Assembly (NCBI GenBank): GCA_944383315.1
Contig: CALWPB010000001.1
Location: 29,197-93,196, forward strand
Direction: 5' to 3'
DNA length: 64,000 bases
Source: an uncultured Clostridia bacterium
GTDB taxonomy: Bacteria > Bacillota > Clostridia > Christensenellales > UBA1242
The translations under genes and the position numbers were made by a program. Shown here in pieces: positions 1-64,000 of this stretch. The notes under the pieces are model-generated. The model was given only the letters and a program-made list of their open reading frames with translations. It searched no databases and was not told the origin of the DNA. The first letter of the stretch is position 1. The number at the start of each line of letters is the position of its first letter.

Positions 1-1152
1 GTAGTACCAAAGCCAAAAGACTATTCCAAATTACCGTGGACTGAGGAATTTAGAGATAAATTTCCTACACGCAAGGCAGAAAAGTATTTTGCGGAAAATA
101 TGAAGTATGATGATTTAAGCGATTTTCTCTTTGCGGAAAAACACGTTGATTTTAGAAAAGCTGGATTACTTGTGGATGCGTTAAAAGCAGATAAAGGTAT
201 CGTACGAAATGATAATGAGATTTTGCTTACTATAAATTTACCATTTTGCGAGTGGCGTTGTGTGAATTGCAAACGAAATATGTATCAGCGCAGTAAATGC
301 CTTGATGCTTATATGTATTATATAGACGCATTGATAAAAGAGATTCAATTAACGCGCGAAATCATCGCAAAAAAATGTTATATTGTGAAAGCAATATGTT
401 ATACTGGTAATTTATTGGCGCTAGATGTACCAGAGTTAGAAAGAGTTTTATCACAGTGTACATATTCTTTGAGTGAAATTAATGTTGAACTTGGAAACCC
501 TAAATTTGTTACGCGTGAAAAACTTGAAATACTAAAAAAATATAATGTTTCTCGAATAATTGTAAATGCTTTGACTTTCAATACTGTAACTTTGAGGAAA
601 CTTTGTCGCAGATATGAATTTAAAGACGTCTATGCCTTTTATAAAATGATTGCCGAATTTGGTTTTGAATTGAGTATTGAATTGTGTGCAGGGCTGCTAA
701 ATGAACGTGAATTACAGTTAAAACGTAATATTAAACTTGCTGTTGAGTTGGGAGCAACTTGCATAGATTTATATTCAAGATTTTGTCCTATGGGTAATAA
801 TTTAGAGCCTATAACAAATCAAAACGCCATCAATGAGCAACGAAAAATACTTGAAGAAGCAGGCAATTTTATGAAATCCATAGGTTTTAAACCATATTTT
901 CTATTTTGTACCGAAGTTGAAAATGGTTGTTTTGAAAATGTAGGCTATACTTTGGCAAATAAAAAAAGTAAGTTTATCGAAGACAAAAGTTGGGAAGTAT
1001 CAACTATTATCGGTTGTGGTACAAGTGCTCAAAATGTTATTGTTAAAAACCTGCACAATACACGTAAAACACAAAGTAATACTTATGATTTGGGGCAATA
1101 TGTTTTCGGAATTGAGCAGATTTTAGAGCAGAAACGTAGATTTTTTGAGTAA
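1..1152 (+). CDS. Radical SAM protein, HemN/HemZ-like (coproporphyrinogen dehydrogenase family); 5' end lies outside the window
   Basis: Frame 1 is open from base 1 and in frame with the listed ORF 100..1152. CX3CX2C radical-SAM cluster motif (CEWRCVNC). Length and layout resemble HemN/HemZ-type proteins. Confidence 0.6.
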   Translation, partial: VVPKPKDYSKLPWTEEFRDKFPTRKAEKYFAENMKYDDLSDFLFAEKHVDFRKAGLLVDALKADKGIVRNDNEILLTINLPFCEWRCVNCKRNMYQRSKCLDAYMYYIDALIKEIQLTREIIAKKCYIVKAICYTGNLLALDVPELERVLSQCTYSLSEINVELGNPKFVTREKLEILKKYNVSRIIVNALTFNTVTLRKLCRRYEFKDVYAFYKMIAEFGFELSIELCAGLLNERELQLKRNIKLAVELGATCIDLYSRFCPMGNNLEPITNQNAINEQRKILEEAGNFMKSIGFKPYFLFCTEVENGCFENVGYTLANKKSKFIEDKSWEVSTIIGCGTSAQNVIVKNLHNTRKTQSNTYDLGQYVFGIEQILEQKRRFFE

Positions 1153-1272
1153 ATAGTCTTTACAAAAATAGATTATTATGTTAATATAAATATATACCTT
1201 TTTCACGGTTTTACAGATTTACTCCGTGTAATACCTTGATTAAGGCGAATTTAAATAAGGAGTATTTTGGTT

Positions 1273-1524
1273 ATGAACAAGCAAGAAATTATTGCCAAGT
1301 TCGCTAGAAAAGAAGGCGACACAGGTTCTACAGAAGTGCAAATTGCTTTGCTTTCTGCACGTATTCTTGAGTTGACAGAACACTTGAAGCAACATCCAAA
1401 AGATAACCACTCTCGTAGAGGTTTGTTGAAAATGGTTGGTAAGCGCAAAGGTTTGTTAAACTATCTTGAAAAGACTGACCTTGAGAAATACAGAGCCTTG
1501 AAAACTGAACTTGGTATTCGTTAA
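1273..1524 (+). CDS. rpsO: 30S ribosomal protein S15
   Basis: Unmistakable S15 sequence ([38 protein letters not shown]). AAGGAG at 1257-1262 fits the ATG at 1273 better than the TTG at 1267. Confidence 0.95.
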
Positions 1525-1530
1525 TAGAAA

Positions 1531-1556
1531 AAGCAAGATAACTTGCTTTTTTTGTT
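1531..1556 (+). terminator. Rho-independent terminator after rpsO
   Basis: Stem aagcaag/cttgctt (1531-1537 / 1542-1548), 4-nt loop, followed by a T-run. Confidence 0.8.
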
Positions 1557-1602
1557 TTTTATAAGGCTTTGTTTTTTAATTAATTTGTGATATAATAAAT
1601 CT

Positions 1603-2337
1603 ATGTTTATAGATTCACATTCGCATTTGTTTGATATAAAGAATACAAATATTGATTTTACGGGCATTGATGCTTGTATTGTTTTGAGTTATGATGTTTC
1701 GAATTTTGACTCTGCTCTTTCATTTTGTAATAAGCATAGTAAATGCTTTTGCGGTTTGGGTGTTTATCCTGAATTTGCAAATAGTTTCAATGCAGAAACG
1801 GAGCAATTCATTATTAAGCACGCGAAGGATATTGTTGCAATAGGGGAAATAGGACTAGATAGCGCTTTTGGTAATTATGAGACGCAAATCAATGCTTTTT
1901 CTCAACAAATATCACTTGCTAGCAAATTGGGTTTGCCAATTTCGGTACATTTGCGAACGAAACAAGATTATGAGCAGTTTTTTAATCTCATTGTGGGATT
2001 TTCTCAAAAGAGCATTTTACACGCGTTTCACGGTGATAAGGATGATTGTGTCCGCGCACTTGATTTGGGGTGCTATATATCATTTGCTGGGAATATCACA
2101 TACAAACGCAATCAATTTTTACGCGATTTAGTAAAATATATACCTGATGATAGATTATTGATTGAAACTGACTCACCATCAATATTACCCGCACAATTTC
2201 AGCGACACGGAGAGAATCAGCCAGCAAATATACATTATACTGCCGAAGTGATTGCAGTATTAAAAAATAAAACGGTTGAACAAATAGCAGAAATTACACG
2301 ACAGAATGCTATAAATATATTCAAATTAAAGGTATAA
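1603..2337 (+). CDS. tatD: TatD-family metal-dependent hydrolase/DNase
   Basis: N-terminal FIDSHSHL motif, internal GEIGLD, and C-terminal ETDSP motif typical of TatD/YabD. Confidence 0.85.
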   Translation: MFIDSHSHLFDIKNTNIDFTGIDACIVLSYDVSNFDSALSFCNKHSKCFCGLGVYPEFANSFNAETEQFIIKHAKDIVAIGEIGLDSAFGNYETQINAFSQQISLASKLGLPISVHLRTKQDYEQFFNLIVGFSQKSILHAFHGDKDDCVRALDLGCYISFAGNITYKRNQFLRDLVKYIPDDRLLIETDSPSILPAQFQRHGENQPANIHYTAEVIAVLKNKTVEQIAEITRQNAINIFKLKV

Positions 2338-2340
2338 ATT

Positions 2341-3027
2341 ATGGAATTTCAGCGTTTTGAAATGCAAATAGGAAAAGAAAATTTAGCAAAATTAAACACA
2401 CAGCGCGTAGCAATATTTGGACTTGGTGGAGTTGGTGGACAAGTTGCAGAAACATTGTCCCGAAGTGGCATAGGTAACTTTACACTTGTAGATAAAGATA
2501 TTATAGACACTACTAATATCAATAGACAAATTATCGCATTACATAGTACTTTATATGCTAAAAAAGTGGATATTTGTGCAGAGCGTATACAAGACATAAA
2601 CCCAAATACACGAATTGAAAAACTTTATGTTGAATTTAATGAAAATACGATTCTTGATTTTTCGCAATTTGATTATGTAGTGGATGCTGTCGATGATTTG
2701 AATGCCAAATTTGAGATAATAAAGCGAGCAAAATTGGTGGGCATTCCTGTAATTTCAGCAATGGGTGCAGGTAATAAACTTGATATAACAGCATTAAAAG
2801 TAGCAGATATTGAAAAAACAAATACTTGCCCTTTAGCGCGAATAATGAGAGAACGGTTAAAAAAGGCGGGAATTAGTGGCGTAAAATGTGTTTTTTCAAC
2901 GGAAAAGCCTGTTTGCATTGATAGTAAAACTATATCAAGTAATGCTTTCGTACCAGCAGTTATGGGGATAATGATTGCACGTGAAGTTGTACTTGATTTG
3001 ATAAATTATAAAGGAAATGAAAAATGA
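2341..3027 (+). CDS. tcdA: ThiF/MoeB-family protein, tRNA threonylcarbamoyladenosine dehydratase-like
   Basis: Rossmann GLGGVGG motif, about 230 aa, ThiF-family layout without a rhodanese domain. Confidence 0.7.
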   Translation: MEFQRFEMQIGKENLAKLNTQRVAIFGLGGVGGQVAETLSRSGIGNFTLVDKDIIDTTNINRQIIALHSTLYAKKVDICAERIQDINPNTRIEKLYVEFNENTILDFSQFDYVVDAVDDLNAKFEIIKRAKLVGIPVISAMGAGNKLDITALKVADIEKTNTCPLARIMRERLKKAGISGVKCVFSTEKPVCIDSKTISSNAFVPAVMGIMIAREVVLDLINYKGNEK

Positions 3028-4064
3028 AAATTTTACAAGATTACAGTTTAAATGAATTACAAGAACTTATGCTCCAGTATGGTGAGCAGAAATTTAGAGC
3101 AAAGCAAATACTTGATAATTTAAATTTAGGTAAGAGCATTTCATCTTTTACGAACATTTCAAAAGAATTGAAAGGAAAATTACTAAATGAATTTGCAGAT
3201 TTGCCTTTGAAAATTTATACAGAACAGCATAGTAAAGACGGGACTATTAAATATGCCTATGAATTAAGTGACAAGAATATTGTAGAAGGTGTTTTATTGT
3301 CTTACAAATATGGCAACACACTTTGTGTTTCAACGCAGGTCGGGTGTAGAATGGGGTGTAAGTTTTGCGCTTCCACTTTGCACGGTTTAGTGAGAAATCT
3401 TACTGCTGGTGAAATTTTAGCGCAAGTATTGACAGTTAATGCTTTATTGGGTGGTAAAATTGGAAAGCATCGCAAAATTACTAATATTGTGCTTATGGGA
3501 ATGGGAGAACCTCTAGATAATTATGACAATGTAGTTAAATTTATTAGACTAGTATCCGCCCCCGAGGGCTTGAATGTTTCTCCACGTAATATTTCTGTGT
3601 CCACGTGTGGCATTGTTCCTAATATGTATAGATTGGCAGATGAAGGGCTACCTGTTATACTGACAATTTCTTTGCACGCACCAAATGATACTTTACGCAA
3701 ATCAATAATGCCCATTGCCAATAAATATAAAATTAGCGAAATTATTGCCGCTGCAAAGAATTATTTCAACAAAACAGGACGCCGAGTTGTATTTGAATAT
3801 GCTCTTACGGATGGAATTAATAATACACCTGAGTGTGCGTCTGAACTTGCTAGACTTGTAAAAGGCTTTCCTACTCACGTTAATCTTATACCGTTAAATG
3901 AAGTGTCTGAACGTGATTTGCGTACTGTTACTCACAAGCAAGCCGAAAAATTCGCTGATTTTCTCAAAAAATACGGCATTTCGGTAACTATCCGTAGGAC
4001 AATGGCTGATGACATAGACGGGGCTTGCGGGCAGTTACGGAACAGTATAGTAGAAGAAAAATAA
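3024..4064 (+). CDS. rlmN: 23S rRNA/tRNA (adenine-C2)-methyltransferase RlmN (radical SAM)
   Basis: CRMGCKFC cluster motif, MGMGEPLDN, and C-terminal GACGQL, all typical of RlmN/Cfr. Its start overlaps the end of tcdA by 4 nt. Confidence 0.9.
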   Translation: MKILQDYSLNELQELMLQYGEQKFRAKQILDNLNLGKSISSFTNISKELKGKLLNEFADLPLKIYTEQHSKDGTIKYAYELSDKNIVEGVLLSYKYGNTLCVSTQVGCRMGCKFCASTLHGLVRNLTAGEILAQVLTVNALLGGKIGKHRKITNIVLMGMGEPLDNYDNVVKFIRLVSAPEGLNVSPRNISVSTCGIVPNMYRLADEGLPVILTISLHAPNDTLRKSIMPIANKYKISEIIAAAKNYFNKTGRRVVFEYALTDGINNTPECASELARLVKGFPTHVNLIPLNEVSERDLRTVTHKQAEKFADFLKKYGISVTIRRTMADDIDGACGQLRNSIVEEK

Positions 4065-4090
4065 AGAACCGAAAGTCTTCGGTTCTTTTT
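4063..4090. terminator. Bidirectional terminator between rlmN and the convergent kinase gene
   Basis: Stem agaaccgaa/ttcggttct with loop agtc, flanked by A-run and T-run. Confidence 0.8.
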
Positions 4091-4745
4091 ATATTGCCTG
4101 CATTTGTATATTAGGTGTTTTTGCCTTTATCGGCTTATCAATTAGTGGTTTATTGTATGCGCGAGCATATTCCAATTTGATTATATCACAAATAGTGTCT
4201 ACACTCTTTTGTAAATCGTCATTTGTAATTATATAGTCATAATTGGTATGACGTTTTATGACGCGTTCTTTTATTAGTTCCTTTTCGCGTTCTTCTATAT
4301 TAGTATTGTCATTGCGCTTTCGCATTCTTTCTACAAGCACTTCATCTGGAGCATCTACAAGAATAGTGACTACAGGAAGTTCAGGTAATTGCTTTTTTGA
4401 AAGAATATAATTTATGCGCTTCTTTACATTCATACAGCCTTCTACGTCAAAGTCTTTTATAACCGTCTTAGTGCCTTTTAAAGCGCTTGTAATGGCATTT
4501 AAGTCAGTGCCATATAAATTACCATAGATTTTCTTGGCTTCTATTATATCGTGCGATTTTATGCGCTCTTTGAATTGTTGAGGAGTAAGGAAATAATAGT
4601 CTTTGCCGTTCACTTCACCTTGTCGTGGCTGTCTTGTAGTACACGTAGGGAAACGCTTGATACTATCTGTACCCAGTTGCTCTATAACTTTACTAATTAT
4701 TGTAGTTTTTCCCGCCCCCGCGCTACCAGCGATTATAAATAGCAT
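4089..4745 (-). CDS. Guanylate kinase-family protein (paralogue with a C-terminal extension)
   Basis: P-loop GSAGAGKTT, plus TTRQPRQGEVNGKDYYF and YGT motifs of guanylate kinases. The start is placed at the ATG (4745) preceded by GGAG, because the TTG at 4805 used by the ORF track is the -35 box of the promoter. Confidence 0.75.
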   Translation of the reverse strand: MLFIIAGSAGAGKTTIISKVIEQLGTDSIKRFPTCTTRQPRQGEVNGKDYYFLTPQQFKERIKSHDIIEAKKIYGNLYGTDLNAITSALKGTKTVIKDFDVEGCMNVKKRINYILSKKQLPELPVVTILVDAPDEVLVERMRKRNDNTNIEEREKELIKERVIKRHTNYDYIITNDDLQKSVDTICDIIKLEYARAYNKPLIDKPIKAKTPNIQMQAI

Positions 4746-4776
4746 ATATTCTCCATATATAATATTTTTCATATAA

Positions 4777-4805
4777 AATATACCAAATTTCTGCAAATCT
4801 GTCAA
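4777..4805 (-). promoter_or_regulatory. Sigma-A type promoter for the guanylate kinase-like gene
   Basis: On the minus strand: TTGACA (4805-4800), 17-nt spacer, TATATT (4782-4777). Confidence 0.6.
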
Positions 4806-4868
4806 TATGGTTTTGTAGTATAAATCATAAACTCAGGAAAATCTTAATATTTTAATAGTGGAGGGATT

Positions 4869-5582
4869 ATGTCAAAGGCTTTTAAAATTTTTCGCTCAGT
4901 TGGTGTAAATGCGGTTATTGTGCTAATGCTTGGATTTTTATGTGTATTAACAATTAATAATGACGTAAAAAGTGTGTTTAATCCTAATTTAGCAGATGTT
5001 TATTATAAAGGAAATACAAATGAAAACAATGTGTCGCTTATGATAAACGTTTATTGGGGGAATGAGTATTTAGGTGATATGTTAAAGACACTGCGAGAAT
5101 ATGAAGTAAAAGTAACATTTTTTGTTGGTGGAATGTGGGTGTCTAAATATCCAGAAGAATTTACAAACTTAGTGAATGAAGGACACGAAATAGGAAATCA
5201 CGGATATTTTCACAAGGATATGGATAAACTCTCGTACCAAGATAATCAGCAAGAGATATTAAATACTCATAAAGTTGTAAAAGCATACACGGGGGCGGAT
5301 ATGAATTTGTTTGCTCCTCCATCGGGAGCTTTCAATAATTACACAATAGAAAGTGCAACAGCATTGGGCTATAAAGTGATTATGTGGAGCCGTGATACTA
5401 TAGATTGGCGCGACCAAGATACAAATTTAATTTATGATAGAGCAACAAAAAACCTTTCTAATGGTGAGTTAGTACTGATGCACCCTACACAATGCACTGC
5501 TAAAGCTCTACCGCAAATACTGGAGTACTGTAAAACACATAATCTCAATGTTGTTCCTGTTTCTGATAATATCTCAGTCTAA
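4869..5582 (+). CDS. Polysaccharide deacetylase, PdaB-like sporulation family
   Basis: N-terminal TM segment. NodB-type motifs (VTFFVGG, EGHEIGNHGYFH, PPSGAF, WSRDTIDW, LMHP) resemble PdaB-type deacetylases. Confidence 0.7.
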   Translation: MSKAFKIFRSVGVNAVIVLMLGFLCVLTINNDVKSVFNPNLADVYYKGNTNENNVSLMINVYWGNEYLGDMLKTLREYEVKVTFFVGGMWVSKYPEEFTNLVNEGHEIGNHGYFHKDMDKLSYQDNQQEILNTHKVVKAYTGADMNLFAPPSGAFNNYTIESATALGYKVIMWSRDTIDWRDQDTNLIYDRATKNLSNGELVLMHPTQCTAKALPQILEYCKTHNLNVVPVSDNISV

Positions 5583-5644
5583 TAAAGTTGCAAAACATAT
5601 TATAAGGTGCTATAATAACCGCATATTAAATAAAGGAGAAAATA

Positions 5645-6913
5645 ATGTATACACTAAAAACTTATAAGAATGGCTTGCGTCTAATACACAATTTTGATAA
5701 CACAAATCAGGCTGTAACGGTTAGTTTCGTAACTTTAGTTGGTGGTAAAGACGAAGATGACTCAAATCGCGGTATAGCACACCTAGCAGAGCATATGTTT
5801 TTTAAAGGGACTACAAATCGAACAAATAAGCAATTAACAAGTGAACTGGATACTTTGGGAATTCTATATAATGCTAGTACAAGTAAGGATTTAACTACAT
5901 TCTATACAATGGGACTTGCTGAACAGTGTGAGAAAATGGTAGATGTATTAGCAGACTGTTTCTTTAATTCAAATTATCCTGAGAATGAATTAAAACTTGA
6001 GAAAGATGTTGTGTGTAGCGAATTATGTATGTACCTAGACGATAATAAGGAACAGATTTTTACAAAAGCCGAAGATTTAGGATTACAAGGAACAGAATAT
6101 GCCTATAATCTTGGAGGTACTGTTGAATCAGTTAGTAAAATAGAACGCGCAGACTTATTGTCGTTTAAGGAAAGGTTCTATAAACCCGAAAGACTTATAA
6201 TTAGTATATCTGGTAATATAGAGTTAGAAGAAGTAGAGCAATTAATAGAAAAATATGTTTTACCAAATTGCAGTACAGATGAAGTAAAACCTGTTGATTA
6301 TGCTACCAATGATTTTGCTATAGATTTAAAAGAACGTATATCATTTACAAAGAAAGATACAGAGCAATTCTATAGTGTAATATCTTTTAGATATATAAAC
6401 CGTACAAAAGAAGATATGTGTAAGTTTTTATGTATGTTACAAGCATTGGGTGGACCTACGGGTTCAAGATTATATAAACAGGTAAGAGAAGAAAAGGGGC
6501 TAGTTTATTCTATAAGTACTCTCTATTCTGAATATGTAAAAAGTATGACAGGTATAATGTTTTATAGTAATAGAGATAAAGCTGAAGCTACATACAAGGC
6601 AATTAGAGAAGTATTAGAAGATATAAGAGAACACGGGTTTAAAGAAGAAGATTTACAAATCGCTAAGAATTCGCGTAAGACATCGCTTGTATTAAGTACT
6701 ATTAATCCAGCTAATAGAGCTATAGGCTGTGCAGACAGATTAATTTACAAAGGTGAATTATTAGATGTCGATAAACAACTTAAAGCCATAGAAGAAGTAA
6801 CATTGCAGGATATTAATGATATGTTTAACAAGTATTTTGACAATAATTATCTTGCAGTTGCATATTTAGCGAAAGACGACAACATTGACCCAATAAAAAT
6901 ACTTAAAGACTAA
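5645..6913 (+). CDS. M16-family (insulinase/pitrilysin-like) zinc peptidase
   Basis: Inverted zinc motif HLAEHMFFKGT (HxxEH), about 420 aa, two-domain M16 layout. Confidence 0.85.
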   Translation: MYTLKTYKNGLRLIHNFDNTNQAVTVSFVTLVGGKDEDDSNRGIAHLAEHMFFKGTTNRTNKQLTSELDTLGILYNASTSKDLTTFYTMGLAEQCEKMVDVLADCFFNSNYPENELKLEKDVVCSELCMYLDDNKEQIFTKAEDLGLQGTEYAYNLGGTVESVSKIERADLLSFKERFYKPERLIISISGNIELEEVEQLIEKYVLPNCSTDEVKPVDYATNDFAIDLKERISFTKKDTEQFYSVISFRYINRTKEDMCKFLCMLQALGGPTGSRLYKQVREEKGLVYSISTLYSEYVKSMTGIMFYSNRDKAEATYKAIREVLEDIREHGFKEEDLQIAKNSRKTSLVLSTINPANRAIGCADRLIYKGELLDVDKQLKAIEEVTLQDINDMFNKYFDNNYLAVAYLAKDDNIDPIKILKD

Positions 6914-7028
6914 TTTCACTACGCGGGGGCGGAAATTTAAAAAACATTCTAGTTTTATTTGTGTTTTTATGCAAAAAATGTTATCATTTTAATATAACAA
7001 AAAGAGCAACTAAAATCGGAGGTTTATT

Positions 7029-9701
7029 TTGCAAAATTACACCGACAGAAATGTAGGAGGTCCTAAAAATAAACTTTCAAAGCGAGCCTCAATAGGCATT
7101 GCTGTTTTAGTTTGCTCTGTTTTTTTGCTATTTTGTATGATATTTAACTTTTTGCCTTTCATACGTTCCTTTATACTGGGCACTTTTGGAATGGCAACTT
7201 ATCCTGTACTTGTAGTTGCTTTGATAATAGGAATAATACTAGCAAGCAATAGGAAATATGTCATAGCAAAAAATTATGTAATTAGTATTTGCGTGCTTTA
7301 CTTTTTGTTAATTTGTGTTTTACAAACTGCACTGACTGATATGTCAGGTGTTGGAATGGGTGAGTATTTAAGTGATACTTATGCAGCAAAGAATACCGCT
7401 GGGGGAGTCATTGCTGGTATATTCGCTTATGGCTTTAGCGCATTATTTAATTATGTCGGCGCATATATTTTATTTGCAATAGGAGCTATAATTTGTGTTG
7501 CTTTTATGATTGATTATTTCTTGAAAATGAAAGATTATAAAAAATTAAATGCTAGAGCTGTAAGTTATCCTATTGAAAAAGAAAATAGTCGTATTCAAGA
7601 AGAAACAGTCAACGTTGACCAACAAATCACGCGCAAACAAAGCCTTATTGAGAGTATGAAAAAACAGGCTAGTGAATCTATTAGTCTTGGGTTAAATGCA
7701 AATAAAGAATTGGTAACTGTTGGAGGCTCTCAAAACGATAACGATAAAATGGCAAATGCCGTTTTTGGTGGCGATTATAAAAGTTTGGTTAATAAAGATA
7801 CAAATACAACTATAAACAATGAAGATTCATTTTCTTTGGATGATTTTATTAATCAGGCAAATAAAAATTCCTTTAATAATTTCAACAAAAACTATGAACA
7901 AAGTATGCAATATACTCCTAGTGGATACAATAGTGCAGAAATAAAGCCTAACAACCAACCGACTGAAGCGAAATTTGCAACAGATTTGCATCTTGAACCA
8001 TTGGAAGAAAAAGTTAATGAATCTATAAGTGTTGAGCAAAATACAAAAGTTGAGAGCGATTCTATACTTGATAATTTAAATAAGATGATAAATGAAGTAC
8101 CTCCAACAGTTGCTCCACCTGTAAATAATTTTAACAATGATTTAAAACCAAATAAACACGAGCAAAAGGCTACTCAACTTGAGATGCAGCAAACAAAGCC
8201 AACCCCAAATCCTACGACCACTTACAAACGTCCAAGTCCGTATGTTCGTCCACCAATAAGTTTGCTTACTACTCAATCTAGCAAACTAGATGGGAGTGAG
8301 GCGGACTTTAAGCAGCACGCAAGAGTGCTTGAAGAAACTTTGGAAAGCTTCAAGATATCAGCGAGTGTTACAGGCATTACTCGTGGACCTGCTGTAACTC
8401 GTTATGAAATTCAAATGCCTGCAGGTATTTCGGTTAAAAAGATTACTCAACATAGTGATGATATTGCAATGATGATGAAATCATACGGTGGTGTTCGTAT
8501 TGAAGCACCGATTCCAGGTAAAAACTTGGTCGGAATTGAAATTCCTAATGAGAAGATTGCGACTATAGGCTTAAACGATATAGTAAATTCACCAGAGTTT
8601 CATAATAGTAAATCACCACTTACCGTTGCATTGGGTAAGGATATTTCTGGTACGATTAAAGTATGTGATTTAGCAGCAATGCCACATTTATTAGTTGCTG
8701 GTGCAACTGGTAGTGGTAAATCTGTATGTTTGAATGTAATCCTTATAAGTTTAATTTACAAGCTTGGTATAGATGACTTGCGTTTGATTCTAATTGACCC
8801 TAAACGTGTGGAATTTACAAGTTATAACGGTTTACCTCATTTGTTGACGCCAGAAGTAATTTGTCAACCAAAACAGGCACTCAATGCATTTGATTGGGCA
8901 ATAAAAGAAATGGATGACCGTTTTGATACATTCCAGAGATTGCGTGTACGTGATATAAACGAATATAACTCGCTTGAAGCAGTATATAAAGGCAAAGAAC
9001 CTAAATTGCCAAGAATCGTTATTGTAGTTGACGAGTTGGCTGACCTTATGATGATGGCGCGCAAAGATTTGGAAGAAAAAATTATGCGTATAGCACAGTT
9101 ATCTCGTGCCGCAGGTATACATTTAATTTTAGCGACACAAAGACCTTCTGTAAATGTAATTACGGGTACTATTAAAGCGAACTTGCCTTCACGTATTGCA
9201 TTTGCTGTAAATAGTTTTGCTGATTCAAATACTATTATCAATCAAGGCGGTGCGGAAAAGTTGCTTGGTCGTGGTGATATGTTATATGCACCTCAAAACC
9301 TTCCTGAACCTGTGCGTATACAATGTCCGTTTATTACTAATACCGAAGTATTGAATATTGTCGAGTATATCAAAAATAACAACGAAAGTGATTTTGATGC
9401 GGAACGTACACAACAAATACTTGATGGAAAAGGGAATAGCAGTAGTGGCGGTGGTGGCGATGATGATTCAGATGGTGTTGAGTTTGATCCAATTTTACCG
9501 AAAGCTCTACTTGATTTCATTCGTGCTGGTACAGGTTCAATCTCTGCAATACAGAGACGTTATTCCGTAGGATATGCTCGTGCCGCAAGAATAGTTGACC
9601 AAATGGAGCAAGCAGGTTTTATCACTGCGCCTGACGGCACAAATAAAAATAGGCAAATCTTAATTGATGAAGCCAAATACAATGAATTATTTTCTAATTA
9701 A
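7029..9701 (+). CDS. ftsK: DNA translocase FtsK/SpoIIIE
   Basis: N-terminal multi-TM region and a long low-complexity linker. Motor domain with Walker A GATGSGKSV, VVDELADLMM and ATQRPS. C-terminal gamma wHTH (QRRYSVGYARAARIVDQME). TTG start preceded by GGAGG. Confidence 0.95.
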   Translation: MQNYTDRNVGGPKNKLSKRASIGIAVLVCSVFLLFCMIFNFLPFIRSFILGTFGMATYPVLVVALIIGIILASNRKYVIAKNYVISICVLYFLLICVLQTALTDMSGVGMGEYLSDTYAAKNTAGGVIAGIFAYGFSALFNYVGAYILFAIGAIICVAFMIDYFLKMKDYKKLNARAVSYPIEKENSRIQEETVNVDQQITRKQSLIESMKKQASESISLGLNANKELVTVGGSQNDNDKMANAVFGGDYKSLVNKDTNTTINNEDSFSLDDFINQANKNSFNNFNKNYEQSMQYTPSGYNSAEIKPNNQPTEAKFATDLHLEPLEEKVNESISVEQNTKVESDSILDNLNKMINEVPPTVAPPVNNFNNDLKPNKHEQKATQLEMQQTKPTPNPTTTYKRPSPYVRPPISLLTTQSSKLDGSEADFKQHARVLEETLESFKISASVTGITRGPAVTRYEIQMPAGISVKKITQHSDDIAMMMKSYGGVRIEAPIPGKNLVGIEIPNEKIATIGLNDIVNSPEFHNSKSPLTVALGKDISGTIKVCDLAAMPHLLVAGATGSGKSVCLNVILISLIYKLGIDDLRLILIDPKRVEFTSYNGLPHLLTPEVICQPKQALNAFDWAIKEMDDRFDTFQRLRVRDINEYNSLEAVYKGKEPKLPRIVIVVDELADLMMMARKDLEEKIMRIAQLSRAAGIHLILATQRPSVNVITGTIKANLPSRIAFAVNSFADSNTIINQGGAEKLLGRGDMLYAPQNLPEPVRIQCPFITNTEVLNIVEYIKNNNESDFDAERTQQILDGKGNSSSGGGGDDDSDGVEFDPILPKALLDFIRAGTGSISAIQRRYSVGYARAARIVDQMEQAGFITAPDGTNKNRQILIDEAKYNELFSN

Positions 9702-9736
9702 ATAATATACTTTTAAGTTAAAAGCAGGAGAATATA

Positions 9737-10447
9737 ATGAATTTACCTAATAAATTATCAATAATAAGAATCTGTTTGGTTCCTTTTGTAATGTTTTTCT
9801 ATCTTGCGCCATTTATTCCTTATGGCAAGATTATAGCGATTGTTCTATTTATAGTTGCCGCTGTTACAGATTTGTTTGACGGAAAAATTGCTAGAAAAAA
9901 CGGTCTTGTTACGGACCTAGGGAAACTGCTTGACCCAATCGCTGATAAAATGCTGATTACTTGTAGTTTGTTTTTAATCGTTTTCGATTTGACTATTGCA
10001 CACCCGTGGGGAATTATAGCGCTTACGATATTGTTTACTCGTGATTGTATAGTGAATGGTGTTAGACAAATTGCGGCGACCAAAGGTGTTGCTGTGGCTG
10101 CTGAAAAAAGTGGTAAAATAAAAGCGATACTCGCTTACATCTACATTCCTTTTTTTATGTTTATTGCTCAACTGAAAATAAGCCTTGCAGGTTTAGCTGC
10201 TTATGATACAGTTATGACTGTTTTCTATGTAATAGGATATATTATGCTTGCAGCAGCAACCATAGTTACTGCGTGGTCTGCCATTGATTATCCATTAAAG
10301 AATAAGGAATTAATATTACCAAAGAAAGGAACAGAAACAGCTAAAGAACAAACTAATGATACAAAAGAAACGGAATTACAAGACCAAGAAATAGAAACAA
10401 CAGACAATCAAGAAACTGAAAATACAGACGAGAAAACAAAGGAATAA
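9737..10447 (+). CDS. pgsA: CDP-diacylglycerol--glycerol-3-phosphate 3-phosphatidyltransferase with an acidic Thr/Glu-rich C-terminal tail
   Basis: CDP-alcohol phosphatidyltransferase motif DLFDGKIARK...LDPIADK. Conserved pgsA-x-recA neighbourhood. Confidence 0.85.
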   Translation: MNLPNKLSIIRICLVPFVMFFYLAPFIPYGKIIAIVLFIVAAVTDLFDGKIARKNGLVTDLGKLLDPIADKMLITCSLFLIVFDLTIAHPWGIIALTILFTRDCIVNGVRQIAATKGVAVAAEKSGKIKAILAYIYIPFFMFIAQLKISLAGLAAYDTVMTVFYVIGYIMLAAATIVTAWSAIDYPLKNKELILPKKGTETAKEQTNDTKETELQDQEIETTDNQETENTDEKTKE

Positions 10448-10453
10448 CATAAT

Positions 10454-11443
10454 TTGAAAGCAAATTTATTAGTATTTTGTGATGAAGGAAACAGCGAATT
10501 TCTAGAGCATATTATCAATTACAAGATTATGCCAGCATTTTGTTCAACAATGCAGGAAATTTCGTCTGTTTCTTTTCTTGCTTTACAATCAAGTATTCAA
10601 GAAATAACTCATTATTTGTGTGATAGCACAATAATTGCTGTCGGTTTTTGCGAGGAAAATTGTTACCGAAATATTAAAATTGCTGTTAATAATTATTATG
10701 ACGCCAAGATATTTGAAACTCCTTTTGGTGAATTTTGTCGAAATGGAAATAGATTTTGTAGTATAATAGATTTAAGCCGTTCTCAATTAGAATTTAATAA
10801 TAAATCATTACAACTTTTGTATGATGTCGATAATATTTTTAGTATAAATATTTTTGGACTAGACAAATTTGCTGTTATTGAAAAATTAAAATATTTAGAT
10901 TTTATTAATTATTTTGATTACACTTTACATTCAAGTTATGGTGAAATTCAGCTATGTTTTCATCCAGTAAACGAACAATCAAATCAATATATAACAGTTT
11001 TCAAGCGAGTACTGTATAGCAGTTTTGATAGATATATTTATAGCGATGAGTTAAAAACTTTAAGCGATTGTGTGGAGGAACTTTCCACAATAAGAAGGCA
11101 GTATTTTGCTGTATATGATTTAGTATCCCAGAATTTTATAAATCAAGAACTCTTAAAAATAAAAGGAATTTCTAATTATTTGGTTCAAATAGAGGATATA
11201 GATTTTGAATATTTAAACTCCGTAGAAGAAACAAATGAAATTTTAGTTAAATATAATTTAGACTTTGTTATATTAGTGCTAGGGAATTACCAAAATATAA
11301 GGGTTCTAGTCATTGATAGTACTGGACTTAAGAAATATGAATATTCAGTTAATAAAGAACTTAAATATAATCAAAAATATTTGTTAAATTGTGTCCTGTT
11401 TAAAATTTTTACAAAACTTCATAAAAACACTTTGTATTTTTGA
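10454..11443 (+). CDS. Hypothetical protein occupying the position usually held by cinA
   Basis: 329-aa ORF with a TTG start and a weak AAGGA upstream. I recognise no motif in it. It is Cys-containing and Asn/Tyr/Ile-rich. Confidence 0.4.
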   Translation: MKANLLVFCDEGNSEFLEHIINYKIMPAFCSTMQEISSVSFLALQSSIQEITHYLCDSTIIAVGFCEENCYRNIKIAVNNYYDAKIFETPFGEFCRNGNRFCSIIDLSRSQLEFNNKSLQLLYDVDNIFSINIFGLDKFAVIEKLKYLDFINYFDYTLHSSYGEIQLCFHPVNEQSNQYITVFKRVLYSSFDRYIYSDELKTLSDCVEELSTIRRQYFAVYDLVSQNFINQELLKIKGISNYLVQIEDIDFEYLNSVEETNEILVKYNLDFVILVLGNYQNIRVLVIDSTGLKKYEYSVNKELKYNQKYLLNCVLFKIFTKLHKNTLYF

Positions 11444-11462
11444 AATTATGGTGTATAATATT

Positions 11463-11475
11463 AGAACAAATGTTT
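11463..11475. promoter_or_regulatory. LexA (Cheo/SOS) box upstream of recA
   Basis: AGAACAAATGTTT matches the Gram-positive GAAC-N4-GTTC consensus at 7 of the 8 core positions (GAAC-N4-GTTT). The 13-mer is identical to the one upstream of lexA at 24164. Confidence 0.7.
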
Positions 11476-11491
11476 AAAAAGGAGCAGCAAA

Positions 11492-12550
11492 GTGGCTGAA
11501 AAAGACAAAAGCGAAGACAAGAAAAAAAATTTAGAACAAGTAATTGCTCAAATAGAGAAACAATTTGGTAAAGGGGCAATTATGCGACTTGGAGACAATG
11601 CTAGACAGGTCGTAGATGTAATCCCTACGGGGTGTTTGACACTTGATTTGGCATTGGGTATAGGCGGTGTACCTAGAGGACGTATCGTAGAGATTTATGG
11701 GCCTGAATCTTCTGGTAAAACAACGGTTGCATTACACGTAGTGGCAGAAGCACAAAAAATGGGTTGCACTGCGGCCTTTATTGATGCTGAACACGCATTG
11801 GACCCTGTTTATGCGGGAAATCTTGGTGTTGATATCAACTCATTGTATATCTCTCAACCCGACAATGGCGAGCAAGCATTAGATATTACGGAAAGTTTGG
11901 TTCGTAGCGGTAGCATAGATTTGATAATTATTGACTCTGTAGCGGCGCTTACTCCAAAAGCGGAACTTGACGGTGAAATGGGAGATGCTCACGTTGGTTT
12001 GCTTGCTCGACTGATGAGTCAAGCAATGAGAAAATTAACTGCTTATATAAATAAATCAAATGTATGTGTAATATTTATCAATCAACTTCGTGAAAAGGTT
12101 GGGGTAATGTTTGGTAACCCAGAGACTACAACAGGTGGTAAGGCTTTGAAGTTTTATTCAAGCGTGCGCCTAGACGTTCGTAAAGCTGATGTAATAAAAG
12201 ACGGCAATGAAATAGTAGGTAATAGAACACGTGTAAAGGTTGTTAAAAATAAACTTGCGCCACCATTTAAAACTTGTGAATTTGATATTATTTATGGTAA
12301 AGGTATTTCAAGGGAAGGTTGTATACTTGACCTTGCCCTTGAATATGGAATAATTCAAAAAAGTGGTAGTTGGTTCGCTTATAATGGTGAAAAAATAGGG
12401 CAAGGTAAAGAAAATGTAAAACAATATCTTGCGGATAATCCTGATATTTACGAAGAGATTGAAAATCAAATTAAAGATGAATTAGCGCCAAAAGAAACCA
12501 CACAAGATATAGAAATTGAAGATACAGAAATACAAAAAGATGCAGATTAA
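11492..12550 (+). CDS. recA: Recombinase RecA
   Basis: Canonical RecA sequence ([41 protein letters not shown]). GTG start 7 nt after AAGGAG. Confidence 0.97.
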
Positions 12551-12727
12551 CTGCGTCTTTTTTGTTTAATTAAATAGATTATTGTAAATAATATAATTTG
12601 TCTATTTAACAAATTTTAACTTGACATTTTAATAGTTATAAATTAAACTTATATGGTATATAAAATTAATGTTTTATATCAATCTAATAAGATTTTTAAA
12701 TAAATTAAAAGAGAGGAAAAAGAACCA

Positions 12728-14326
12728 ATGCTTAACTCATTAGTTGGGCTGCTTGGTTTCCAAATGAGTACCGCAGTTTTGGTAGTCACTATTTTGGGTT
12801 GCATTATAGTTGGCGCTGTGGCGGGAATTTTTGTTTTTCGTGCAATAGTAATAAAAAAAATAAATAAAGCCAAGAATTCCGCATCAAGCATCATAGAAGA
12901 TGCTAATTTGGAAGCTAAAGCCATCATAAAAGAGGCGCGTCTTTCGGCTCAAGAAGAGTCTTTAAAAATCAAAACTGATACAGAAAATGAACTGAAAGAA
13001 AGACGCGTAGAAATAGAAAAATTAAACAATCGTTTTTTACAAAGAGAAGAGTTTATAAATAATCGAGAGCAATCTTTGGAAAAGAAGAATGATGCTCTTG
13101 AAAGTTTTAAAGAAAAACTTGATAATCAAGAAAAAAAATTAAATGCTAGACAAGAAGAACTTGATAAGAAGAATGCTGAAATTATAAAAGAACTAGAAAA
13201 AGTAGCCGGCTTAACAAAAGAAGAGGCTAAAGATAGACTTGTCGCGCAGATTACAGATGAAGCAAAGCACGATTCAGCTTTGAAATTGCGTGAAATTGAA
13301 CAAGATTTAAAAGACAATTCGCACAAATTGGCAACTGAAATCATATCAAATGCTATACAGAAGTACTCTGCTGATTTAACAAGTGAGACAACAGTTTCAA
13401 CTATTGATTTACCAAATGATGATATGAAAGGTCGATTAATTGGTAGGGAAGGTCGTAATATTAAAGCAATAGAAATGGCTACTGGTGTAGATTTAATTAT
13501 TGACGATACTCCTGAAACTATTGTTATTTCGGGATTTGACCCTATTCGTAGAGAAGTTGCTCGTATCGCTATTACAAAATTAATTCAAGACGGCCGTATA
13601 CATCCAGCGAGAATTGAAGAAACCGTTGCTAAAACTCGAAAAGATATTGAGCACGAAATCAAAGAAGCTGGAGAAGCGGCAGTGCTAGAAACAGGTATAA
13701 TCGGCTTGCATCCTGAACTTGTAAAAACACTTGGTCGTCTCAAATATCGTACAAGTTATGGTCAAAATGTTTTAAAACATTCTATAGAGGTTTCGTTTAT
13801 TGCTGGTATGCTGGCAGCAGAACTTGGATGTGATGAGATGATAGCAAAGCGCGGTGGATTATTACACGATATAGGCAAGGCTGTTGACCACGAGGTTGAA
13901 GGAACACACGTAACAATTGGGACACAACTTGCGCGTAAGTATAAGGAAAATGACAAGGTTATAAACTGTATTGAAGCTCATCACGGTGATGTCGAATTTA
14001 ATTGCGTAGAGGCAGTATTAGTACAGGCAGCTGATACAATATCAAGTGCTCGTCCTGGGGCAAGACGCGAATCAATAGAAAACTATGTAAAACGCCTTGA
14101 AAAGCTTGAACAAATCGCAAGTTCCTTTGATGGCGTAGAAAAAGCTTATGCTATTCAAGCTGGTAGAGAAATCCGCGTTATTGTTAAGCCAGATAGCATA
14201 TCAGATGAACAATCAGTAACGCTTGCAAGAGATATTGCAAAGAGAATTGAAGCCGAGATGGAATACCCCGGTCAAATCAAAGTAAACGTAATCAGGGAGT
14301 TTCGTTCTGTAGATTTTGCTAAGTAA
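12728..14326 (+). CDS. rny: Ribonuclease Y
   Basis: N-terminal TM, coiled coil, KH domain ([17 protein letters not shown]) and HD domain (LLHDIGKA). An alternative start at 12764 is possible. Confidence 0.95.
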
Positions 14327-14336
14327 GGAGTAAAAT

Positions 14337-15182
14337 ATGCAGATTTGTGATGCTCACAATGATTTATTAACTACTTTTGATAATATTTTAGACATTAATG
14401 ATTATCTTAATAATTTTTGTATAAATAATAAGGTCGTAAAGATATTTACGGCCTATTATGTTAGCCAGTATGAAATTAATACATATGGTAGTGATAAAAT
14501 ATTACAACATATAGCAAAAAAATATTTATTAGTAAAGAATTTGGATATAGCAACATTTACATTGGAAAACATTGGTTTTATCCAAAAGTTCAGTGATTTA
14601 GATAAAATAATTCAGTTGAAACCATTTTGTGTAACTCTCACGTGGAATTATAACACTAATCTCGCAGGTGGTGCTTATGAAAGTGGGGGCTTAACACAAT
14701 TTGGGAAAGAGGCAATAAAACAGCTTGAGGCTAATAACATTGTTGTTGATGTAGCTCATTTAAATAAACAGTCATTTCTTGAGTTTGCTAAATTAACAAA
14801 ATATCCAATTTTCTGTTCTCATACAAGTTGTAAAGATATATATAATATTCCTAGGGCTATAGATGATGAACAACTGCAAATAATAAAAGAAACAGATGGT
14901 TTTATTGGTTTATGTTTGTACTCAACTCTTTTGAGCGACCATAGGGCAGATTTTAAAACAATAAAAAGGCACATCAATCATTTAGCCAATGTTATTGCTT
15001 TTAGTAATATTGGATTTGGTACTGATTTCAATGGAACAGGCGAGTGCAATCCGCAAAACTTTGATATCGATTATAATGGTATGCCTATGCTTTTAGAAAA
15101 ACTTCAAAAATCTTATGGATATAAAAATATATATAAAATGGCATATCAAAATCTTATTGATTATATGAATAAAATTGCATAA
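14337..15182 (+). CDS. Membrane dipeptidase (peptidase M19) family protein
   Basis: N-terminal CDAHNDLL motif, VDVAHLN, and FGTDFNG near the C-terminus, as in M19 dipeptidases. Somewhat short at 281 aa. Confidence 0.55.
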   Translation: MQICDAHNDLLTTFDNILDINDYLNNFCINNKVVKIFTAYYVSQYEINTYGSDKILQHIAKKYLLVKNLDIATFTLENIGFIQKFSDLDKIIQLKPFCVTLTWNYNTNLAGGAYESGGLTQFGKEAIKQLEANNIVVDVAHLNKQSFLEFAKLTKYPIFCSHTSCKDIYNIPRAIDDEQLQIIKETDGFIGLCLYSTLLSDHRADFKTIKRHINHLANVIAFSNIGFGTDFNGTGECNPQNFDIDYNGMPMLLEKLQKSYGYKNIYKMAYQNLIDYMNKIA

Positions 15183-15208
15183 TAATAGTATTATTTGATA
15201 AATTCTGT

Positions 15209-15237
15209 TGACAAAAATAGCAGAATTTAGTAAAATA
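15209..15237 (+). promoter_or_regulatory. Sigma-A promoter driving tRNA-Trp
   Basis: TTGACA (15209-15214), 17-nt spacer, TAAAAT (15232-15237), about 13 nt before the tRNA 5' end. Confidence 0.7.
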
Positions 15238-15250
15238 ATATTACTTTTAT

Positions 15251-15324
15251 AGGGGAGTGGCTTAATGGTAGAGTAGTGGTCTCCAAAACCATTGGTCAGA
15301 GTTCGATCCTCTGCTCCCCTGCCA
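15251..15324 (+). tRNA. trnW: tRNA-Trp (anticodon CCA), CCA end encoded
   Basis: Acceptor stem AGGGGAG/CTCCCCT. Anticodon stem GTGGT/ACCAT with loop CTCCAAA. T-arm GTTCGATCC. Discriminator G followed by CCA. Confidence 0.9.
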
Positions 15325-15400
15325 TTAGCGCAACTTGGATAAAGGCTTTATGAGTTTTTGTTTAAGTTGCTTTTTTATTGGATTAAATCTTGAGGTTGTT

Positions 15401-15871
15401 ATGAAAAAAGTCGTTATATATACAGATGGCGCTTGTAGTGTGAATCCTGGTCCTGGTGGGTGGGGATGTGTATTAATTTATAATGACATAGAAAAAGAGT
15501 TTAGCGGTTTCGAAAACAACACAACAAATAATCGTATGGAAATGCTTGCTGTAATTATGGCTCTTGAAAAACTTAAAGAACCGTGCGAAGTTGATTTATA
15601 TAGCGATTCAGCTTATGTGGTAAACGCATACATACAGAAATGGATACCTGACTGGAAAAAACGAGACTGGAAAACTTCAGATAATAAGCCAGTTAAAAAT
15701 CTTGACTTGTGGCAAAAAATTGATAATTTAGCGCAAATCCATAAAATACATTGGCATAAAGTAAAAGGGCACAGTACAAATGAATATAACAATCGCTGTG
15801 ATGCTTTGGCAAGGGGACAAGTCGACGAATATTTAAAAAACAAGGCTGCTGAAAATAATGTTGCTGAATAA
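15401..15871 (+). CDS. rnhA: Ribonuclease HI
   Basis: VVIYTDGACSVNPGPGGWG, NNRMEM, DSAY and KGHSTNEYNNRCDALA motifs. The start is set at the ATG after GAGG, because the longer ORF (15335) begins only 10 nt after the tRNA. Confidence 0.9.
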   Translation: MKKVVIYTDGACSVNPGPGGWGCVLIYNDIEKEFSGFENNTTNNRMEMLAVIMALEKLKEPCEVDLYSDSAYVVNAYIQKWIPDWKKRDWKTSDNKPVKNLDLWQKIDNLAQIHKIHWHKVKGHSTNEYNNRCDALARGQVDEYLKNKAAENNVAE

Positions 15872-15887
15872 AATTTATTATGATAAA

Positions 15888-15920
15888 AAAAGAACGTATT
15901 AAATTAAACACGTTCTTTTT
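15888..15920. terminator. Bidirectional terminator (rnhA / ABC permease)
   Basis: Stem agaacgt/acgttct (15891-15897 / 15910-15916), flanked by A-run and T-run. Confidence 0.6.
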
Positions 15921-15924
15921 ATAT

Positions 15925-17715
15925 TTATTTGATTTCTCTCTTTTTAAATACTACATAACTCAATATTGTCATAACTACCATAGTAACTGTTACAACAATA
16001 GCACTTATCAATAAGCTTGAATTGTAGAACATTGGGCTTGAGAATGCAATGCTTAGTGGATTGCTTAAATCACTAGCGAATGCTCCACCGAAGAATTTAA
16101 AGAAGTCAATTCCTGCAAACGGTAGGAAAGCATACCACGTCGATGATGTAAACAATACCGCAAATATAGCAGTAAGGAAGTAGATAAATATTGAGATTAC
16201 TACTGCACCTACATTGCTTCTAAATACGGTAGAAATCATTGTTGCTAGTAATACATAGAATAATATTTTTACTATCAATAAAGCCAAATAAATTAAAATG
16301 AGTAGGAAAGGAGAAATTACAAATACACTTGTAGCATTAAACACTGCCAATATTGGAGTAGTATCCAAACCATATACTGCATATCCTATGATGAACAAAA
16401 CTATTGCACTAAATACTAGGAAGATTATACCAAAGATTAATGATGCAAGTATTTTTGAAGTTAAAATTTTGTTTCTAGAATAAGGTCGTGTTGCCAAAAC
16501 TTTAAGGGTTCCAGTAGATTGTTCTCCAGCAATCATTCCAGCAGCAAGGACTACACAGAAAATTAAAATTATAAAACTGCAGATTTCCAAGCCAAAATAT
16601 ACCAAATCAAATGCTCCAACTTGGTCACCTGATGACATAGTAGGGGTGAAGACTGATGAAAATTGATTAGATGTTAAGTCATTACTAAGCAAATAGTTAT
16701 TTGTTGCTATTCTTTCCTGTATTTGATAAAGGTGAACATCGGTGTATCCTATAAATTGATGCGCATAAGAGTCATTAAATGACTTAACTGGCTCAAAATA
16801 AATTGAATCACTTACCAAAGTAGAATACTGACTTGCTGCGTAATAATACTTTAATATCTCTTCTTTGAGTGTTCCTGTTGAAATATTTTCATCAGCACTA
16901 TAAGCATTAATATTTTCAAGAGTGCTGCTCATAAATGTAGTAACTTTTTCATACTGATTATTTAAATTTGTTATGGTTTCTTCAGAAAGGGTAATATCAG
17001 TAATATCGTTACTGGTTAGATAATAAAGTTTATCAAAGTAACTAGCGCCTTCAATGTTTGTAAAACCATTTACCTGACTTATGTGGTTGTAGATATTTTC
17101 GTGCGTCTCAATAAGATTTATGTCAGCACCTTCTGCGTTTAAGTAAAGCAATGCATCGGAAATTAGAGTGATGTAGTTCTCAAAACTTTCTTTTGGCATC
17201 AATATAGAGGCATTTGTTGAAGTTGCTGCTTCAGAAATAATTGTTCTTGCTTCATTTAAAACTTCAACCATTTCTAGACGAATGTTATTAAGTTCGCGAA
17301 CATTTGATGGATTTTCAGGATTTTGCGCATATTGAATCCCAGTTAAATAGTCATTAAGTAATCTTCTTGCTCCGCGACGTGATTCGGAATTGTCAATTAA
17401 ATTTTTTAATCGTGTAGTAACTGTAGTTTCTGGAGAAGTATTTATGTTTTGATAATATTCAAGTTGTCCATAGGCATTTAGTACCATTGTTTCTGCTATG
17501 GTTTTATTCATATTAGGTGCGGAACTAAAATTTATCATAACTTCAGTTTTATTTCCGCCATCTATATGATATAATTGGTCTCCACGATTACTCATATTTA
17601 ATAAAAGGGCAGAGAAAATAAGTGCAATCACTATTACTCCCGTTAATATATATAAAATAGGACGCATTAATATTTTATTTAATTCTCCGCGTAATAATCT
17701 ACTCATTTTTGACAT
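15925..17715 (-). CDS. ABC-2 type transporter permease with a large N-terminal extracytoplasmic domain
   Basis: One N-terminal TM, a soluble region of about 330 aa, then about 5-6 C-terminal TMs. It sits immediately downstream of the ATPase gene. Confidence 0.7.
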   Translation of the reverse strand: MSKMSRLLRGELNKILMRPILYILTGVIVIALIFSALLLNMSNRGDQLYHIDGGNKTEVMINFSSAPNMNKTIAETMVLNAYGQLEYYQNINTSPETTVTTRLKNLIDNSESRRGARRLLNDYLTGIQYAQNPENPSNVRELNNIRLEMVEVLNEARTIISEAATSTNASILMPKESFENYITLISDALLYLNAEGADINLIETHENIYNHISQVNGFTNIEGASYFDKLYYLTSNDITDITLSEETITNLNNQYEKVTTFMSSTLENINAYSADENISTGTLKEEILKYYYAASQYSTLVSDSIYFEPVKSFNDSYAHQFIGYTDVHLYQIQERIATNNYLLSNDLTSNQFSSVFTPTMSSGDQVGAFDLVYFGLEICSFIILIFCVVLAAGMIAGEQSTGTLKVLATRPYSRNKILTSKILASLIFGIIFLVFSAIVLFIIGYAVYGLDTTPILAVFNATSVFVISPFLLILIYLALLIVKILFYVLLATMISTVFRSNVGAVVISIFIYFLTAIFAVLFTSSTWYAFLPFAGIDFFKFFGGAFASDLSNPLSIAFSSPMFYNSSLLISAIVVTVTMVVMTILSYVVFKKREIK

Positions 17716-17726
17716 AGATTTGACTC

Positions 17727-18659
17727 CTAAGAAATTTTGCCGTAACGGCGTTCTTTTAAAATTTCAAGATAAATATCTTCAAGACTCTTTGTAACTACAG
17801 AAGTCCCGTAAATAGTAAGATTACGACGTCTTAAATCATTGATAATGTCATCAAACTTTTCTGGTATATATGGAATAATTACAGAATTACCAGCTAATTC
17901 CACATCCAAACCGTGTTTTAGGGAAATAATTTTGCCTGCGTAATTTGGATAATCAACTCTAATTCTAAAGCGCTTTTGTGAATTACTGTTATTTTGGAAA
18001 TCGTCCATTGTTCGCATTTCAAGAATACTGCCTCGGTCAAAAATTGCTACTGTATCACATAATTGTTCCATTTCAGACAAAACGTGGCTACTCATAAAAA
18101 TACCCATATTGTTTTTAGCAGCCAATATTTTGAGTGTTCTTCGTAATTCGATTACTCCATTTACATCTAGTCCGTTTGTTGGTTCATCAAGGATAAGTAA
18201 TTTTGGATTATTAAGTAATGCTTGGGCTAGGCCTAATCGTTGGCGCATTCCGTATGAGTATGTTTTTACTTTGTCATCTATACGATTTTCGAGTCCAACA
18301 GTTTTTATAATCCTGTCAATGTCATCTTTTTTGATTCCTTTAATAAGACTTGCAAAATAATTGAGATTTTGCCGACCTGTCATATATGCATATAACTGGC
18401 AATTTTCCATTACTACACCAATATTAGCAACTGCTTGTTCAAAATTTTTCTGCACTGATTTGCCACATATAAACACTTCACCAGAAGTAGGAGCACTTAA
18501 ACCACTGATAATACGAATTAAAGTAGATTTTCCTGCACCATTAGGACCTATAAACCCAAAAATTTCACCAGCATAAACTTCAAAATTCAAGTTTTTTAAA
18601 ACTTTCCGTTCACCATAAAATTTATTTAAATTTACGATATCCAAAACTTTTTCACTCAA
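17727..18659 (-). CDS. ABC transporter ATP-binding protein
   Basis: Walker A GPNGAGKST, signature YSYGMRQRLGLA, Walker B LLILDEPTNGLD. Confidence 0.95.
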   Translation of the reverse strand: MSEKVLDIVNLNKFYGERKVLKNLNFEVYAGEIFGFIGPNGAGKSTLIRIISGLSAPTSGEVFICGKSVQKNFEQAVANIGVVMENCQLYAYMTGRQNLNYFASLIKGIKKDDIDRIIKTVGLENRIDDKVKTYSYGMRQRLGLAQALLNNPKLLILDEPTNGLDVNGVIELRRTLKILAAKNNMGIFMSSHVLSEMEQLCDTVAIFDRGSILEMRTMDDFQNNSNSQKRFRIRVDYPNYAGKIISLKHGLDVELAGNSVIIPYIPEKFDDIINDLRRRNLTIYGTSVVTKSLEDIYLEILKERRYGKIS

Positions 18660-18747
18660 TTACCCAAAAACCTCCAACTTTATTCTATAAAACTACAAAC
18701 TTTTATAAAATAATTTTAACATAACCTAAATTAAAAGTAAAGTATTA

Positions 18748-18776
18748 TTGACTTTGTTCATATTATTTAATATAAT
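18748..18776 (+). promoter_or_regulatory. Sigma-A promoter of the TVP38-family gene (likely leaderless transcript)
   Basis: TTGACT (18748-18753), 17-nt spacer, TATAAT (18771-18776). The ATG at 18783 lies 6 nt after the -10 and has no SD. Confidence 0.6.
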
Positions 18777-18782
18777 ACTATT

Positions 18783-19874
18783 ATGAGTCAAAAAATAAAA
18801 GAAAAACCTAACAAAAAGGAATTTACAGATTCAAAAAAAATCAATAATTCCATTTTTACTCATACTGCTATTTTGTTAATTTCTGCAATAATAATACTTG
18901 GAGCATTAGATATTTGGTGTTATAGCAGTTTGATTGATGCTAGCAAATGGTTCTTGATAATTAGTTCTATAGCAACAGGTCTATTTATGGGCTTGGGGTT
19001 AGTTTTCTTTTTTACTAAAAGAGTAGGGTGGCTAAAAGCAGATTTTGTAATTATAGCAATCGCTGCTTTATTTACCTGGGGCTATTATCTTATAGAAGTT
19101 CTTGATTTACTGACTTATTTAACGGATGCTGAAAGGTTACAAGCGGCTCTTGAATCAGTTGGTTGGTGGAAATATTTAGTATACTGCTTATTACAATTTT
19201 TGCAAGTAACATTTATTCCATTACCAGCAATGGCAACAACAATAGTAGGAACTTTACTATTTGGGCCACTCGTTTCATCACTTTTAAGCTTAGTTGGTAT
19301 TTTACTAGGATCTATGTTTGCTTTCTGGCTAGGTGATAAATTTGGAGAAAAAGTTGTTTCTTGGATAGTGGGCGAAAAATCTATGAAAAAATATTCTAGC
19401 TTGCTTTTTGATAAAGGTAAGTATATGTTTTTCCTAATGATGCTTTTCCCGTTATTTCCTGATGATGTTTTATGTTTAGTAGCGGGAATGACCGCAATGT
19501 CTTTCAGATTCTTCTTTATCACTATGATATTAACACGACCAATAGGGATATTTATGACTTGCTATTTGGGGTCGGGGGAAATAATACCTTTTAGCGGCTG
19601 GGGACTAATAGTTTGGGCTGTATTAATAGTAATAATGATTCTACTTTTCTGGGCTTCTTATAGATACAAAGATAAAATTGAACTCTTAATAAATAAATTG
19701 AATAGTAGATTAAAAAAGCTTTTTATGAGTAAAACTGACAAGTTGTTTTTACAATTAGGTATTAATAAAGAGATAAAATTGCTACCAGAACATTCGTTAA
19801 CTTATGAATTAGAAAATAAAAAAGTCAAAAAAACAAGAAATTCGAAAAAGAATACAATAAAAAAGATGCAATAA
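18783..19874 (+). CDS. TVP38/TMEM64 (DedA/SNARE-associated) family membrane protein with a basic C-terminal tail
   Basis: Multiple TMs and the characteristic VTFIPLPAMATTIVGTLLFGP segment of TVP38/DedA-like proteins. Confidence 0.7.
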   Translation: MSQKIKEKPNKKEFTDSKKINNSIFTHTAILLISAIIILGALDIWCYSSLIDASKWFLIISSIATGLFMGLGLVFFFTKRVGWLKADFVIIAIAALFTWGYYLIEVLDLLTYLTDAERLQAALESVGWWKYLVYCLLQFLQVTFIPLPAMATTIVGTLLFGPLVSSLLSLVGILLGSMFAFWLGDKFGEKVVSWIVGEKSMKKYSSLLFDKGKYMFFLMMLFPLFPDDVLCLVAGMTAMSFRFFFITMILTRPIGIFMTCYLGSGEIIPFSGWGLIVWAVLIVIMILLFWASYRYKDKIELLINKLNSRLKKLFMSKTDKLFLQLGINKEIKLLPEHSLTYELENKKVKKTRNSKKNTIKKMQ

Positions 19875-19887
19875 AATGCATCTTTTT

Positions 19888-21444
19888 TTATACGCGGAAT
19901 GCTTTTGTTGCATATAGAATAACTCCAACAATCCAAGATAACAACAAGTCAGCAATAGCTAATGCTGGAATATACCAAAGAGTAAAGAATTCAACTTCTA
20001 GTGGGGCAGTCATACCAAAACACAAACACATTGCAATTACAAATGTAGCCAAAACTACTGCAAGTAATATTCGATAAAGTAAATTCATACCCCAATTAAT
20101 ATCTTTAATTCTTGTTTTTTTATCTAAATCCTTAAAGGTAAGCAAAGCCATTACCCCAAAATATGTAAAGCCCAAAACACCATATAGTATATATAAAAAT
20201 GCGTGAGGTTCGTAAATCATTCCTGCATCTCGTAATAAAAAGTACGATAAAATCAATTCAATCATAAAAATAATTGTCATTATACCAGCGCGGCATAAAT
20301 TAAACTTATTTTTATCTATAAATGTTTTTTTGCTAAATGTAGTATTTTCTGTTTTTGAATATGGCTTTACAACAATATTATCTTGTTTTATGTGAGTATA
20401 TCCTACAGAATTTGTCGCAATTTTATGCACATTTGATTGAGTTGTACTATTTGCTTGGTGTTTATCTAAATTATAACGTCTATTTATTTCTTCCATTAAA
20501 TCTTTGTTTTGCTGAGCATATAAATCGTTTACGTGTTTTTCTTCCGGTTCTGGCTTCTTTTCAGAACGTAAAATTTCAGCAATTTGCTTAGAATATTCGG
20601 ACTGTTTCCTAGGCGCAGGCGAAGCTTCTGTTTGAGTAGTCTTTTGCTGTACAAATTCATTTTTAATACTATTATCACTTGGTTTTATCTCATTAGAAGC
20701 AGGTAAATCTGCATCCAAATCGCCCAAAATGTCTTTATAATTTATTTCATTACGACTTGACTTGTGTTCTTCTTGAATAAACTCAACATCAGGTTCATTA
20801 AGACCTGTAAATTTTATTTCAGGTTCTGTTTTATTAAAGGCTTCATCGTTTTTAGGTTCGACAGGAAGAACTGGGGTAGGGGATGATTTGGGTGCTGTAA
20901 TTTCTTCCAAATCTTCTGGTTCTACATATTCACGCATTTGCTGAGTAAAACTGTGTTGCTGAAAACCTTCCGCTTTACTTGGATCAAATTGTTCATAAAC
21001 AACATTATTCTTCAATGTTGGGGTTTCTTCTTTCTGTACGACTTTTTCAATAATAACTGTCTTTATAGGCTCTGGCTCAATTTTTTGTATAGGCTGTATA
21101 ATTGGTTCTGGTTCAATTTTCTTTACAACTGGCTCAGGCTTTATTTCTTCTGTATCTTCAAAATCAGAGATATCTATTGGTTGCTTTTCTTCTTGTTCAA
21201 GTTCGTGTTTACCCAAATTTGTTAGAGAATAATAATGACGTCTACCACCAATATCGCTGTCGCGCCAGAAAGAAGATACTAATCCTTTTTTCTCCATTCG
21301 AGATAAAGCACTATACAGACTAGGTTGCTTAATAGAAGTTTTCCCACGTGTAAATGTTTCGATTTCTTTAATAATTTCAAGACCGTATTTATCGCCACTT
21401 ACTAAGGCTTTTAAAATTAATTTGTTAATTTGGCTTCCAACCAT
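19888..21444 (-). CDS. PadR-family winged-helix regulator fused to a long acidic/Pro-rich linker and a C-terminal multi-TM domain
   Basis: N-terminal LILKALVSGDKYGLEIIKEI...QPSLYSALSRMEKKGLVSSFW...RRHYYSLTNLG is a PadR wHTH. The linker carries KIEPEPI-type repeats. The last ~140 aa contain 4-5 hydrophobic helices. Confidence 0.75.
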   Translation of the reverse strand: MVGSQINKLILKALVSGDKYGLEIIKEIETFTRGKTSIKQPSLYSALSRMEKKGLVSSFWRDSDIGGRRHYYSLTNLGKHELEQEEKQPIDISDFEDTEEIKPEPVVKKIEPEPIIQPIQKIEPEPIKTVIIEKVVQKEETPTLKNNVVYEQFDPSKAEGFQQHSFTQQMREYVEPEDLEEITAPKSSPTPVLPVEPKNDEAFNKTEPEIKFTGLNEPDVEFIQEEHKSSRNEINYKDILGDLDADLPASNEIKPSDNSIKNEFVQQKTTQTEASPAPRKQSEYSKQIAEILRSEKKPEPEEKHVNDLYAQQNKDLMEEINRRYNLDKHQANSTTQSNVHKIATNSVGYTHIKQDNIVVKPYSKTENTTFSKKTFIDKNKFNLCRAGIMTIIFMIELILSYFLLRDAGMIYEPHAFLYILYGVLGFTYFGVMALLTFKDLDKKTRIKDINWGMNLLYRILLAVVLATFVIAMCLCFGMTAPLEVEFFTLWYIPALAIADLLLSWIVGVILYATKAFRV

Positions 21445-21471
21445 AAACTTTCTCCCTTTTAATTCTACTTT

Positions 21472-21500
21472 ATTCTATATCAAAGTATAAAATTTGTCAA
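21472..21500 (-). promoter_or_regulatory. Sigma-A promoter of the PadR-like gene
   Basis: On the minus strand: TTGACA (21500-21495), 17-nt spacer, TAGAAT (21477-21472). Confidence 0.55.
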
Positions 21501-21507
21501 TTATTTT

Positions 21508-21574
21508 GTAGTATTATGCATTGCATAACACACTAAATATAGTACTATTCACAATATTACGCAATGCATAGCAC
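21508..21574. repeat. Inverted-repeat element (copy A) with a central ATAGTACTAT palindrome; candidate operator
   Basis: tatgcattgc (21515-21524) pairs with gcaatgcata (21561-21570). Perfect palindrome atagtactat at 21539-21548. Clearly related to the element at 44454-44516. Confidence 0.6.
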
Positions 21575-21671
21575 GGTGTTTTTTTACGAATCAGGTATTT
21601 TTAATTTATTTAATTGTTTTAAAATTAAATTTGTGATATATTGATTATACAAATTAAAGGAACAAGTAGGT

Positions 21672-22343
21672 ATGGTAAATATTGATATTTTAATAAGAAC
21701 AAATCGAAAATCTATTTCAATTTCAGTTTCTCAACAAGGTGAAGTTGTAATTAAAGCTCCTAAAAGTTGCTCCTTGTCAACTATACAACAAATAGTAGAT
21801 AAAAAAGAAAATTGGATAAATTTACACCGTGAAAAAGTATTAAATAATCAAGAGTTGAATAAAGGTATATTTGAATACAGTGATATTTTATTTTGTGGGC
21901 AAGTTTATCACATTGTCTACGATGATAAAATTAAATGCATTACACTAAATGATAATTACTGCATTGTTCCAGAAAAATATTCTACAGATTTGCCTAAGTA
22001 TCTTGTAAAATGGTACAAAAAAATTGGCACATCAATTTTATGGGGTAGGGTACAGTACTTTGCTGATTTAATGCAACTGACTCCATCAAAAGTACGTTTA
22101 AGCAACGCACGTGGATGCTGGGGGTCTTGTAATAGTGCTGGCTTAATTTCTTTAAATTGGCGACTTATAATGGTTCCACACGATTTAATTGATTATGTAG
22201 TTGTGCACGAATTATCGCATCTTGTACAAATGAATCATTCACAGTTATTTTGGAATGTGGTAAAAAGTGTTTTGCCTGATTATGCTACACGTAGGAAGGC
22301 TTTAAAAAAAGGAGATTATTTACTCGCTCTATACAGAGATTAA
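21672..22343 (+). CDS. YgjP-like (DUF45/M48-related) metal-dependent hydrolase
   Basis: WGSC motif and HELSHL zinc motif in the usual DUF45 positions. Confidence 0.8.
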   Translation: MVNIDILIRTNRKSISISVSQQGEVVIKAPKSCSLSTIQQIVDKKENWINLHREKVLNNQELNKGIFEYSDILFCGQVYHIVYDDKIKCITLNDNYCIVPEKYSTDLPKYLVKWYKKIGTSILWGRVQYFADLMQLTPSKVRLSNARGCWGSCNSAGLISLNWRLIMVPHDLIDYVVVHELSHLVQMNHSQLFWNVVKSVLPDYATRRKALKKGDYLLALYRD

Positions 22344-22542
22344 ATTAAGCAGAATAAAATGTAATGAAAACTTGTTCATAATAAAAATTAAAAAGTTATT
22401 TTGCATTAAGCTTAAACATTACACAATAAAAATTATATACAGTTTGTTATAAAAGTCTCTAAATGCTATGCATTATTTGATACAATAAGCTAATTTATAG
22501 AAATTTGATTTAATAGGGGATATTTTGTTTAAAATGTCCGTA

Positions 22543-22576
22543 AACTATGCGTAAAATACAAGTTTTACGCATAGTT
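22543..22576. repeat. Perfect 14-bp inverted repeat (hairpin) within the long ORF-free gap
   Basis: aactatgcgtaaaa (22543-22556), loop tacaag, ttttacgcatagtt (22563-22576). A weaker GC hairpin and T-runs follow at 22578-22620. Confidence 0.7.
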
Positions 22577-23039
22577 AGGGCTAAAAATTGGGGTTTTGCC
22601 CGATTTTTTGCGTTTTTTTTATGAATTCTAGTCTTAAATGCTCTCTAAAATCACTTTGTTTATTATAATACAATTTAAAAACTTATTAATTTAATTGCAT
22701 ACGATTATTTAATTTAATTTTTAATAATGTTGTTATTTGTTGTTATTTAAAGTTTGCATCAAATTTCATAAACTTTGTTTCTAACACTTGATTTAAAATG
22801 ATTTTAGACAAGAGATTTTTATTTTTAATGAATACTTGGTCATTGAAATTTTAGATTAATTTTAAAATGAGTTTACACAGAGTTGATTTTTGTTTGCTGT
22901 CAAAAATTTTATAACAAATGCTAAAAACAGTTTTTAGACAACGTACATTAAAGCTTTCTATGTGTTAATCATATAATTACAGAGTGTTTCTAGTAAATTT
23001 ATTTAAATAGGATTTTACGCATACTTTGGTCAAAATTGT

Positions 23040-23068
23040 TTTACAATCGATTTTAATTTTGTTATAAT
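23040..23068 (+). promoter_or_regulatory. Sigma-A promoter (extended -10) of the recombinase gene
   Basis: TTTACA (23040-23045), 17-nt spacer ending in TGt, TATAAT (23063-23068). Confidence 0.6.
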
Positions 23069-23097
23069 ATATTTAAATGAGTTTTTGGAGGTTTTCT

Positions 23098-24144
23098 ATG
23101 TCAGAAAATTATTATGTACAGCGTAATGATAACAATACTACTCGTATACGAGAACTTAAACAAGACCTTCCCTATTTTTGCAGTGAATTTTTTGTCGGTG
23201 TCGAGAATCAAACTACACCATTAACACGTTTAAATTATGCTTATGATTTAAGAATATTTTTCCATTATTTATGTTCCCAGCTACCCCAATTTAAAGGCCG
23301 CACTCCAAAACAAATATCATTAATGGATTTAAATTTAATTGATGCAACACAAATAGAAAATTTCCTTGATTATCTATCTGTTTATGAATTTAATGGTAAA
23401 ACTTATCACAACAATGAGAAAGCAAAATCACGTAAATTATCGACATTACGGTCTTTTTTTGGTTATTTTTTCAAAAAGGAAAAGATTGATAGAAACGTGA
23501 CAGAAAAAGTAGATTTGCCTAAACTCCACGAAAAAAATATTGTTCGACTTGAAGTAAATGAAATGGTGGATTTATTGGATATGGCTGAAACGGGTTATGC
23601 CCTATCCCCTACCCAACAAGCTTTTCATAGGCACACTGAATCGCGCGATTTTGCGATATTAACGCTACTTTTGGGCACTGGAATACGTGTTAGTGAATGT
23701 GTTGGACTTGATGTTGATGATATAGATTTTAATATAAACGGATTTAAAGTAATTAGAAAAGGTGGAGCTCAAGTTGTACTGTACTTTTCTGATGAAGTCG
23801 CTACTGCTTTGAAGAAATATCTTGAAGATAGAGCTCGTATTCCAGATTTGGACCCAAACGAACGTGCATTGTTTTTGTCATTACAAAAACGTCGCATTTC
23901 TACAAGAGCTGTACAAAATTTAGTTAAAAAATACAGTCAGTTAGTTACCCCTCTTAAAAATATAAGTCCTCACAAACTGCGTAGCACATACGGTACTAAT
24001 TTATATAGAGAAACCCAAGATATTTATGTAGTAGCAGATGTTTTAGGACATAAAGATATTAATACAACAAAAAAACACTACGCGGCTATGAGTGAAGATA
24101 TTCGCAGAGAGGCTGCTAATAAAGTCAAATTGCGTCAGGAATAA
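23098..24144 (+). CDS. Tyrosine recombinase, XerC/XerD-like
   Basis: N-terminal SAM-like core-binding domain. Catalytic domain with R (GTGIRVSE), HKLRST, LGHKDINTTKKHY (the final Y is the nucleophile). Start at the ATG after GGAGG. Confidence 0.8.
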   Translation: MSENYYVQRNDNNTTRIRELKQDLPYFCSEFFVGVENQTTPLTRLNYAYDLRIFFHYLCSQLPQFKGRTPKQISLMDLNLIDATQIENFLDYLSVYEFNGKTYHNNEKAKSRKLSTLRSFFGYFFKKEKIDRNVTEKVDLPKLHEKNIVRLEVNEMVDLLDMAETGYALSPTQQAFHRHTESRDFAILTLLLGTGIRVSECVGLDVDDIDFNINGFKVIRKGGAQVVLYFSDEVATALKKYLEDRARIPDLDPNERALFLSLQKRRISTRAVQNLVKKYSQLVTPLKNISPHKLRSTYGTNLYRETQDIYVVADVLGHKDINTTKKHYAAMSEDIRREAANKVKLRQE

Positions 24145-24163
24145 AAAATTTTATACTGATTTA

Positions 24164-24176
24164 AGAACAAATGTTT
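24164..24176. promoter_or_regulatory. LexA (SOS) box upstream of lexA (autoregulation)
   Basis: AGAACAAATGTTT, identical to the recA box, about 58 nt upstream of the lexA ATG. Confidence 0.7.
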
Positions 24177-24233
24177 GACTTTTAACATAAAATATGATAA
24201 AATGATGAAAAACATAAGGAGAAAATCAGTAAA

Positions 24234-24863
24234 ATGCAAAAAAGAATTTATAATAAAACTGAGCAATTATATGAGTTTATAAAAAAGTACAAATCTAAAA
24301 ATGGATTTCCTCCTTCTGTACGTGAAATGTGTGCTGCATTAAATATTAGCTCAACATCAACTATTACATATTATTTGAATTATTTGGAAGAACAAGGTAA
24401 AATTCGCAGAGGTGCATACAAAAACCGCGCTATAGAAATTTTAACACCAAATGAGCCAGATTCTCAACAAAGTTTGGAAATTATCAAAAGCTATTCCCCT
24501 ATCCCAGTTTTAGGACAAATTACAGCAGGACAGCCAATTTTGGCAACCGAAAATTATGAAGATTTGTACTATTTGCCTGCTAATTTGTTTAAGGGTAATG
24601 GACTATTTATCCTTAATGTAGTTGGTGATAGTATGATAAATGCAGGTATTTTCAACGGCGATAAAGTTGTAATTCGCAAACAAGAAACCGCAGAAAACGG
24701 CGAAATAGTAGCAGCGTTGATAGATGATAGCGCCACAATTAAGCGTTTTTATAAAGAAGACGGTCATTACAGATTACAGCCTGAAAATCCTACTATGGAA
24801 CCTATGTATTTTGATGAAGTTTCTATTATAGGTAAAGTAATTGGACTTATTAGAAATATGTGA
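24234..24863 (+). CDS. lexA: LexA repressor
   Basis: N-terminal wHTH (GFPPSVREMC). Cleavage-site region GQITAGQP (A-G). S24 peptidase motifs VVGDSM and ATIKRF. Confidence 0.95.
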   Translation: MQKRIYNKTEQLYEFIKKYKSKNGFPPSVREMCAALNISSTSTITYYLNYLEEQGKIRRGAYKNRAIEILTPNEPDSQQSLEIIKSYSPIPVLGQITAGQPILATENYEDLYYLPANLFKGNGLFILNVVGDSMINAGIFNGDKVVIRKQETAENGEIVAALIDDSATIKRFYKEDGHYRLQPENPTMEPMYFDEVSIIGKVIGLIRNM

Positions 24864-24903
24864 TTTTTGTTGGGTAACCAGCAATAAAACGCAATATAGT
24901 TAC

Positions 24904-24933
24904 AAAAAAATAGCACGAAAGTGCTATTTTTTT
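24904..24933. terminator. Bidirectional terminator (lexA / miaA)
   Basis: Stem atagcac/gtgctat with GAAA loop, flanked by A7 and T7. It overlaps the miaA stop codon. Confidence 0.8.
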
Positions 24934-25658
24934 ACATATTCCTTGTAAGAATTAACCAAGTAATCAATTAATTTTTGCTCATCTTTCACTTGCCATTCTT
25001 CAATATTTTTCTCGTGTCTAAACCAAGTTAATTGCCTTTTTGCATAATTTCTTGTATTCTTTTTTATCAATGTTATTGCATCTTCAAGACTAATTTCACC
25101 TTCCAAATATGACCAAATTTCTTTGTAGCCTATTGCTTGCATACATTGACAATCTTGCGTAACTTCTATATTTCGTAAAGCTTTTACCTCATTTACTAAG
25201 CCGTTATTTAGCATTTTGTCTACACGCAAGTTTATCCTTCTGTAAATTTCTTCTCTATCGTTGTTTAATAAAATATACTTATAGTCATATATAGTATTTT
25301 TCTGGCTTGTTTCAAAATCAAAGCCATAAAGTAAACTATCTATATAAAGACCAGTACCACCAACAATTACCGGCAGTTTTTGCTGTTTGGCGATATCTAT
25401 AATAGATTTTTTCGCTAAATTTACGAAATCAAACGCGTTAAAAGTTTCAAATGGTGAAATTATATTTATCAAATTATGCTTACATATCTGTTGTTCTTTT
25501 TGAGATGGTTTTGAGGTGGCAATTTCAATACCTTTGTAAACTTGAATTGAATCCGCAGAAATGATTTCCATATTCAATGATTTACTCAATTCTAAGGCAA
25601 AATCAGATTTTCCAACAGCCGTACAACCGCTAATTACTAATAATTTTTGCTTATTCAT
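24924..25658 (-). CDS. miaA: tRNA dimethylallyltransferase MiaA (short form, 244 aa)
   Basis: P-loop GCTAVGKS, ISADSIQVYKGIEIATSKP, VGGTGLY, AKRQLTWFR. Confidence 0.85.
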   Translation of the reverse strand: MNKQKLLVISGCTAVGKSDFALELSKSLNMEIISADSIQVYKGIEIATSKPSQKEQQICKHNLINIISPFETFNAFDFVNLAKKSIIDIAKQQKLPVIVGGTGLYIDSLLYGFDFETSQKNTIYDYKYILLNNDREEIYRRINLRVDKMLNNGLVNEVKALRNIEVTQDCQCMQAIGYKEIWSYLEGEISLEDAITLIKKNTRNYAKRQLTWFRHEKNIEEWQVKDEQKLIDYLVNSYKEYVKK

Positions 25659-27568
25659 TAAACAATCCTTCTAAACCATTTATCAACATCGCGATGCGAA
25701 AATTTTACTACAAAAGGTCTACCGTGTGGACATTGCAATGTAGTAGTACCGTCCCCTACTCCACGTACAAGTTTGACCAGTTCTTCCTTGTCCAAATCAT
25801 CCCCACCTTTTACCGCGTGTTTACAAGCAGTTTCAGCAAGATTGTCTCGAATTAAGTCCAAATCCTTTAATTGAGTGTAATTATTTAGGTTAGAGAGAAA
25901 GTTTTTGAAAAAGTTTTCAACATTTAAGTCTGGCAATAAACTAGGAATGGCAGATACTTTGAAAGATAAATTTCCAAACGGTTCAATTTCAAAACCTAGT
26001 GAACGCAACATTTCAATATTTTCATTAATATATTGCTCTTCGCTATGATTTACTTCAATATTATACGGTAATAGTAAACTTTGAGACGATACTTCTTTAT
26101 TTTTGATTTGCTCAACAAACTTGTCAAAAAGCAGTCTTTCGTGTGCTGCGTGTTGGTCTATAAAATATAGATTGTCATCTAATTCTAAAATAACAAAAGT
26201 ATTAAATGCTTTACCTATTATTCTACTAGACAGAAACGCATCTTTATCAACAATATCTTCTTTAATTAGTTGTTGCTGTGTAGGTTTTGGTACGTAATTT
26301 ACAGGCTCGTCATTTGATTGAAATTGATATATGCTATTATTCTGTGTTGTTGGAATAGAACCCGCTAATTTTTCTATCACAATTTCATTTAATATTGAAT
26401 TTTCAGAAGAATGTGCTGCGATATCTCCCCTAGCATTACTCTGGAAAATTGGACTATCAAGCACAAAATCGACGTTTAAATCATTAGTTTCAACTGTTTG
26501 ATTTTTTGACACTTCGGGCGCTCGCGTCAAAGTAAAAGCTGGTTGTTCTGGTTCGCTTTGTATTTCTTCATTTGTTTTTCTTGTTAAGTCCTCATATATT
26601 GTTTCTGTAATTGCTTTATAAACGAAACCAAAAATTGCTCTTGAATCTTGAAAACGAACTTCAAGTTTACTAGGGTGAACATTAACATCTACTTCGTCAT
26701 TAGGAACAGTAAGATTAATCACACAAAATGGAAAACAATGTTTCATCATATATGCTTCATAACTCTGTGATAATGCAACGTTAACTATACTATCAGCTAT
26801 CCACCTACCATTAATCATAATAGTTTGGTAAGTGCGATTTGCTTTAAAAAATGAAGTTTTACCTATAAAACCAGTTAAAGAATATTTATCATTATGAAAA
26901 TCAACAGGTATTAGATTTTCCATAATTTGTGCACCATAAATTGAGAAAATAGCATCTTTTAATCCTTGACCTGAACTATTATATATTAGTTTACTGTCTG
27001 CACTGTATTTAAAAGCAATATTTGGATTCGCTAGTATCAACTTTGCAACAAGAGTTGTTATATCACTCTCTTCTTTTTTAGGCTTCTTTAAAAATTTTTG
27101 TCTTGCAGGTGTATTGAAAAATAAATTTTCAACGCATATATAAGTACCAACTGGAGAACCTTTCTCACCTTTCGCTATAATTTCGCCGCCTGATATTTTT
27201 ATACTATGTCCATCGGTATTTGCTGTTTTTGATATAACTTCGACTTGACTTACAGAAGCAATAGAAGCAAGCGCCTCTCCTCTAAAACCTAGCGTACCTA
27301 TATGGTAAAGGTCGTTTTCTGTAGCAATTTTACTTGTAGCATGTGGCAAAAAAGCAGGCTCCAAGTCTTCCGGCAAGATACCACTACCATTATCGCTTAC
27401 TACAATTTTTGATATTCCGCCTTCATAAATTTGAATTTCAATTTTAGTAGCCCCTGCATCAATACTGTTTTCTACTACTTCCTTAACAATTGATGCGGGC
27501 TTTTCTACTACTTCACCTGCTGCTATTTTATTGAAAATTTCAGGTTTTAGGATATTTATTTTTGCCAT
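25658..27568 (-). CDS. mutL: DNA mismatch repair protein MutL
   Basis: GHKL ATPase N-terminus (IAAGEVVEKPASIVKEVVENSIDAG, GFRGEAL). C-terminal dimerisation domain with QHAAHER and CPHGRP. Confidence 0.95.
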   Translation of the reverse strand: MAKINILKPEIFNKIAAGEVVEKPASIVKEVVENSIDAGATKIEIQIYEGGISKIVVSDNGSGILPEDLEPAFLPHATSKIATENDLYHIGTLGFRGEALASIASVSQVEVISKTANTDGHSIKISGGEIIAKGEKGSPVGTYICVENLFFNTPARQKFLKKPKKEESDITTLVAKLILANPNIAFKYSADSKLIYNSSGQGLKDAIFSIYGAQIMENLIPVDFHNDKYSLTGFIGKTSFFKANRTYQTIMINGRWIADSIVNVALSQSYEAYMMKHCFPFCVINLTVPNDEVDVNVHPSKLEVRFQDSRAIFGFVYKAITETIYEDLTRKTNEEIQSEPEQPAFTLTRAPEVSKNQTVETNDLNVDFVLDSPIFQSNARGDIAAHSSENSILNEIVIEKLAGSIPTTQNNSIYQFQSNDEPVNYVPKPTQQQLIKEDIVDKDAFLSSRIIGKAFNTFVILELDDNLYFIDQHAAHERLLFDKFVEQIKNKEVSSQSLLLPYNIEVNHSEEQYINENIEMLRSLGFEIEPFGNLSFKVSAIPSLLPDLNVENFFKNFLSNLNNYTQLKDLDLIRDNLAETACKHAVKGGDDLDKEELVKLVRGVGDGTTTLQCPHGRPFVVKFSHRDVDKWFRRIV

Positions 27569-27574
27569 AATTAC

Positions 27575-30178
27575 CTACTTAATCTTTTGTTTTAATTCTG
27601 CTAATTTAGTGATTGCTTCGATTGGTGTAAGATTGTTGATATCAGTTTTGTTAAGCATATCTACCAACATTTCATACTTTGCTTGTACTTCAACATTGCT
27701 GTAATCATAATGATTCATAGCCATATCAAATGATTTACTTTCGGCTATTTCTTGGTCTTTCATAACTTCTTTAGCGCGTTTTACAATAGTTTGTGGAATA
27801 CCTGCAAGTTTTGCAACTTCCACACCAAAGCTTTGATTTGTACTTCCATATTCCACTTTTCGTAAGAACGACATTTGATTATCAAATTCGCTTACAGTTA
27901 CTCGCATATTTACAACACCTGGGAGTTTTCCTTGTAATTCTGTAAGTTTGTGGTAATGAGTCGCAAATAAAGTTTTTGCTTTTATGGTAGTTGCAATATA
28001 TTCCAGAACAGCCCAAGCAATACTAAGGCCATCTTGAGAGGAAGTTCCTCTCCCTATTTCGTCTAATATGAGCAAACTATCGCTAGTCGCATTTTTAATA
28101 ATATTTGAAACTTCACTCATTTCGACCATAAATGTACTTTGTCCCATACCTAAGTTATCACTTGCACCAATTCGAGTGAAAATTCTGTCGGTAATAGAAA
28201 TTTTAGCCGATTCCGCAGGCACAAAACAACCAATGTGTGCCATAAGTACAACAAGTGCTATTTGACGCATAAAAGTACTTTTACCCGCCATATTTGGACC
28301 TGTAATAATAATTGTACGTTGCTTAACATTTAATACTAAGTCGTTTGGAACAAATCTTTCGCCACTCATTAATTTTTCAACTACTGGGTGTCTTGATTGA
28401 ACTATGTCATATTCGGTAATTTGATTGTTTATAATTGGTTTTGAATATCCATTGTCAACCGACACGTCAGCAAACGAAAGCAAACAATCTATAATTGCAA
28501 TTTGTCTACCTGTTTGTTGAATTTCTGTAAGTTTGTTTAATATATCTTGTCTAATGCGGTCAAATACTTTTAATTCTATGGTTAATTTTTGTTCTTCCGC
28601 ATAAAGTATTGTTTCTTCTAGTTTTTTCAAATCTGAAGTTACAAATCTATCTACAGAAGCCATAGTTTGCACACGCTGAAATCTAAACGGCAAGTTTTCC
28701 GATGCAGATTTTGGTACTTCGAAATAGTATCCACTTATGCGATTAAAGGAAATACGCAGTTTTTTCTCGCCCGTAAGTTCCCTTTCTCTTGCTTCTAATG
28801 CCGTCATCCATTGATTTCCATCACGTTTTGCATTCAAACACTTATCAAATTCCGCATCAAAACCTGGGCGAATAAAACCACCTTCTTTTATTGATGTTGG
28901 CGGATTTTCAATAAATGCAGTAGTTAGTTCTGTTGCAAGTTCTGTTAGTTCGCAAATGTTTTTAGCACAGTCTTTTAACAATCTTGAATTAAATTTGCTA
29001 ACTACTTTTTTAATTTCAGGAAGGTTTACAAGCGCTCTTCCCAATGATTCACAGTTTCGTGGATTAAGATTACCATAAGATGCCCTACCACATAGCCTTT
29101 CAACGTCGCTAATATTTTTCATTAAGTCGTGTAATGTGGAGCGCGCCAAAGTATCACGCGTTAATTCTTCTACGGCATCAAGCCTTTCATTGATTTCTAC
29201 TTCGTCTTGCAAAGGATGTTCAAGCCAATTATTTAATAAACGTGCACCCATCGCTGTTTCTGTTTTGTCTAATACCCATATTAATGAACCGCGGCGTTTC
29301 CTATCAAATATCGTTTCTGTTAGTTCAAGATTTAAACGAGTATTGATATCAAGATGCATAAAATGCCCATCATTAATTACTTTTATGTTGTTAATATGTG
29401 TTAAATCACGCATTTGTGTTTCAAGCAAATAATTTATCAATGCACCAGCCGAACACAATGCTTGAGATTTCTTATCACATTTAATATCAGTAACACTTTT
29501 TGCGTTTAATTGTCTAAGTACTGTATTTTTTGCGTTATCATATTCAAATGCTTCGTCTTTGTAATTGTAGAAATTGGGCACAACTCCCATTTTAACACAT
29601 TGTAAGTCAGTGCTACTAAAACAAGAATTTTTGTCTGCTATAATTTCGCTTGGATTTATACTTACCAAAACATCACTTAATTTTGAAAAAGCATCATCTC
29701 CAGTAAATTGCTGAACATAGAATTCACCAGTTGACAAATCTATCCAAGATAAGCCCACCACTGAAGCGCGTTCGGAACTTACGGAAGCAATAAAGTTGTT
29801 TTTCTTATCTAACAACTTCCCTTCTTCCATCACTGTACCTGGTGTAACAACTCGTACAACATCACGTTCAACAATTTGTCCCTTTTTGGGCTCTGTTAGT
29901 TGCTCACAAATCGCGACCTTTTCCCCAAGGTCAATTAACTTTGTAATATAGGTTTCTGCTGCGTGATATGGGACACCGCACATTGGCGCTTTTTGTCCAG
30001 AACCACAGTCGCGACTAGTAAGAGTTATATCCAAAAGTTTTGATGCCTTTTCTGCATCTTCAAAAAACATTTCATAAAAGTCGCCCAACCTATAAAACAT
30101 TATAGTATCTGGATATTGAGCCTTTTTCTCTTTGTATTTTTGCATCATTTTTGAATATGGTTTTTCATTATTGCTCAT
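27575..30178 (-). CDS. mutS: DNA mismatch repair protein MutS
   Basis: N-terminal mismatch-binding GDFYEMF, Walker A GPNMAGKST, DEIGRGTS, HTH end. Confidence 0.97.
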   Translation of the reverse strand: MSNNEKPYSKMMQKYKEKKAQYPDTIMFYRLGDFYEMFFEDAEKASKLLDITLTSRDCGSGQKAPMCGVPYHAAETYITKLIDLGEKVAICEQLTEPKKGQIVERDVVRVVTPGTVMEEGKLLDKKNNFIASVSSERASVVGLSWIDLSTGEFYVQQFTGDDAFSKLSDVLVSINPSEIIADKNSCFSSTDLQCVKMGVVPNFYNYKDEAFEYDNAKNTVLRQLNAKSVTDIKCDKKSQALCSAGALINYLLETQMRDLTHINNIKVINDGHFMHLDINTRLNLELTETIFDRKRRGSLIWVLDKTETAMGARLLNNWLEHPLQDEVEINERLDAVEELTRDTLARSTLHDLMKNISDVERLCGRASYGNLNPRNCESLGRALVNLPEIKKVVSKFNSRLLKDCAKNICELTELATELTTAFIENPPTSIKEGGFIRPGFDAEFDKCLNAKRDGNQWMTALEARERELTGEKKLRISFNRISGYYFEVPKSASENLPFRFQRVQTMASVDRFVTSDLKKLEETILYAEEQKLTIELKVFDRIRQDILNKLTEIQQTGRQIAIIDCLLSFADVSVDNGYSKPIINNQITEYDIVQSRHPVVEKLMSGERFVPNDLVLNVKQRTIIITGPNMAGKSTFMRQIALVVLMAHIGCFVPAESAKISITDRIFTRIGASDNLGMGQSTFMVEMSEVSNIIKNATSDSLLILDEIGRGTSSQDGLSIAWAVLEYIATTIKAKTLFATHYHKLTELQGKLPGVVNMRVTVSEFDNQMSFLRKVEYGSTNQSFGVEVAKLAGIPQTIVKRAKEVMKDQEIAESKSFDMAMNHYDYSNVEVQAKYEMLVDMLNKTDINNLTPIEAITKLAELKQKIK

Positions 30179-31497
30179 TAATTTATTCTTCCTATTAAGT
30201 TTCCTTTGTTGTATTCAATTATATCAATATCATAAAAATTGCCTACTTTTAGTGGCTTTTCTTTTGCAATTTTTACCACCTTACCACACTGGGCTTTGCC
30301 TATGTATTCCTTGGTATTTTCAGTATCAAGAAGTACTCGTATTGTTTTCCCTATCATTTCCTTGAAAAGTTGTTCGCTGATTTCGTGTTGAATTTCAAGT
30401 AAATTGTGTATACGTTCACGTTTCACGGCTATTGGTACTTGATTTTCCATTTTTTCAGCAATCGTGCCTTTTCTTTTACTGTACATAAATATAAAAGCAT
30501 TGTGATAGCGTACCTGTTTTATTAAATCAACAGTCTGTTGATAATCCTCATCTGTTTCACCAGGGAAACCTACGATAATATCCGTTGAAAGAGTAATTTC
30601 AGGCATTTTTTCTCTAATCTTTTCAATTAAATTGAGGTAAGCTTCCTTTGTGTAACTTCTATTCATTGCTTTTAATGTTTTGTTACTGCCCGCTTGTACT
30701 GGTAAATGCAATGTTTTACTAATTTTAGGGCATTTAGCCATTACTTCAATAACTTCATCGCTTAAATCTTTTGGATGTGAAGTCATAAAGCGCAATTCAA
30801 AATCGCCATCAAAGTTTGCAATCGTTTCAAGTAGTTTCGCAAAATTTGTACCGTCAGTGTTTCCGTCCAAACCATAAGAATTAACATTTTGTCCTAAAAG
30901 TGTAATAACTTTGTAGCCCATTGCAAGCAAATTTTTAACTTCTTGATAAATTGCCTCAGGCGCCCTACTTTTTTCTCGCCCCCTTACATAAGGCACAATA
31001 CAATAAGTACAAAAATTATTACAGCCATACATTATGTTTACATACGCGTACAATGCATTATCACGAACACAAGAAACACTCGCTATATTCTCGCTATACT
31101 GTTTATCTGCCTCTACTTTGTTTAGAAATTTACGTTGAGAAAGATAAGTATCAAGATATTCTCCAAAATATTCAATATTGTTAGCCCCAAAGACTATGTT
31201 AATAAATGGGAACTTTTTACGTAAAGTTGCCGCCATATCTTTCTGTTGAGCCATACAGCCACAAACTGCAACAATTAAGTCTTTTTTTGCTTTTTTTATA
31301 GGCTTAATAGCGCCAATATTGCCCAGTATTTTCTGTTCTGCACTCTCACGAATACAGCACGTATTAAATACAATAATATCAGCATCTGTGGCATTTTCGG
31401 CTTTACTATATCCTTTTTCTTCTAGTATGCCTGCCAATTTTTCTGTTTCGTGCACATTCATCTGGCAGCCATAAGTGTATATAAAGTATTTTTTCAC
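30178..31497 (-). CDS. miaB: tRNA-2-methylthio-N6-dimethylallyladenosine synthase MiaB
   Basis: UPF0004 N-terminal domain (YTYGCQMN), radical SAM CNNFCTYC, C-terminal TRAM domain. Confidence 0.93.
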   Translation of the reverse strand: MKKYFIYTYGCQMNVHETEKLAGILEEKGYSKAENATDADIIVFNTCCIRESAEQKILGNIGAIKPIKKAKKDLIVAVCGCMAQQKDMAATLRKKFPFINIVFGANNIEYFGEYLDTYLSQRKFLNKVEADKQYSENIASVSCVRDNALYAYVNIMYGCNNFCTYCIVPYVRGREKSRAPEAIYQEVKNLLAMGYKVITLLGQNVNSYGLDGNTDGTNFAKLLETIANFDGDFELRFMTSHPKDLSDEVIEVMAKCPKISKTLHLPVQAGSNKTLKAMNRSYTKEAYLNLIEKIREKMPEITLSTDIIVGFPGETDEDYQQTVDLIKQVRYHNAFIFMYSKRKGTIAEKMENQVPIAVKRERIHNLLEIQHEISEQLFKEMIGKTIRVLLDTENTKEYIGKAQCGKVVKIAKEKPLKVGNFYDIDIIEYNKGNLIGRIN

Positions 31498-31613
31498 TTT
31501 TTCACCTGTAAAATAAGTAATTTATAATACCTAAATTATACATTATTTTATTAAATTTATCAATAATAATTTATAATTTTTATATTTTGAAACATAATAA
31601 TGTTGAGGTCGTT

Positions 31614-33872
31614 ATGAGTAAAATTGCAAAAGTTTTTTTAATACTTTTTTGCATAGTGGCGGTTATTTTCTTAGCCGTTTTTACCTATATAGTAATAATT
31701 ATATCTCAAGCAGGACAAACAACTACTCTTGATGTTGCAAAATTAAATAGTTATAACTCGCAGGTAAAAATTTATGATTATAACAATAACGAACTTGTAA
31801 CAACATCAGCAACAGGAAACAAGACTATAAGTTTGGAAGAGTTGCCTGACTATGTCCCCCAAGCTTTTATAAGTATTGAGGATAAATTATTTTATAAACA
31901 TAATGGACTTAATGTTGGTCGTATATTTAAGGCAGGACTAAAAAATTTAGTTAGTGGATACGCAAAAGAAGGCGCTTCCACGATAACGCAACAGTTGATA
32001 AAAAATACACATTTAAGCAATGAAAAAACATTATCTAGAAAAATTCAAGAAGCATACTTAGCAATACAACTTGAAAAAAAATATGATAAAAATGACATAT
32101 TAGAAACATATCTAAACGTAATTTATTTTGGAAATGGCGCTTACGGAATAGAAAGCGCTGCTCAAAATTATTTTGGACATTCAGCGAAAGAATTAACTCT
32201 TGATGAAAGTGCTATTTTAGCAGGAGTTATAAAATCTCCTAGAACTTATTCCCCTATTTTAAATCCGGATAACTGTCTAAAAAGAAGAAACCTAGTACTA
32301 AAAAATATGCTTGAAGATGAAGTTATTAACCAAACTGCTTATGAAGATGCAGTGTCAAAAGGCTTATCTCTAACACCAAACGTTTCAGCAAATGACAACT
32401 TCAACAAAGTTATACTTGAGCAGGCTATGAATATTTTAAATTTGAGCGAAAAAGATATATCTACTATGGGGTTTAAAATATACACTTACATAAACAAAGA
32501 AATTCAAAATGAAATATCCCAAAAAATGCAAACATTTGATAACATAGATAATGGCTTAATGATAGTCGATAATAAAACAAATGGAGTTGTCGCATATCTT
32601 GGTAATTGTGATGTAAATAGACAAGTTGGTAGTACTATTAAGCCTATACTGTGCTATGCTCCTGCGTTTGAAACGGGAACGCTATCTCCCATTACACCTA
32701 TAAAAGACGAACCTATTAATATAAGTGGCTACTCTCCCAAAAATGCAAATAACAAATATTTAGGCTGGGTTTCTACGCGTACAGCATTGGCAAAATCTCT
32801 AAATATTCCTGCTATAAAAACTCTAGAATATAATGATATAGACAAATCTATAAAAGTTGCTAAAAAATTTGGACTGCATTTTGATAAAGAAGACAGACAT
32901 TTAGCCATTGCTTTGGGAGCTACTAAATCTGGAGAAAGTCTCACGACTATGACGAATGCTTATTCAACTTTTGCAAGAAATGGTAGTTATAGCAATCTAA
33001 ATTTTATAAGAAAAATTGAACTAAGTGGCAACAATGTAGTTTATAAAAATAACAATAATTTTAATCAAATTATTGGAACGGATACTGCTTTCCTAATAAA
33101 TGATATATTAAAAAATACAATTACGGACGGTACGGCGAAGAGATTAAGCACTCTAAATATCCCACTTGCTGCAAAAACTGGTACTGTTGGAACAGACTTA
33201 GATAGCACAAACACTGATGCTTGGTGTATTTCTTATAACCCCAAATATACTATTGGTGTATGGTATGGTAACACAACAGGAAACACTGAAAATAATTTAC
33301 TTTCAAATCAAAATGGTGGAACCATTGCAACCGATAGTAACAAAATTGCTTGGAGTATTCTAAAAAAACATTATAATGTGTTGCAAGATTTTGATATTCC
33401 AGACAATGTATCACAAATTGCTATTGATGCCCTATCTCTAAACAGTCAAAAAATTGAGTTAGCAAGCCCTGATACACCAGAAAAATACATTATAAAAGAG
33501 TGGTTTTCAAATCGTTTTATCCCTAAAAACACTAGCAACAATTTTGATAAAATCACTCAACCTGTTTTAAATATGCAAGTAAAAGATAAATTGATTTTTC
33601 AATGGGAAGGGCTTGAATATCTAAATTATGAATTACATAAAATTACGCAAAATAAAGATACTTTAATCGAAACTTTCGAAGGGAAAAACGATACCTTTAA
33701 TTACACTCTCCCCCTTCCCGAAGAAAATACTGAATTTTACTTAACAGTAAAGTATAAAAATGCAGAAATTGATAAATCGATAAAAAGCAATACTGAAAAA
33801 TACTATATTACAGCCAATTTAGACAACAAAGAAAGTGCTACAAGAAAAATAAGGAAAGGTTGGTTTTTCTAA
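31614..33872 (+). CDS. Class A penicillin-binding protein (glycosyltransferase + transpeptidase) with a C-terminal extension
   Basis: GT51 motifs (EDKLFYKHNG, GASTITQQL, RKIQE), transpeptidase STIKP and KTGT. Start at the ATG after GAGG. Confidence 0.9.
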   Translation: MSKIAKVFLILFCIVAVIFLAVFTYIVIIISQAGQTTTLDVAKLNSYNSQVKIYDYNNNELVTTSATGNKTISLEELPDYVPQAFISIEDKLFYKHNGLNVGRIFKAGLKNLVSGYAKEGASTITQQLIKNTHLSNEKTLSRKIQEAYLAIQLEKKYDKNDILETYLNVIYFGNGAYGIESAAQNYFGHSAKELTLDESAILAGVIKSPRTYSPILNPDNCLKRRNLVLKNMLEDEVINQTAYEDAVSKGLSLTPNVSANDNFNKVILEQAMNILNLSEKDISTMGFKIYTYINKEIQNEISQKMQTFDNIDNGLMIVDNKTNGVVAYLGNCDVNRQVGSTIKPILCYAPAFETGTLSPITPIKDEPINISGYSPKNANNKYLGWVSTRTALAKSLNIPAIKTLEYNDIDKSIKVAKKFGLHFDKEDRHLAIALGATKSGESLTTMTNAYSTFARNGSYSNLNFIRKIELSGNNVVYKNNNNFNQIIGTDTAFLINDILKNTITDGTAKRLSTLNIPLAAKTGTVGTDLDSTNTDAWCISYNPKYTIGVWYGNTTGNTENNLLSNQNGGTIATDSNKIAWSILKKHYNVLQDFDIPDNVSQIAIDALSLNSQKIELASPDTPEKYIIKEWFSNRFIPKNTSNNFDKITQPVLNMQVKDKLIFQWEGLEYLNYELHKITQNKDTLIETFEGKNDTFNYTLPLPEENTEFYLTVKYKNAEIDKSIKSNTEKYYITANLDNKESATRKIRKGWFF

Positions 33873-33876
33873 TTAA

Positions 33877-33905
33877 AAAAATATGCTATGTATAGCATAT
33901 TTTAA
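33877..33905. terminator. Bidirectional AT-rich terminator (PBP / thiI)
   Basis: 8-bp stem atatgcta/tagcatat with a 4-nt loop, flanked by A-run and T-run. Confidence 0.5.
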
Positions 33906-35056
33906 TTTTGTATAATCATAATCTCTTCTGAATCTAGGCTTTTTTGAAGTAGTGCTTCTATATCAAGTTTGCTTTCTTCTGCAAGCACCTTTTCAATTTT
34001 AGGCTTAGTTACTGGATTTTTGGGTAAAAATACAGTACAACAATCTTCATAAGGCTGAATACTAATATCATAAGTACCGATTTTATGAGCAACATCCATT
34101 ATATCTTGCTTATCAAAACCTATTAATGGACGGAATATAGGAATATCAACAACCGCATTAGTCGCATTAATGCTTTGCAGTGTTTGACTGGCTACTTGTC
34201 CCAAACTTTCCCCTGTAATTAATGCTCCCGCGCCATTATTTAATGCAATTTTTTGTGATATTCTCATCATCATACGTCTAAGCAAAGTTATCATAAAATC
34301 TCTATCGCATTTTTTGTTTATTTCTTCTTGAACGTGAGTTACAGAAATAAAATGCATTTTAATACTACCCATATAATCGCACATTTTTTGTGCAAGAGAT
34401 ATTACTTTTTGTTTTGCAAGTTCGCTAGTATATGGGTAACTATGGAAATGTATTGCTTCAATACTCAGTCCGCGGCGTGCTAAATAATACCCTGCAACTG
34501 GGCTATCAATACCACCGCTCAATAATAACAAACCTTTCCCCGCAGTTCCTAACGGCATTCCCCCAGCACAAGTGATTACACTTGTAGAAATATATGTAAA
34601 GCCATTTTCGCGTATATCTATCAAAACTTCAACATCAGGTGTATGCAAATTAACTTTTGCGTCAGGATTATTATTTAGAATTATTTCACCGATTTCTTTA
34701 TTAATTTGCATTGACTTTACAGGGAATATTTTACTTGCGCGGTTGGCTGTTACCCTAAAACTTTGACCGTTTAATTTAATTTTGCAACATTCTTCTTTAA
34801 TACTATTGTAATCAGTTTCTAATTTGGTAGCAACTGAAATAGAATGAATACCAAACACTTTGGTCAATTTATCTATAATTGCTCTTTCTTGCGTTTCTTC
34901 ATATTCGCTTAATTCGTATCTGCCGCTTATTTTCTTTAATTCAAATTTAAAATCTTTTAAACTATGAATAATGTTGCTTCTTAAAGCATTCTCAAAAAAG
35001 CAACGATTGTTGCCTTTTAAAAATATTTCACCATATCTAATTAATATAACGTTCAT
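33902..35056 (-). CDS. thiI: tRNA 4-thiouridine synthase ThiI
   Basis: THUMP domain followed by the PP-loop LSGGIDSPVA. Confidence 0.9.
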   Translation of the reverse strand: MNVILIRYGEIFLKGNNRCFFENALRSNIIHSLKDFKFELKKISGRYELSEYEETQERAIIDKLTKVFGIHSISVATKLETDYNSIKEECCKIKLNGQSFRVTANRASKIFPVKSMQINKEIGEIILNNNPDAKVNLHTPDVEVLIDIRENGFTYISTSVITCAGGMPLGTAGKGLLLLSGGIDSPVAGYYLARRGLSIEAIHFHSYPYTSELAKQKVISLAQKMCDYMGSIKMHFISVTHVQEEINKKCDRDFMITLLRRMMMRISQKIALNNGAGALITGESLGQVASQTLQSINATNAVVDIPIFRPLIGFDKQDIMDVAHKIGTYDISIQPYEDCCTVFLPKNPVTKPKIEKVLAEESKLDIEALLQKSLDSEEIMIIQN

Positions 35057-35063
35057 AATTCAC

Positions 35064-36188
35064 CTATCCAAGTAAATTTTTTATTTCAGCTTGTAATGCT
35101 TTAACAACAGCATCTACTTCTTCAATATTATTAAACTCGCTGAAACTAAAGCGAATATTGCCTTCCATTTGATTATTTTTTAATCCCATTGCTGAAAGCA
35201 CTCTATTACCTACTTTCTTGCTACTACAAGCAGAACCTGTACTTACGTAAATTTGATATTTCTCCAAACAATGTAGTAACACTTCACCACGAACCCCTAG
35301 AAAAGAAACGCTTAAAATGTTATCCAAAGATTCATTAATATTGCCATTTATAATAAATTTTAAATTACTTTCAGCAAGTCTTTCAACAAAATGTTGTTTT
35401 AATTGTTTTATATGATTTCGTTTTTGTTCAAAATCTTGATACATCATTTCGCAAGCCATTTTAAATCCCATAATTCCCGCGGGATTTTCTGTACCAGAAC
35501 GCAAGCCATTCTCTTGCCCGCCGCCTAAAATGTGCGGTTTGAGTGTGATTCCATTACGTAGATATACGCAAGCCACCCCTTTGGGACCGTGTATTTTGTG
35601 CGAGCTTATCGTATAAGCATCGATTTGGTCATTTAAAACATTTACTTTTAACTTACCAAAAGCCTGCACTCCATCACAGTGCAACAAGCAATCTGCGTTC
35701 TTTTCTTTTACTATTTTAGAAATCGTATGCAAATCATTTATTGCGCCTGTTTCATTGCTTACGTGAATAATAGATACTAAACCAGTATCACTATCAACTT
35801 TTTGTCTTAAATCTTCCAAATCAAGTTTCCCATCAGGCAAAATATTGACAAACTCTACATCATAACCCAAATTTTGTAAATTTTTTGCTGTTTCGTATAC
35901 CGATGGATGTTCGCCATTTGAAACCAAAATTTTCTTATTTTTTCGTGCTAAACCATTAAGAATTAGATTGTTTGCTTCCGTAGCACTTGCCGTAAATATA
36001 ATTTTACCGTCATTAGCCCCAAGTAAATTTAAAATAGTTTTACGGGCATTGTCAATATCATTCTTCACTTCTATCGCAGGAGAATATACACTTGATGGGT
36101 TAAAAAATTTCTCAACACTGTATTTTGCCACAAACTCTGCAATTTCTTTTCGAGTTTGTGTAGTTGCTGAATTATCAAAATAAATCAT
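35064..36188 (-). CDS. Cysteine desulfurase (NifS/IscS family)
   Basis: IYFDNSATT start, PLP lysine motif SSHKIHGPKG, active-site GSACSS. The ATG at 36188 is preferred over the TTG at 36203. Confidence 0.88.
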   Translation of the reverse strand: MIYFDNSATTQTRKEIAEFVAKYSVEKFFNPSSVYSPAIEVKNDIDNARKTILNLLGANDGKIIFTASATEANNLILNGLARKNKKILVSNGEHPSVYETAKNLQNLGYDVEFVNILPDGKLDLEDLRQKVDSDTGLVSIIHVSNETGAINDLHTISKIVKEKNADCLLHCDGVQAFGKLKVNVLNDQIDAYTISSHKIHGPKGVACVYLRNGITLKPHILGGGQENGLRSGTENPAGIMGFKMACEMMYQDFEQKRNHIKQLKQHFVERLAESNLKFIINGNINESLDNILSVSFLGVRGEVLLHCLEKYQIYVSTGSACSSKKVGNRVLSAMGLKNNQMEGNIRFSFSEFNNIEEVDAVVKALQAEIKNLLG

Positions 36189-36199
36189 TTCACACCTTT

Positions 36200-38578
36200 T
36201 CAATCGCGTAATTTTGCATTAAACATAGTACCTAATTTGCTTAAAATTTTATTAAAAATATCATTTAATTCATCTTGCGTCAATGTACCATCAGCTTTTC
36301 TAAATGTTAAGTTAAAAGCAACACTCTTGTAACCTTTTTCTACTTGCTCGCCTGTGTAAATATCAAATAGTTCGACTTCTTCAAGTAAATTGTTGGCTGT
36401 TTTCTTGATTGCTTCAATCATACCACCAATTTCAATATTTTGTTCTACCACAACAGCCAAATCTCTATGTGCCGCTGGGAATTTAGGAAGCGGCTTGACT
36501 TTTTTAACTTTTTTAGCAGGAATTTCATCAAGTCTTAATTCAAAATAATAACAATCACTATTTATTTCATAGTTCTTTGTTACAGCGGGATGAACTTTAC
36601 CAATGTAACCTATTGACTTATTTCCTATATTGATGCTTGCGCAAATATTTGGATGCATATATGAAATCTGTGTTGATTTGTAATTGAAATTAACACCTAA
36701 TTTGCTTGATATCATTTCAACAATAGATTTAACATAGAAAAAGTCTACTTTGTCTAATGTCAAATATGCTAAAACTTTGTTTTCTAATGGTAAATTGTCT
36801 TTTGTATCTCTCTCATTTTTGAAAACTTTACCAATTTCGAAAATTTCAATATCTTTATTTTTACGGCTTACATTTAATTTTGCAACATCTAAAAGGCTAC
36901 CAATCATTTCAGTGCGCATAACACTGTAATCAAGACTTAATGGATTTGAAATTTTTACGCAATCTCTCAAAATGTCATCACTTGATATTAATAGTTTATC
37001 AAATTCAGTTGGCGAACGGAAACCATAGGTTTTAACTTGATGTGCACCTGCTGCAAGCATATATTCTATTAGATTGTGTTCTAATTCAAATAAATCATTC
37101 ATACCGCCTGCGGTGCTTTGTGTGTGTTCACATCGAGTAGGCACAATTTTTTCAAAACCGTAAAATCTTATAATTTCTTCTATAATGTCCACAGGCAGTT
37201 CAATATCAGCTCTTATTGCGGGAACTTCACAAATCAAATTTGCGCCTTTAAGTTCACAATTTATACCCAATTTACCCAAAATAGATTTTACGTTATCAAA
37301 AGGAATGCTTAAACCTAACGTTTTTTCAATTTCGGCAAAATCAAATTCTACCAAATGAGTTTCGTCTGAATATTCGCCTACTTGTACTATATTATTTGAA
37401 ATATCGCCTATACCAAACTCATTTATTAATGATAAAACACGAGCCATACCCAACTTTGCAGATACTTTCTCTACTCCGCGTTCATTTCTAGCACTTGCGT
37501 CTGTCCTAAGTCCTAAACTGCGAGCACCACGTCTAATACTTACACGGTCAAAAATTGCGCTTTCTATAACGATATTTTTAGTTGTATCACTAATTGAAAA
37601 CTCTTTTCCTCCCATAATTCCAGCAATCCCAATAGGCTGTTTTTTGTCGGCAATTACAATAATATTACTATTCAAGTCGTGAGTTTTGTCATCAAGGCAA
37701 ACTATTTTTTCGCCTTCGTCAGCTTGTCTTACAATAATATTGTCTGTTATTTTATCATAATCAAAAGCATGTAAAGGTTGCCCCATTTCCCATAATACAT
37801 AATTTGTAAAATCAACTATATTGTTCCTTGGGGTAATTCCAGCGATTTTTAATCTATTTTGTATATAACGTGGAGATGGTGCCAGTTTTACATTCTCCAC
37901 CATACACCCCAAATATAACGGGCAATTTGATGTGTCTACTGACACAGTAAGTGGCAAATCAACTTTTTTAGCATTATAAGTTATTGTTGGCTCTTTAAAT
38001 TCCCTATTCAAGCCAACAGCAAGTTCCTTTGCTAACCCGTAAACACTTTGGCAATCTGGACGATTGGCAAGCACTTTTAAATCAAATACAACGTCATCAA
38101 GCCCCAAAAATTCAGCAATAGGTTGTCCTTCCTTTGCACTTTCATCCAAAATCATAATTCCGTCTACCAACGCGTTTGGATAAACGCTATTATCTATGCA
38201 AAGTTCTTCCCCAGAACATAACATTCCTTGTGATTCAAGTCCACGCATATTTGTAGTTTTTATTTTTACGCCATTAGGCAAATCAGCACCGTCAAGAGCA
38301 GCAGGTACCAAAGCCCCTTCAAACACATTAGTAGCCGCAGTTAAAATTTGAACAATTTCATTATTTCCTAAATCAATAGTACAAACTTGTAATTTGTCAG
38401 CATTTGGATGTCTTTCTAACTTAACAATGCGCCCAACTTTTACGCATTCCATTCCTTTGGACAAGTCTCTCATTTCTTCGACTTCAAAGCCGATATTAAT
38501 AAAAGTTTCAGCAATTTTATCTGCATTTAAATCAGAGATATCTACAAAATCATTTAACCATTTTAAAGTAACTATCAT
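36200..38578 (-). CDS. pheT: Phenylalanine--tRNA ligase beta subunit
   Basis: tRNA-binding OB domain, B3/4 and B5 domains, and C-terminal FDX-ACB domain. Directly downstream of pheS. Confidence 0.95.
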   Translation of the reverse strand: MIVTLKWLNDFVDISDLNADKIAETFINIGFEVEEMRDLSKGMECVKVGRIVKLERHPNADKLQVCTIDLGNNEIVQILTAATNVFEGALVPAALDGADLPNGVKIKTTNMRGLESQGMLCSGEELCIDNSVYPNALVDGIMILDESAKEGQPIAEFLGLDDVVFDLKVLANRPDCQSVYGLAKELAVGLNREFKEPTITYNAKKVDLPLTVSVDTSNCPLYLGCMVENVKLAPSPRYIQNRLKIAGITPRNNIVDFTNYVLWEMGQPLHAFDYDKITDNIIVRQADEGEKIVCLDDKTHDLNSNIIVIADKKQPIGIAGIMGGKEFSISDTTKNIVIESAIFDRVSIRRGARSLGLRTDASARNERGVEKVSAKLGMARVLSLINEFGIGDISNNIVQVGEYSDETHLVEFDFAEIEKTLGLSIPFDNVKSILGKLGINCELKGANLICEVPAIRADIELPVDIIEEIIRFYGFEKIVPTRCEHTQSTAGGMNDLFELEHNLIEYMLAAGAHQVKTYGFRSPTEFDKLLISSDDILRDCVKISNPLSLDYSVMRTEMIGSLLDVAKLNVSRKNKDIEIFEIGKVFKNERDTKDNLPLENKVLAYLTLDKVDFFYVKSIVEMISSKLGVNFNYKSTQISYMHPNICASINIGNKSIGYIGKVHPAVTKNYEINSDCYYFELRLDEIPAKKVKKVKPLPKFPAAHRDLAVVVEQNIEIGGMIEAIKKTANNLLEEVELFDIYTGEQVEKGYKSVAFNLTFRKADGTLTQDELNDIFNKILSKLGTMFNAKLRD

Positions 38579-38588
38579 AATTTTTCTC

Positions 38589-39575
38589 CTACTTAACTTG
38601 TTTTAACAAATTAATATCGTTTTCATATAATTCACGTAAATCAGATACACCATATTTAAGCATTGCTAACCTATCAAGCCCCAAGCCTGCGGCAAATCCC
38701 TTGTAAATATTACTATCAATTCCAGACATTTCCAATACTTTTGGATGTACCATACCAGCACCTAACATTTCAATATATTGGCCATCTTTTACAGCATCAA
38801 CTTCGATACTTGGCTCTGTAAACGGAAAATAACTAGGGCGCACGCGTATTTCAGTTTTTTCGCCTAACAAGTGTTTAATTAAGTCTTCAATCGTTCCTAT
38901 TAAGTCTGCAAGTGTAACATTTTTATCAACGACAAGGATTTCTAACTGATTGAATATCGGTGAATGTGTTGCGTCTACTTCGTCTATGCGGTATGCATTA
39001 CCTGTTGAAATCATTTTTATAGGAGGTTGTTGACTCTCCATTGTACGTACTTGCATTGCTGAAGTGTGGGTTCGTAAAACTGTTTCATTATCAATGTAGA
39101 AAGTATCCTGCATTTCACGAGCGGGATGCTCTTTTGGTACATTTAATGCTTCAAAACAATAATAATCTGTTTCTATATCTCCGCCGTCTTTCAATTCAAA
39201 ACCACGCGCTACAAAATAATTGATTAAGTCCTTTTTAAGTGCTTCTATAGGATGCAAAGTACCATAAGACATAGGCTTAACAGGAATTGTTACGTCAACT
39301 TTTTCCTGAGACAACTTTTCGTTTAAAAGCATAGTCTCAATTTCAGCATCCTTGTCTTTTACCAACTTATTTAACATATCACGCAACTGGTTTAATTGTT
39401 CACCAACTACACGTTTTTGCTCAACGGGCAATTCTCTCAATCCCTTCATAAGATTAGCAAGTGCGCCATTTTTACCTAAAAACTCTGTACTTGCCTGCAT
39501 TAGTTCTTGTTTAGTCTTAATACTAGCTATTTTTGCAGTTGCATTGTCTAGAACTTCTTTAATTTGTTTTTCCAT
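38589..39575 (-). CDS. pheS: Phenylalanine--tRNA ligase alpha subunit
   Basis: Class II motifs (HPAREMQDTFY, FRIDEVDATHSPIFNQLE, GFAAGLGLDRLAM). Start at the ATG 6 nt after AAGGAG; the upstream ATG lies within the SD. Confidence 0.95.
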   Translation of the reverse strand: MEKQIKEVLDNATAKIASIKTKQELMQASTEFLGKNGALANLMKGLRELPVEQKRVVGEQLNQLRDMLNKLVKDKDAEIETMLLNEKLSQEKVDVTIPVKPMSYGTLHPIEALKKDLINYFVARGFELKDGGDIETDYYCFEALNVPKEHPAREMQDTFYIDNETVLRTHTSAMQVRTMESQQPPIKMISTGNAYRIDEVDATHSPIFNQLEILVVDKNVTLADLIGTIEDLIKHLLGEKTEIRVRPSYFPFTEPSIEVDAVKDGQYIEMLGAGMVHPKVLEMSGIDSNIYKGFAAGLGLDRLAMLKYGVSDLRELYENDINLLKQVK

Positions 39576-39596
39576 ATTTTTCTCCTTATACAAAAT

Positions 39597-39840
39597 AAAA
39601 AAACTTCTCCCTTTATTTAGGACGAAGTTTTCTCCGCGGTACCACCTAAATTCTCCTATGTGTTAGGAGCGCTTAATTTGATTTTAACGTAAATCAAAAC
39701 GCCTTTACCTAATATTATTTCAGCAAAAGTGCTAAAAAGTGAATTCGCCAAAACCATTGATTTGGGCTTCTCAGCTACTACCCATTCTCTGTAAATATAA
39801 TTTTGGCTACTAGTCTTTCTCAATGCATCTCTATTAAGTT
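39597..39840 (-). promoter_or_regulatory. T-box riboswitch leader (Phe) controlling pheST, including the terminator/antiterminator
   Basis: On the minus strand, the conserved T-box sequence AATTTAGGTGGTACCGCGG (39652-39634). Terminator stem AAAACTTC/GAAGTTTT plus U-run (39632-39597). Candidate specifier GAA-UUC-A with UUC at 39743-39741. Confidence 0.85.
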
Positions 39841-39846
39841 ATATTT

Positions 39847-39875
39847 ATTATAACAATATACGGTTTAAATGTCAA
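39847..39875 (-). promoter_or_regulatory. Consensus sigma-A promoter of the pheST T-box leader
   Basis: On the minus strand: TTGACA (39875-39870), 17-nt spacer, TATAAT (39852-39847). Confidence 0.8.
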
Positions 39876-39926
39876 TAAAATTTTTTAATTAAAGAAAGAA
39901 TACCGTAGATTTACGGTATCTTAAGA

Positions 39927-40601
39927 TTAGTTAGGAATTAAGTTCATCATATCATCAAGACTAGTTGAATTGAGATATGTGTCTGGTATTTTACCGACAA
40001 TTATTGATTCGCAAAGCAAAATTTGAGTATCAGTCGTAATAGTTCGGCTTGCTGTTGGCATAATCAAATTTACAGTTGCCTTAACATTCATATAAATTCG
40101 ATGATTGGTTTGGTTAATACCAGCACTCACAAACTCCGAACTAAACACTGAACTCACACTACCTATTGGATGTACTTTAAATGAAAAATCTGGTCCAATG
40201 CCCGTAAGTAAAGGAATTCCTGTCAAAGTACCTAGCGGTATTTCCACGCCTTCACTTCCTAACAATTCAAGATTTTGCAAAGCAGTCTTGCCGATATCTT
40301 TTCCTAGCTTATTTACAAGAATAGATTTTACCGAAAAAGCAGTTATATTACCTTCGGCATCTGTGCTAATTTGAATAATATCATCATAAACATTCGTATT
40401 GTTAAGTACACTTGAAACCGCGCTATTTACTGACCTGTTAGTAATTGATTTTACTGTCGCTTCACTAAACTCAATAATAACGGGGTTTACGTGCAAATTG
40501 AAAAAAAGTAAAATAGAAACAATTAAAACGAGCAAGACTCCAAGTGTTATCATTAGTTTAGTCTTTGCTCGTAACTTTTTACGTATTTTATTTTTTTGCA
40601 T
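39927..40601 (-). CDS. yunB: Sporulation protein YunB
   Basis: Basic N-terminus plus a single TM. The pattern IPLGTLTG..LL.G.GP, GIN and a C-terminal IVGKIPDTY matches the YunB family. Confidence 0.75.
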   Translation of the reverse strand: MQKNKIRKKLRAKTKLMITLGVLLVLIVSILLFFNLHVNPVIIEFSEATVKSITNRSVNSAVSSVLNNTNVYDDIIQISTDAEGNITAFSVKSILVNKLGKDIGKTALQNLELLGSEGVEIPLGTLTGIPLLTGIGPDFSFKVHPIGSVSSVFSSEFVSAGINQTNHRIYMNVKATVNLIMPTASRTITTDTQILLCESIIVGKIPDTYLNSTSLDDMMNLIPN

Positions 40602-40632
40602 ATTAATTTATATGCAATTTTTTATATTTTGT

Positions 40633-41001
40633 TTACTTTTTCGTCTTGCTGTTAAAAATTAAACCTACAATATAACCAGCAAGCACGGCGGCAGCAATTC
40701 CTGCGGCGGTAGCAGTCAATCCCCCTGTAAATACTCCAAGTAGCCCCATAGTATTACCTGCATCAATAGCACCGTGTGCTAGACTTGCGCCAAAACCAAT
40801 AATTGGTATTGTTATTCCTGAACCAGCAAATTCTTTTATAGGTTGAAAAAGCCCAAGGGCTTCGAGAGCAACACCAAGCAGTAAAAACGAAACCAAAATT
40901 CTAGCGCTAGTCATTTTGGTTGTAATTATCAAAATTTGTCCAATTAAACAAACAAGTCCACCAATAGCAAATACTTTAAGATACATTATAGGATCAAACA
41001 T
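40633..41001 (-). CDS. spoVAE: Stage V sporulation protein AE (SpoVAEB type)
   Basis: About 120-aa membrane protein. FAGSGITIPIIGFG..LAHGA resembles SpoVAEB. Gene order is spoVAC-AD-AE. Confidence 0.85.
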   Translation of the reverse strand: MFDPIMYLKVFAIGGLVCLIGQILIITTKMTSARILVSFLLLGVALEALGLFQPIKEFAGSGITIPIIGFGASLAHGAIDAGNTMGLLGVFTGGLTATAAGIAAAVLAGYIVGLIFNSKTKK

Positions 41002-41003
41002 TA

Positions 41004-42023
41004 TTATTTACTCCCTTCAATTTTAATAGAAACAGCATGAGCAATGCTAGGTATACTATTACCTTGCTGACTTGATACAGTACTCATAAGCGCACCCGTT
41101 GCAATGAAAAGAACACTTTTTAATTCATTATTCCGCATACGTGAATAAATGTAACTATTGAGAATACTAGCCCCGCAACCACAACCACTGCCACCCATAA
41201 AAGTTTTTTGAGTATTACTAAAAATCATTTGACCGCAATCGTTGTAATTATTCCCTATCTTGTAGCCGTTATATTCCATCAAATCCATTAGAATTTCACT
41301 ACCCAACTTTCCCAAATCTCCTGTTAATATTAAATCGTAATCTTCAGGAGTTCTGCCTGTGTCATCAAGATGCGCTTTAAGCGTGCTCATTGCCGCTGGA
41401 GCCATAGCAGCCCCCATATTATTAGCATCTGTAACATTCCAGTCTACAACCTTGCCTATTGTAGCATTTTCTATATAAATATTACTCGTTGATGTATTTC
41501 CAAGAATCGTACACCCCGTCCCAGTAACTGTCCATTGAGATGTGGGCGGACGTTGTGTGCCTAGTTCCAAAGGAAAACGGAACTGCTTTTCTGCGCTACT
41601 AAAATGACTACCAGTTGCACATGCTGCATAACGCGCAAAACCACCATCAACATAACAAGACCCCATTATAAGAGATTCTGCCATTGTACTACACGCACCG
41701 AATAACCCAAGATAAGGTATATCTAGTTTACGAGCGGCAAAACTACTACTAATAATTTGATTCATTAAATCTCCCGCAAACAACGCATCAATTTCATCTT
41801 TATTGATTTTGGCATTGTTTATGGCTTCCGTTATAGCAAGTTTCAACATTTTGCTCTCAGCCGCTTCGTAACTTTTTTCACCAAATAGGTCATCTTCCAA
41901 AATTTTATCAAAAAATTTACCAAAATTGCCACGACCTTCCTTTGGACCTACAACAGAATAACTTCCTACTACTTTGGGTCTATTCCTAAAAAGCAATGTT
42001 TGTTTCCCTAATCTATTTAACAT
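41004..42023 (-). CDS. spoVAD: Stage V sporulation protein AD
   Basis: 339-aa thiolase-fold-like protein with the typical SpoVAD N-terminus (VVGPKEG.G) and active-site-like ACST. Confidence 0.88.
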   Translation of the reverse strand: MLNRLGKQTLLFRNRPKVVGSYSVVGPKEGRGNFGKFFDKILEDDLFGEKSYEAAESKMLKLAITEAINNAKINKDEIDALFAGDLMNQIISSSFAARKLDIPYLGLFGACSTMAESLIMGSCYVDGGFARYAACATGSHFSSAEKQFRFPLELGTQRPPTSQWTVTGTGCTILGNTSTSNIYIENATIGKVVDWNVTDANNMGAAMAPAAMSTLKAHLDDTGRTPEDYDLILTGDLGKLGSEILMDLMEYNGYKIGNNYNDCGQMIFSNTQKTFMGGSGCGCGASILNSYIYSRMRNNELKSVLFIATGALMSTVSSQQGNSIPSIAHAVSIKIEGSK

Positions 42024-42086
42024 ACTAACCTATCCTTATTCATGTTAATTTGCAATATTTAAAAATTTGTAGAAAAATGTAGTTTT

Positions 42087-42533
42087 TTAAATAAACAAAT
42101 AAATTATTCCTACGACTATAGATGCAACCACCCCCGAAACAATAACGGGACCCGCTATTATAAACATCTTTGACATTAACCCAAAAACTAGCCCTTCACG
42201 TTTAAATTCAACCGCAGGACTAGCGATTGAATTACTAAAACCTGTGATAGGAATAATTGTACCAGCCCCAGCATAAGCGCCAATCCTATCAAATATACCA
42301 AGTCCTGTAAACAAAGCAGCCAATATAATTAAAGCAACTAGCGACCACGTAGCCGCATCTTGAGTAGTCATATAAGGGAAAAAATACAAGCATAAGTCCT
42401 TAATTAATTCCCCCAAACAACAAATTAGCCCCCCAACCCAAAAAGCATGAAATAATGATGGCCACGGCTTCGTTTTTGGCATTTTTGCTTCTACATAGGC
42501 ATTGTAACGTTCATTTCTTTCTAATTCGTTCAT
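42087..42533 (-). CDS. spoVAC: Stage V sporulation protein AC
   Basis: 148-aa, 4-TM protein with YAGAGTIIPITGFSNS, characteristic of SpoVAC. Confidence 0.88.
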   Translation of the reverse strand: MNELERNERYNAYVEAKMPKTKPWPSLFHAFWVGGLICCLGELIKDLCLYFFPYMTTQDAATWSLVALIILAALFTGLGIFDRIGAYAGAGTIIPITGFSNSIASPAVEFKREGLVFGLMSKMFIIAGPVIVSGVVASIVVGIIYLFI

Positions 42534-42659
42534 TTTTCATCTCCATAAATATGAATTTTGACATTTTTTGAAAAAACAAACTAAAAATTTAAAATTTTAT
42601 AAATAATTTATTTCTTTTTTAGCAAACTAACATAGAAAATCTAAAATGAGGTGAATTTT

Positions 42660-44414
42660 ATGAAAAAAATACTAGCTCTTTCTTTAACTTTGGCGCTTGC
42701 TTCTACTTTTGCAGGGGTAAGCAGTTTACAAATGAATGAACAAAATGCGCTACGTGCGGATATTGATGAATTGCATCTTATAGCAACTACAGCAAATCCT
42801 GATAGCGAACAATTACAATTAAATGATAAATTTGTTATAAACAAAGATAATGATTACAAAATTCTTCCACGCAATGTTGACACTTATCGCGATAACTCAA
42901 ATAATGATCAACAGAACGCGAACAATGCTCAAAATACACCAACGACTACACCAAACACAACAACTAACAATCAAAACAACAATACAACAAACATTGAGCA
43001 AAAAAATACGACCAATAATACTACCAATACACAGGCAAGACAAAATACAACAAGTTTCAACAATCAAAATAATTTGACAAAAACAAATAATCAAACAGGT
43101 AATTTAACAAATAACCAAACAAATAATATAAACAATGGCTTTAATTCTAACAATAATTTAAATAATGCCAATAACACAACTAATAACAATGGCACAATGA
43201 AAGATACAAACAACTTAAACAATACTGCAACTAACAACACTAATCAAAATAATCTATCAAACAATACACAAGGAACTTCTCCGTATGGAATCGGTAATGC
43301 GAACTCTGGCGTGTTACCCAACCAAGGCAATGGCAATAAAGTAGCAAACAACGCTAGCACTGGCAATCTTGATAGTATGGTTAGAACGAACAACATTGAC
43401 ACATATAAAAACAACACCAACACAAACATTGATGGTAATGTTTATAACAACAATGGTGCTATGTTAAATAATGGGATAAATAACGCAAATGGTATTAACA
43501 ACAATACAACTACAAACCCCAACAATCTAATAAATAATGGAAACAACTCAACAGTTGCTCAAAATGGTACTAACACAACACAAAATAATTTAAACAATGG
43601 TAATAACAATACAAATCAACAAAACAGCGCTACACAAAACCCTACAAACAACAATCAAACTAATAATACAAATAAAACAACTAACAATACTCAAACCGTA
43701 AATGATATTCAAAATGAAATAACAGAACTCAATGACAGGCTCGCAGGGTTAAATGAAACTCTTAATACAAATATGGTTACCGCTCGCGAAAATATGGACA
43801 AAGTTATAAACAACACAGTACAACTTGAAGAAAATCAAATTAAATTAATCAATGGTTACTCACACGTACTTCAATGTATGAACAAAAAACTTGCAGAAAG
43901 CCACTTTGATTTAATTCACAGTGCTGGCAGGCTTGCCCTTGTTCAAAGTCTTCAAGGTAATGATGCTGACGTAAACCCAATTTATTTAGAAATGAGAGCG
44001 ACACTATTGAGTAGAGAAATTTACTATAACTGTGCAAACGAAGCACTTGAATCATTAAATAAAATTTTTGAGCAAAATACTAATTCAACTCAATCTAACC
44101 AAAATGGGCAACAGAATGTAAACAACGAATTACAAACTCAGACAAAAAATACTCAGTCAACAGTTATGAATAATAACACAGCAAATACACAAAACAATAA
44201 CCAAAATCAAGATAAAATTTCTTCCCTTAGAACACCTATTCAAAGCGATGCTCGTCAGCAAGACATAAATCTTACAAGACCTAATAAAGATGAAATCAAA
44301 AAACAATCATTAAATCAACCTATCGCAAAAATGCCAACTCACAAATCACAAGATTTGAAAAAAGGTATTGAATTTAAATCTCCATCAACCAACAGTACTT
44401 TCTCGTTTGAATAA
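42660..44414 (+). CDS. Secreted Asn/Thr/Gln-rich low-complexity protein with a C-terminal coiled-coil-like region
   Basis: Signal peptide MKKILALSLTLALASTFAGVSS after GAGGTG. About 300 aa are dominated by N, T and Q, then a more normal region (IQNEITELNDRLAGLNETL...). No homology that I recognise. Confidence 0.6.
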   Translation: MKKILALSLTLALASTFAGVSSLQMNEQNALRADIDELHLIATTANPDSEQLQLNDKFVINKDNDYKILPRNVDTYRDNSNNDQQNANNAQNTPTTTPNTTTNNQNNNTTNIEQKNTTNNTTNTQARQNTTSFNNQNNLTKTNNQTGNLTNNQTNNINNGFNSNNNLNNANNTTNNNGTMKDTNNLNNTATNNTNQNNLSNNTQGTSPYGIGNANSGVLPNQGNGNKVANNASTGNLDSMVRTNNIDTYKNNTNTNIDGNVYNNNGAMLNNGINNANGINNNTTTNPNNLINNGNNSTVAQNGTNTTQNNLNNGNNNTNQQNSATQNPTNNNQTNNTNKTTNNTQTVNDIQNEITELNDRLAGLNETLNTNMVTARENMDKVINNTVQLEENQIKLINGYSHVLQCMNKKLAESHFDLIHSAGRLALVQSLQGNDADVNPIYLEMRATLLSREIYYNCANEALESLNKIFEQNTNSTQSNQNGQQNVNNELQTQTKNTQSTVMNNNTANTQNNNQNQDKISSLRTPIQSDARQQDINLTRPNKDEIKKQSLNQPIAKMPTHKSQDLKKGIEFKSPSTNSTFSFE

Positions 44415-44418
44415 TAAA

Positions 44419-44442
44419 AAAGCCACCAAAAATGGCTTTTTT
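44419..44442 (+). terminator. Rho-independent terminator of the Asn-rich protein gene
   Basis: Stem aagcca/tggctt followed by a T-run. Confidence 0.7.
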
Positions 44443-44453
44443 ATTTATTTTTT

Positions 44454-44516
44454 ATAGTACTATGCAACGCATAATACATTGCATAGTACTATAAAATATG
44501 CTAAATATAGTGCTAA
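44454..44516. repeat. Inverted-repeat element (copy B): perfect 15-bp arms plus an adjacent related half-site
   Basis: tatagtactatgcaa (44454-44468), 11-nt spacer, ttgcatagtactata (44480-44494), then ctaaatatagtgcta (44502-44516). About 18/22 identity to 21511-21532. Confidence 0.7.
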
Positions 44517-44548
44517 TTTATTTATAAAACTAATTTTGTAAGCAAAAT

Positions 44549-44572
44549 AAAAACCGCATATCAGCGGTTTTA
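44549..44572 (-). terminator. Rho-independent terminator of the dac gene
   Basis: Stem aaaaccgc/gcggtttt with a 6-nt loop, T-rich on the minus strand after the stem. Confidence 0.7.
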
Positions 44573-44574
44573 TA

Positions 44575-45732
44575 TTATATACTCCAATTGTTTATTACAT
44601 CGTGAAGTGTGTCTTTATAGCTTTTAGCTTCAATATCATTTGATGCTATAATACTTATTTCTTTTATTACTTTATTGTTGTCAGTCAGTACAATTTTACC
44701 TACTACTTCATTTGTAGATATTGGTGCCGTTAATTTATTATATTCGTAATTTATAGCAATGTTACTATTCTCACCTTTTTTAGTTAGCACAAAGTAATCT
44801 TCTTGTGGCTTAAATACTGCTTCATTTTTTGCTTTGTTGATAACGGGAATGTTGTCTAGTGTTTGGGTTGAATCAATAAGTTTGACACTGTCATAATTTG
44901 CAAATCCCCAATTAAACATTTCTGTACAAGCGGCAAACCTGCTTTTGCTATCTTTTGCTCCAAGCACTACAGAAATTAATCTCATATCCCCTTTCTTTGC
45001 CGTAGCACTCATACAATATCCTGCTTCATTTGTTGAGCCAGTTTTACCAGCATCACAATTTGAATAACTGCGAAGCAATTTATTTGTATTTGCCATCTCG
45101 GTAATTCTTCCAGAAGGATGTTGAAAATCTTCCATCCAAATTTTACTTATTTCAAAGTATAAAGGATATTTTACAACTTCACGCATTACTAATGCTATAT
45201 CATTAGCACACGAATAAGCATTTGCGCTTGGTAGCCCTGTACAATTTGTGTAATTGGTATTTTGGGCTCCTAATTCTTTTACTCTTTCGTTCATAAGCGC
45301 AACAAAACCATCTTCACTACCGCCCAATCTTTCTGCTATCATAACACTAGCATCATTTGCCGAACTTATAATAATTGCGTGCAGCAAGTTTTCTACAGTA
45401 TAGTCAGAATTTGCATCAATAAAAACTTGTGAGCCGCCCATTCCGGCAGCATTCTCACTTGCTGTCAATACTTCGTCTAATTGCAATTCATCATTATCAA
45501 TAGCTTCAAAAGTAAGCAACAATGTTGTAAGTTTTGTTACACTCGCTATAGGCAAATGTTCCGTTGAATTTGACTCACTTAAAATTTGTCCTGTCCCATA
45601 GTCCATAAGAACACTTGCCTTATAATTTTGGTCATCTAACGCGCTCACTCTGCTAAAAGGCATTAGTAATGGAACTATCAACGCAACAACTAATAGCCCC
45701 GCCATTAGCATAAAATTCTTTTTTACAATCAT
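44575..45732 (-). CDS. D-alanyl-D-alanine carboxypeptidase (S11, DacB/DacF-like)
   Basis: Signal/TM N-terminus. SxxK (ASVTKL), SxN (SSAND), KTG (KTGST), and a C-terminal PBP5-type beta domain. Confidence 0.88.
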   Translation of the reverse strand: MIVKKNFMLMAGLLVVALIVPLLMPFSRVSALDDQNYKASVLMDYGTGQILSESNSTEHLPIASVTKLTTLLLTFEAIDNDELQLDEVLTASENAAGMGGSQVFIDANSDYTVENLLHAIIISSANDASVMIAERLGGSEDGFVALMNERVKELGAQNTNYTNCTGLPSANAYSCANDIALVMREVVKYPLYFEISKIWMEDFQHPSGRITEMANTNKLLRSYSNCDAGKTGSTNEAGYCMSATAKKGDMRLISVVLGAKDSKSRFAACTEMFNWGFANYDSVKLIDSTQTLDNIPVINKAKNEAVFKPQEDYFVLTKKGENSNIAINYEYNKLTAPISTNEVVGKIVLTDNNKVIKEISIIASNDIEAKSYKDTLHDVINNWSI

Positions 45733-45804
45733 AATTAACTCCTTATAAAAGTTCTATAATTATGTTTTGTAATTTTATTAAAAATATGTAAGGACAAAAG
45801 TCCT

Positions 45805-46467
45805 TTAAGAAACTATGATTGCTGTAGCGAGCCACGGAATAAGCAACGATTCATATAAAATAGCAATGAAAAGTATTGTTCCTAATATATAAAAATATCT
45901 TTTATTCTCACATAAGAATGATTTACTAAAAATAGAACCCCCATAAATGCGCGAATTCATATTATAGCACATACAAACCGCACTAAAACTAATTAGACAA
46001 GCGAGTATTACAAAATGGCTTGGTATTATTATGAATATCACATTCAAAATGCCGCCCACATTAAAGAGAACTATTAGTAGCGCAGATGTCGCACCCACCA
46101 CAAACCCACGGTAAACCAGAAATAGAACATTTAGGAAACACATAAATGGACGAATATTTGCAATCATTATTATTAATAATATGGCGATTAGACTAAACAG
46201 TCTTGCAAAAAATACCCCAAAGACTGAAATGTTCTTATTAATAAAACTGATAAATATCGAATCTGGTATATTGTCAATTGTCGCATCAGGTGCAATAGTG
46301 AAGCCTGTAATTAATCCTATTATAACACCCACAAGCGCAGCAATACCAAGTGAAATATACCACCATTTGTAATTTGATATATGCTCTGCTAATTCATAGC
46401 GCGCGGCGGAGCAATTCCTATAAAATGCATAAAATTTAGACATACATAATAGTATGCCTAAATTCAA
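45805..46467 (-). CDS. spoIIM: Stage II sporulation protein M-like membrane protein
   Basis: About 5-TM protein. YRGFVVGAT, IIPSHFVILA and LYESLLIP parallel the B. subtilis SpoIIM segments KGIVVGFT, LPQNLLLIP and LFEAYLSP. The start is uncertain (TTG 46467 or ATG 46443). Confidence 0.55.
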   Translation of the reverse strand: MNLGILLCMSKFYAFYRNCSAARYELAEHISNYKWWYISLGIAALVGVIIGLITGFTIAPDATIDNIPDSIFISFINKNISVFGVFFARLFSLIAILLIIMIANIRPFMCFLNVLFLVYRGFVVGATSALLIVLFNVGGILNVIFIIIPSHFVILACLISFSAVCMCYNMNSRIYGGSIFSKSFLCENKRYFYILGTILFIAILYESLLIPWLATAIIVS

Positions 46468-46528
46468 AATTATATGAATTTGTCATTTCAAAAATATTTT
46501 CAAAAATATTTCAAAAATCGACAAAATT

Positions 46529-47299
46529 TTAAAATTTTAATGACGCTTTGAACTTTTCTTCTCTGTTGTAATTATATAATTTATTTGCTAAATAATAGAT
46601 GAATTCCTTGGCCGTTGGGCATCTTGAAAAGTCGTCAAAAGAAATACCTGTTGCTTGCCTAATATTGTTTTTGCCCCTTCTTTTCCAAGCGGTATCAATC
46701 GACACTTTCATACACCTTGCGACACTTGCTGCTGTGGTATTGTAAGCAAAAGCAATCTTGTTGTAGATTGATTTACTAAATACACTGGGCTTGCATTTAT
46801 TAATCAAAATTTCGTTTACACAATCTTTTATAAATTGCGTACCATTAGTGCTTACATTAAAACCTAAATCAACTAGCACCTTGTAAATTTGGTCATTGAC
46901 GTTAGTCGTAAAAGGCTCCATAAACTCTTCATTTCGCTGAATATTTTGCAATTTTACCGTTATTTTACTAAAAAAATCACCAATTTCATCATAAGTTAAG
47001 TAATTATAGTTACTTGGCAAGTTTAATGAAAAATCAGGTTTTATATTGCCGATTACAAAAATCATTGGTACTGAAAACGATAAATCATCTTTGAAAATTT
47101 GTAAATATTTTTTATTTTTTTGATACTCCTGTAAATTAAAAATCAACATATCAGGCTTTGTGGTCAACACTCTCCCTATCAGTCTTCCAAAATCTATTTC
47201 ATAATCAAGTCCTATATTATTTTGCGCACAAACCCCTTTTAATTCATAGTTACAATTTGCATTATCCTCTACATAATAAATAGCCATATATTTAGTCAT
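46529..47299 (-). CDS. spo0A: Spo0A-family sporulation regulator with a degenerate (pseudo-)receiver domain
   Basis: The C-terminal Spo0A_C domain is clear (IAFAYNTTAASVARCMKVSIDTAWKRRG...PTAKEFIYYLANKL). Canonical position downstream of spoIVB. AAGGAG lies 9 nt before the ATG. Confidence 0.8.
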   Translation of the reverse strand: MTKYMAIYYVEDNANCNYELKGVCAQNNIGLDYEIDFGRLIGRVLTTKPDMLIFNLQEYQKNKKYLQIFKDDLSFSVPMIFVIGNIKPDFSLNLPSNYNYLTYDEIGDFFSKITVKLQNIQRNEEFMEPFTTNVNDQIYKVLVDLGFNVSTNGTQFIKDCVNEILINKCKPSVFSKSIYNKIAFAYNTTAASVARCMKVSIDTAWKRRGKNNIRQATGISFDDFSRCPTAKEFIYYLANKLYNYNREEKFKASLKF

Positions 47300-47415
47300 T
47301 TAGAAGTTCTCCTTATTTTTTATTAACATTATTGTAACAAATGAATTTTGTTTTGTAAAACGATTTTTGTATATTTTTGTAAATTTTTAAATATTTTTGA
47401 AAACATATTAAAAAA

Positions 47416-47441
47416 TATGCTGAAATTATTGATTCAGCATA
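47416..47441 (-). terminator. Terminator hairpin at the end of spoIVB
   Basis: Stem tatgctgaa/ttcagcata overlaps the stop codon, with a T-run on the minus strand afterwards. Confidence 0.6.
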
Positions 47442-48577
47442 TTATCTATATATATTGCAAAGCCTTTTGTGGCATCATTTATAAACACGTGTGTTACAGC
47501 CCCAATTAACTTTCCGTCTTGTACAATAGGGCTACCACTCATACCTTGAACGATACCGCCAGTTGTTGCTATCAAATTGTTATCAGTTACTTTAAATACC
47601 ATATTTTTTGGGCTCTGCGCACTTTGATAATTAGTCTTAATAATTTCTATATCATATGCTCGAATATGCTTGCCGTCAATGCTACTGTAAATTTGAGCCT
47701 TACCTGGATGAGCAGTCATTCTGCCACCAACTTCTATTAATTGTTTGTCTTTAAGTATGTTGCTTTCTAAATTCATATTACCAAACATTCCACTTTCACA
47801 ATTCTTGTCTACGGTTCCCAAATCGGTTTTTGAACGGACAAAAACTCCGCGTAACTCACCCGGTGTGCCGCGAACCGCTTTTTTTACCCCAAGTACAGAA
47901 CATTCGTGTAATTTGCCTTCTCCTACATCAAGTAGCGCACGGGTGTTTTGTTCCAAAATCGGATGCCCCAAAGCCCCAAAACGTCCAGTTTCAGGCTCAA
48001 CAAAAGTCAAAGTTCCTATACCGCTCATACTTTCCTTTGCCCAAACACCTAGTTTATATTTGTGTGTAAGCACATCATAAGCAGGTTTTACCTTTGTTTC
48101 AATATTTTTACCATTTCTTACCAGTTTTACTGTTATAAATTTATCCGCATTTTCGTTGACTGTTTCGGTAAGTTTGGAAATACTATCTATTTCAGTTCCG
48201 TTTATGTATTTAATAATGTCGCCAGCCTCAATTTCGCTAGTATTCGCATTTTCATTCTTGGCTACTACAAGTATCCCATCACCTTGATAAGAAAAACCTA
48301 ACGTATTACCACCTAAATAAACCTTTTTCCCTGTTTCTGCACTTACGGAATGTATTTTTAATGCATTAAAAAGCAAAAAGTCCACTTCTTGCGTGCTTTC
48401 ATTATATTTTGTCGTTACCAAATCACCAAAATTATTGTAATTTTCGTCTTGATTAACATAAACTTCTTCATCAAAACTCATAATATCGCGAAAAGGTACA
48501 GTCCAGCATAATACAGCAAATGATACACACAAAAATAAAGACATAAAGAAAAAAATTTTATCTATTCGCATTTTCAT
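47426..48577 (-). CDS. spoIVB: SpoIVB signalling serine peptidase (S55)
   Basis: N-terminal TM and PDZ domain. S55 motifs GIGTLTFVEP..GRFGALGHPI and GMSGSPIVQDGKLIGAVTHVF. Confidence 0.93.
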   Translation of the reverse strand: MKMRIDKIFFFMSLFLCVSFAVLCWTVPFRDIMSFDEEVYVNQDENYNNFGDLVTTKYNESTQEVDFLLFNALKIHSVSAETGKKVYLGGNTLGFSYQGDGILVVAKNENANTSEIEAGDIIKYINGTEIDSISKLTETVNENADKFITVKLVRNGKNIETKVKPAYDVLTHKYKLGVWAKESMSGIGTLTFVEPETGRFGALGHPILEQNTRALLDVGEGKLHECSVLGVKKAVRGTPGELRGVFVRSKTDLGTVDKNCESGMFGNMNLESNILKDKQLIEVGGRMTAHPGKAQIYSSIDGKHIRAYDIEIIKTNYQSAQSPKNMVFKVTDNNLIATTGGIVQGMSGSPIVQDGKLIGAVTHVFINDATKGFAIYIDNMLNQ

Positions 48578-48641
48578 CTCCTGTAAGACTAGTGTGCGAA
48601 TTGATAAAATTTTTATGCCAAAATTTAGGCGGTAAAAATTG

Positions 48642-50327
48642 TTATTTCAAGCTACAGAGATATTTTAAAGCATTATTTTTGAGTTCTTGAGCGTGTGCAA
48701 GACCCAATTTTGAATTATTATCACCACCAGCAAGACGCGCAATTTCGCCGAGTTGCCCATCTGTATCTAATTTGACAAGAGTACTATTCGTTTTACCCGA
48801 ATTTATTTGTTTTGTAATTCTAAAATGTGTGTCCGCAAAACTTGCAATAGTGGCTAAATGCGTAACTGTGATAATTTGCGCATAGCGTGCTAGCATTGCC
48901 ATTTTTTGCCCAACAGCAAGACTAACTACCCCGCTGATACCGTTGTCAATTTCGTCAAATATCATAGTATCCACTGACTTTACACCGCCCATAACGATTT
49001 TGAAAGCCAGCATAAAACGCGACATTTCACCGCCAGAAATAACTTTTACTAACGGCTTTACGGGTTCACCTACATTTGCAGAAAACATAAACTCAACCGC
49101 GTCAGCACCATTTGCTTGCGGAGTAATAGTAGTAAATGCTACTTCAAATGTCGAATTCTTCATACCAAGTTCAGCAAGTTGCTCTAAAATAGCAGCGCTC
49201 AATTTTTTCGCGCCGTCTTGCCTAAATTCCGTAATTTTTGCGCATATTTCTGTAATTGCGCTTTCAATTTGACGCAAAGAAACAGAATACTCATCTAATA
49301 AATGTTCGGTATCCGCTAATTCATTAAGCCTGTTTCGACTCTGCTCTAAATATGCCAGCATTTCGCTAATATCCGAGCCGTATTTCCTTTTAAACGACTT
49401 GATAAGGTCAAGACGTGAGTCAACCGCATTGAAATCATACTCGTTAAACTCACATTCATCTAGTTTTTGCTCTAATGTGTCCGATATATCCGCCGCTTCA
49501 ATTTGCAAACTGTCTATACGTTCTGCAACCGCTCCAAAATCGCTGTCAAAATCTTCAATACCATTTATTAGCCTTTTTGATGTATATGCATTATCACAAA
49601 TACTATTTGGCATTTCACTAAACAACTCACGTACAGCGCGCAAAGTTTCAGCAATTTTTTGTGCATTTTCCATTTTCGCCTTTTTGGTCGCTAGTTCCTC
49701 TTCTTCGCCTTCTCGCAAGTCCGCTTTTTCTAATTCAGCAACTTGATATTCTAACATTTCGCGCTCACGTTCGCGTGAAAACTCATCACCGCCCAACCCT
49801 TTAATTTTATTGAGAATATCACGTTTTTGAGCGAGAAGTTCATTGAGTTTACTCTTCGCATTTTCAATAGTATTTCCTAAAAATTTATCTAAAAATTCAA
49901 TATGTGTCGCATTATTTAGCAGCGCTTGATGTTCGTGTTGCCCATAAATATCTACTAAATGCCCAGTAAGTTTACGCAACATTGATAATGTAACAGTACA
50001 ACCATTTACTTTGATATCCCCGCGCCCATCACTTGAAATTTTGCGCGTAATAATCAAAGTGTCGTCAGGCTCCAGCCCAAGCGCCTGCATTTCATCAAAA
50101 ACGGCAGTATTATCCTTAATATCAAAAACTATTTCAATTCGCGCCGTATCACACCCCGTGCGCACACTTGCCTTGTCCGCTCTACCGCCGAGCGCAAGAT
50201 TAATAGCCGAAATTAATACAGACTTACCCGCACCAGTTTCACCTGTAATTACATTCAATCCACTACCAAAATCAACTTTCATATTTTCAATTAATGCAAA
50301 ATCACTAATTGCAATACTTTTAATCAT
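48642..50327 (-). CDS. recN: DNA repair protein RecN
   Basis: SMC-like protein: Walker A GETGAGKS, coiled-coil middle, C-terminal GGEMSR signature and FDEIDNGISG. Confidence 0.95.
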   Translation of the reverse strand: MIKSIAISDFALIENMKVDFGSGLNVITGETGAGKSVLISAINLALGGRADKASVRTGCDTARIEIVFDIKDNTAVFDEMQALGLEPDDTLIITRKISSDGRGDIKVNGCTVTLSMLRKLTGHLVDIYGQHEHQALLNNATHIEFLDKFLGNTIENAKSKLNELLAQKRDILNKIKGLGGDEFSREREREMLEYQVAELEKADLREGEEEELATKKAKMENAQKIAETLRAVRELFSEMPNSICDNAYTSKRLINGIEDFDSDFGAVAERIDSLQIEAADISDTLEQKLDECEFNEYDFNAVDSRLDLIKSFKRKYGSDISEMLAYLEQSRNRLNELADTEHLLDEYSVSLRQIESAITEICAKITEFRQDGAKKLSAAILEQLAELGMKNSTFEVAFTTITPQANGADAVEFMFSANVGEPVKPLVKVISGGEMSRFMLAFKIVMGGVKSVDTMIFDEIDNGISGVVSLAVGQKMAMLARYAQIITVTHLATIASFADTHFRITKQINSGKTNSTLVKLDTDGQLGEIARLAGGDNNSKLGLAHAQELKNNALKYLCSLK

Positions 50328-50413
50328 ATAGCACCCCGCTCAAATGTTCTAATTAATTATAGAACAAACGAACAGAAAAAGCAAACATTTTTAACCATTT
50401 TTTGTAAAATTTT

Positions 50414-50427
50414 CGAAAAAATGTTCG
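50414..50427. promoter_or_regulatory. Candidate LexA (SOS) box upstream of recN
   Basis: CGAAAAAATGTTCG matches CGAAC-N4-GTTCG with one core mismatch. A half-site relative, agaacaaacgaac, lies at 50361-50373. Confidence 0.5.
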
Positions 50428-50538
50428 CATACAAAAAATACAGGCGTGGTTTACCTGTATTTTAACAATGATAAGTCCAAATATTTTAAGCAACTTGTTG
50501 CTTACGAGCAAATTTACCTAGCATAATGTAAATTTGAT

Positions 50539-52814
50539 TTAAACTAAATCATCATAATTGTTGTCAACATCATCATTAGTTGCCTCATCTGATTCAATTT
50601 CACGGAATACCGCTTTAATTATCTTGCCGTTTACTTGCTCTTTGGTAAGATTAATACTCAAAGCAGTGCCGAATGTTTCGGTTTCGTCATTAGCATTTAC
50701 CCAACCTACAAACTCATAGCCAGTATATGCCACAGCAATAAAAGTTACAGTGTCAGTGTCCGCACCGTTGGCTATATCGTTACCAACCATACGCACTTCA
50801 CCGCCCGTACTTGCTGTTGCTACTGTACCCACTATACCTACTCCACCACTTGTTGGCGGTACTTGATATACAGGTTTTACGGTTGAAAGATTAAAGTTTA
50901 TATCAATGCTATCGTATACGTCTTCTAATTCAATGACAAAAACATTTGACGTGTCTTTTGCTGTGTAGCGAACTTGTAGAGCACCACCCGCGCCAAAGAT
51001 TTCCGCACGGTAGTATGTTGGGAATATCTCTGCACCGTCTATGGTGATTGAATGTACATACTGACTTGTAGCAGGGCGCATAATTACCAACTGCACACCT
51101 GATTCATTTTTGTACATTTCGATTGTCCCGCTACCACCCGAATAATCGGCTGTAATACTAGCGGTTGTCCCCACATAATGCCCGATTGTAACATTGTGTT
51201 GACCGTGTGGCAAATTCGTGAGTTCGATTACAACATTATTTTCATAAATATTGTGCGCGTAGTCTAATGCTCCGCTTGGAATCATTACTCTACCGCTACT
51301 ATTATTCCCGAACAACCTTACCGTTACCCCGTCTATGGTAAACTGAATATTTTGATTTTGTGAGAATGTCGCCACAATTTCGGCGGTTGTATCAAAATAT
51401 GTGTCGGGAGTGATACAATTATCTTGAATTACAAGGGTTGAATTGTTTGAAGAAAGATTAAATAACGATGTTGCGTTTCCTACTATTGTGCTATTTTGCG
51501 TCAAATTCGTAAGTATTACAATAACTTGATTATTGTTGCGATAACACTTGTATTGAGCGCCCGAAACGGTCGAGAAACTGCCTGGGGCAGTTTCCGCAAT
51601 AGTTACAGAACTCCCATTTATTGTTATTGAATTTATGTAATATTTGTTGTTTGCGGTGTACGTAAATGCGTGTTGCGCACCAGAATTTTTGACGTAAAAA
51701 GCGGAGTTAGTGTCTAATTGCGCCCTATCGGTCGCGGCGCTCGCCAAGCTCGCGGAGATAGTATAGCCCGCTTCGCTGGCTAACTGATTTAAAGAGAGAT
51801 GAGCGGCAGGACGGACGCCGCCCGCGCACGAAAACCCGAGAAGAAAAAAAAACGCGCCCGAGGAGAACCCCCGAGCAGACCAGCCGACTACAAAGAGCCG
51901 GAGCGCAGCCAGCAATATTGACTTGTACTTTTACCATCTAATGCAGTACTACTTGTATCCTTCCTATCATTAGCGGATGTTATCCCCCATAATCCACGGT
52001 CGTTATATGCTCCCGTCTGGTCTGGGGTATTAAATATTTCTACATGACTCGGTAACCAAAACTTATCACTATAAACACTACTGTCCCAACTCCAACCATT
52101 TGGATTTGCGTTTGCTTTACCACTGCCGCTATTAGCGTTTGTTCGCATGCCGTTTGTTATAGACCAATAACTTGTACTGCTATAATAAGCATTTTGTTGT
52201 GTGGCTTGCCAAGTGGCGCCCGCTTCACTAGGAGATTTTATTATAGCATTTAAGGTAGTAAACTTACCTGCTAATTTGCTATAAATATTCTTTGTAACTT
52301 CACGTATTAAAGAATTTGAATAGTTACCTGTTTTAGAGTAATTATTTGAACTTGTTTTCCAGCCACTATTTGAACTTGTTCCGTTATTAAAGTATTCACT
52401 TGTGTAACTATTAGCCATCCAAATTGTTAAATAGCCATTACGTAAATATGTAGCCTGCCAAATGATTGGCTTACTTGCATTTATAGTACCATTTGGATCC
52501 ACATAATATCCCATTTGGAATACAAATGAGCCGCTGTTTCCTGTACGACTTGCAATTTGTGAAGATGTCAATGTAGTTGAACTTGTAATGCTAGTATATT
52601 GCAACTTTGTTAAAAATTTACTAACATTTTCCGCATTTAAAGAGCCGTCTGTATTAAATAAATTACCTATAGTAGCATCGGCTGATTGTGTAGTTGCATT
52701 TGCGTTGTTTAAGTGGTATACAATCAAGTATGCCCCCGTGCCGACAAGCGCGCCAAACATAAACACTACCGCTACTATAATACTTACTAGCCTTGCTTTT
52801 GCGCTTAACTGCAT
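50539..52814 (-). pseudogene. Cell-surface protein gene split by a -1 frame change (true frameshift, assembly error or hypervariable site): TM anchor + DUF6273-like/lectin-like domain + beta-rich region + Listeria-Bacteroides-type repeat
   Basis: ORF 51888..52814 has an N-terminal TM and ends YCWLRSGS-stop. ORF 50539..51915 has only a TTG with no SD and begins in the -1 frame with ...GGVRPAAHLSL, which completes the WLRS...GVRPA domain end. C-terminal GYEFVGW repeat motif. Confidence 0.6.
51801..51915 (-). other. Adenine-free (coding strand), about 64% GC patch with an internal T9 homopolymer
   Basis: Hand count on the + strand: 1 T (51889), about 40 A and about 74 G+C in 115 nt. A9 run at 51844-51852. 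The GC-rich island extends down to about 51716. Confidence 0.9.
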
Positions 52815-53025
52815 AACACCACCCCCTTCGCTATTTTAGAGCGGGTATTCTGTTGTTTCTCTCTTTCTTCTCTCCGCCCACTAGATAGACTCCTAGTCCT
52901 TATATAAGGCATTTGTTTTCTTCTCCTTTTATTTAGTATATAGTTATTTTAGCATTTTTTATGTAAATTAGTAAAATAAATTTGCACATTTTTACATTTT
53001 TTCCAAAAAATATTAAATAGAAAAC

Positions 53026-53050
53026 AAAAAAGAGTGAATAAATCACTCTT
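53026..53050 (-). terminator. Rho-independent terminator after serS
   Basis: Stem agagtga/tcactct with a 5-nt loop and a T-run on the minus strand. Confidence 0.7.
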
Positions 53051-53073
53051 TTATAATCTTCTATATATAAATA

Positions 53074-54363
53074 TTACTTCTTAGGTTCGATGCGCTCCAT
53101 ACCGTTCATAAATGGGCGGAGCACTTCGGGTATTGTAACACTACCGTCTGCGTTTTGGAACTGCTCAACAATAGCGGGAATAATACGCGGTGTTGCAAGT
53201 CCACTACCGTTTAACATATGGATAAACTCGTTTTTACCGTCTTTTGTACGGTAACGGGTATTACTGCGACGTGGTTGATAACTGCGTCCATTACTTACAC
53301 TACTTACTTCCTTATATATATTCATACTAGGTATCCAAACTTCAATATCATAAGTTCTGCACATAGTAGCGCTGATATCACCTGCAGCGAGTTTAGAGAT
53401 TTGGAAGTGTAGCCCCAATTTCTCAACAAGTGTACGTGCCTTGTTTACCAATTCTTCAAACATAGCATCGCTTTGTTCGGGAGTGGTATAACCTATCATT
53501 TCCACTTTATTAAACTGGTGTCCGCGAATCATACCGCGTTCTTCGGCTCTGTAACTGCCTGCTTCTTGTCTAAAACAAGGTGAGTATGCGAACATACGGA
53601 AAGGCAGACTTTCTTCGGGAATAATCTCACCTGCATACAAATTAACCATAGCACTTTCGGCAGTTGGCAACAAGAATTGTTTTGCGCCGTCTTCACTGCC
53701 CGCTTTGTCTACATAATAGACTTCATCAGCAAATTTGGGGAACTGTCCGCTACCAAAACCGCATTTTTCATTGAGCATTTGAGTAGGAAGCACGAATTCA
53801 TAACCGTCTTTTAGGTGTTCGCTAATGAAGAAATTGAGCAAAGCCCATTCAAGTTGAGCACCGACTCCCCTATATATCCAGAAACCGTTACCACTTAATT
53901 TTGCTGCGCGTTCGTAGTCTATAAGCCCAAGGCTTGTGCACAAATCAACGTGGTTTTTAGGTTCAAAATCAAACTTAGGTTTTTCACCAAATGTATAAAT
54001 AGGTTGATTATTCTCTTTGCCACCCGCTACGATATCATCATCAGGCATATTTGGTAGCCCGTATTGAATATCCTGCCATTCGGTAGTCAAAGTATCGAGA
54101 AGTTGCTCTGCTTCCTTAATTTCATCACCCAAAATACGTGTTGAGTTGATAATTTCGTCAACTGGCTTCCCTTCTTTCTTTAACTGTGGCACAAGGGCTG
54201 AAGCCTTGTTGCGCTCTGCCTTTTTGTTCTCAATTTCGTTTAACAATTTACGGCGCTTTTCGTCTAATTCAAGAAAATACGCACTATCAAAGTCAAAACC
54301 ACGTTTTGCGAGCGCTTGCTCGACCTTTTTGGGTTCGTTTCTTATTAAATTAATATCAATCAT
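53074..54363 (-). CDS. serS: Serine--tRNA ligase
   Basis: N-terminal coiled-coil arm (MIDINLIRN...). Class II motifs (FRQEAGS, RGHQFNKVE, GSGLATPR). Confidence 0.95.
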   Translation of the reverse strand: MIDINLIRNEPKKVEQALAKRGFDFDSAYFLELDEKRRKLLNEIENKKAERNKASALVPQLKKEGKPVDEIINSTRILGDEIKEAEQLLDTLTTEWQDIQYGLPNMPDDDIVAGGKENNQPIYTFGEKPKFDFEPKNHVDLCTSLGLIDYERAAKLSGNGFWIYRGVGAQLEWALLNFFISEHLKDGYEFVLPTQMLNEKCGFGSGQFPKFADEVYYVDKAGSEDGAKQFLLPTAESAMVNLYAGEIIPEESLPFRMFAYSPCFRQEAGSYRAEERGMIRGHQFNKVEMIGYTTPEQSDAMFEELVNKARTLVEKLGLHFQISKLAAGDISATMCRTYDIEVWIPSMNIYKEVSSVSNGRSYQPRRSNTRYRTKDGKNEFIHMLNGSGLATPRIIPAIVEQFQNADGSVTIPEVLRPFMNGMERIEPKK

Positions 54364-54375
54364 AGGATTTTCCTT

Positions 54376-55932
54376 TTAAAAATCTAACAAATTAATTATA
54401 TCCTGTTTGTTTACAGCAGCCAAGAATAGATACAATCTAGGGCCTTTGCTCTTGCCAAGTAACAAGTTATATACAACTTCAAAAAATCTTTTTTGTCTTG
54501 CCTTGTCTTGCTCGCCGTTTAATTTTGGAATTTCGTAAAGTAATGCTTGCATTTCTTCAATTGTGTAATCTTTCGCTTTAATGCTGTCTTTTAATGTGCA
54601 TATCCAGCCTTTTTCTTCGTCATTCAAGGTAGCATAATATTCTGTATTTTTGCTTTCCAATAGATTTGAAATTGATTCTGGCGAATAATTTTTTAGCCAA
54701 TAACTAATTTTATTAAATCTCTCTTCAATTTGTTCACGTGTGCAAGTATCGCCAATTTTGTTGAGTAACGCAACCAGCATATCAAGGTCAAAGTTGACAA
54801 TAGGCGCAAATGCTGCGATATTTTGGGCACTTACAGGGCAGTTGACAAAGTTAGGTCTGCAAGAAAGTGCCATTTCCATAATGCGATTTACTACTTCGTC
54901 CCCTTCGCCTGCTTTGTACTGTGCGTACATTCTATCAAATTCGTGATAAACACGCAAAACTTCTTCATCTAGGGAAATATCGAACTGTTTTTCAGGCAAG
55001 AAACGAGTATACAGCCACAAAACGATTTCAGGGCTATATACTTTGAGCATTTTCTGGGGAGTCATAACATTACCCTTACTACTACTCATCTTGCCGCTAG
55101 TACCCTTGATACCAACGAATTCGTAACCGCGATATACAGGAGCGCGCCCGCCATAGATTGCTGACACCATTTTAGTAGCAACTTGCGCGCTACCGCCTTC
55201 TGTACTGTGGTCCTTACCACCTGGTTCAAAGTTTACACCCTCAAAGGTCCAACGCATAGGCCAATCAACTTTCCACATTAATTTTGCGTTGTGTTGAGTG
55301 CGCAAGTCGATTGAACCTTTGTGTCCGCACTTACATTCATAATCAAGAACTGCCCCGTTTTCGTGGTCGGCTGTAATGTGTGTTGTGTCCTTTCCGCAGT
55401 GGTCGCAATAGATTTGTACAGGATAGAAAGCATCTCTGTCTGCATCGTTTGCTTCCTGCGTCTTAAAACTCATAAGCACGTCATAAACTTGTTTGCGTTT
55501 TTCTACTGCTTCAATCATTTTATCCGCATACAAACCACTTGTATAGCGGTCTGCTTGAAATAAGTGTTCGACTTCGACACCGAGTTCTGCCAATGCGTCA
55601 ATAAATGGTTGCTGGAAATGTTTTGCCCAAGTACCGTGGCACCCAAATGGGTCTGGGATTTTGTCTAATGGCATACCAACATATTTATTTAAATCTTGGT
55701 CCAAATCTGCTGGGACTTTACGCAGTCTATCATAATTGTCCCAACTAAATATAAAGCGGACTTTTTTGCCTCTATCGCGGAGTGCTTTTACTACAAACCA
55801 AGTAGTAACCACCTCGCGTAAATTACCCATATGCACTTCACCACTTGGGCTAATACCGCTCGCGCAAGTATAAACTGTGGCACCGGGATAGGTATTAATT
55901 ACCTGTTCTGCAATTTCATCTGCCCAATACAT
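54376..55932 (-). CDS. lysK: Class I lysine--tRNA ligase
   Basis: YWADEIAEQV start, GISPSGEVHMGNLREV (HIGH-like), RFIFSWDNYDR, Cys-cluster insertion CDHCGKD...CKCGH, FEPGGKDH, KMSSSKG (KMSKS). Confidence 0.92.
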   Translation of the reverse strand: MYWADEIAEQVINTYPGATVYTCASGISPSGEVHMGNLREVVTTWFVVKALRDRGKKVRFIFSWDNYDRLRKVPADLDQDLNKYVGMPLDKIPDPFGCHGTWAKHFQQPFIDALAELGVEVEHLFQADRYTSGLYADKMIEAVEKRKQVYDVLMSFKTQEANDADRDAFYPVQIYCDHCGKDTTHITADHENGAVLDYECKCGHKGSIDLRTQHNAKLMWKVDWPMRWTFEGVNFEPGGKDHSTEGGSAQVATKMVSAIYGGRAPVYRGYEFVGIKGTSGKMSSSKGNVMTPQKMLKVYSPEIVLWLYTRFLPEKQFDISLDEEVLRVYHEFDRMYAQYKAGEGDEVVNRIMEMALSCRPNFVNCPVSAQNIAAFAPIVNFDLDMLVALLNKIGDTCTREQIEERFNKISYWLKNYSPESISNLLESKNTEYYATLNDEEKGWICTLKDSIKAKDYTIEEMQALLYEIPKLNGEQDKARQKRFFEVVYNLLLGKSKGPRLYLFLAAVNKQDIINLLDF

Positions 55933-56057
55933 TTTTTCTTTTCTCCTAAAATAAAATTTGCCTTACGGCATTGTTAGATAATATTTTACCTTAAATATTA
56001 GATAAAGTCAAGGCAAAATTAGCCAAAAACCCCAATGTATACCTATGTTGATAATTG

Positions 56058-56078
56058 TGTGGATAATTATGTGGATAT
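56058..56078 (+). promoter_or_regulatory. Two tandem DnaA boxes upstream of the small-membrane-protein/dnaB operon
   Basis: TGTGGATAA (56058-56066) is a perfect complement of TTATCCACA. TGTGGATAT (56070-56078) has one mismatch. Same orientation, 12-bp register. Confidence 0.65.
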
Positions 56079-56158
56079 AATTTAACAGAAAACTCTTAAC
56101 TTTTTTTGATTTTTATGTTATATTGAATTAATAACTTTTGAAAATCGGGGGTAAAAAT

Positions 56159-56422
56159 ATGGCAATGAATAGAAAAGAGTACACATCATTAGTCAAGATA
56201 TATATGCTCTCATTCCTTTGCGCGCTGCCGCTTGTAATTGGGCTAGATATACTGATTAATGCTTATGTATCTTTGGCAGTGCTAATAGTGATTGATGTGA
56301 TAATTTTTGTAATCTCGGGAGTTATTGGATATTTTATCGTTGAAGCACGCAAGAAAAACATTGCAAAAAAACGTGAAGAGTTTTTGGCGAACAAGAAGGA
56401 AGGCCAAGACAATCAGGAGTAA
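56159..56422 (+). CDS. Small two-TM membrane protein (hypothetical)
   Basis: ATG after GGGGG. Two hydrophobic helices and a basic C-terminus. It ends 3 nt before dnaB. Confidence 0.5.
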   Translation: MAMNRKEYTSLVKIYMLSFLCALPLVIGLDILINAYVSLAVLIVIDVIIFVISGVIGYFIVEARKKNIAKKREEFLANKKEGQDNQE

Positions 56423-56425
56423 TTT

Positions 56426-58084
56426 ATGCCACAGAAAGAAGCAAGCAAGAAAAATGCTGCTGCACGCAGATTGCCTTACAATTTTGAAGCAGAGCAAGCA
56501 GTACTTGGGGCTGTATTAATCAGCCAAGAAGCACCATCGGTAATACTTACAGAACTTAGGAAAAATGATTTCTACACGCGTGAGCACCAGATTATTTTTG
56601 ACACAATGCAGACGCTTTTTGTCAAGAAAAATCATACATATTTTGACCACATCATTTTGACAAGTGAACTTGAAAGTCAGGGTTTACTTGAAACGGTTGG
56701 CGGTGTGAGTTATCTCATTACCCTAACCAATGTGCTACCTAGTGCAACAAACTATCAATATTATGTTGATATTGTAAAACGTGATTCCACCCTACGCCAA
56801 CTCATTGCTGCTGGTGGCGAAATAATTGAGAATGCGTACGCAAGTGATGACCGCGAGTCTGCTCTAGGTTTTGCTGAAAGTAAAATTTATGCGATTTCGC
56901 AGACTGCTGACCATTCGGCTTTGGAGCATATTAAAGGCAGTCTTGAAAAAGTCATAGAAGAATTTGAGTTATGTTTCCAAAACCCTGACGCAAAGCGCGG
57001 AGTTTTCACGGGTTACCCTGGACTTGACCACTGCACTAATGGTTTTCAAAAAGGCGAACTTATCATTCTTGCGGCACGTCCTGCGTTTGGTAAGTCTTCC
57101 CTTGCGCTTAACTTTGTGCAAAATATGGCGATTAAATACAATAAAACTTGCGCTATATTCAACCTTGAAATGTCAAAGGAAGATTTGGCGCGCAGAATGG
57201 CTGTAAGTATTGCAAAAGAGCATTGCCGTACTATTAGTATGGAAAAAGTCAAGCGCGGCGACCTAAATGAAGACGAGCAACGCAAATTTCGTCAAGCAAT
57301 CAATCAACTTGCTGATACAAAAATTTATCTTGATGAAAGTGGTTATAACACCCCTGCTGAAATTAAGTCCAAATGTATGCGACTTAAAAATGACCCGTCC
57401 TGCGGGCTTGATTTTGTAATGATTGACTACCTACAACTTATGAGCAATGGCGGACGTAGTGAAGGACGTCAACAAGAAGTTAGTGATATTTCGAGAAATC
57501 TAAAACTTATGGCAAAGGAACTTGGGGTGCCTGTACTTGCCCTTTCACAACTTTCGCGTGGTGTCGAACAACGTACGTTTGGCGACCACAAACCGCAATT
57601 AAGCGACTTGCGTGAATCTGGTGCGATTGAGCAAGATGCCGATATTGTAATGTTTATTCACCGACCTAGCAATTATGCTGACGTCAACAAAGATGGAAGT
57701 CTTGACCCGACTCAAGTATTTTTGATTGTGGCAAAACATCGTAATGGTCCTTTGGCTGAAATTCCGCTTATTTGGGACGGCGCAACCACGACATTCCGCA
57801 GTACTGAAAAAGACGCAAACATTGCAAGTCTTGAAGCGACTGCTCCGCCACCAATTACACAAGAAAATCGCGCAGCATTTGAAAAAGTATCAAAAGAACT
57901 TGAGGCTGTTGGCAATGTTGATGATGGTATTTTTAATGCTCCACCTATCGATGAGATTCCGCCAGAAATTCCACCTGAATTACCTGACGATATACCACCT
58001 GCTGAACCACCTTTTGAGCCGACAGAGCCTGTGAATAACAATGCCCCAGCAGATGCAGATGACGATTTCGACCCTATCTTTTAA
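56426..58084 (+). CDS. dnaB: Replicative DNA helicase DnaB with a Pro/Glu/Asp-rich C-terminal tail
   Basis: LPYNFEAEQAVLGAVL start, Walker A ARPAFGKSS, IDYLQLM, SQLSR, ESGAIEQDAD. About 90 extra C-terminal residues (PPEIPPELPDDIPPAEPP). Confidence 0.95.
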   Translation: MPQKEASKKNAAARRLPYNFEAEQAVLGAVLISQEAPSVILTELRKNDFYTREHQIIFDTMQTLFVKKNHTYFDHIILTSELESQGLLETVGGVSYLITLTNVLPSATNYQYYVDIVKRDSTLRQLIAAGGEIIENAYASDDRESALGFAESKIYAISQTADHSALEHIKGSLEKVIEEFELCFQNPDAKRGVFTGYPGLDHCTNGFQKGELIILAARPAFGKSSLALNFVQNMAIKYNKTCAIFNLEMSKEDLARRMAVSIAKEHCRTISMEKVKRGDLNEDEQRKFRQAINQLADTKIYLDESGYNTPAEIKSKCMRLKNDPSCGLDFVMIDYLQLMSNGGRSEGRQQEVSDISRNLKLMAKELGVPVLALSQLSRGVEQRTFGDHKPQLSDLRESGAIEQDADIVMFIHRPSNYADVNKDGSLDPTQVFLIVAKHRNGPLAEIPLIWDGATTTFRSTEKDANIASLEATAPPPITQENRAAFEKVSKELEAVGNVDDGIFNAPPIDEIPPEIPPELPDDIPPAEPPFEPTEPVNNNAPADADDDFDPIF

Positions 58085-58094
58085 TAAAAATATA

Positions 58095-58124
58095 AAAGTA
58101 TTGGATATCAAACCAATACTTTTT
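58095..58124. terminator. Bidirectional terminator (dnaB / rubrerythrin)
   Basis: 10-bp stem aaagtattgg/ccaatacttt with an 8-nt loop, flanked by A-runs and T-runs. Confidence 0.75.
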
Positions 58125-58737
58125 ATTTATCCTTCATATTAAACCTAACTTTTTGCGCATTTAAAATGAGTTTTATAGAACCGCGTTTTGCTTTACACAA
58201 TGGACATTCGTCCCAAGGTTCTGTACCTGTTGCCATATAACCGCAATCGCCACAAATCCAAGTAACTGGTTCTTCCTTTTTGTAAAGTGTTTTATTTTTA
58301 AACTGATTATACAACTCGGTAAAAATTTCTTTGTGATACATTTCTACTTGCAACACGTCTTCGAAAAGTTGCGCGATTTCAGGAAAACCTTCTTCGCGTG
58401 CAGTTGCCGCAAATTCGGCATAAATATTGGCTTCATTTGCTTCATCTTCTGCTGCTAGACGCAAGTTGTCGCACAAATCCCACTTTTCACGGAATGGGAA
58501 ACCTGCCACTATTTCGATATTATCAATCTGCTCGTCTTCCCCATCTTGAATAAATGTGTAAAACATTCTCGCGTGATTAAATTCTTGATATGCGATTTCG
58601 TCTATAATGTCGGCAATATTCTTATAATCATTATAACGTGCGCCATACTCAATAAATTCGTATCTTGTACGTGCCTGACACTCGCTAGCATAACTGCGCG
58701 CAAGATTTTCATAAGTTCTGCTTTCTTTTAATTTCAT
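58123..58737 (-). CDS. rbr: Rubrerythrin
   Basis: Ferritin-like di-iron domain (ExxH motifs) plus a C-terminal rubredoxin CGDCGY...CPLCKA. Confidence 0.9.
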   Translation of the reverse strand: MKLKESRTYENLARSYASECQARTRYEFIEYGARYNDYKNIADIIDEIAYQEFNHARMFYTFIQDGEDEQIDNIEIVAGFPFREKWDLCDNLRLAAEDEANEANIYAEFAATAREEGFPEIAQLFEDVLQVEMYHKEIFTELYNQFKNKTLYKKEEPVTWICGDCGYMATGTEPWDECPLCKAKRGSIKLILNAQKVRFNMKDK

Positions 58738-58870
58738 TGCTACACCTCCGTACGAGTAATTTTTGTTAAAAAAATTTTTTTATACCAAATTTTTACAATT
58801 ATTAGACAATGTTAATTAAAATACATCTTGCAAATTTATAAATTGATGCTATAACTGTAATACTAACAAA

Positions 58871-58890
58871 AAGAAGCATAACTGCTTCTT
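58871..58890 (-). terminator. Terminator after ylmC/ymxH
   Basis: Stem aagaagca/tgcttctt with a 4-nt loop, directly after the stop, with a T-run on the minus strand. Confidence 0.7.
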
Positions 58891-59247
58891 TTATTTTTGC
58901 GGTACTCCTGTATAATTTGCGTAGTTATGAATTTTACTTCCGTCTGGCTCAATGACCACAGAATTTGCGGGTGCATATTTACTAATTAAACCTGCTGTAT
59001 TAACTGGTGGGTTTACTGGATTAAGTTCCACTAAAATAGCATCAAGTCCAATTTTACAAATACATTGATATGGAATAAAGATATCTTCCCGTCCTTTAAA
59101 CATCCCAGAACGAGTACCCGGTACTACAACCCCTAGAATTCGCGCACTATTTTGCTCAAAAATCAAATCTATAATATGCCCAAGTCTGCGACCGTCTGTA
59201 AGATTAACCACCACTTTTGAACGCAATTCACTGAAACTTATTTCCAT
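58891..59247 (-). CDS. YlmC/YmxH-family sporulation protein (PRC-barrel)
   Basis: ISFSELRSKVVVNLTDGRRLGHIIDLIF is the family signature. Start placed at the internal ATG. Confidence 0.8.
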   Translation of the reverse strand: MEISFSELRSKVVVNLTDGRRLGHIIDLIFEQNSARILGVVVPGTRSGMFKGREDIFIPYQCICKIGLDAILVELNPVNPPVNTAGLISKYAPANSVVIEPDGSKIHNYANYTGVPQK

Positions 59248-59310
59248 AAATATCCACCGCAATCAAATAATATATATTAATATATGCCTTTGCGTTAATT
59301 TTGATAACAA

Positions 59311-59335
59311 AACAAAAAAAAGGGGCTTCCCCCTT
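59311..59335 (-). terminator. Terminator after sigG
   Basis: Stem aagggg/cccctt, loop cttc, T8 on the minus strand. Confidence 0.8.
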
Positions 59336-59337
59336 CT

Positions 59338-60111
59338 CTAAACAAAAAACTTTTTAACAACACGCAAGGCATTTTTCTCTAATCGACTAACTTGCGCCTG
59401 ACTGATACCAATTTCATCGCTTACTTCAACCTGAGTTTTGCCCATATAATAGCGCATTATTATTATGCGTTTTTCTCTTGGGGCAAGGCTTTTCAATGCG
59501 TCTTGAATGGACACATTATTAAGCCATTTTTCATCGCTATTACTTGCATCTGCTATATGATCCCCCAACTCCAAAGCATCGGGGTCATCAGAATACATAG
59601 GTTCTGAAAGCGACATTGGTTCTGAAATAGCATCAAGTGCACAAGCAACTTGCCTATATGGTGTATCAAGGTCAAGCGCAATTTCTTCTAGTGTAGGCTC
59701 ACGCTGTAATGTTGCCCCCAACTTTTCGCGTGATTGAAGTGCTCTATAAGCAATATCTCTTAAAGACCTACTTACTCTAATAGCACTGTTATCACGCAAA
59801 AATCTACGAATTTCACCTATAATCATAGGTACTGCATAAGTGCTAAATTTTACATTTAGATTAATGTCAAAGTTATCAATCGCTTTAATTAGCCCCACAC
59901 ACCCTACTTGAAATAAATCGTCCATATTTTCCTTACGATTACTAAAACGTTGCACAACACTCAATACAAGTCGCATATTCCCATAAATAAATTGTTGTTT
60001 CGCATCTTCATCGCCCTGTTTGATTTTAAACATCAAATCGGCAAGTTCACTTGCATCAAATTTAGGTAAAGTTGACGTATCAACACCACAAATCACCACT
60101 TTGTTTGACAT
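59338..60111 (-). CDS. sigG: RNA polymerase sporulation sigma factor SigG
   Basis: MSNKVVICGVDTSTLP N-terminus typical of SigG, with sigma-70 regions 2-4. Start after GGAGGG. Position directly after sigE. Confidence 0.9.
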   Translation of the reverse strand: MSNKVVICGVDTSTLPKFDASELADLMFKIKQGDEDAKQQFIYGNMRLVLSVVQRFSNRKENMDDLFQVGCVGLIKAIDNFDINLNVKFSTYAVPMIIGEIRRFLRDNSAIRVSRSLRDIAYRALQSREKLGATLQREPTLEEIALDLDTPYRQVACALDAISEPMSLSEPMYSDDPDALELGDHIADASNSDEKWLNNVSIQDALKSLAPREKRIIIMRYYMGKTQVEVSDEIGISQAQVSRLEKNALRVVKKFFV

Positions 60112-60171
60112 TTTTCCCTCCAAGGAAGAATTCAAACAATATTTTCGGCAAGTGATTAAACTTTTATACAA

Positions 60172-60888
60172 CTAAATTAGTTTTGCAATATCTTTTTTCA
60201 TTTTATGAAGAATTTTCTTTTCAATTCGGCTAATATAACTTTGAGAAATATTTAACATATCAGCGACTTGCTTTTGTGTGCGCTCCTGTTCTCCATTCAA
60301 ACCAAAACGCATCGAAACTATTTGCTTTTCTCTAGCATCCAACTTATCTAGCACCTTATAGATAACATCTTTCTCCATAGATGTTTCCATATTTTTGAAA
60401 ACTTCATCTGCATCAATACCTATAACATCACCGAGCAACAATTCATTCCCGTCCGAATCAAACGAAAGCGGCGAATCAAGCGATGTTTCTTTCTTCTGTT
60501 TGCTAACTTTACGCAAATGCATAAGTATTTCATTTTCTATACAACGAGAAGCATACGTAGCAAGTTTAATTTTCTTTGAAGAATTAAAAGTATTAACCGC
60601 TTTAATAAGACCTATTGAGCCTACTGAAATTAAGTCTTCCAAGTCTACACCTGTATTTTCAAATTTTTTTGAAATATACACAACCAAACGCAAATTGCGC
60701 TCTATTAGTTCTGCCTTAGCATTCTCGTCCCCGTTTTCAAGACGCATAAGACATTCTTGTTCTTCGTCAATGCTCATAGGACTTGGCAATGCTTCATTAC
60801 TACATAAAAACAAAAGCATTTGCTCTTTTGATACATTTTCTTCAAGCCCTATAGCCTTTAAAAATATTTTCTTTAAAAAACCTAACAT
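60172..60888 (-). CDS. sigE: RNA polymerase sporulation sigma factor SigE (pro-sigma-E)
   Basis: Pro-sequence followed by ...NEALPSPMS and sigma-70 regions 2-4. Overlaps the end of spoIIGA. Confidence 0.9.
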   Translation of the reverse strand: MLGFLKKIFLKAIGLEENVSKEQMLLFLCSNEALPSPMSIDEEQECLMRLENGDENAKAELIERNLRLVVYISKKFENTGVDLEDLISVGSIGLIKAVNTFNSSKKIKLATYASRCIENEILMHLRKVSKQKKETSLDSPLSFDSDGNELLLGDVIGIDADEVFKNMETSMEKDVIYKVLDKLDAREKQIVSMRFGLNGEQERTQKQVADMLNISQSYISRIEKKILHKMKKDIAKLI

Positions 60889-61718
60889 TTTACCGCCTCC
60901 AACAAATCATTTCCAATAATTGCCTGACAATCTCCGCATTTAACACGACCATTTGCAACACCTACACTTGCGTTTTGTTGTTTCCCATCTATAATCACAT
61001 TAGCATCAAAAACGCACATTTTATAATTACCCCCAAGACTATTTACTGTTATAGTATCAATATTTGATAACCCTAAATTATCCGTTTTACCAAACATAAG
61101 TGCCATTCGCTCGTGAGTACTCAACCAAAAAGCAAGTTCTTTTTCTGGTAACACAATGACAGGCTTCCCAAATCGGTCTTTCAAAGTATTTCCCGTATCA
61201 ATAAAACTTTTTATTTTTTTAACTTTATTTTTAATCTCCAAATTAATTACAACCGAATTCCCCCAAGTTTTCTTGTTTTTAAGTCCCCTAAGCAATCTAA
61301 AACACAAAGTCCCAAACATAAATACGCATACTAAAAGTGTCCCCAAAGGCAACGATGATACGTATCCTAGATACATAGAATCATAAATTTGTATTCCCAT
61401 AAAAGTAAAAATAGCAATCAATGCTCCGCCGAACGCAAAAGTGTAGAGAGAAAAAATTAAAAAACGAGATAGTATTTTCTTAAAGGAAAAACAAGCTATA
61501 AAAGACATTACAAATGCTACACTAAATTTAAGTAATATAGCAAAAACACCTTCAAAAGTAATAAGCGGAGAAACTACAGCAAACCCAGCCCCAAATGCGC
61601 TTGCAAGCATTATACCCCACTTGCTAACGGGCTGATGCAACGTTTTGACAGCAAGAGTCATAAGCAAAGCATCAATTAAAAAATTGTCAAGCAACACATA
61701 TTCAATAACAATTTCCAT
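60882..61718 (-). CDS. spoIIGA: Sigma-E processing aspartic peptidase SpoIIGA
   Basis: Five N-terminal TMs and a C-terminal domain with IDTGNTLKD (the DTG catalytic motif). Confidence 0.9.
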   Translation of the reverse strand: MEIVIEYVLLDNFLIDALLMTLAVKTLHQPVSKWGIMLASAFGAGFAVVSPLITFEGVFAILLKFSVAFVMSFIACFSFKKILSRFLIFSLYTFAFGGALIAIFTFMGIQIYDSMYLGYVSSLPLGTLLVCVFMFGTLCFRLLRGLKNKKTWGNSVVINLEIKNKVKKIKSFIDTGNTLKDRFGKPVIVLPEKELAFWLSTHERMALMFGKTDNLGLSNIDTITVNSLGGNYKMCVFDANVIIDGKQQNASVGVANGRVKCGDCQAIIGNDLLEAVKC

Positions 61719-61872
61719 AACTCAAACTCCTAACACTATTTTAACTCAATCAATACAAATTTGCTGCTAAAAATAAAAGATATATTACACGAATGGTGCA
61801 ATATATCTTGAAAATTTGTCGTTTTTAAATAAGTTAAAATTTAAAAAATAAAAAGAACTCTCAACGAGTCCT

Positions 61873-62106
61873 TTATTGAATAATCATTACTACCAAAGCA
61901 ACCACAATAAATATCAAACCGATTACTTTTGTGGTAACCAAAATTGTGTCATCATTCGGTACATTGCTTGTCTTTCTTGCAGCACAAGCAATTCGTCTTG
62001 CAAGAACTGCAACAGCAATACCAATAGCACAAAGAATTATCCCAATGATAACATTAGCTTGTGAAAGTCTTTCTATAAGTGAAACCAACAATAAAGCAGT
62101 CGTCAT
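61873..62106 (-). CDS. Small two-TM membrane protein (hypothetical)
   Basis: 77-aa ORF with two clear hydrophobic helices. No recognisable homology. Confidence 0.4.
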   Translation of the reverse strand: MTTALLLVSLIERLSQANVIIGIILCAIGIAVAVLARRIACAARKTSNVPNDDTILVTTKVIGLIFIVVALVVMIIQ

Positions 62107-62169
62107 AATAAATCCCCTTCTTTTTGTTACTCAATTTATTTTATCACCAAAATACTATTTTGTCAATAT

Positions 62170-62868
62170 CTATGCTTTATCTTTTTGCTTATCTTCAACT
62201 TTAGTCGCTGTAGCTTCTTGTATCACATCTTCTGATTCAACTTCAACAGTCTCAGATGTGGTTTTTTCTATCTGTTGGTCACTTTCTTGTATTTTTGTTG
62301 CTGTTGCTTCTCTAACCACTTTATCATCTTTATTTTTGTTAAAAACTCGTTTGTAATTTAATACTATATATACGATTACACTCGCTACAATTATAATAAG
62401 TCCAGCATATAAAATATATAAATTCCAACCATTCATTGATTTTGCAAAGAAACACAACACAAGACCAATACTCATTACAAATGTGCCAAGCTTGCCTAAA
62501 AAGTTACTTGGTATAGTAATTTTACGCTTAAACAAGCATACACCTGTAATAATTAATGCTAAATCAATAGTAATTAAAGTTGCAACCAACCATACTGGAA
62601 TAATGTCTACAACAGCAAATGCTATGAGGGTCGCCATTTTTAACAGTTTATCAGCTAGCGGGTCTAAAACTACACCATATTTAGTAATTTGGTTGGTTTT
62701 ACGCGCAATTATTCCGTCAAGAACATCAGTAAAACTAGCTACCAAAAATACTATTAATGCACCTATATGATAATCGCTTGTTTCGAAAAAAAATACAATC
62801 AAAAATACAGGCACTAATAATAGCCTGATTAGAGATAATACATTAGGAATATTCCAAAACTTATTCAT
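62170..62868 (-). CDS. Second CDP-alcohol phosphatidyltransferase (PgsA-like paralogue) with a repeat-containing acidic tail
   Basis: DVLDGIIARK...LDPLADK motif. N-terminus MNKFWNIPNVLSLIRL. The tail contains REATATKIQ / QEATATKVE repeats. ATG at 62868 preferred over TTG at 62880. Confidence 0.8.
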   Translation of the reverse strand: MNKFWNIPNVLSLIRLLLVPVFLIVFFFETSDYHIGALIVFLVASFTDVLDGIIARKTNQITKYGVVLDPLADKLLKMATLIAFAVVDIIPVWLVATLITIDLALIITGVCLFKRKITIPSNFLGKLGTFVMSIGLVLCFFAKSMNGWNLYILYAGLIIIVASVIVYIVLNYKRVFNKNKDDKVVREATATKIQESDQQIEKTTSETVEVESEDVIQEATATKVEDKQKDKA

Positions 62869-63005
62869 TAAATACACCAACTTTTTCTATTATTCTTTTG
62901 CAATTTGATAACATTATACCATAATTGTTCCAAAATTTGAAACGATTTAACAAAATTTCTAAAATTGGAATATTATATCATAAATGTTCAATTAGGAGGA
63001 AATTA

Positions 63006-64000
63006 ATGAAAAATTTGGCATTTATGCTAGCATTATTACTTATTCCAACAATGATGTTTGCTGGTTGTGGCGAAACTAATAATGCTAGTAATAAAATCGT
63101 TGTCAGCGAAGTAACCCATAGTATTTTCTATGCCCCTTTGTATATTGCTATGAGTAATGGTTATTTTGCTGATGAAGGTCTTGAAATCGAACTTGTAAAC
63201 GCAAATGGTAGTAACAATGTTATGACTGCTATAGTTTCAGGTAGCGCTACCATTGGACTCGCTGGACCTGAAACTGCTGTCTACACAGCACAACAAAGCG
63301 AAGGTTCTTCACCTAAAGTGTTTGGACAATTAACTGCCTGTGATGGTTCTTTCCTTGTCGGTCGTGAAGCAGATGTAGACTTTAGTATAGAAGATTTGCG
63401 TGGTAAAACTATTATTGCAGGCCGTCGAGGCGGTATGCCAGCAATGACACTAGAATATGCTCTAGCACAACAAGGTCTAATTGCTGGTAGAGATTACACT
63501 TTAAACCTTGATTATGACTTTGGAATGGTAGCAACTGTATTTGAATCAGGTATTGGTGATTATTGCACAATGTTTGAACCAGTAGCAAGTGAATACGAAG
63601 CAAGTGGACACGGTGCAATAGTAGCATCAATCGGCGAAATGGGCGGATATGTACCCTATACTGGTTTTATAGCAACTGAAGAATATCTTGATGAAAATGC
63701 TCTTCAAGCAGAATGCTTCTTGCGTGCTGTTTACCGTGGATATCTCTATCTTATGAATGCCCCAATTGATGATGTAGCGAATGCGCTTTCCAAACAATTT
63801 GCCGACAGCAGTATTGAAGGCATCAAAGCCGCAATCGAAAACTACAAACAACTTGATGCATTTGCATCTAGCCCCGTGATGACACAAGACGGGTATGAAA
63901 GACTTTGTGCGATTATAACTGCAGCAGGTCAACTTGAAGGCACGGTTGATTTTAACAAAGTAATAGACAACACTATTGCAGAAAAAGTCGTAAAGTACTT
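63006..64000 (+). CDS. ABC transporter substrate-binding lipoprotein, NMT1/THI5 (NitT/TauT)-like; 3' end lies outside the window
   Basis: Not in the ORF track because it runs off the window. AGGAGG then ATG. My own translation gives MKNLAFMLALLLIPTMMFAGCGET (lipobox FAGC) and VTHSIFYAPLYIAMSNGYFADEGLEIELV, typical of this SBP family. The frame is open to base 64000. Confidence 0.75.
   Translation, partial: MKNLAFMLALLLIPTMMFAGCGETNNASNKIVVSEVTHSIFYAPLYIAMSNGYFADEGLEIELVNANGSNNVMTAIVSGSATIGLAGPETAVYTAQQSEGSSPKVFGQLTACDGSFLVGREADVDFSIEDLRGKTIIAGRRGGMPAMTLEYALAQQGLIAGRDYTLNLDYDFGMVATVFESGIGDYCTMFEPVASEYEASGHGAIVASIGEMGGYVPYTGFIATEEYLDENALQAECFLRAVYRGYLYLMNAPIDDVANALSKQFADSSIEGIKAAIENYKQLDAFASSPVMTQDGYERLCAIITAAGQLEGTVDFNKVIDNTIAEKVVKY

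Follow-up and report, generated by a model that had tools for sequence, protein, structure and literature searches.

A Spo0A orthologue with a putative aspartate-less pseudo-receiver domain in uncultured gut Clostridia

Phosphorylation-independent alleles of Spo0A have been obtained in the laboratory, such as the receiver deletion sad67 and the isolated DNA-binding domain Spo0A-C. Response regulators of the aspartate-less receiver (ALR, or pseudo-receiver) type include ChxR, HP1043/HsrA, RitR and C. difficile CmrT, which carry outputs of the OmpR/PhoB or other families; RitR, like the protein described here, carries Asn in place of the acceptor Asp, and its control runs through a cysteine. In Streptomyces, sporulation genes are controlled by WhiI, an atypical orphan response regulator whose phosphorylation pocket is degenerate. 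We know of no ALR regulator that is a Spo0A or that has been reported to control endospore formation. A 2024 review states that, in all endospore formers, sporulation is initiated by a Spo0A that becomes active when a conserved aspartate is phosphorylated (PMC11210211), and work on the evolution of the initiation pathway treats the step from kinase or phosphorelay to Spo0A as constant (PMC6136694). In Spo0A, the effector domain is inhibited by the receiver as long as the latter is unphosphorylated; on its own, the DNA-binding domain is active without phosphorylation (PMC3485338).

We analysed a 64 kb stretch of DNA (hereafter the window) from an uncultured Clostridia lineage of the chicken gut, in which a spo0A-like gene had been predicted by eye to encode a receiver without the phospho-acceptor aspartate. 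We propose that its product is the Spo0A orthologue of this lineage, that its receiver has become an aspartate-less pseudo-receiver, and that the protein is regulated by a route that does not involve His-Asp phosphotransfer. We hold this reading with good confidence as a whole; its independence of phosphate and its role in sporulation are inferred.

The spo0A-like gene, its neighbours and its upstream region

The features of the locus are collected in Table 1. A GGAG ribosome-binding site precedes the spo0A-like ORF, and a longer N-terminus of the protein is impossible because the ORF begins at the first start codon past a stop. A protein 99% identical to the product, recovered from other assemblies, carries the same residues at the active-site positions, and the window DNA was found again in many chicken-gut and manure metagenomes. 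No usable RNA run contained the gene. The proteins of this family come from MAGs labelled 'Clostridia bacterium', and public annotation names them 'hypothetical protein' or 'Spo0A C-terminal domain-containing protein'.

Table 1. Features of the spo0A-like locus, with positions counted from the first letter of the window.
Feature	Position	Strand	Basis
D-Ala-D-Ala carboxypeptidase gene, dacB/dacF-like	44575..45732	-	member of conserved block
Gene of a 220-aa membrane protein, probably divergent SpoIIM	45805..46467	-	TIGR02831, E 0.0014, full-length; synteny
spo0A-like gene	46529..47299	-	ORF, 256 aa + stop; full-length collinear hhalign to canonical Spo0A
Spo0A_C DNA-binding domain, residues 138-241	46577..46888	-	PF08769, 65.4 bits; PDB 1lq1/1fc3
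Predicted alpha5 running into long linker helix, residues 103-135	46895..46993	-	poorly conserved; low pLDDT at 127-132
Putative pseudo-receiver domain, residues 1-102	46994..47299	-	AF2 secondary structure, Foldseek, hhalign; no PF00072
Conserved loop in place of helix alpha4, residues 84-97, GNIKPDFSLNLPSN	47009..47050	-	family alignment, AF2
Asn55 codon AAT, phospho-acceptor position (B. subtilis D56)	47135..47137	-	alignments; att on + strand
Sigma-70-type promoter-like site, TTTACA, 17 nt, TG-n-TACAAT	47331..47359	-	10/12 matches, extended -10
Three phased TTT(A/T)CAAAAAT copies just 5' of -35	47363..47403	-	six-species comparison
Terminator-like hairpin, end of spoIVB	47414..47443	-	
spoIVB	47426..48577	-	PF05580, 262 bits; TIGR02860, 336 bits (above cutoff of 305)
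recN	48642..50327	-	SMC_N/AAA_23; syntenic recN 56-59% identical in L002, L004

The window protein is orthologous to Spo0A by its position in the locus and by collinear homology over its full length. The genes of the window run in the order recN, spoIVB, spo0A-like gene, SpoIIM-like membrane protein and dacB/F-like carboxypeptidase, which bears out the spoIVB-spo0A synteny of the original prediction. We found spoIVB directly upstream in all of the five to seven related loci (L001-L007), with recN seen in three to five of them (L002, L004-L007), and the gene of the SpoIIM-like membrane protein always lay downstream of the spo0A-like gene. In particular, the block spoIVB, spo0A-like gene, membrane protein and dac was present in 4 out of the 4 ruminant-gut species-representative MAGs that had a relative (L001-L004); recN was present in two of these loci (L002, L004), and spoVAC-AD-AE and yunB in three (L001, L002, L004). 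P0014, a relative with no more than 36% identity to the window protein, occupies the position X in nusB-xseA-xseB-...-argR-recN-spoIVB-X (L005-L007), an arrangement that we take to be the gene order of B. subtilis, and an even more distant one (P0066) lies in argR-recN-spoIVB-X.

The window also holds spoIIGA-sigE-sigG, ymxH, spoVAC/AD/AE, yunB and a translocase of the spoIIIE/ftsK type amid housekeeping genes, so the statement that this organism keeps sigE, sigG, spoIIGA, spoIVB and spoVA stands. The sporulation genes of the window are intact, and their conservation in relatives is 70-85%. Neither a histidine kinase nor Spo0F, Spo0B or any other response regulator was found within the 64 kb window. 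The sequence available to us comprised these 64 kb of the window genome and about 20 kb around each relative, and the remainder of the genome may therefore still encode a canonical second spo0A, orphan kinases or Spo0F/Spo0B. A scan of contigs with peptide patterns specific to the family returned 4 family loci only and is blind to canonical copies.

The hairpin closes spoIVB, and the spo0A-like gene therefore has its own promoter. The promoter-like site (TTTACA-17-TGTTACAAT) is conserved in six species, and the core of the phased repeats is nearly invariant over the same number of species, with proteins only 36-58% identical to the window protein. Instead of being an operator, for which we make no claim, the repeats may form an UP-like or bent-DNA element. 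Between the spo0A-like and SpoIIM-like genes, at 46490-46530, there is further repeat sequence of this kind, which runs in the opposite orientation and is partly conserved. We considered TTTACAAAAAT as a new '0A box' and rejected it, since its 24 matches in the window, against 16 +/- 4 expected, are not a significant enrichment; many of these matches resemble an ordinary -35 hexamer with an A-tract. The canonical 0A box, TGNCGAA, was absent from the region upstream of the spo0A-like gene and from the interval between pgsA and spoIIGA, and the TGNCGAA boxes of the window fall almost wholly in coding DNA.

The N-terminal domain and its active-site positions

We searched the window protein against Pfam and detected Spo0A_C alone, with no match to the receiver profile PF00072 even at E<=10. 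A plain phmmer search of the PDB retrieved only the C-terminal domain of Spo0A and none of the receiver structures of Spo0A; receivers were matched weakly, and only once a family profile replaced the single sequence. With the profile of the nine close relatives, RstA, BfmR and other PDB receivers matched residues 4-56 without gaps (E ~0.05), and this match of 53 residues sets 'PDMLIFNL' on 'PDLVVLDV'. The N-terminal domain alone, as an alignment of 29 family sequences compared by hhalign with the receivers of 18 canonical Spo0A proteins and B. subtilis Spo0A (reference sequence 100% identical to PDB 9phz), reached a probability of 88.6% and an E of 3e-7 over 118 columns. The full-length comparison with the 18 canonical proteins was collinear over 248 columns and both domains (probability 99.8%, E 5e-30).

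All three of these independent alignments place E11/D12 on D10/D11 and N55 on D56 (B. subtilis numbering). Both hhalign comparisons place G84 on T86 and T102 on K108, two positions that the alignment of the profile with PDB receivers stops short of reaching. Three of the five catalytic residues are thus replaced in the window protein, the Asp by N55, the Thr/Ser by G84 and the Lys by T102, the last of these at a position invariant in the 18 canonical controls, and the Mg-binding acidic pair after beta1 (D10, D11) is present as E11-D12. Asn cannot form an acyl-phosphate, and the D56N form of B. subtilis Spo0A is non-phosphorylatable.

We modelled the protein with AlphaFold2 (AF2) from the 29-sequence family alignment (mean pLDDT 85.9). 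The predicted N-terminal domain runs in the order beta1 (4-9), alpha1, beta2, alpha2, beta3 (51-55), alpha3, beta4 (79-84), loop (85-97) and beta5 (98-102); helix alpha4 is absent, and a long alpha5 after beta5 extends into the linker. The model places E11/D12, N55, G84 and T102 at the C-terminal ends of beta1, beta3, beta4 and beta5, respectively, just where the topology of a receiver puts its pocket. A Foldseek search of the PDB with this domain recovered the REC domains of KdpE, PhoP and BfmR (TM ~0.6, probability 1.00) and also the pseudo-receiver of KaiA.

On the combined evidence of alignment and predicted structure, the N-terminal half is a pseudo-receiver, homologous to REC and without three of the five catalytic residues and alpha4. 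The by-eye alignment of the original prediction was right, because the three alignments and the AF2 and Foldseek results agree: the acidic pair is kept as E-D, an Asn stands at the phospho-acceptor position, and the conserved Thr/Ser and Lys are not at the switch positions, whether these are judged by Spo0A alignment or by structure prediction. The prediction nevertheless understated the case, which extends to a whole-domain pseudo-receiver without alpha4, an E-D pair that is not conserved, a divergent DNA-binding domain, a clade-wide distribution and low conservation.

The DNA-binding domain and the state of the family

The C-terminal Spo0A DNA-binding domain, already recognised by eye, was confirmed: the Pfam score lies well above the cutoff of 25 bits and covers the whole model (1-104). 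A PDB sequence search with phmmer matched the Spo0A DNA-binding domains 1lq1 and 1fc3 at E ~1e-7, and the fold of this domain in the AF2 model matched the same structures in Foldseek with TM 0.75-0.86. The NCBIfam equivalog model of Spo0A, TIGR02875, scored 48.6 bits against a cutoff of 200, and over its C-terminal part only. The recognition helix reads ASVARCMKVSIDTAW in the window protein and SRVERAIRHAIEVAW in the canonical Spo0A proteins of the hit list, with 5 out of 15 positions identical. Its Arg and Trp are kept, R195 being invariant in 29 sequences; the Glu that precedes this Arg is replaced by Ala throughout the closest relatives and is non-acidic over most of the close clade. In the absence of binding data, these changes suggest a DNA site unlike the classical 0A box. 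Four cysteines (C160, C169, C196 and C227) are conserved together in the close clade and are essentially missing from canonical Spo0A; the B. subtilis residues at these places are A179, E188, A215 and K246, respectively.

We ran a profile search against 1.84 billion representative proteins and obtained 1670 matches at E<=1e-3, 25 of them at E<=1e-30, and beneath the top matches we found a continuum of proteins of about 250 aa with full-length matches. We aligned 120 of the 1670 hits: 72 of these have a beta3-alpha3 loop two residues shorter than that of canonical Spo0A, and none of the 72 short-loop proteins has the complete catalytic set. PF00072 matched none of 29 close relatives and none of 35 more distant short-loop proteins, whereas it matched all 18 canonical Spo0A proteins of the same hit list; Spo0A_C was matched in all 82 tested proteins (29, 35 and 18, respectively). 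Receiver degeneration is, by these profile results, a feature of the clade, and spans at least about 64 representative clusters of proteins from uncultured Clostridia.

A sharing of the Asn by relatives held only in part. The nine closest proteins read N, N, S, S, S, E, D, D and D at the acceptor position, so two of them have the Asn and the others Ser, Glu or Asp. The E11-D12 pair is not conserved either, with F-N, N-K, T-K and G-E in close relatives, and family members with an Asp at the acceptor position are without the acidic pair. As the acceptor varies and the Asp-bearing members do not retain the acidic pair, selection no longer acts on the former catalytic positions. The domain carries instead its own conserved set (E34, F69, P78 and N97, the last invariant in 29 sequences), and the motif GNIxPDFxLNLPxNYxY, which takes the place of alpha4, is conserved in the family. 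The length remains about 253-269 aa throughout 29 divergent members, among which no frameshifts or truncations were seen. From this stable length and these conserved residues, the pseudo-receiver domain itself is under constraint.

Spo0A is ordinarily among the best-conserved sporulation proteins. At the related loci L001, L002 and L004, the identity of the Spo0A-like protein (48-58%) is the lowest or nearly the lowest among syntenic proteins; SpoIVB and Dac are 64-71%, SpoVAC/AD/AE 80-85% and YunB 71-77% identical in the same loci. At L003, the Spo0A-like protein, SpoIVB and Dac have similar identities (50-54%). The genomes with a RecA about 89-91% identical appear to be those whose Spo0A-like proteins are only 36-51% identical. 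Finally, the SpoIIGA and SpoIIM of this lineage also score far under their equivalog cutoffs; the lineage is generally divergent, and part of the divergence of the Spo0A-like protein is therefore the background rate of the lineage.

Possible modes of control and relation to known systems

That the protein is phosphorylation-independent or differently regulated, as was first suggested for it, remains an inference from established receiver chemistry and has not been shown. If the inference holds, neither sporulation kinases nor a phosphorelay could activate this protein by His-Asp phosphotransfer. The lineage probably starts sporulation another way, because the sensor half cannot take up phosphate; sporulation has never been observed in it, because the organisms are uncultured. 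In the scheme that we prefer, two things would set the activity of the Spo0A-like protein: its level of synthesis, and a partner protein or ligand. The gene's own near-consensus sigma-A-type promoter, behind the conserved phased repeats, would determine the level, and the partner would work through the remodelled beta4-loop-beta5 face of the pseudo-receiver. Canonical Spo0A uses this face for output and dimerisation; the pseudo-receiver would then be a module for dimerisation and regulation and not a phospho-switch. Control by promoter or partner is inferred from conservation alone. Because the window protein keeps E11-D12, its old pocket might still bind some metal or ligand.

A more far-reaching version would have sporulation entry uncoupled from two-component phosphotransfer in a whole radiation of uncultured gut Clostridia, with the four cysteines forming a metal, Fe-S or thiol redox site that gates DNA binding, for example on oxygen exposure as the anaerobe exits the gut, and with the changed recognition helix reading a new operator and not the 0A box. 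We regard this combination as speculative and rather unlikely. A Cys-based metal or redox switch in the DNA-binding domain may exist and is an attractive addition; it is untested, and the Cys-Cys distances were not measured.

The absence of a phosphorylatable receiver could also mean that the window protein is a paralogue or partner and not the master switch, with a canonical Spo0A elsewhere in the genome that it modulates by heterodimerising or by competing for DNA, as in the pair WhiI-BldM. The unusually divergent DNA-binding domain (48.6 against 200 for TIGR02875) would suit such a protein, and the rest of the genome was not searched, a canonical copy being one that the family-specific contig scan would miss. 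Yet this gene fills the ancestral spo0A slot after spoIVB, and after recN or argR-recN where the sequence extends to them, in every locus examined, that of the distant relative included; neither the window nor any relative's locus examined contains a canonical copy, and the full-length collinear homology fits divergence in place; we consider this explanation improbable. Phosphorylation might instead have moved to a non-canonical site, be it E11/D12, the conserved acidic residue 58, or a Ser, Thr, Tyr or Cys served by another type of kinase. Some atypical regulators are indeed Ser/Thr-phosphorylated, the window protein retains E11-D12, and an acidic residue followed by Tyr or Phe is common just past beta3 in the family. 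However, E11/D12 are unconserved in the family, the Lys and Thr that stabilise an acyl-phosphate are absent, and no linked kinase gene was found in any locus examined, which leaves this explanation very improbable in our judgement.

Both the free variation of the catalytic residues and the low identity of the Spo0A-like protein beside that of spoIVB, dac, spoVA and yunB (48-58% against 64-85% in L001, L002 and L004) are also what a decaying relic would display, in a lineage that is losing sporulation and whose receiver drifts neutrally. Against this stand the constant length without frameshifts or truncations in the 29 divergent members, the family-specific conserved residues in both domains and the conserved promoter, and sigE, sigG, spoIIGA, spoIVB, spoVA, yunB and ymxH are intact and well conserved; a relic is hardly credible. 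Our preferred reading thus remains a Spo0A orthologue that is regulated by means other than phosphotransfer.

If it is true, this lineage is a natural exception, with a Spo0A that takes up no phosphate and with sigE, sigG, spoIIGA, spoIVB and spoVA retained, and shows that the sporulation cascade is open to rewiring at its top. Predictions of spore formers from MAGs that require a canonical Spo0A may misclassify such lineages, because of the sub-cutoff score and the poor annotation of these proteins. We found no description of an aspartate-less Spo0A in the literature searched, although subscription papers were covered only in part and the absence is not proof.

The window protein shares with canonical Spo0A (B. 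subtilis, G. stearothermophilus and C. difficile; REC + Spo0A_C, TIGR02875) the two-domain architecture, length, collinearity and slot, as well as the Spo0A_C fold, the PT..EF motif and, in the recognition helix, the invariant Arg and Trp. It differs from canonical Spo0A in having no PF00072 match, no alpha4, a loop shorter by 2 residues and four extra Cys, in reading N, G and T for Asp, Thr/Ser and Lys, and in scoring far below the equivalog cutoff. In the laboratory alleles, sad67 and isolated Spo0A-C (PMC3485338 for the isolated domain), removal or alteration of the receiver frees the DNA-binding domain from the need for phosphorylation, and the window protein would be a natural counterpart to these mutants; they are, however, engineered or selected mutants of a phosphorylatable protein, whereas the state described here is natural and clade-wide and has a conserved replacement surface. 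WhiI differs in its NarL/FixJ-type output, which is unrelated to Spo0A_C, in its heterodimer with BldM and in serving actinomycete exospore development. The ALR (pseudo-receiver) regulators likewise combine a receiver-like fold and a DNA-binding output without the acceptor Asp, with an activity presumed to be independent of His-Asp transfer, and the survey of these regulators names Spo0A only as a mutational example (PMC4395418). The resemblance to them is functional; by descent, the window protein is a Spo0A.

Divergent SpoIIGA and a probable divergent SpoIIM

The polytopic membrane protein of 220 aa that always follows the spo0A-like gene had no match in a Pfam search, and gave a weak, full-length match to the SpoIIM model TIGR02831 (E 0.0014). 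Judged on sequence similarity, it is probably a highly divergent SpoIIM. We also found that SpoIIGA is strongly divergent, with the equivalog model covering only residues 1–206 of its 278 residues. The adjoining SigE and SigG scored near or above their respective cutoffs.

Window positions of the features discussed in this section
Feature	Position	Strand	Remarks
tRNA gene	15251-15321	+	
PadR-family regulator, 518 aa	19888-21444	-	PadR domain in the first ~88 residues only
Tyrosine recombinase/phage-integrase-family gene	23077-24144		adjoins lexA
lexA	24234-24863		
T-box leader	39615-39832	-	136 bits; upstream of pheS-pheT
Secreted-looking protein, 587 aa	42651-44414	+	extreme Asn/Thr richness; long N/T/Q low-complexity tracts
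Polytopic membrane protein, 220 aa	45805-46467	-	
Inverted-orientation repeat	46490-46530		downstream of the spo0A-like gene
Spo0A-like gene	46529-47299	-	
Phased TTT(A/T)CAAAAAT repeats	within 47331-47403	-	upstream of the spo0A-like promoter
ORF, 458 aa	50539-51915	-	overlaps the 308-aa ORF
ORF, 308 aa	51888-52814	-	overlaps the 458-aa ORF
Lysyl-tRNA synthetase, class I type	54376-55932	-	PF01921, 385 bits
Replicative helicase DnaB, 552 aa	56426-58084	+	model stops near residue 460
SpoIIGA	60882-61718	-	84 bits (equivalog cutoff 209)

Unmatched and atypical genes elsewhere in the window

No family match was obtained for the Asn/Thr-rich protein of 587 aa; relatives conserve only its C-terminal part (44–51%), in the same location beside spoVA. 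Between recN and serS, the overlapping ORFs of 458 and 308 aa had neither Pfam nor NCBIfam matches, and relatives carry argR before recN instead of these two ORFs. A 30% relative of the 308-aa ORF was found at a different place in L004, one of the related loci from ruminant-gut MAGs.

The lowest GC of the whole window (0.30) was observed at positions 20000–24900, a stretch that includes lexA and the tyrosine recombinase gene. The recombinase could be of the Xer type, or this could be the edge of an island. The long C-terminal part of the PadR-family regulator gave no match. Among the translation and replication genes, the lysyl-tRNA synthetase belongs to class I, which is unusual in Firmicutes, where class II is normal, and DnaB has a C-terminal extension of ~90 residues beyond the DnaB model, the nature of which was not identified.

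Flanking repeats, conservation and cysteines of the Spo0A-like protein

The phased repeats were near-invariant in six species, and conservation of the similar downstream repeat was partial. The repeats around the gene could act as an operator or as an UP-like element, and we do not choose between the two. When the proteins of the syntenic block were compared between the window and five related loci (L001–L005), the Spo0A-like protein ranked lowest or near-lowest in conservation. In apparently the same genomes, its identity was far lower than that of RecA (36–51% versus about 89–91%).

Four cysteines (C160, C169, C196 and C227), all located in the Spo0A_C domain, are co-conserved across the close clade. 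They could serve as a metal, Fe-S or thiol redox site, though their spatial proximity was not checked. At the corresponding positions, canonical Spo0A has Ala, Glu, Ala and Lys, respectively.

Follow-up and report, generated by a model that had tools for sequence, protein, structure and literature searches.

In descriptions of DGRs the master template is left intact, which allows diversification to be repeated without limit. Frameshifts, indels at AAC repeats, changes at bases other than adenine and remote targets are all known for these systems (PMC5758913). Closest to the locus that we describe here are the chromosomal DGRs with multiple remote targets (the Treponema denticola TvpA type; Lineage-4-like, Wu et al. 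2017, PMC5758913), which have in common with it a surface-protein target, a C-terminal C-lectin-like variable region (VR), a G+C-rich element and an inverted repeat, as well as the use of one template for scattered paralogues (five VRs in a Hadza MAG) and the occurrence of indels, frameshifts and non-A changes. Unlike in these systems, the VR described here has no surviving adenines, is rearranged and sits in a broken gene, the allele being fixed across several strains. The second point of comparison is the DUF6273 ‘tentaclin’ receptor-binding proteins of gut phages, together with the targets of Faecalibacterium prophage DGRs (PMC10743442, PMC11792537): the domain family is the same (PF19789), DUF6273 being a C-lectin-like DGR target (PMC10743442), and so is the β-hairpin that the VR is predicted to form at the domain end. 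Our gene, by contrast, is cellular: it is located between serS and recN, encodes a membrane anchor and InlB B-repeats, and has no phage context. Homopolymer contingency loci resemble it in the polymorphic T7–T9 run within a surface-protein gene, but here there is no on-state among seven alleles, and the stop codon does not depend on the run. Finally, template self-mutagenesis has reportedly been engineered by Guo et al. in 2008, using a template repeat (TR) carrying IMH in Bordetella phage BPP-1. DGRec ‘TR self-mutagenesis’ is an engineered laboratory construct of the same kind (bioRxiv 10.1101/2025.03.24.644984). While these are constructs, we describe a natural end-product and, in the related loci L032/L034, a half-depleted natural template copy that self-homing may have produced.

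The natural end-product is found in the window, by which we mean the whole 64-kb stretch of DNA from an uncultured Clostridia bacterium that was analysed. Its features, all on the minus strand, are as follows.

51888..52814, minus strand: ORF1, 308 aa; N-terminal membrane anchor and most of the DUF6273-like domain, ending ...YCWLRSGSL-TAG within the VR
50539..51915, minus strand: ORF2, 458 aa; the rest of the gene in the other frame, with ...GGVRPAAHLSLNQ..., Ig-like repeats and a C-terminal InlB B-repeat (Flg_new_2)
51799..51914, minus strand: variable-region remnant, 116 nt with T9; holds the A-free patch 51801-51915
51888..51890, minus strand: TAG stop, containing the only coding-strand A of the patch
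51844..51852, minus strand: T9 homopolymer, a coding-strand T run whose length differs among strains (T7, T8, T9)
51835..51875, minus strand: scaffold motif [GT]TCT[GCT]CTCGGG in three copies (+ strand CCCGAG at 51835-40, 51857-62 and 51870-75)
51799..51828, minus strand: G+C-rich 3′ end of the VR, an IMH-like element TGCGCGGGCGGCGTCCGTCCTGCCGCTCAT; the A loss halts at the 3′ edge of the element
51765..51781, minus strand: imperfect hairpin AGCCAGC-GAA-GCGGGCT, 17 nt past the CAT codon
51716..51798, minus strand: G+C-rich coding flank HLSLNQLASEAGYTISASLASAATDRAQLD downstream of the VR; has adenines, is ordinary coding sequence and is common to the intact allele
51821..52632, minus strand: allelic cassette, DUF6273-like domain and VR middle; no DNA similarity to the intact allele of another strain, which in its flanks is 98–98.8% identical

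A sequence-only reading of the window had pointed to a patch with a single T in 115 nt, to a sole coding-strand A lying within the TAG that ends ORF1, to a downstream ORF that runs on in another frame with GGVRPAAHLSL and to a T9 run inside the patch, and each of these was borne out. A small hairpin is likewise present 3′ of the patch, although ~4 nt away from where it had been placed and with one mismatch in its stem (−5.6 kcal/mol, z = −2.0). Rfam yielded no match on 50400–53100, and exact look-ups of ORF1, ORF2, the ORF at 62170..62880 and P0007 gave no record. The hairpin and the T run do not constitute an intrinsic terminator, as the run lies inside a gene whose intact allele has no run.

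The + strand of the patch (51801–51915) is composed of A40 C39 G35 T1, and the coding strand thus holds one A. Nowhere else in the 64 kb do 115 nt contain ≤3 T, and a stretch of this length with ≤3 A does not occur at all; P(≤1 T in 115) is ~4e-19 at the window T frequency and ~3e-9 even at T = 18%. The coding-strand composition of the patch (A.01, C.30, G.34, T.35) is that expected if, in a typical template repeat of the family, every A gave way to any of the other three bases, and the earlier proposal that A had been replaced by G or C only is, therefore, not required. The A fraction of 0.01 compares with 0.15–0.21 in the VRs of the protein family, and no 100-nt A- or T-poor stretch was found in the first 29 related loci fetched, except in L001, which has the window sequence. 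A-to-I editing is out as a cause of the patch, since the replacements include C and T, and so is gene conversion from a high-G+C homologue, since such genes still have ~15% A.

The locus has the order serS–gene–recN, and in another strain (L035) it holds an intact 738-aa allele with flanks that are 98–99% identical to ours; GCA_964315415.1 is an example of an assembly with the intact allele, and the two intact alleles differ by only one VR residue (D/N). The canonical VR of L035 contains 19 A in 117 nt and one copy of the scaffold motif (GGACTCCTCGGGC), as compared to three copies of its CTCGGG in the patch. The VR remnant is identical to the L035 VR over its first 19 nt (51896–51914) and its last 21 nt (51799–51819). 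From window position 51820 downstream DNA identity to L035 is 98.8%, with the hairpin conserved as AGCCAGC-GCA-GCGGGCT, and the DNA of the upstream domains cannot be aligned between the two alleles. Over its first half the patch runs collinear with the canonical VR, with indels and with substitutions that fall mostly at adenines; the second half has no convincing alignment to the canonical VR, and to align it one would have to assume five or more indels and a number of non-A substitutions. When the patch was aligned to the canonical VR in an A-neutral manner, 4/500 shuffles reached the score, and for matches between the patch middle and L035 3/200 reached the observed value. The TAG of the patch aligns to an out-of-frame TAG inside TAT AGC of the canonical VR; this TAG was presumably brought into frame and the frame shifted, and the gene is therefore split into ORF1 and ORF2. 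A run of T10 or T7 would bring WLRSG and GVRPA into one frame.

As compared to the intact orthologue, the gene has a premature TAG and a frame change, the marks of a pseudogene, but selection on the remaining frames is not relaxed: pN/pS against other strains is 0.18–0.26 for ORF1 and 0.06–0.10 for ORF2, with 0.03–0.06 for recN (small counts in all cases). Purifying selection on both ORFs among the patch strains thus indicates that the gene has not been long in decay. A paralogue that appears to lie on the same source contig (P0045) retains a normal, A-containing VR, a finding hard to square with one exhausted template serving every target.

The relatives of the gene encode single proteins of 700–860 aa with CWLRSG-x26-GVRPA, and a VR-type scaffold, G.S.....A[ML].V.SSGSA.....V..S.G, is common to ~30 of them. 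Matches to Pfam PF19789 (DUF6273) in the relatives extend to profile position 171/172, at the VRPA motif, and the patch fills the CWLRSG...GVRPA interval at the end of this match. The suggestion that the segment is the end of a DUF6273-like or lectin-like domain is, therefore, upheld as regards DUF6273 by PF19789 in the relatives, although for the window ORFs themselves Pfam is silent (no DUF6273 match above threshold). Predicted models reached pLDDT of 70–72, and the best Foldseek matches all had E ≥ 0.5 (two models, three fold searches); three C-type lectin domains were among the top ten with E of 1.3–3.2, none of them significant, and a PDB profile search for the C-lectin fold gave no match. 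In the model of a homologue the VR is predicted to form a β-hairpin at the domain end (strands 272–276 and 282–286).

Close homologues of the window protein are demonstrated DGR targets, as evidenced by the TR/VR pairs of L023 and L031. Three complete DGR cassettes, each with reverse transcriptase (RT), bAvd and template repeat, were found in related uncultured gut Clostridia: L023, L031 and L032/L034. The Hadza MAG L023 carries an RT (RVT_1), bAvd, a TR encoding WSRSSNNNNSNNAYNVNPSGSSNNNNNVNNSNAVRPA and five VRs, so that at least five paralogues are served by one template; in each of four VRs 18–19 of the 40 TR adenines are substituted, while the 6–10 non-A mismatches per TR/VR comparison are mostly at the repeat ends outside the diversified core, and one VR has a 1-nt deletion. 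In L031, 19/22 TR/VR mismatches are at TR adenines. L032/L034 is a further RT–bAvd cassette with a TR of the same type, known from its RT, bAvd and TR. The membrane-anchored cellular DUF6273/InlB-repeat family of uncultured human-gut Clostridia is, hence, an addition to DGR targets, and the patch occupies its VR: the limits of the patch are the TR/VR homology limits of the Hadza-MAG DGR, the order of G+C-rich element and hairpin matches that found after the VRs of L010, L011, L025 and L031, and the hairpins after proven VRs of the family (7 bp, 3-nt loop) are at a position equal to that of the window hairpin.

What sets the patch apart is the completeness of the A loss. The VRs of the family keep 52–55% (~53%) of template adenines, and A is the commonest base at template-adenine sites; at this normal retention P(≤1 adenine kept of 20–40) is 7e-6 to 4e-12. 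A single homing event of the normal kind is, therefore, excluded as the source of the patch, and the caution voiced at the outset, that complete loss of A goes beyond classical DGR output, was justified. A parallel is seen in the duplicated TR module of L032/L034, where TR1 counts 2 A over 30 nt and contains both an in-frame TAG and indels, and the matching place in TR2 counts 20 A over 34 nt.

The patch is not restricted to the window: it is also present in six other assemblies (L001, L036, L037, L038, L039 and the P0195 contig), and all seven alleles with this N-terminal domain carry it as a null patch. The differences among the seven amount to three point changes (T>G, G>A, T>C) and indels, with no variation at adenine sites. 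The indels comprise T7/T8/T9, a 35-nt deletion (L036), a 35-nt tandem duplication (L037) and a 22-nt deletion (P0195); the duplication is sited in 51799–51828, and the L036 deletion overlaps the same element. The deletion in P0195, at a TTG microhomology, removes the TAG, which is kept in the other six of the seven alleles, but the T9 there leaves the gene out of frame. Every one of the seven alleles is thus closed, as the T7 alleles are in frame and yet stopped by the TAG. Within the patch we counted 0 substitutions against L036, 0 against L037 and 2 against L038, while pS of 0.05–0.13 predicts ~6–15 substitutions in 115 nt (P(0) ≤ 1e-3 for L036); the mismatch-free tract shared with L036 measures 360 nt and extends past the VR on both sides. 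The initial assignment of the patch to a DGR-type hypermutation region accordingly stands as regards its VR position in a true DGR target family and its canonical-VR ends, but not as regards activity: the region is fixed, varies by indels and is not actively hypermutating. As for the T9 run, it would need eight consecutive A-to-T changes or an expansion by slippage, which counts against the explanation that we favour below, as do the lack of adenine-site variation among the seven assemblies, the single VR residue that separates the two intact alleles and the poor alignment of the second half of the patch.

As the sequence-only reading had cautioned, the 64-kb window holds no RT, Avd or template repeat: a scan for RT motifs (YxDD/SQxxAN) gave no convincing ORF, and in an A-tolerant sliding comparison the best template-like copy, 90/115, was noise. 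The spacer motif AATTTCCCGTATT is not enriched in the window, and the Pfam-annotated syntenic loci contain neither RT nor bAvd. A degenerate pattern of the patch, allowing base-or-A and retaining 15 plain bases, had 0 matches in genome, viral and metagenome contigs; since the source species is apparently absent from these collections, the zero count is weak evidence. The patch itself had no match in genome, viral or metagenome collections, a 26-mer of the 3′ flank had 0 matches in metagenome contigs, the VR ends had one unrelated match in viral contigs and otherwise none, and the phage collection contained nothing matching the canonical VR. The templates near P0066/P0067, the closest RT relatives, are of the WSRS type, unlike the patch, and were rejected as a match.

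The patch is a VR, and we consider it probable that it marks the dead state of a DGR target gene. This target is a membrane-anchored surface protein whose DUF6273/C-lectin-like domain ends in a ~117-nt VR followed by the G+C-rich element and the hairpin, and a DGR acting in trans (RT, bAvd and template repeat) would overwrite this VR with A-mutagenised cDNA. In the allele of the window the A-specific mutagenesis would have gone to completion instead of the usual ~half, presumably at the hands of a DGR reverse transcriptase, and template slippage may have accompanied it, yielding the triplicated scaffold motif, several 1–6-nt indels and the T run. Completion could have come about through cumulative rounds without reset, or in one event of total misincorporation. 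Cumulative rounds would be possible if the donor were a template copy already without adenines, as TR1 of L032 nearly is: where the master copy is itself a target, each loss of A is permanent and adds to the last, and an A-free repeat is most simply reached in this way.

It strikes us as unlikely that, starting from VR ends and a scaffold that are free of A by design, the broken gene simply decayed through slippage during replication, with A-bearing codons deleted, the A-free scaffold duplicated and the T run grown with no special mutagenesis of A. This reading is favoured by the tract itself, which contains other short internal repeats besides the three scaffold copies and which in other strains provides live cases (the 35-nt duplication and deletion, the 22-nt deletion and the T7/T8/T9 run); furthermore, 40 of the 116 nt are A-free VR ends common to the intact allele. 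However, the non-scaffold segments are also without A, and in the collinear first half most aligned adenines are substituted, not deleted. The middle of the canonical VR is 24% A, giving P(≤1 A in 77 nt) of ~2e-8, and drift in a genome of 34% G+C should make A and T, not remove A only. Purifying selection on both ORFs (pN/pS 0.06–0.26) likewise speaks against a long decay.

It is also rather doubtful that the patch is still being copied today from a conserved A-free donor, a burnt-out second template repeat of a DGR elsewhere in the genome, which would install one and the same null cassette again and again in different strains, with the null cassette being an off state and not a relic. This would account for a patch less diverged than the neighbouring synonymous sites (see the counts against L036, L037 and L038) and for purifying selection on both gene halves; the run-length and junction indels fit repeated error-prone reverse transcription and integration (PMC5758913), and the two-module cassette of L032/L034 has one A-depleted module with a TAG. 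On the other hand, no donor was found in the window or the collections scanned, ordinary recombination fits the 360-nt tract better than homing does, as the tract exceeds the VR on both sides, none of the seven alleles with this N-terminal domain has a working VR, and the strains are few and share ancestry. We would put forward just as tentatively the more general proposal that some gut-Clostridia DGRs carry, next to the normal template, a second template copy stripped of adenines by self-directed mutagenic homing, the cDNA of which is installed in target genes as a fixed null cassette that lacks A, contains a stop and is prone to slippage, the window patch being the installed form and TR1 of L032/L034 a donor in the making.

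That the T run switches the surface protein by slipped-strand mispairing, i.e. that this is a contingency (phase-variation) locus, is very unlikely: the run is polymorphic even between otherwise identical assemblies, but there is no open allele, as in six of the seven the TAG precedes the run, stopping the in-frame T7 alleles too, and the remaining one, with the 22-nt deletion and T9, is not in frame. An artefact of assembly or sequencing, arising where the sequence is hypervariable or rich in G+C, to which one might ascribe the T9 versus T8 that is the only difference between the window and L001 in 21.4 kb (a possible homopolymer miscount), the frequent breaks of MAG contigs of the family near the VR and the 1-nt deletion in a VR of L023, can be dismissed with near certainty, since the patch recurs in six other assemblies, which stem from independent assemblies of at least five different ENA samples and represent strain backgrounds 1–2.5% apart, and a consensus over diversified reads would favour A, not remove it.

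The A-free VR and the half-depleted second template would, taken as a product of exhaustion, be natural evidence for a DGR destroying its own target. This bears on how DGRs die, on how often hypermutation costs the host a gene and on whether such loss of a surface protein is ever selected. An A-free tract bounded by VR ends is a simple signature for spent DGR targets that are missed by detectors of TR/VR pairs. Finally, should the null-cassette reading be true, the retroelement would switch a surface protein off, and not only diversify it.

On the + strand, positions 51801-51915 hold 40 A, 39 C, 35 G and one T, in a window with a G+C content of 33.8%. The base count confirms the near-T-less patch (one T in 115 nt) described by the sequence-only reading and makes it unique: nowhere else in the window does the T count of 115 consecutive nucleotides drop to three or below, and the A count never does. 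The probability of at most one T per 115 nt is ~4e-19 at window composition, and ~3e-9 even if T is set at 18%. The accompanying landmarks of that reading, namely the single coding-strand A in the TAG that ends ORF1 (51888..52814, minus strand), the T9 run and the downstream ORF in a changed frame (ORF2), were also recovered:

51888-51890, minus strand: TAG stop ending ORF1, with the patch's single coding-strand A
51844-51852: T9 run inside the patch
50539..51915, minus strand: ORF2, GGVRPAAHLSL read in a frame other than that of ORF1
51765-51781: small hairpin, AGCCAGC-GAA-GCGGGCT, downstream of the variable region (VR) end

Two G-poor + strand stretches of the window, 18572-18755 and 31487-31601, read as ordinary A+T-rich intergenic/promoter DNA.

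In uncultured gut Clostridia, ORF1 and ORF2 together correspond to single proteins of 700-860 aa, which start with an N-terminal membrane anchor and then a DUF6273 domain (the Pfam match in relatives reaches the profile's last position), carry a VR-region motif (CWLRSG, 26 variable residues, GVRPA(A/C)H) and continue with Ig-like repeats and then an InlB B-repeat. A T run of T10 or T7 would restore the family spacing, with translation still halted by the TAG. The locus is chromosomal and belongs to a spore-former: serS, class-I lysS, recN, spo0A and spoVA genes surround it, and there are no phage genes in the neighbourhood. The class-I lysyl-tRNA synthetase gene (PF01921; 54376-55932) adjoins serS in this spore-forming Clostridia genome. 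The structure model of a homologue domain (alignment A5) gave the Thomasclavelia ramosa IgA peptidase 9qa6 as its best, non-significant match (E 0.56, 68 columns), with three C-type lectin domains in the top ten.

The protein family is a target family of DGRs, retroelements with a reverse transcriptase (RT), bAvd and a template repeat (TR); published work on gut phages already counts DUF6273 among the C-lectin-like targets of DGRs (PMC10743442, PMC11792537). A scan of related loci found RT (RVT_1) and bAvd genes in L023, a locus of a Hadza gut MAG, followed by a TR encoding WSRSSNNNNSNNAYNVNPSGSSNNNNNVNNSNAVRPA. This DGR has five VRs, in paralogues spread over several contigs; each of four VRs keeps 21-22 of 40 template adenines, the substitutions being G (36), T (25) and C (14), and the 6-10 non-A mismatches per TR/VR comparison lie mostly at repeat ends outside the diversified core. 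In a second cassette (L031), 19 of 22 mismatches fall on template adenines, and L032/L034 represent a third. Each family VR is followed 3' by ...CGTCCTGCGCTTCAC, ~15 nt and a 7-bp hairpin with a 3-nt loop, and the window VR by ...CGTCCTGCCGCTCAT, 17 nt and AGCCAGC-GAA-GCGGGCT. About 30 homologues share the VR-type scaffold G.S.....A[ML].V.SSGSA.....V..S.G, whose variable positions hold residues reachable from AAY codons.

The target gene beside the Hadza MAG cassette (L023 9000-11281) is also split (ORFs 9000..10025 and 9986..11281), owing to a 1-nt VR deletion opposite a template AATAAT stretch. The L031 TR (3239-3370) has a TAA (GN*SN) in the frame matching the target protein, which fits templates being untranslated. 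In several MAGs, paralogue-bearing contigs (L005-L008, L012, L013, L017) start or end at residues ~285-400, near the VR, a pattern to be expected where heterogeneous VRs or paralogue repeats break assemblies.

The ORF2 and ORF1 clusters at 90% identity include alleles from other samples. One strain (L035, GCA_964315415.1), syntenic with the window and 98.1% and 98.8% identical in the flanks, has an intact gene of 738 aa. Its VR (TGCTGGCTGCGCTCCGGCT, 78 nt, GGCGTCCGTCCTGCCGCTCAT; 19 A per 117 nt), here the canonical VR, codes for the canonical scaffold (YSYYSNYALRVDSSGSAVISSVNNSH). Patch and canonical VR agree base for base over 19 nt at the start and 21 nt at the end, so that the adenine-free tract starts one base ahead of the stretch that these blocks enclose and stops one base short of its end. 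Only one VR residue distinguishes the two intact alleles, and a paralogue inferred on the same source contig retains a normal VR, which limits any claim of current DGR activity. Across 52632-51821, the whole DUF6273-like domain, window and L035 (10183-10935) cannot be aligned as DNA despite 98-99% identical flanks; this cassette is delimited by the membrane-anchor region on one side and the 3' end of the VR on the other. The resemblance of the L035 domain to paralogues P0007 and P0008 suggests that paralogues have exchanged sequence.

The patch middle fails to match the canonical VR in register; once gaps are allowed, its first half is collinear (patch T---CTT--TGTAGTCGGC--TGGTCTG..CGGGGGTTCTCCTCGGGC versus TACTCTTACTATAG-CAACTATGCTCTG..CGAGTGGACTCCTCGGGC), with substitutions mostly at adenines, and the patch TAG aligns with an out-of-frame TAG inside TAT AGC; the second half aligns poorly. 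The score of the A-neutral alignment was reached by 4 of 500 shuffles. The patch contains the scaffold motif [GT]TCT[GCT]CTCGGG in triplicate, against a single copy in the canonical VR.

The patch is present in every other allele with the window-type N-terminal domain. Its recurrence in strains 1.1-2.5% divergent from the window shows it to be real and heritable.

Patch alleles in other strains: T run and other changes
L001: T8; none
L036: T8; 35-nt deletion, 51783-51817, VR 3' junction
L037: T8; 35-nt tandem duplication, 51794-51828, VR 3' end
L038, L039: T7; two point changes
P0195: T9; 22-nt deletion taking out WLRSGSL-TAG, one point change

The patch is thus an indel hotspot that does not vary in the manner of a DGR. 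The L036 deletion and L037 duplication are of the same size and look reciprocal at the VR 3' junction, with no obvious microhomology found.

How were the adenines lost? Family VRs contain 15-21% A, and among the first 29 related loci fetched no A- or T-poor 100-nt stretch other than the patch was found. Given 52-55% retention, no more than one of 20-40 template adenines would survive with a probability of 7e-6 to 4e-12, which rules out one normal homing event as the source. We infer that an adenine-specific process run to completion was needed: either cumulative rounds without reset, in which the donor itself would be mutagenised, or one event with total misincorporation. A related precedent comes from L032 and L034, in which the template-plus-spacer module is duplicated (L032 11833-12177 and 12501-12845, 669 nt apart; L034 copies beginning at 2259 and 2927). 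The 5' half of the first template copy reads TCCTAGTCTAGTGTTGCTGTTTGTGTGTCT and contains 2 A in 30 nt, compared with 20 A in 34 nt for the corresponding segment of the second; this first copy has an in-frame TAG and indels with a net loss of 4 nt, and is identical in the two samples. The source species was not represented in the genome, viral and JGI collections searched.

Low pN/pS values (window versus L036: ORF1 0.18, ORF2 0.06, recN 0.03; versus L038: 0.26, 0.10 and 0.06) indicate that the two halves are not drifting like a long-dead pseudogene. Within the patch there are 0, 0 and 2 substitutions relative to L036, L037 and L038, with ~6-15 per 115 nt predicted from synonymous divergence; these few data, from strains of shared ancestry, suggest that the patch has recently spread or been homogenised. 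The mismatch-free tract shared with L036 (360 nt) overshoots the VR at both sides, which makes re-copying from a donor no more likely than ordinary recombination. A burnt-out template as the source is a candidate reading that we consider improbable. The DGR reading made from the sequence alone holds for the nature of the tract, the VR of a DGR target family, and fails for its present state, since the alleles compared show no DGR-type variation: what the window carries is a spent and rearranged VR that breaks its gene and is fixed in a lineage.
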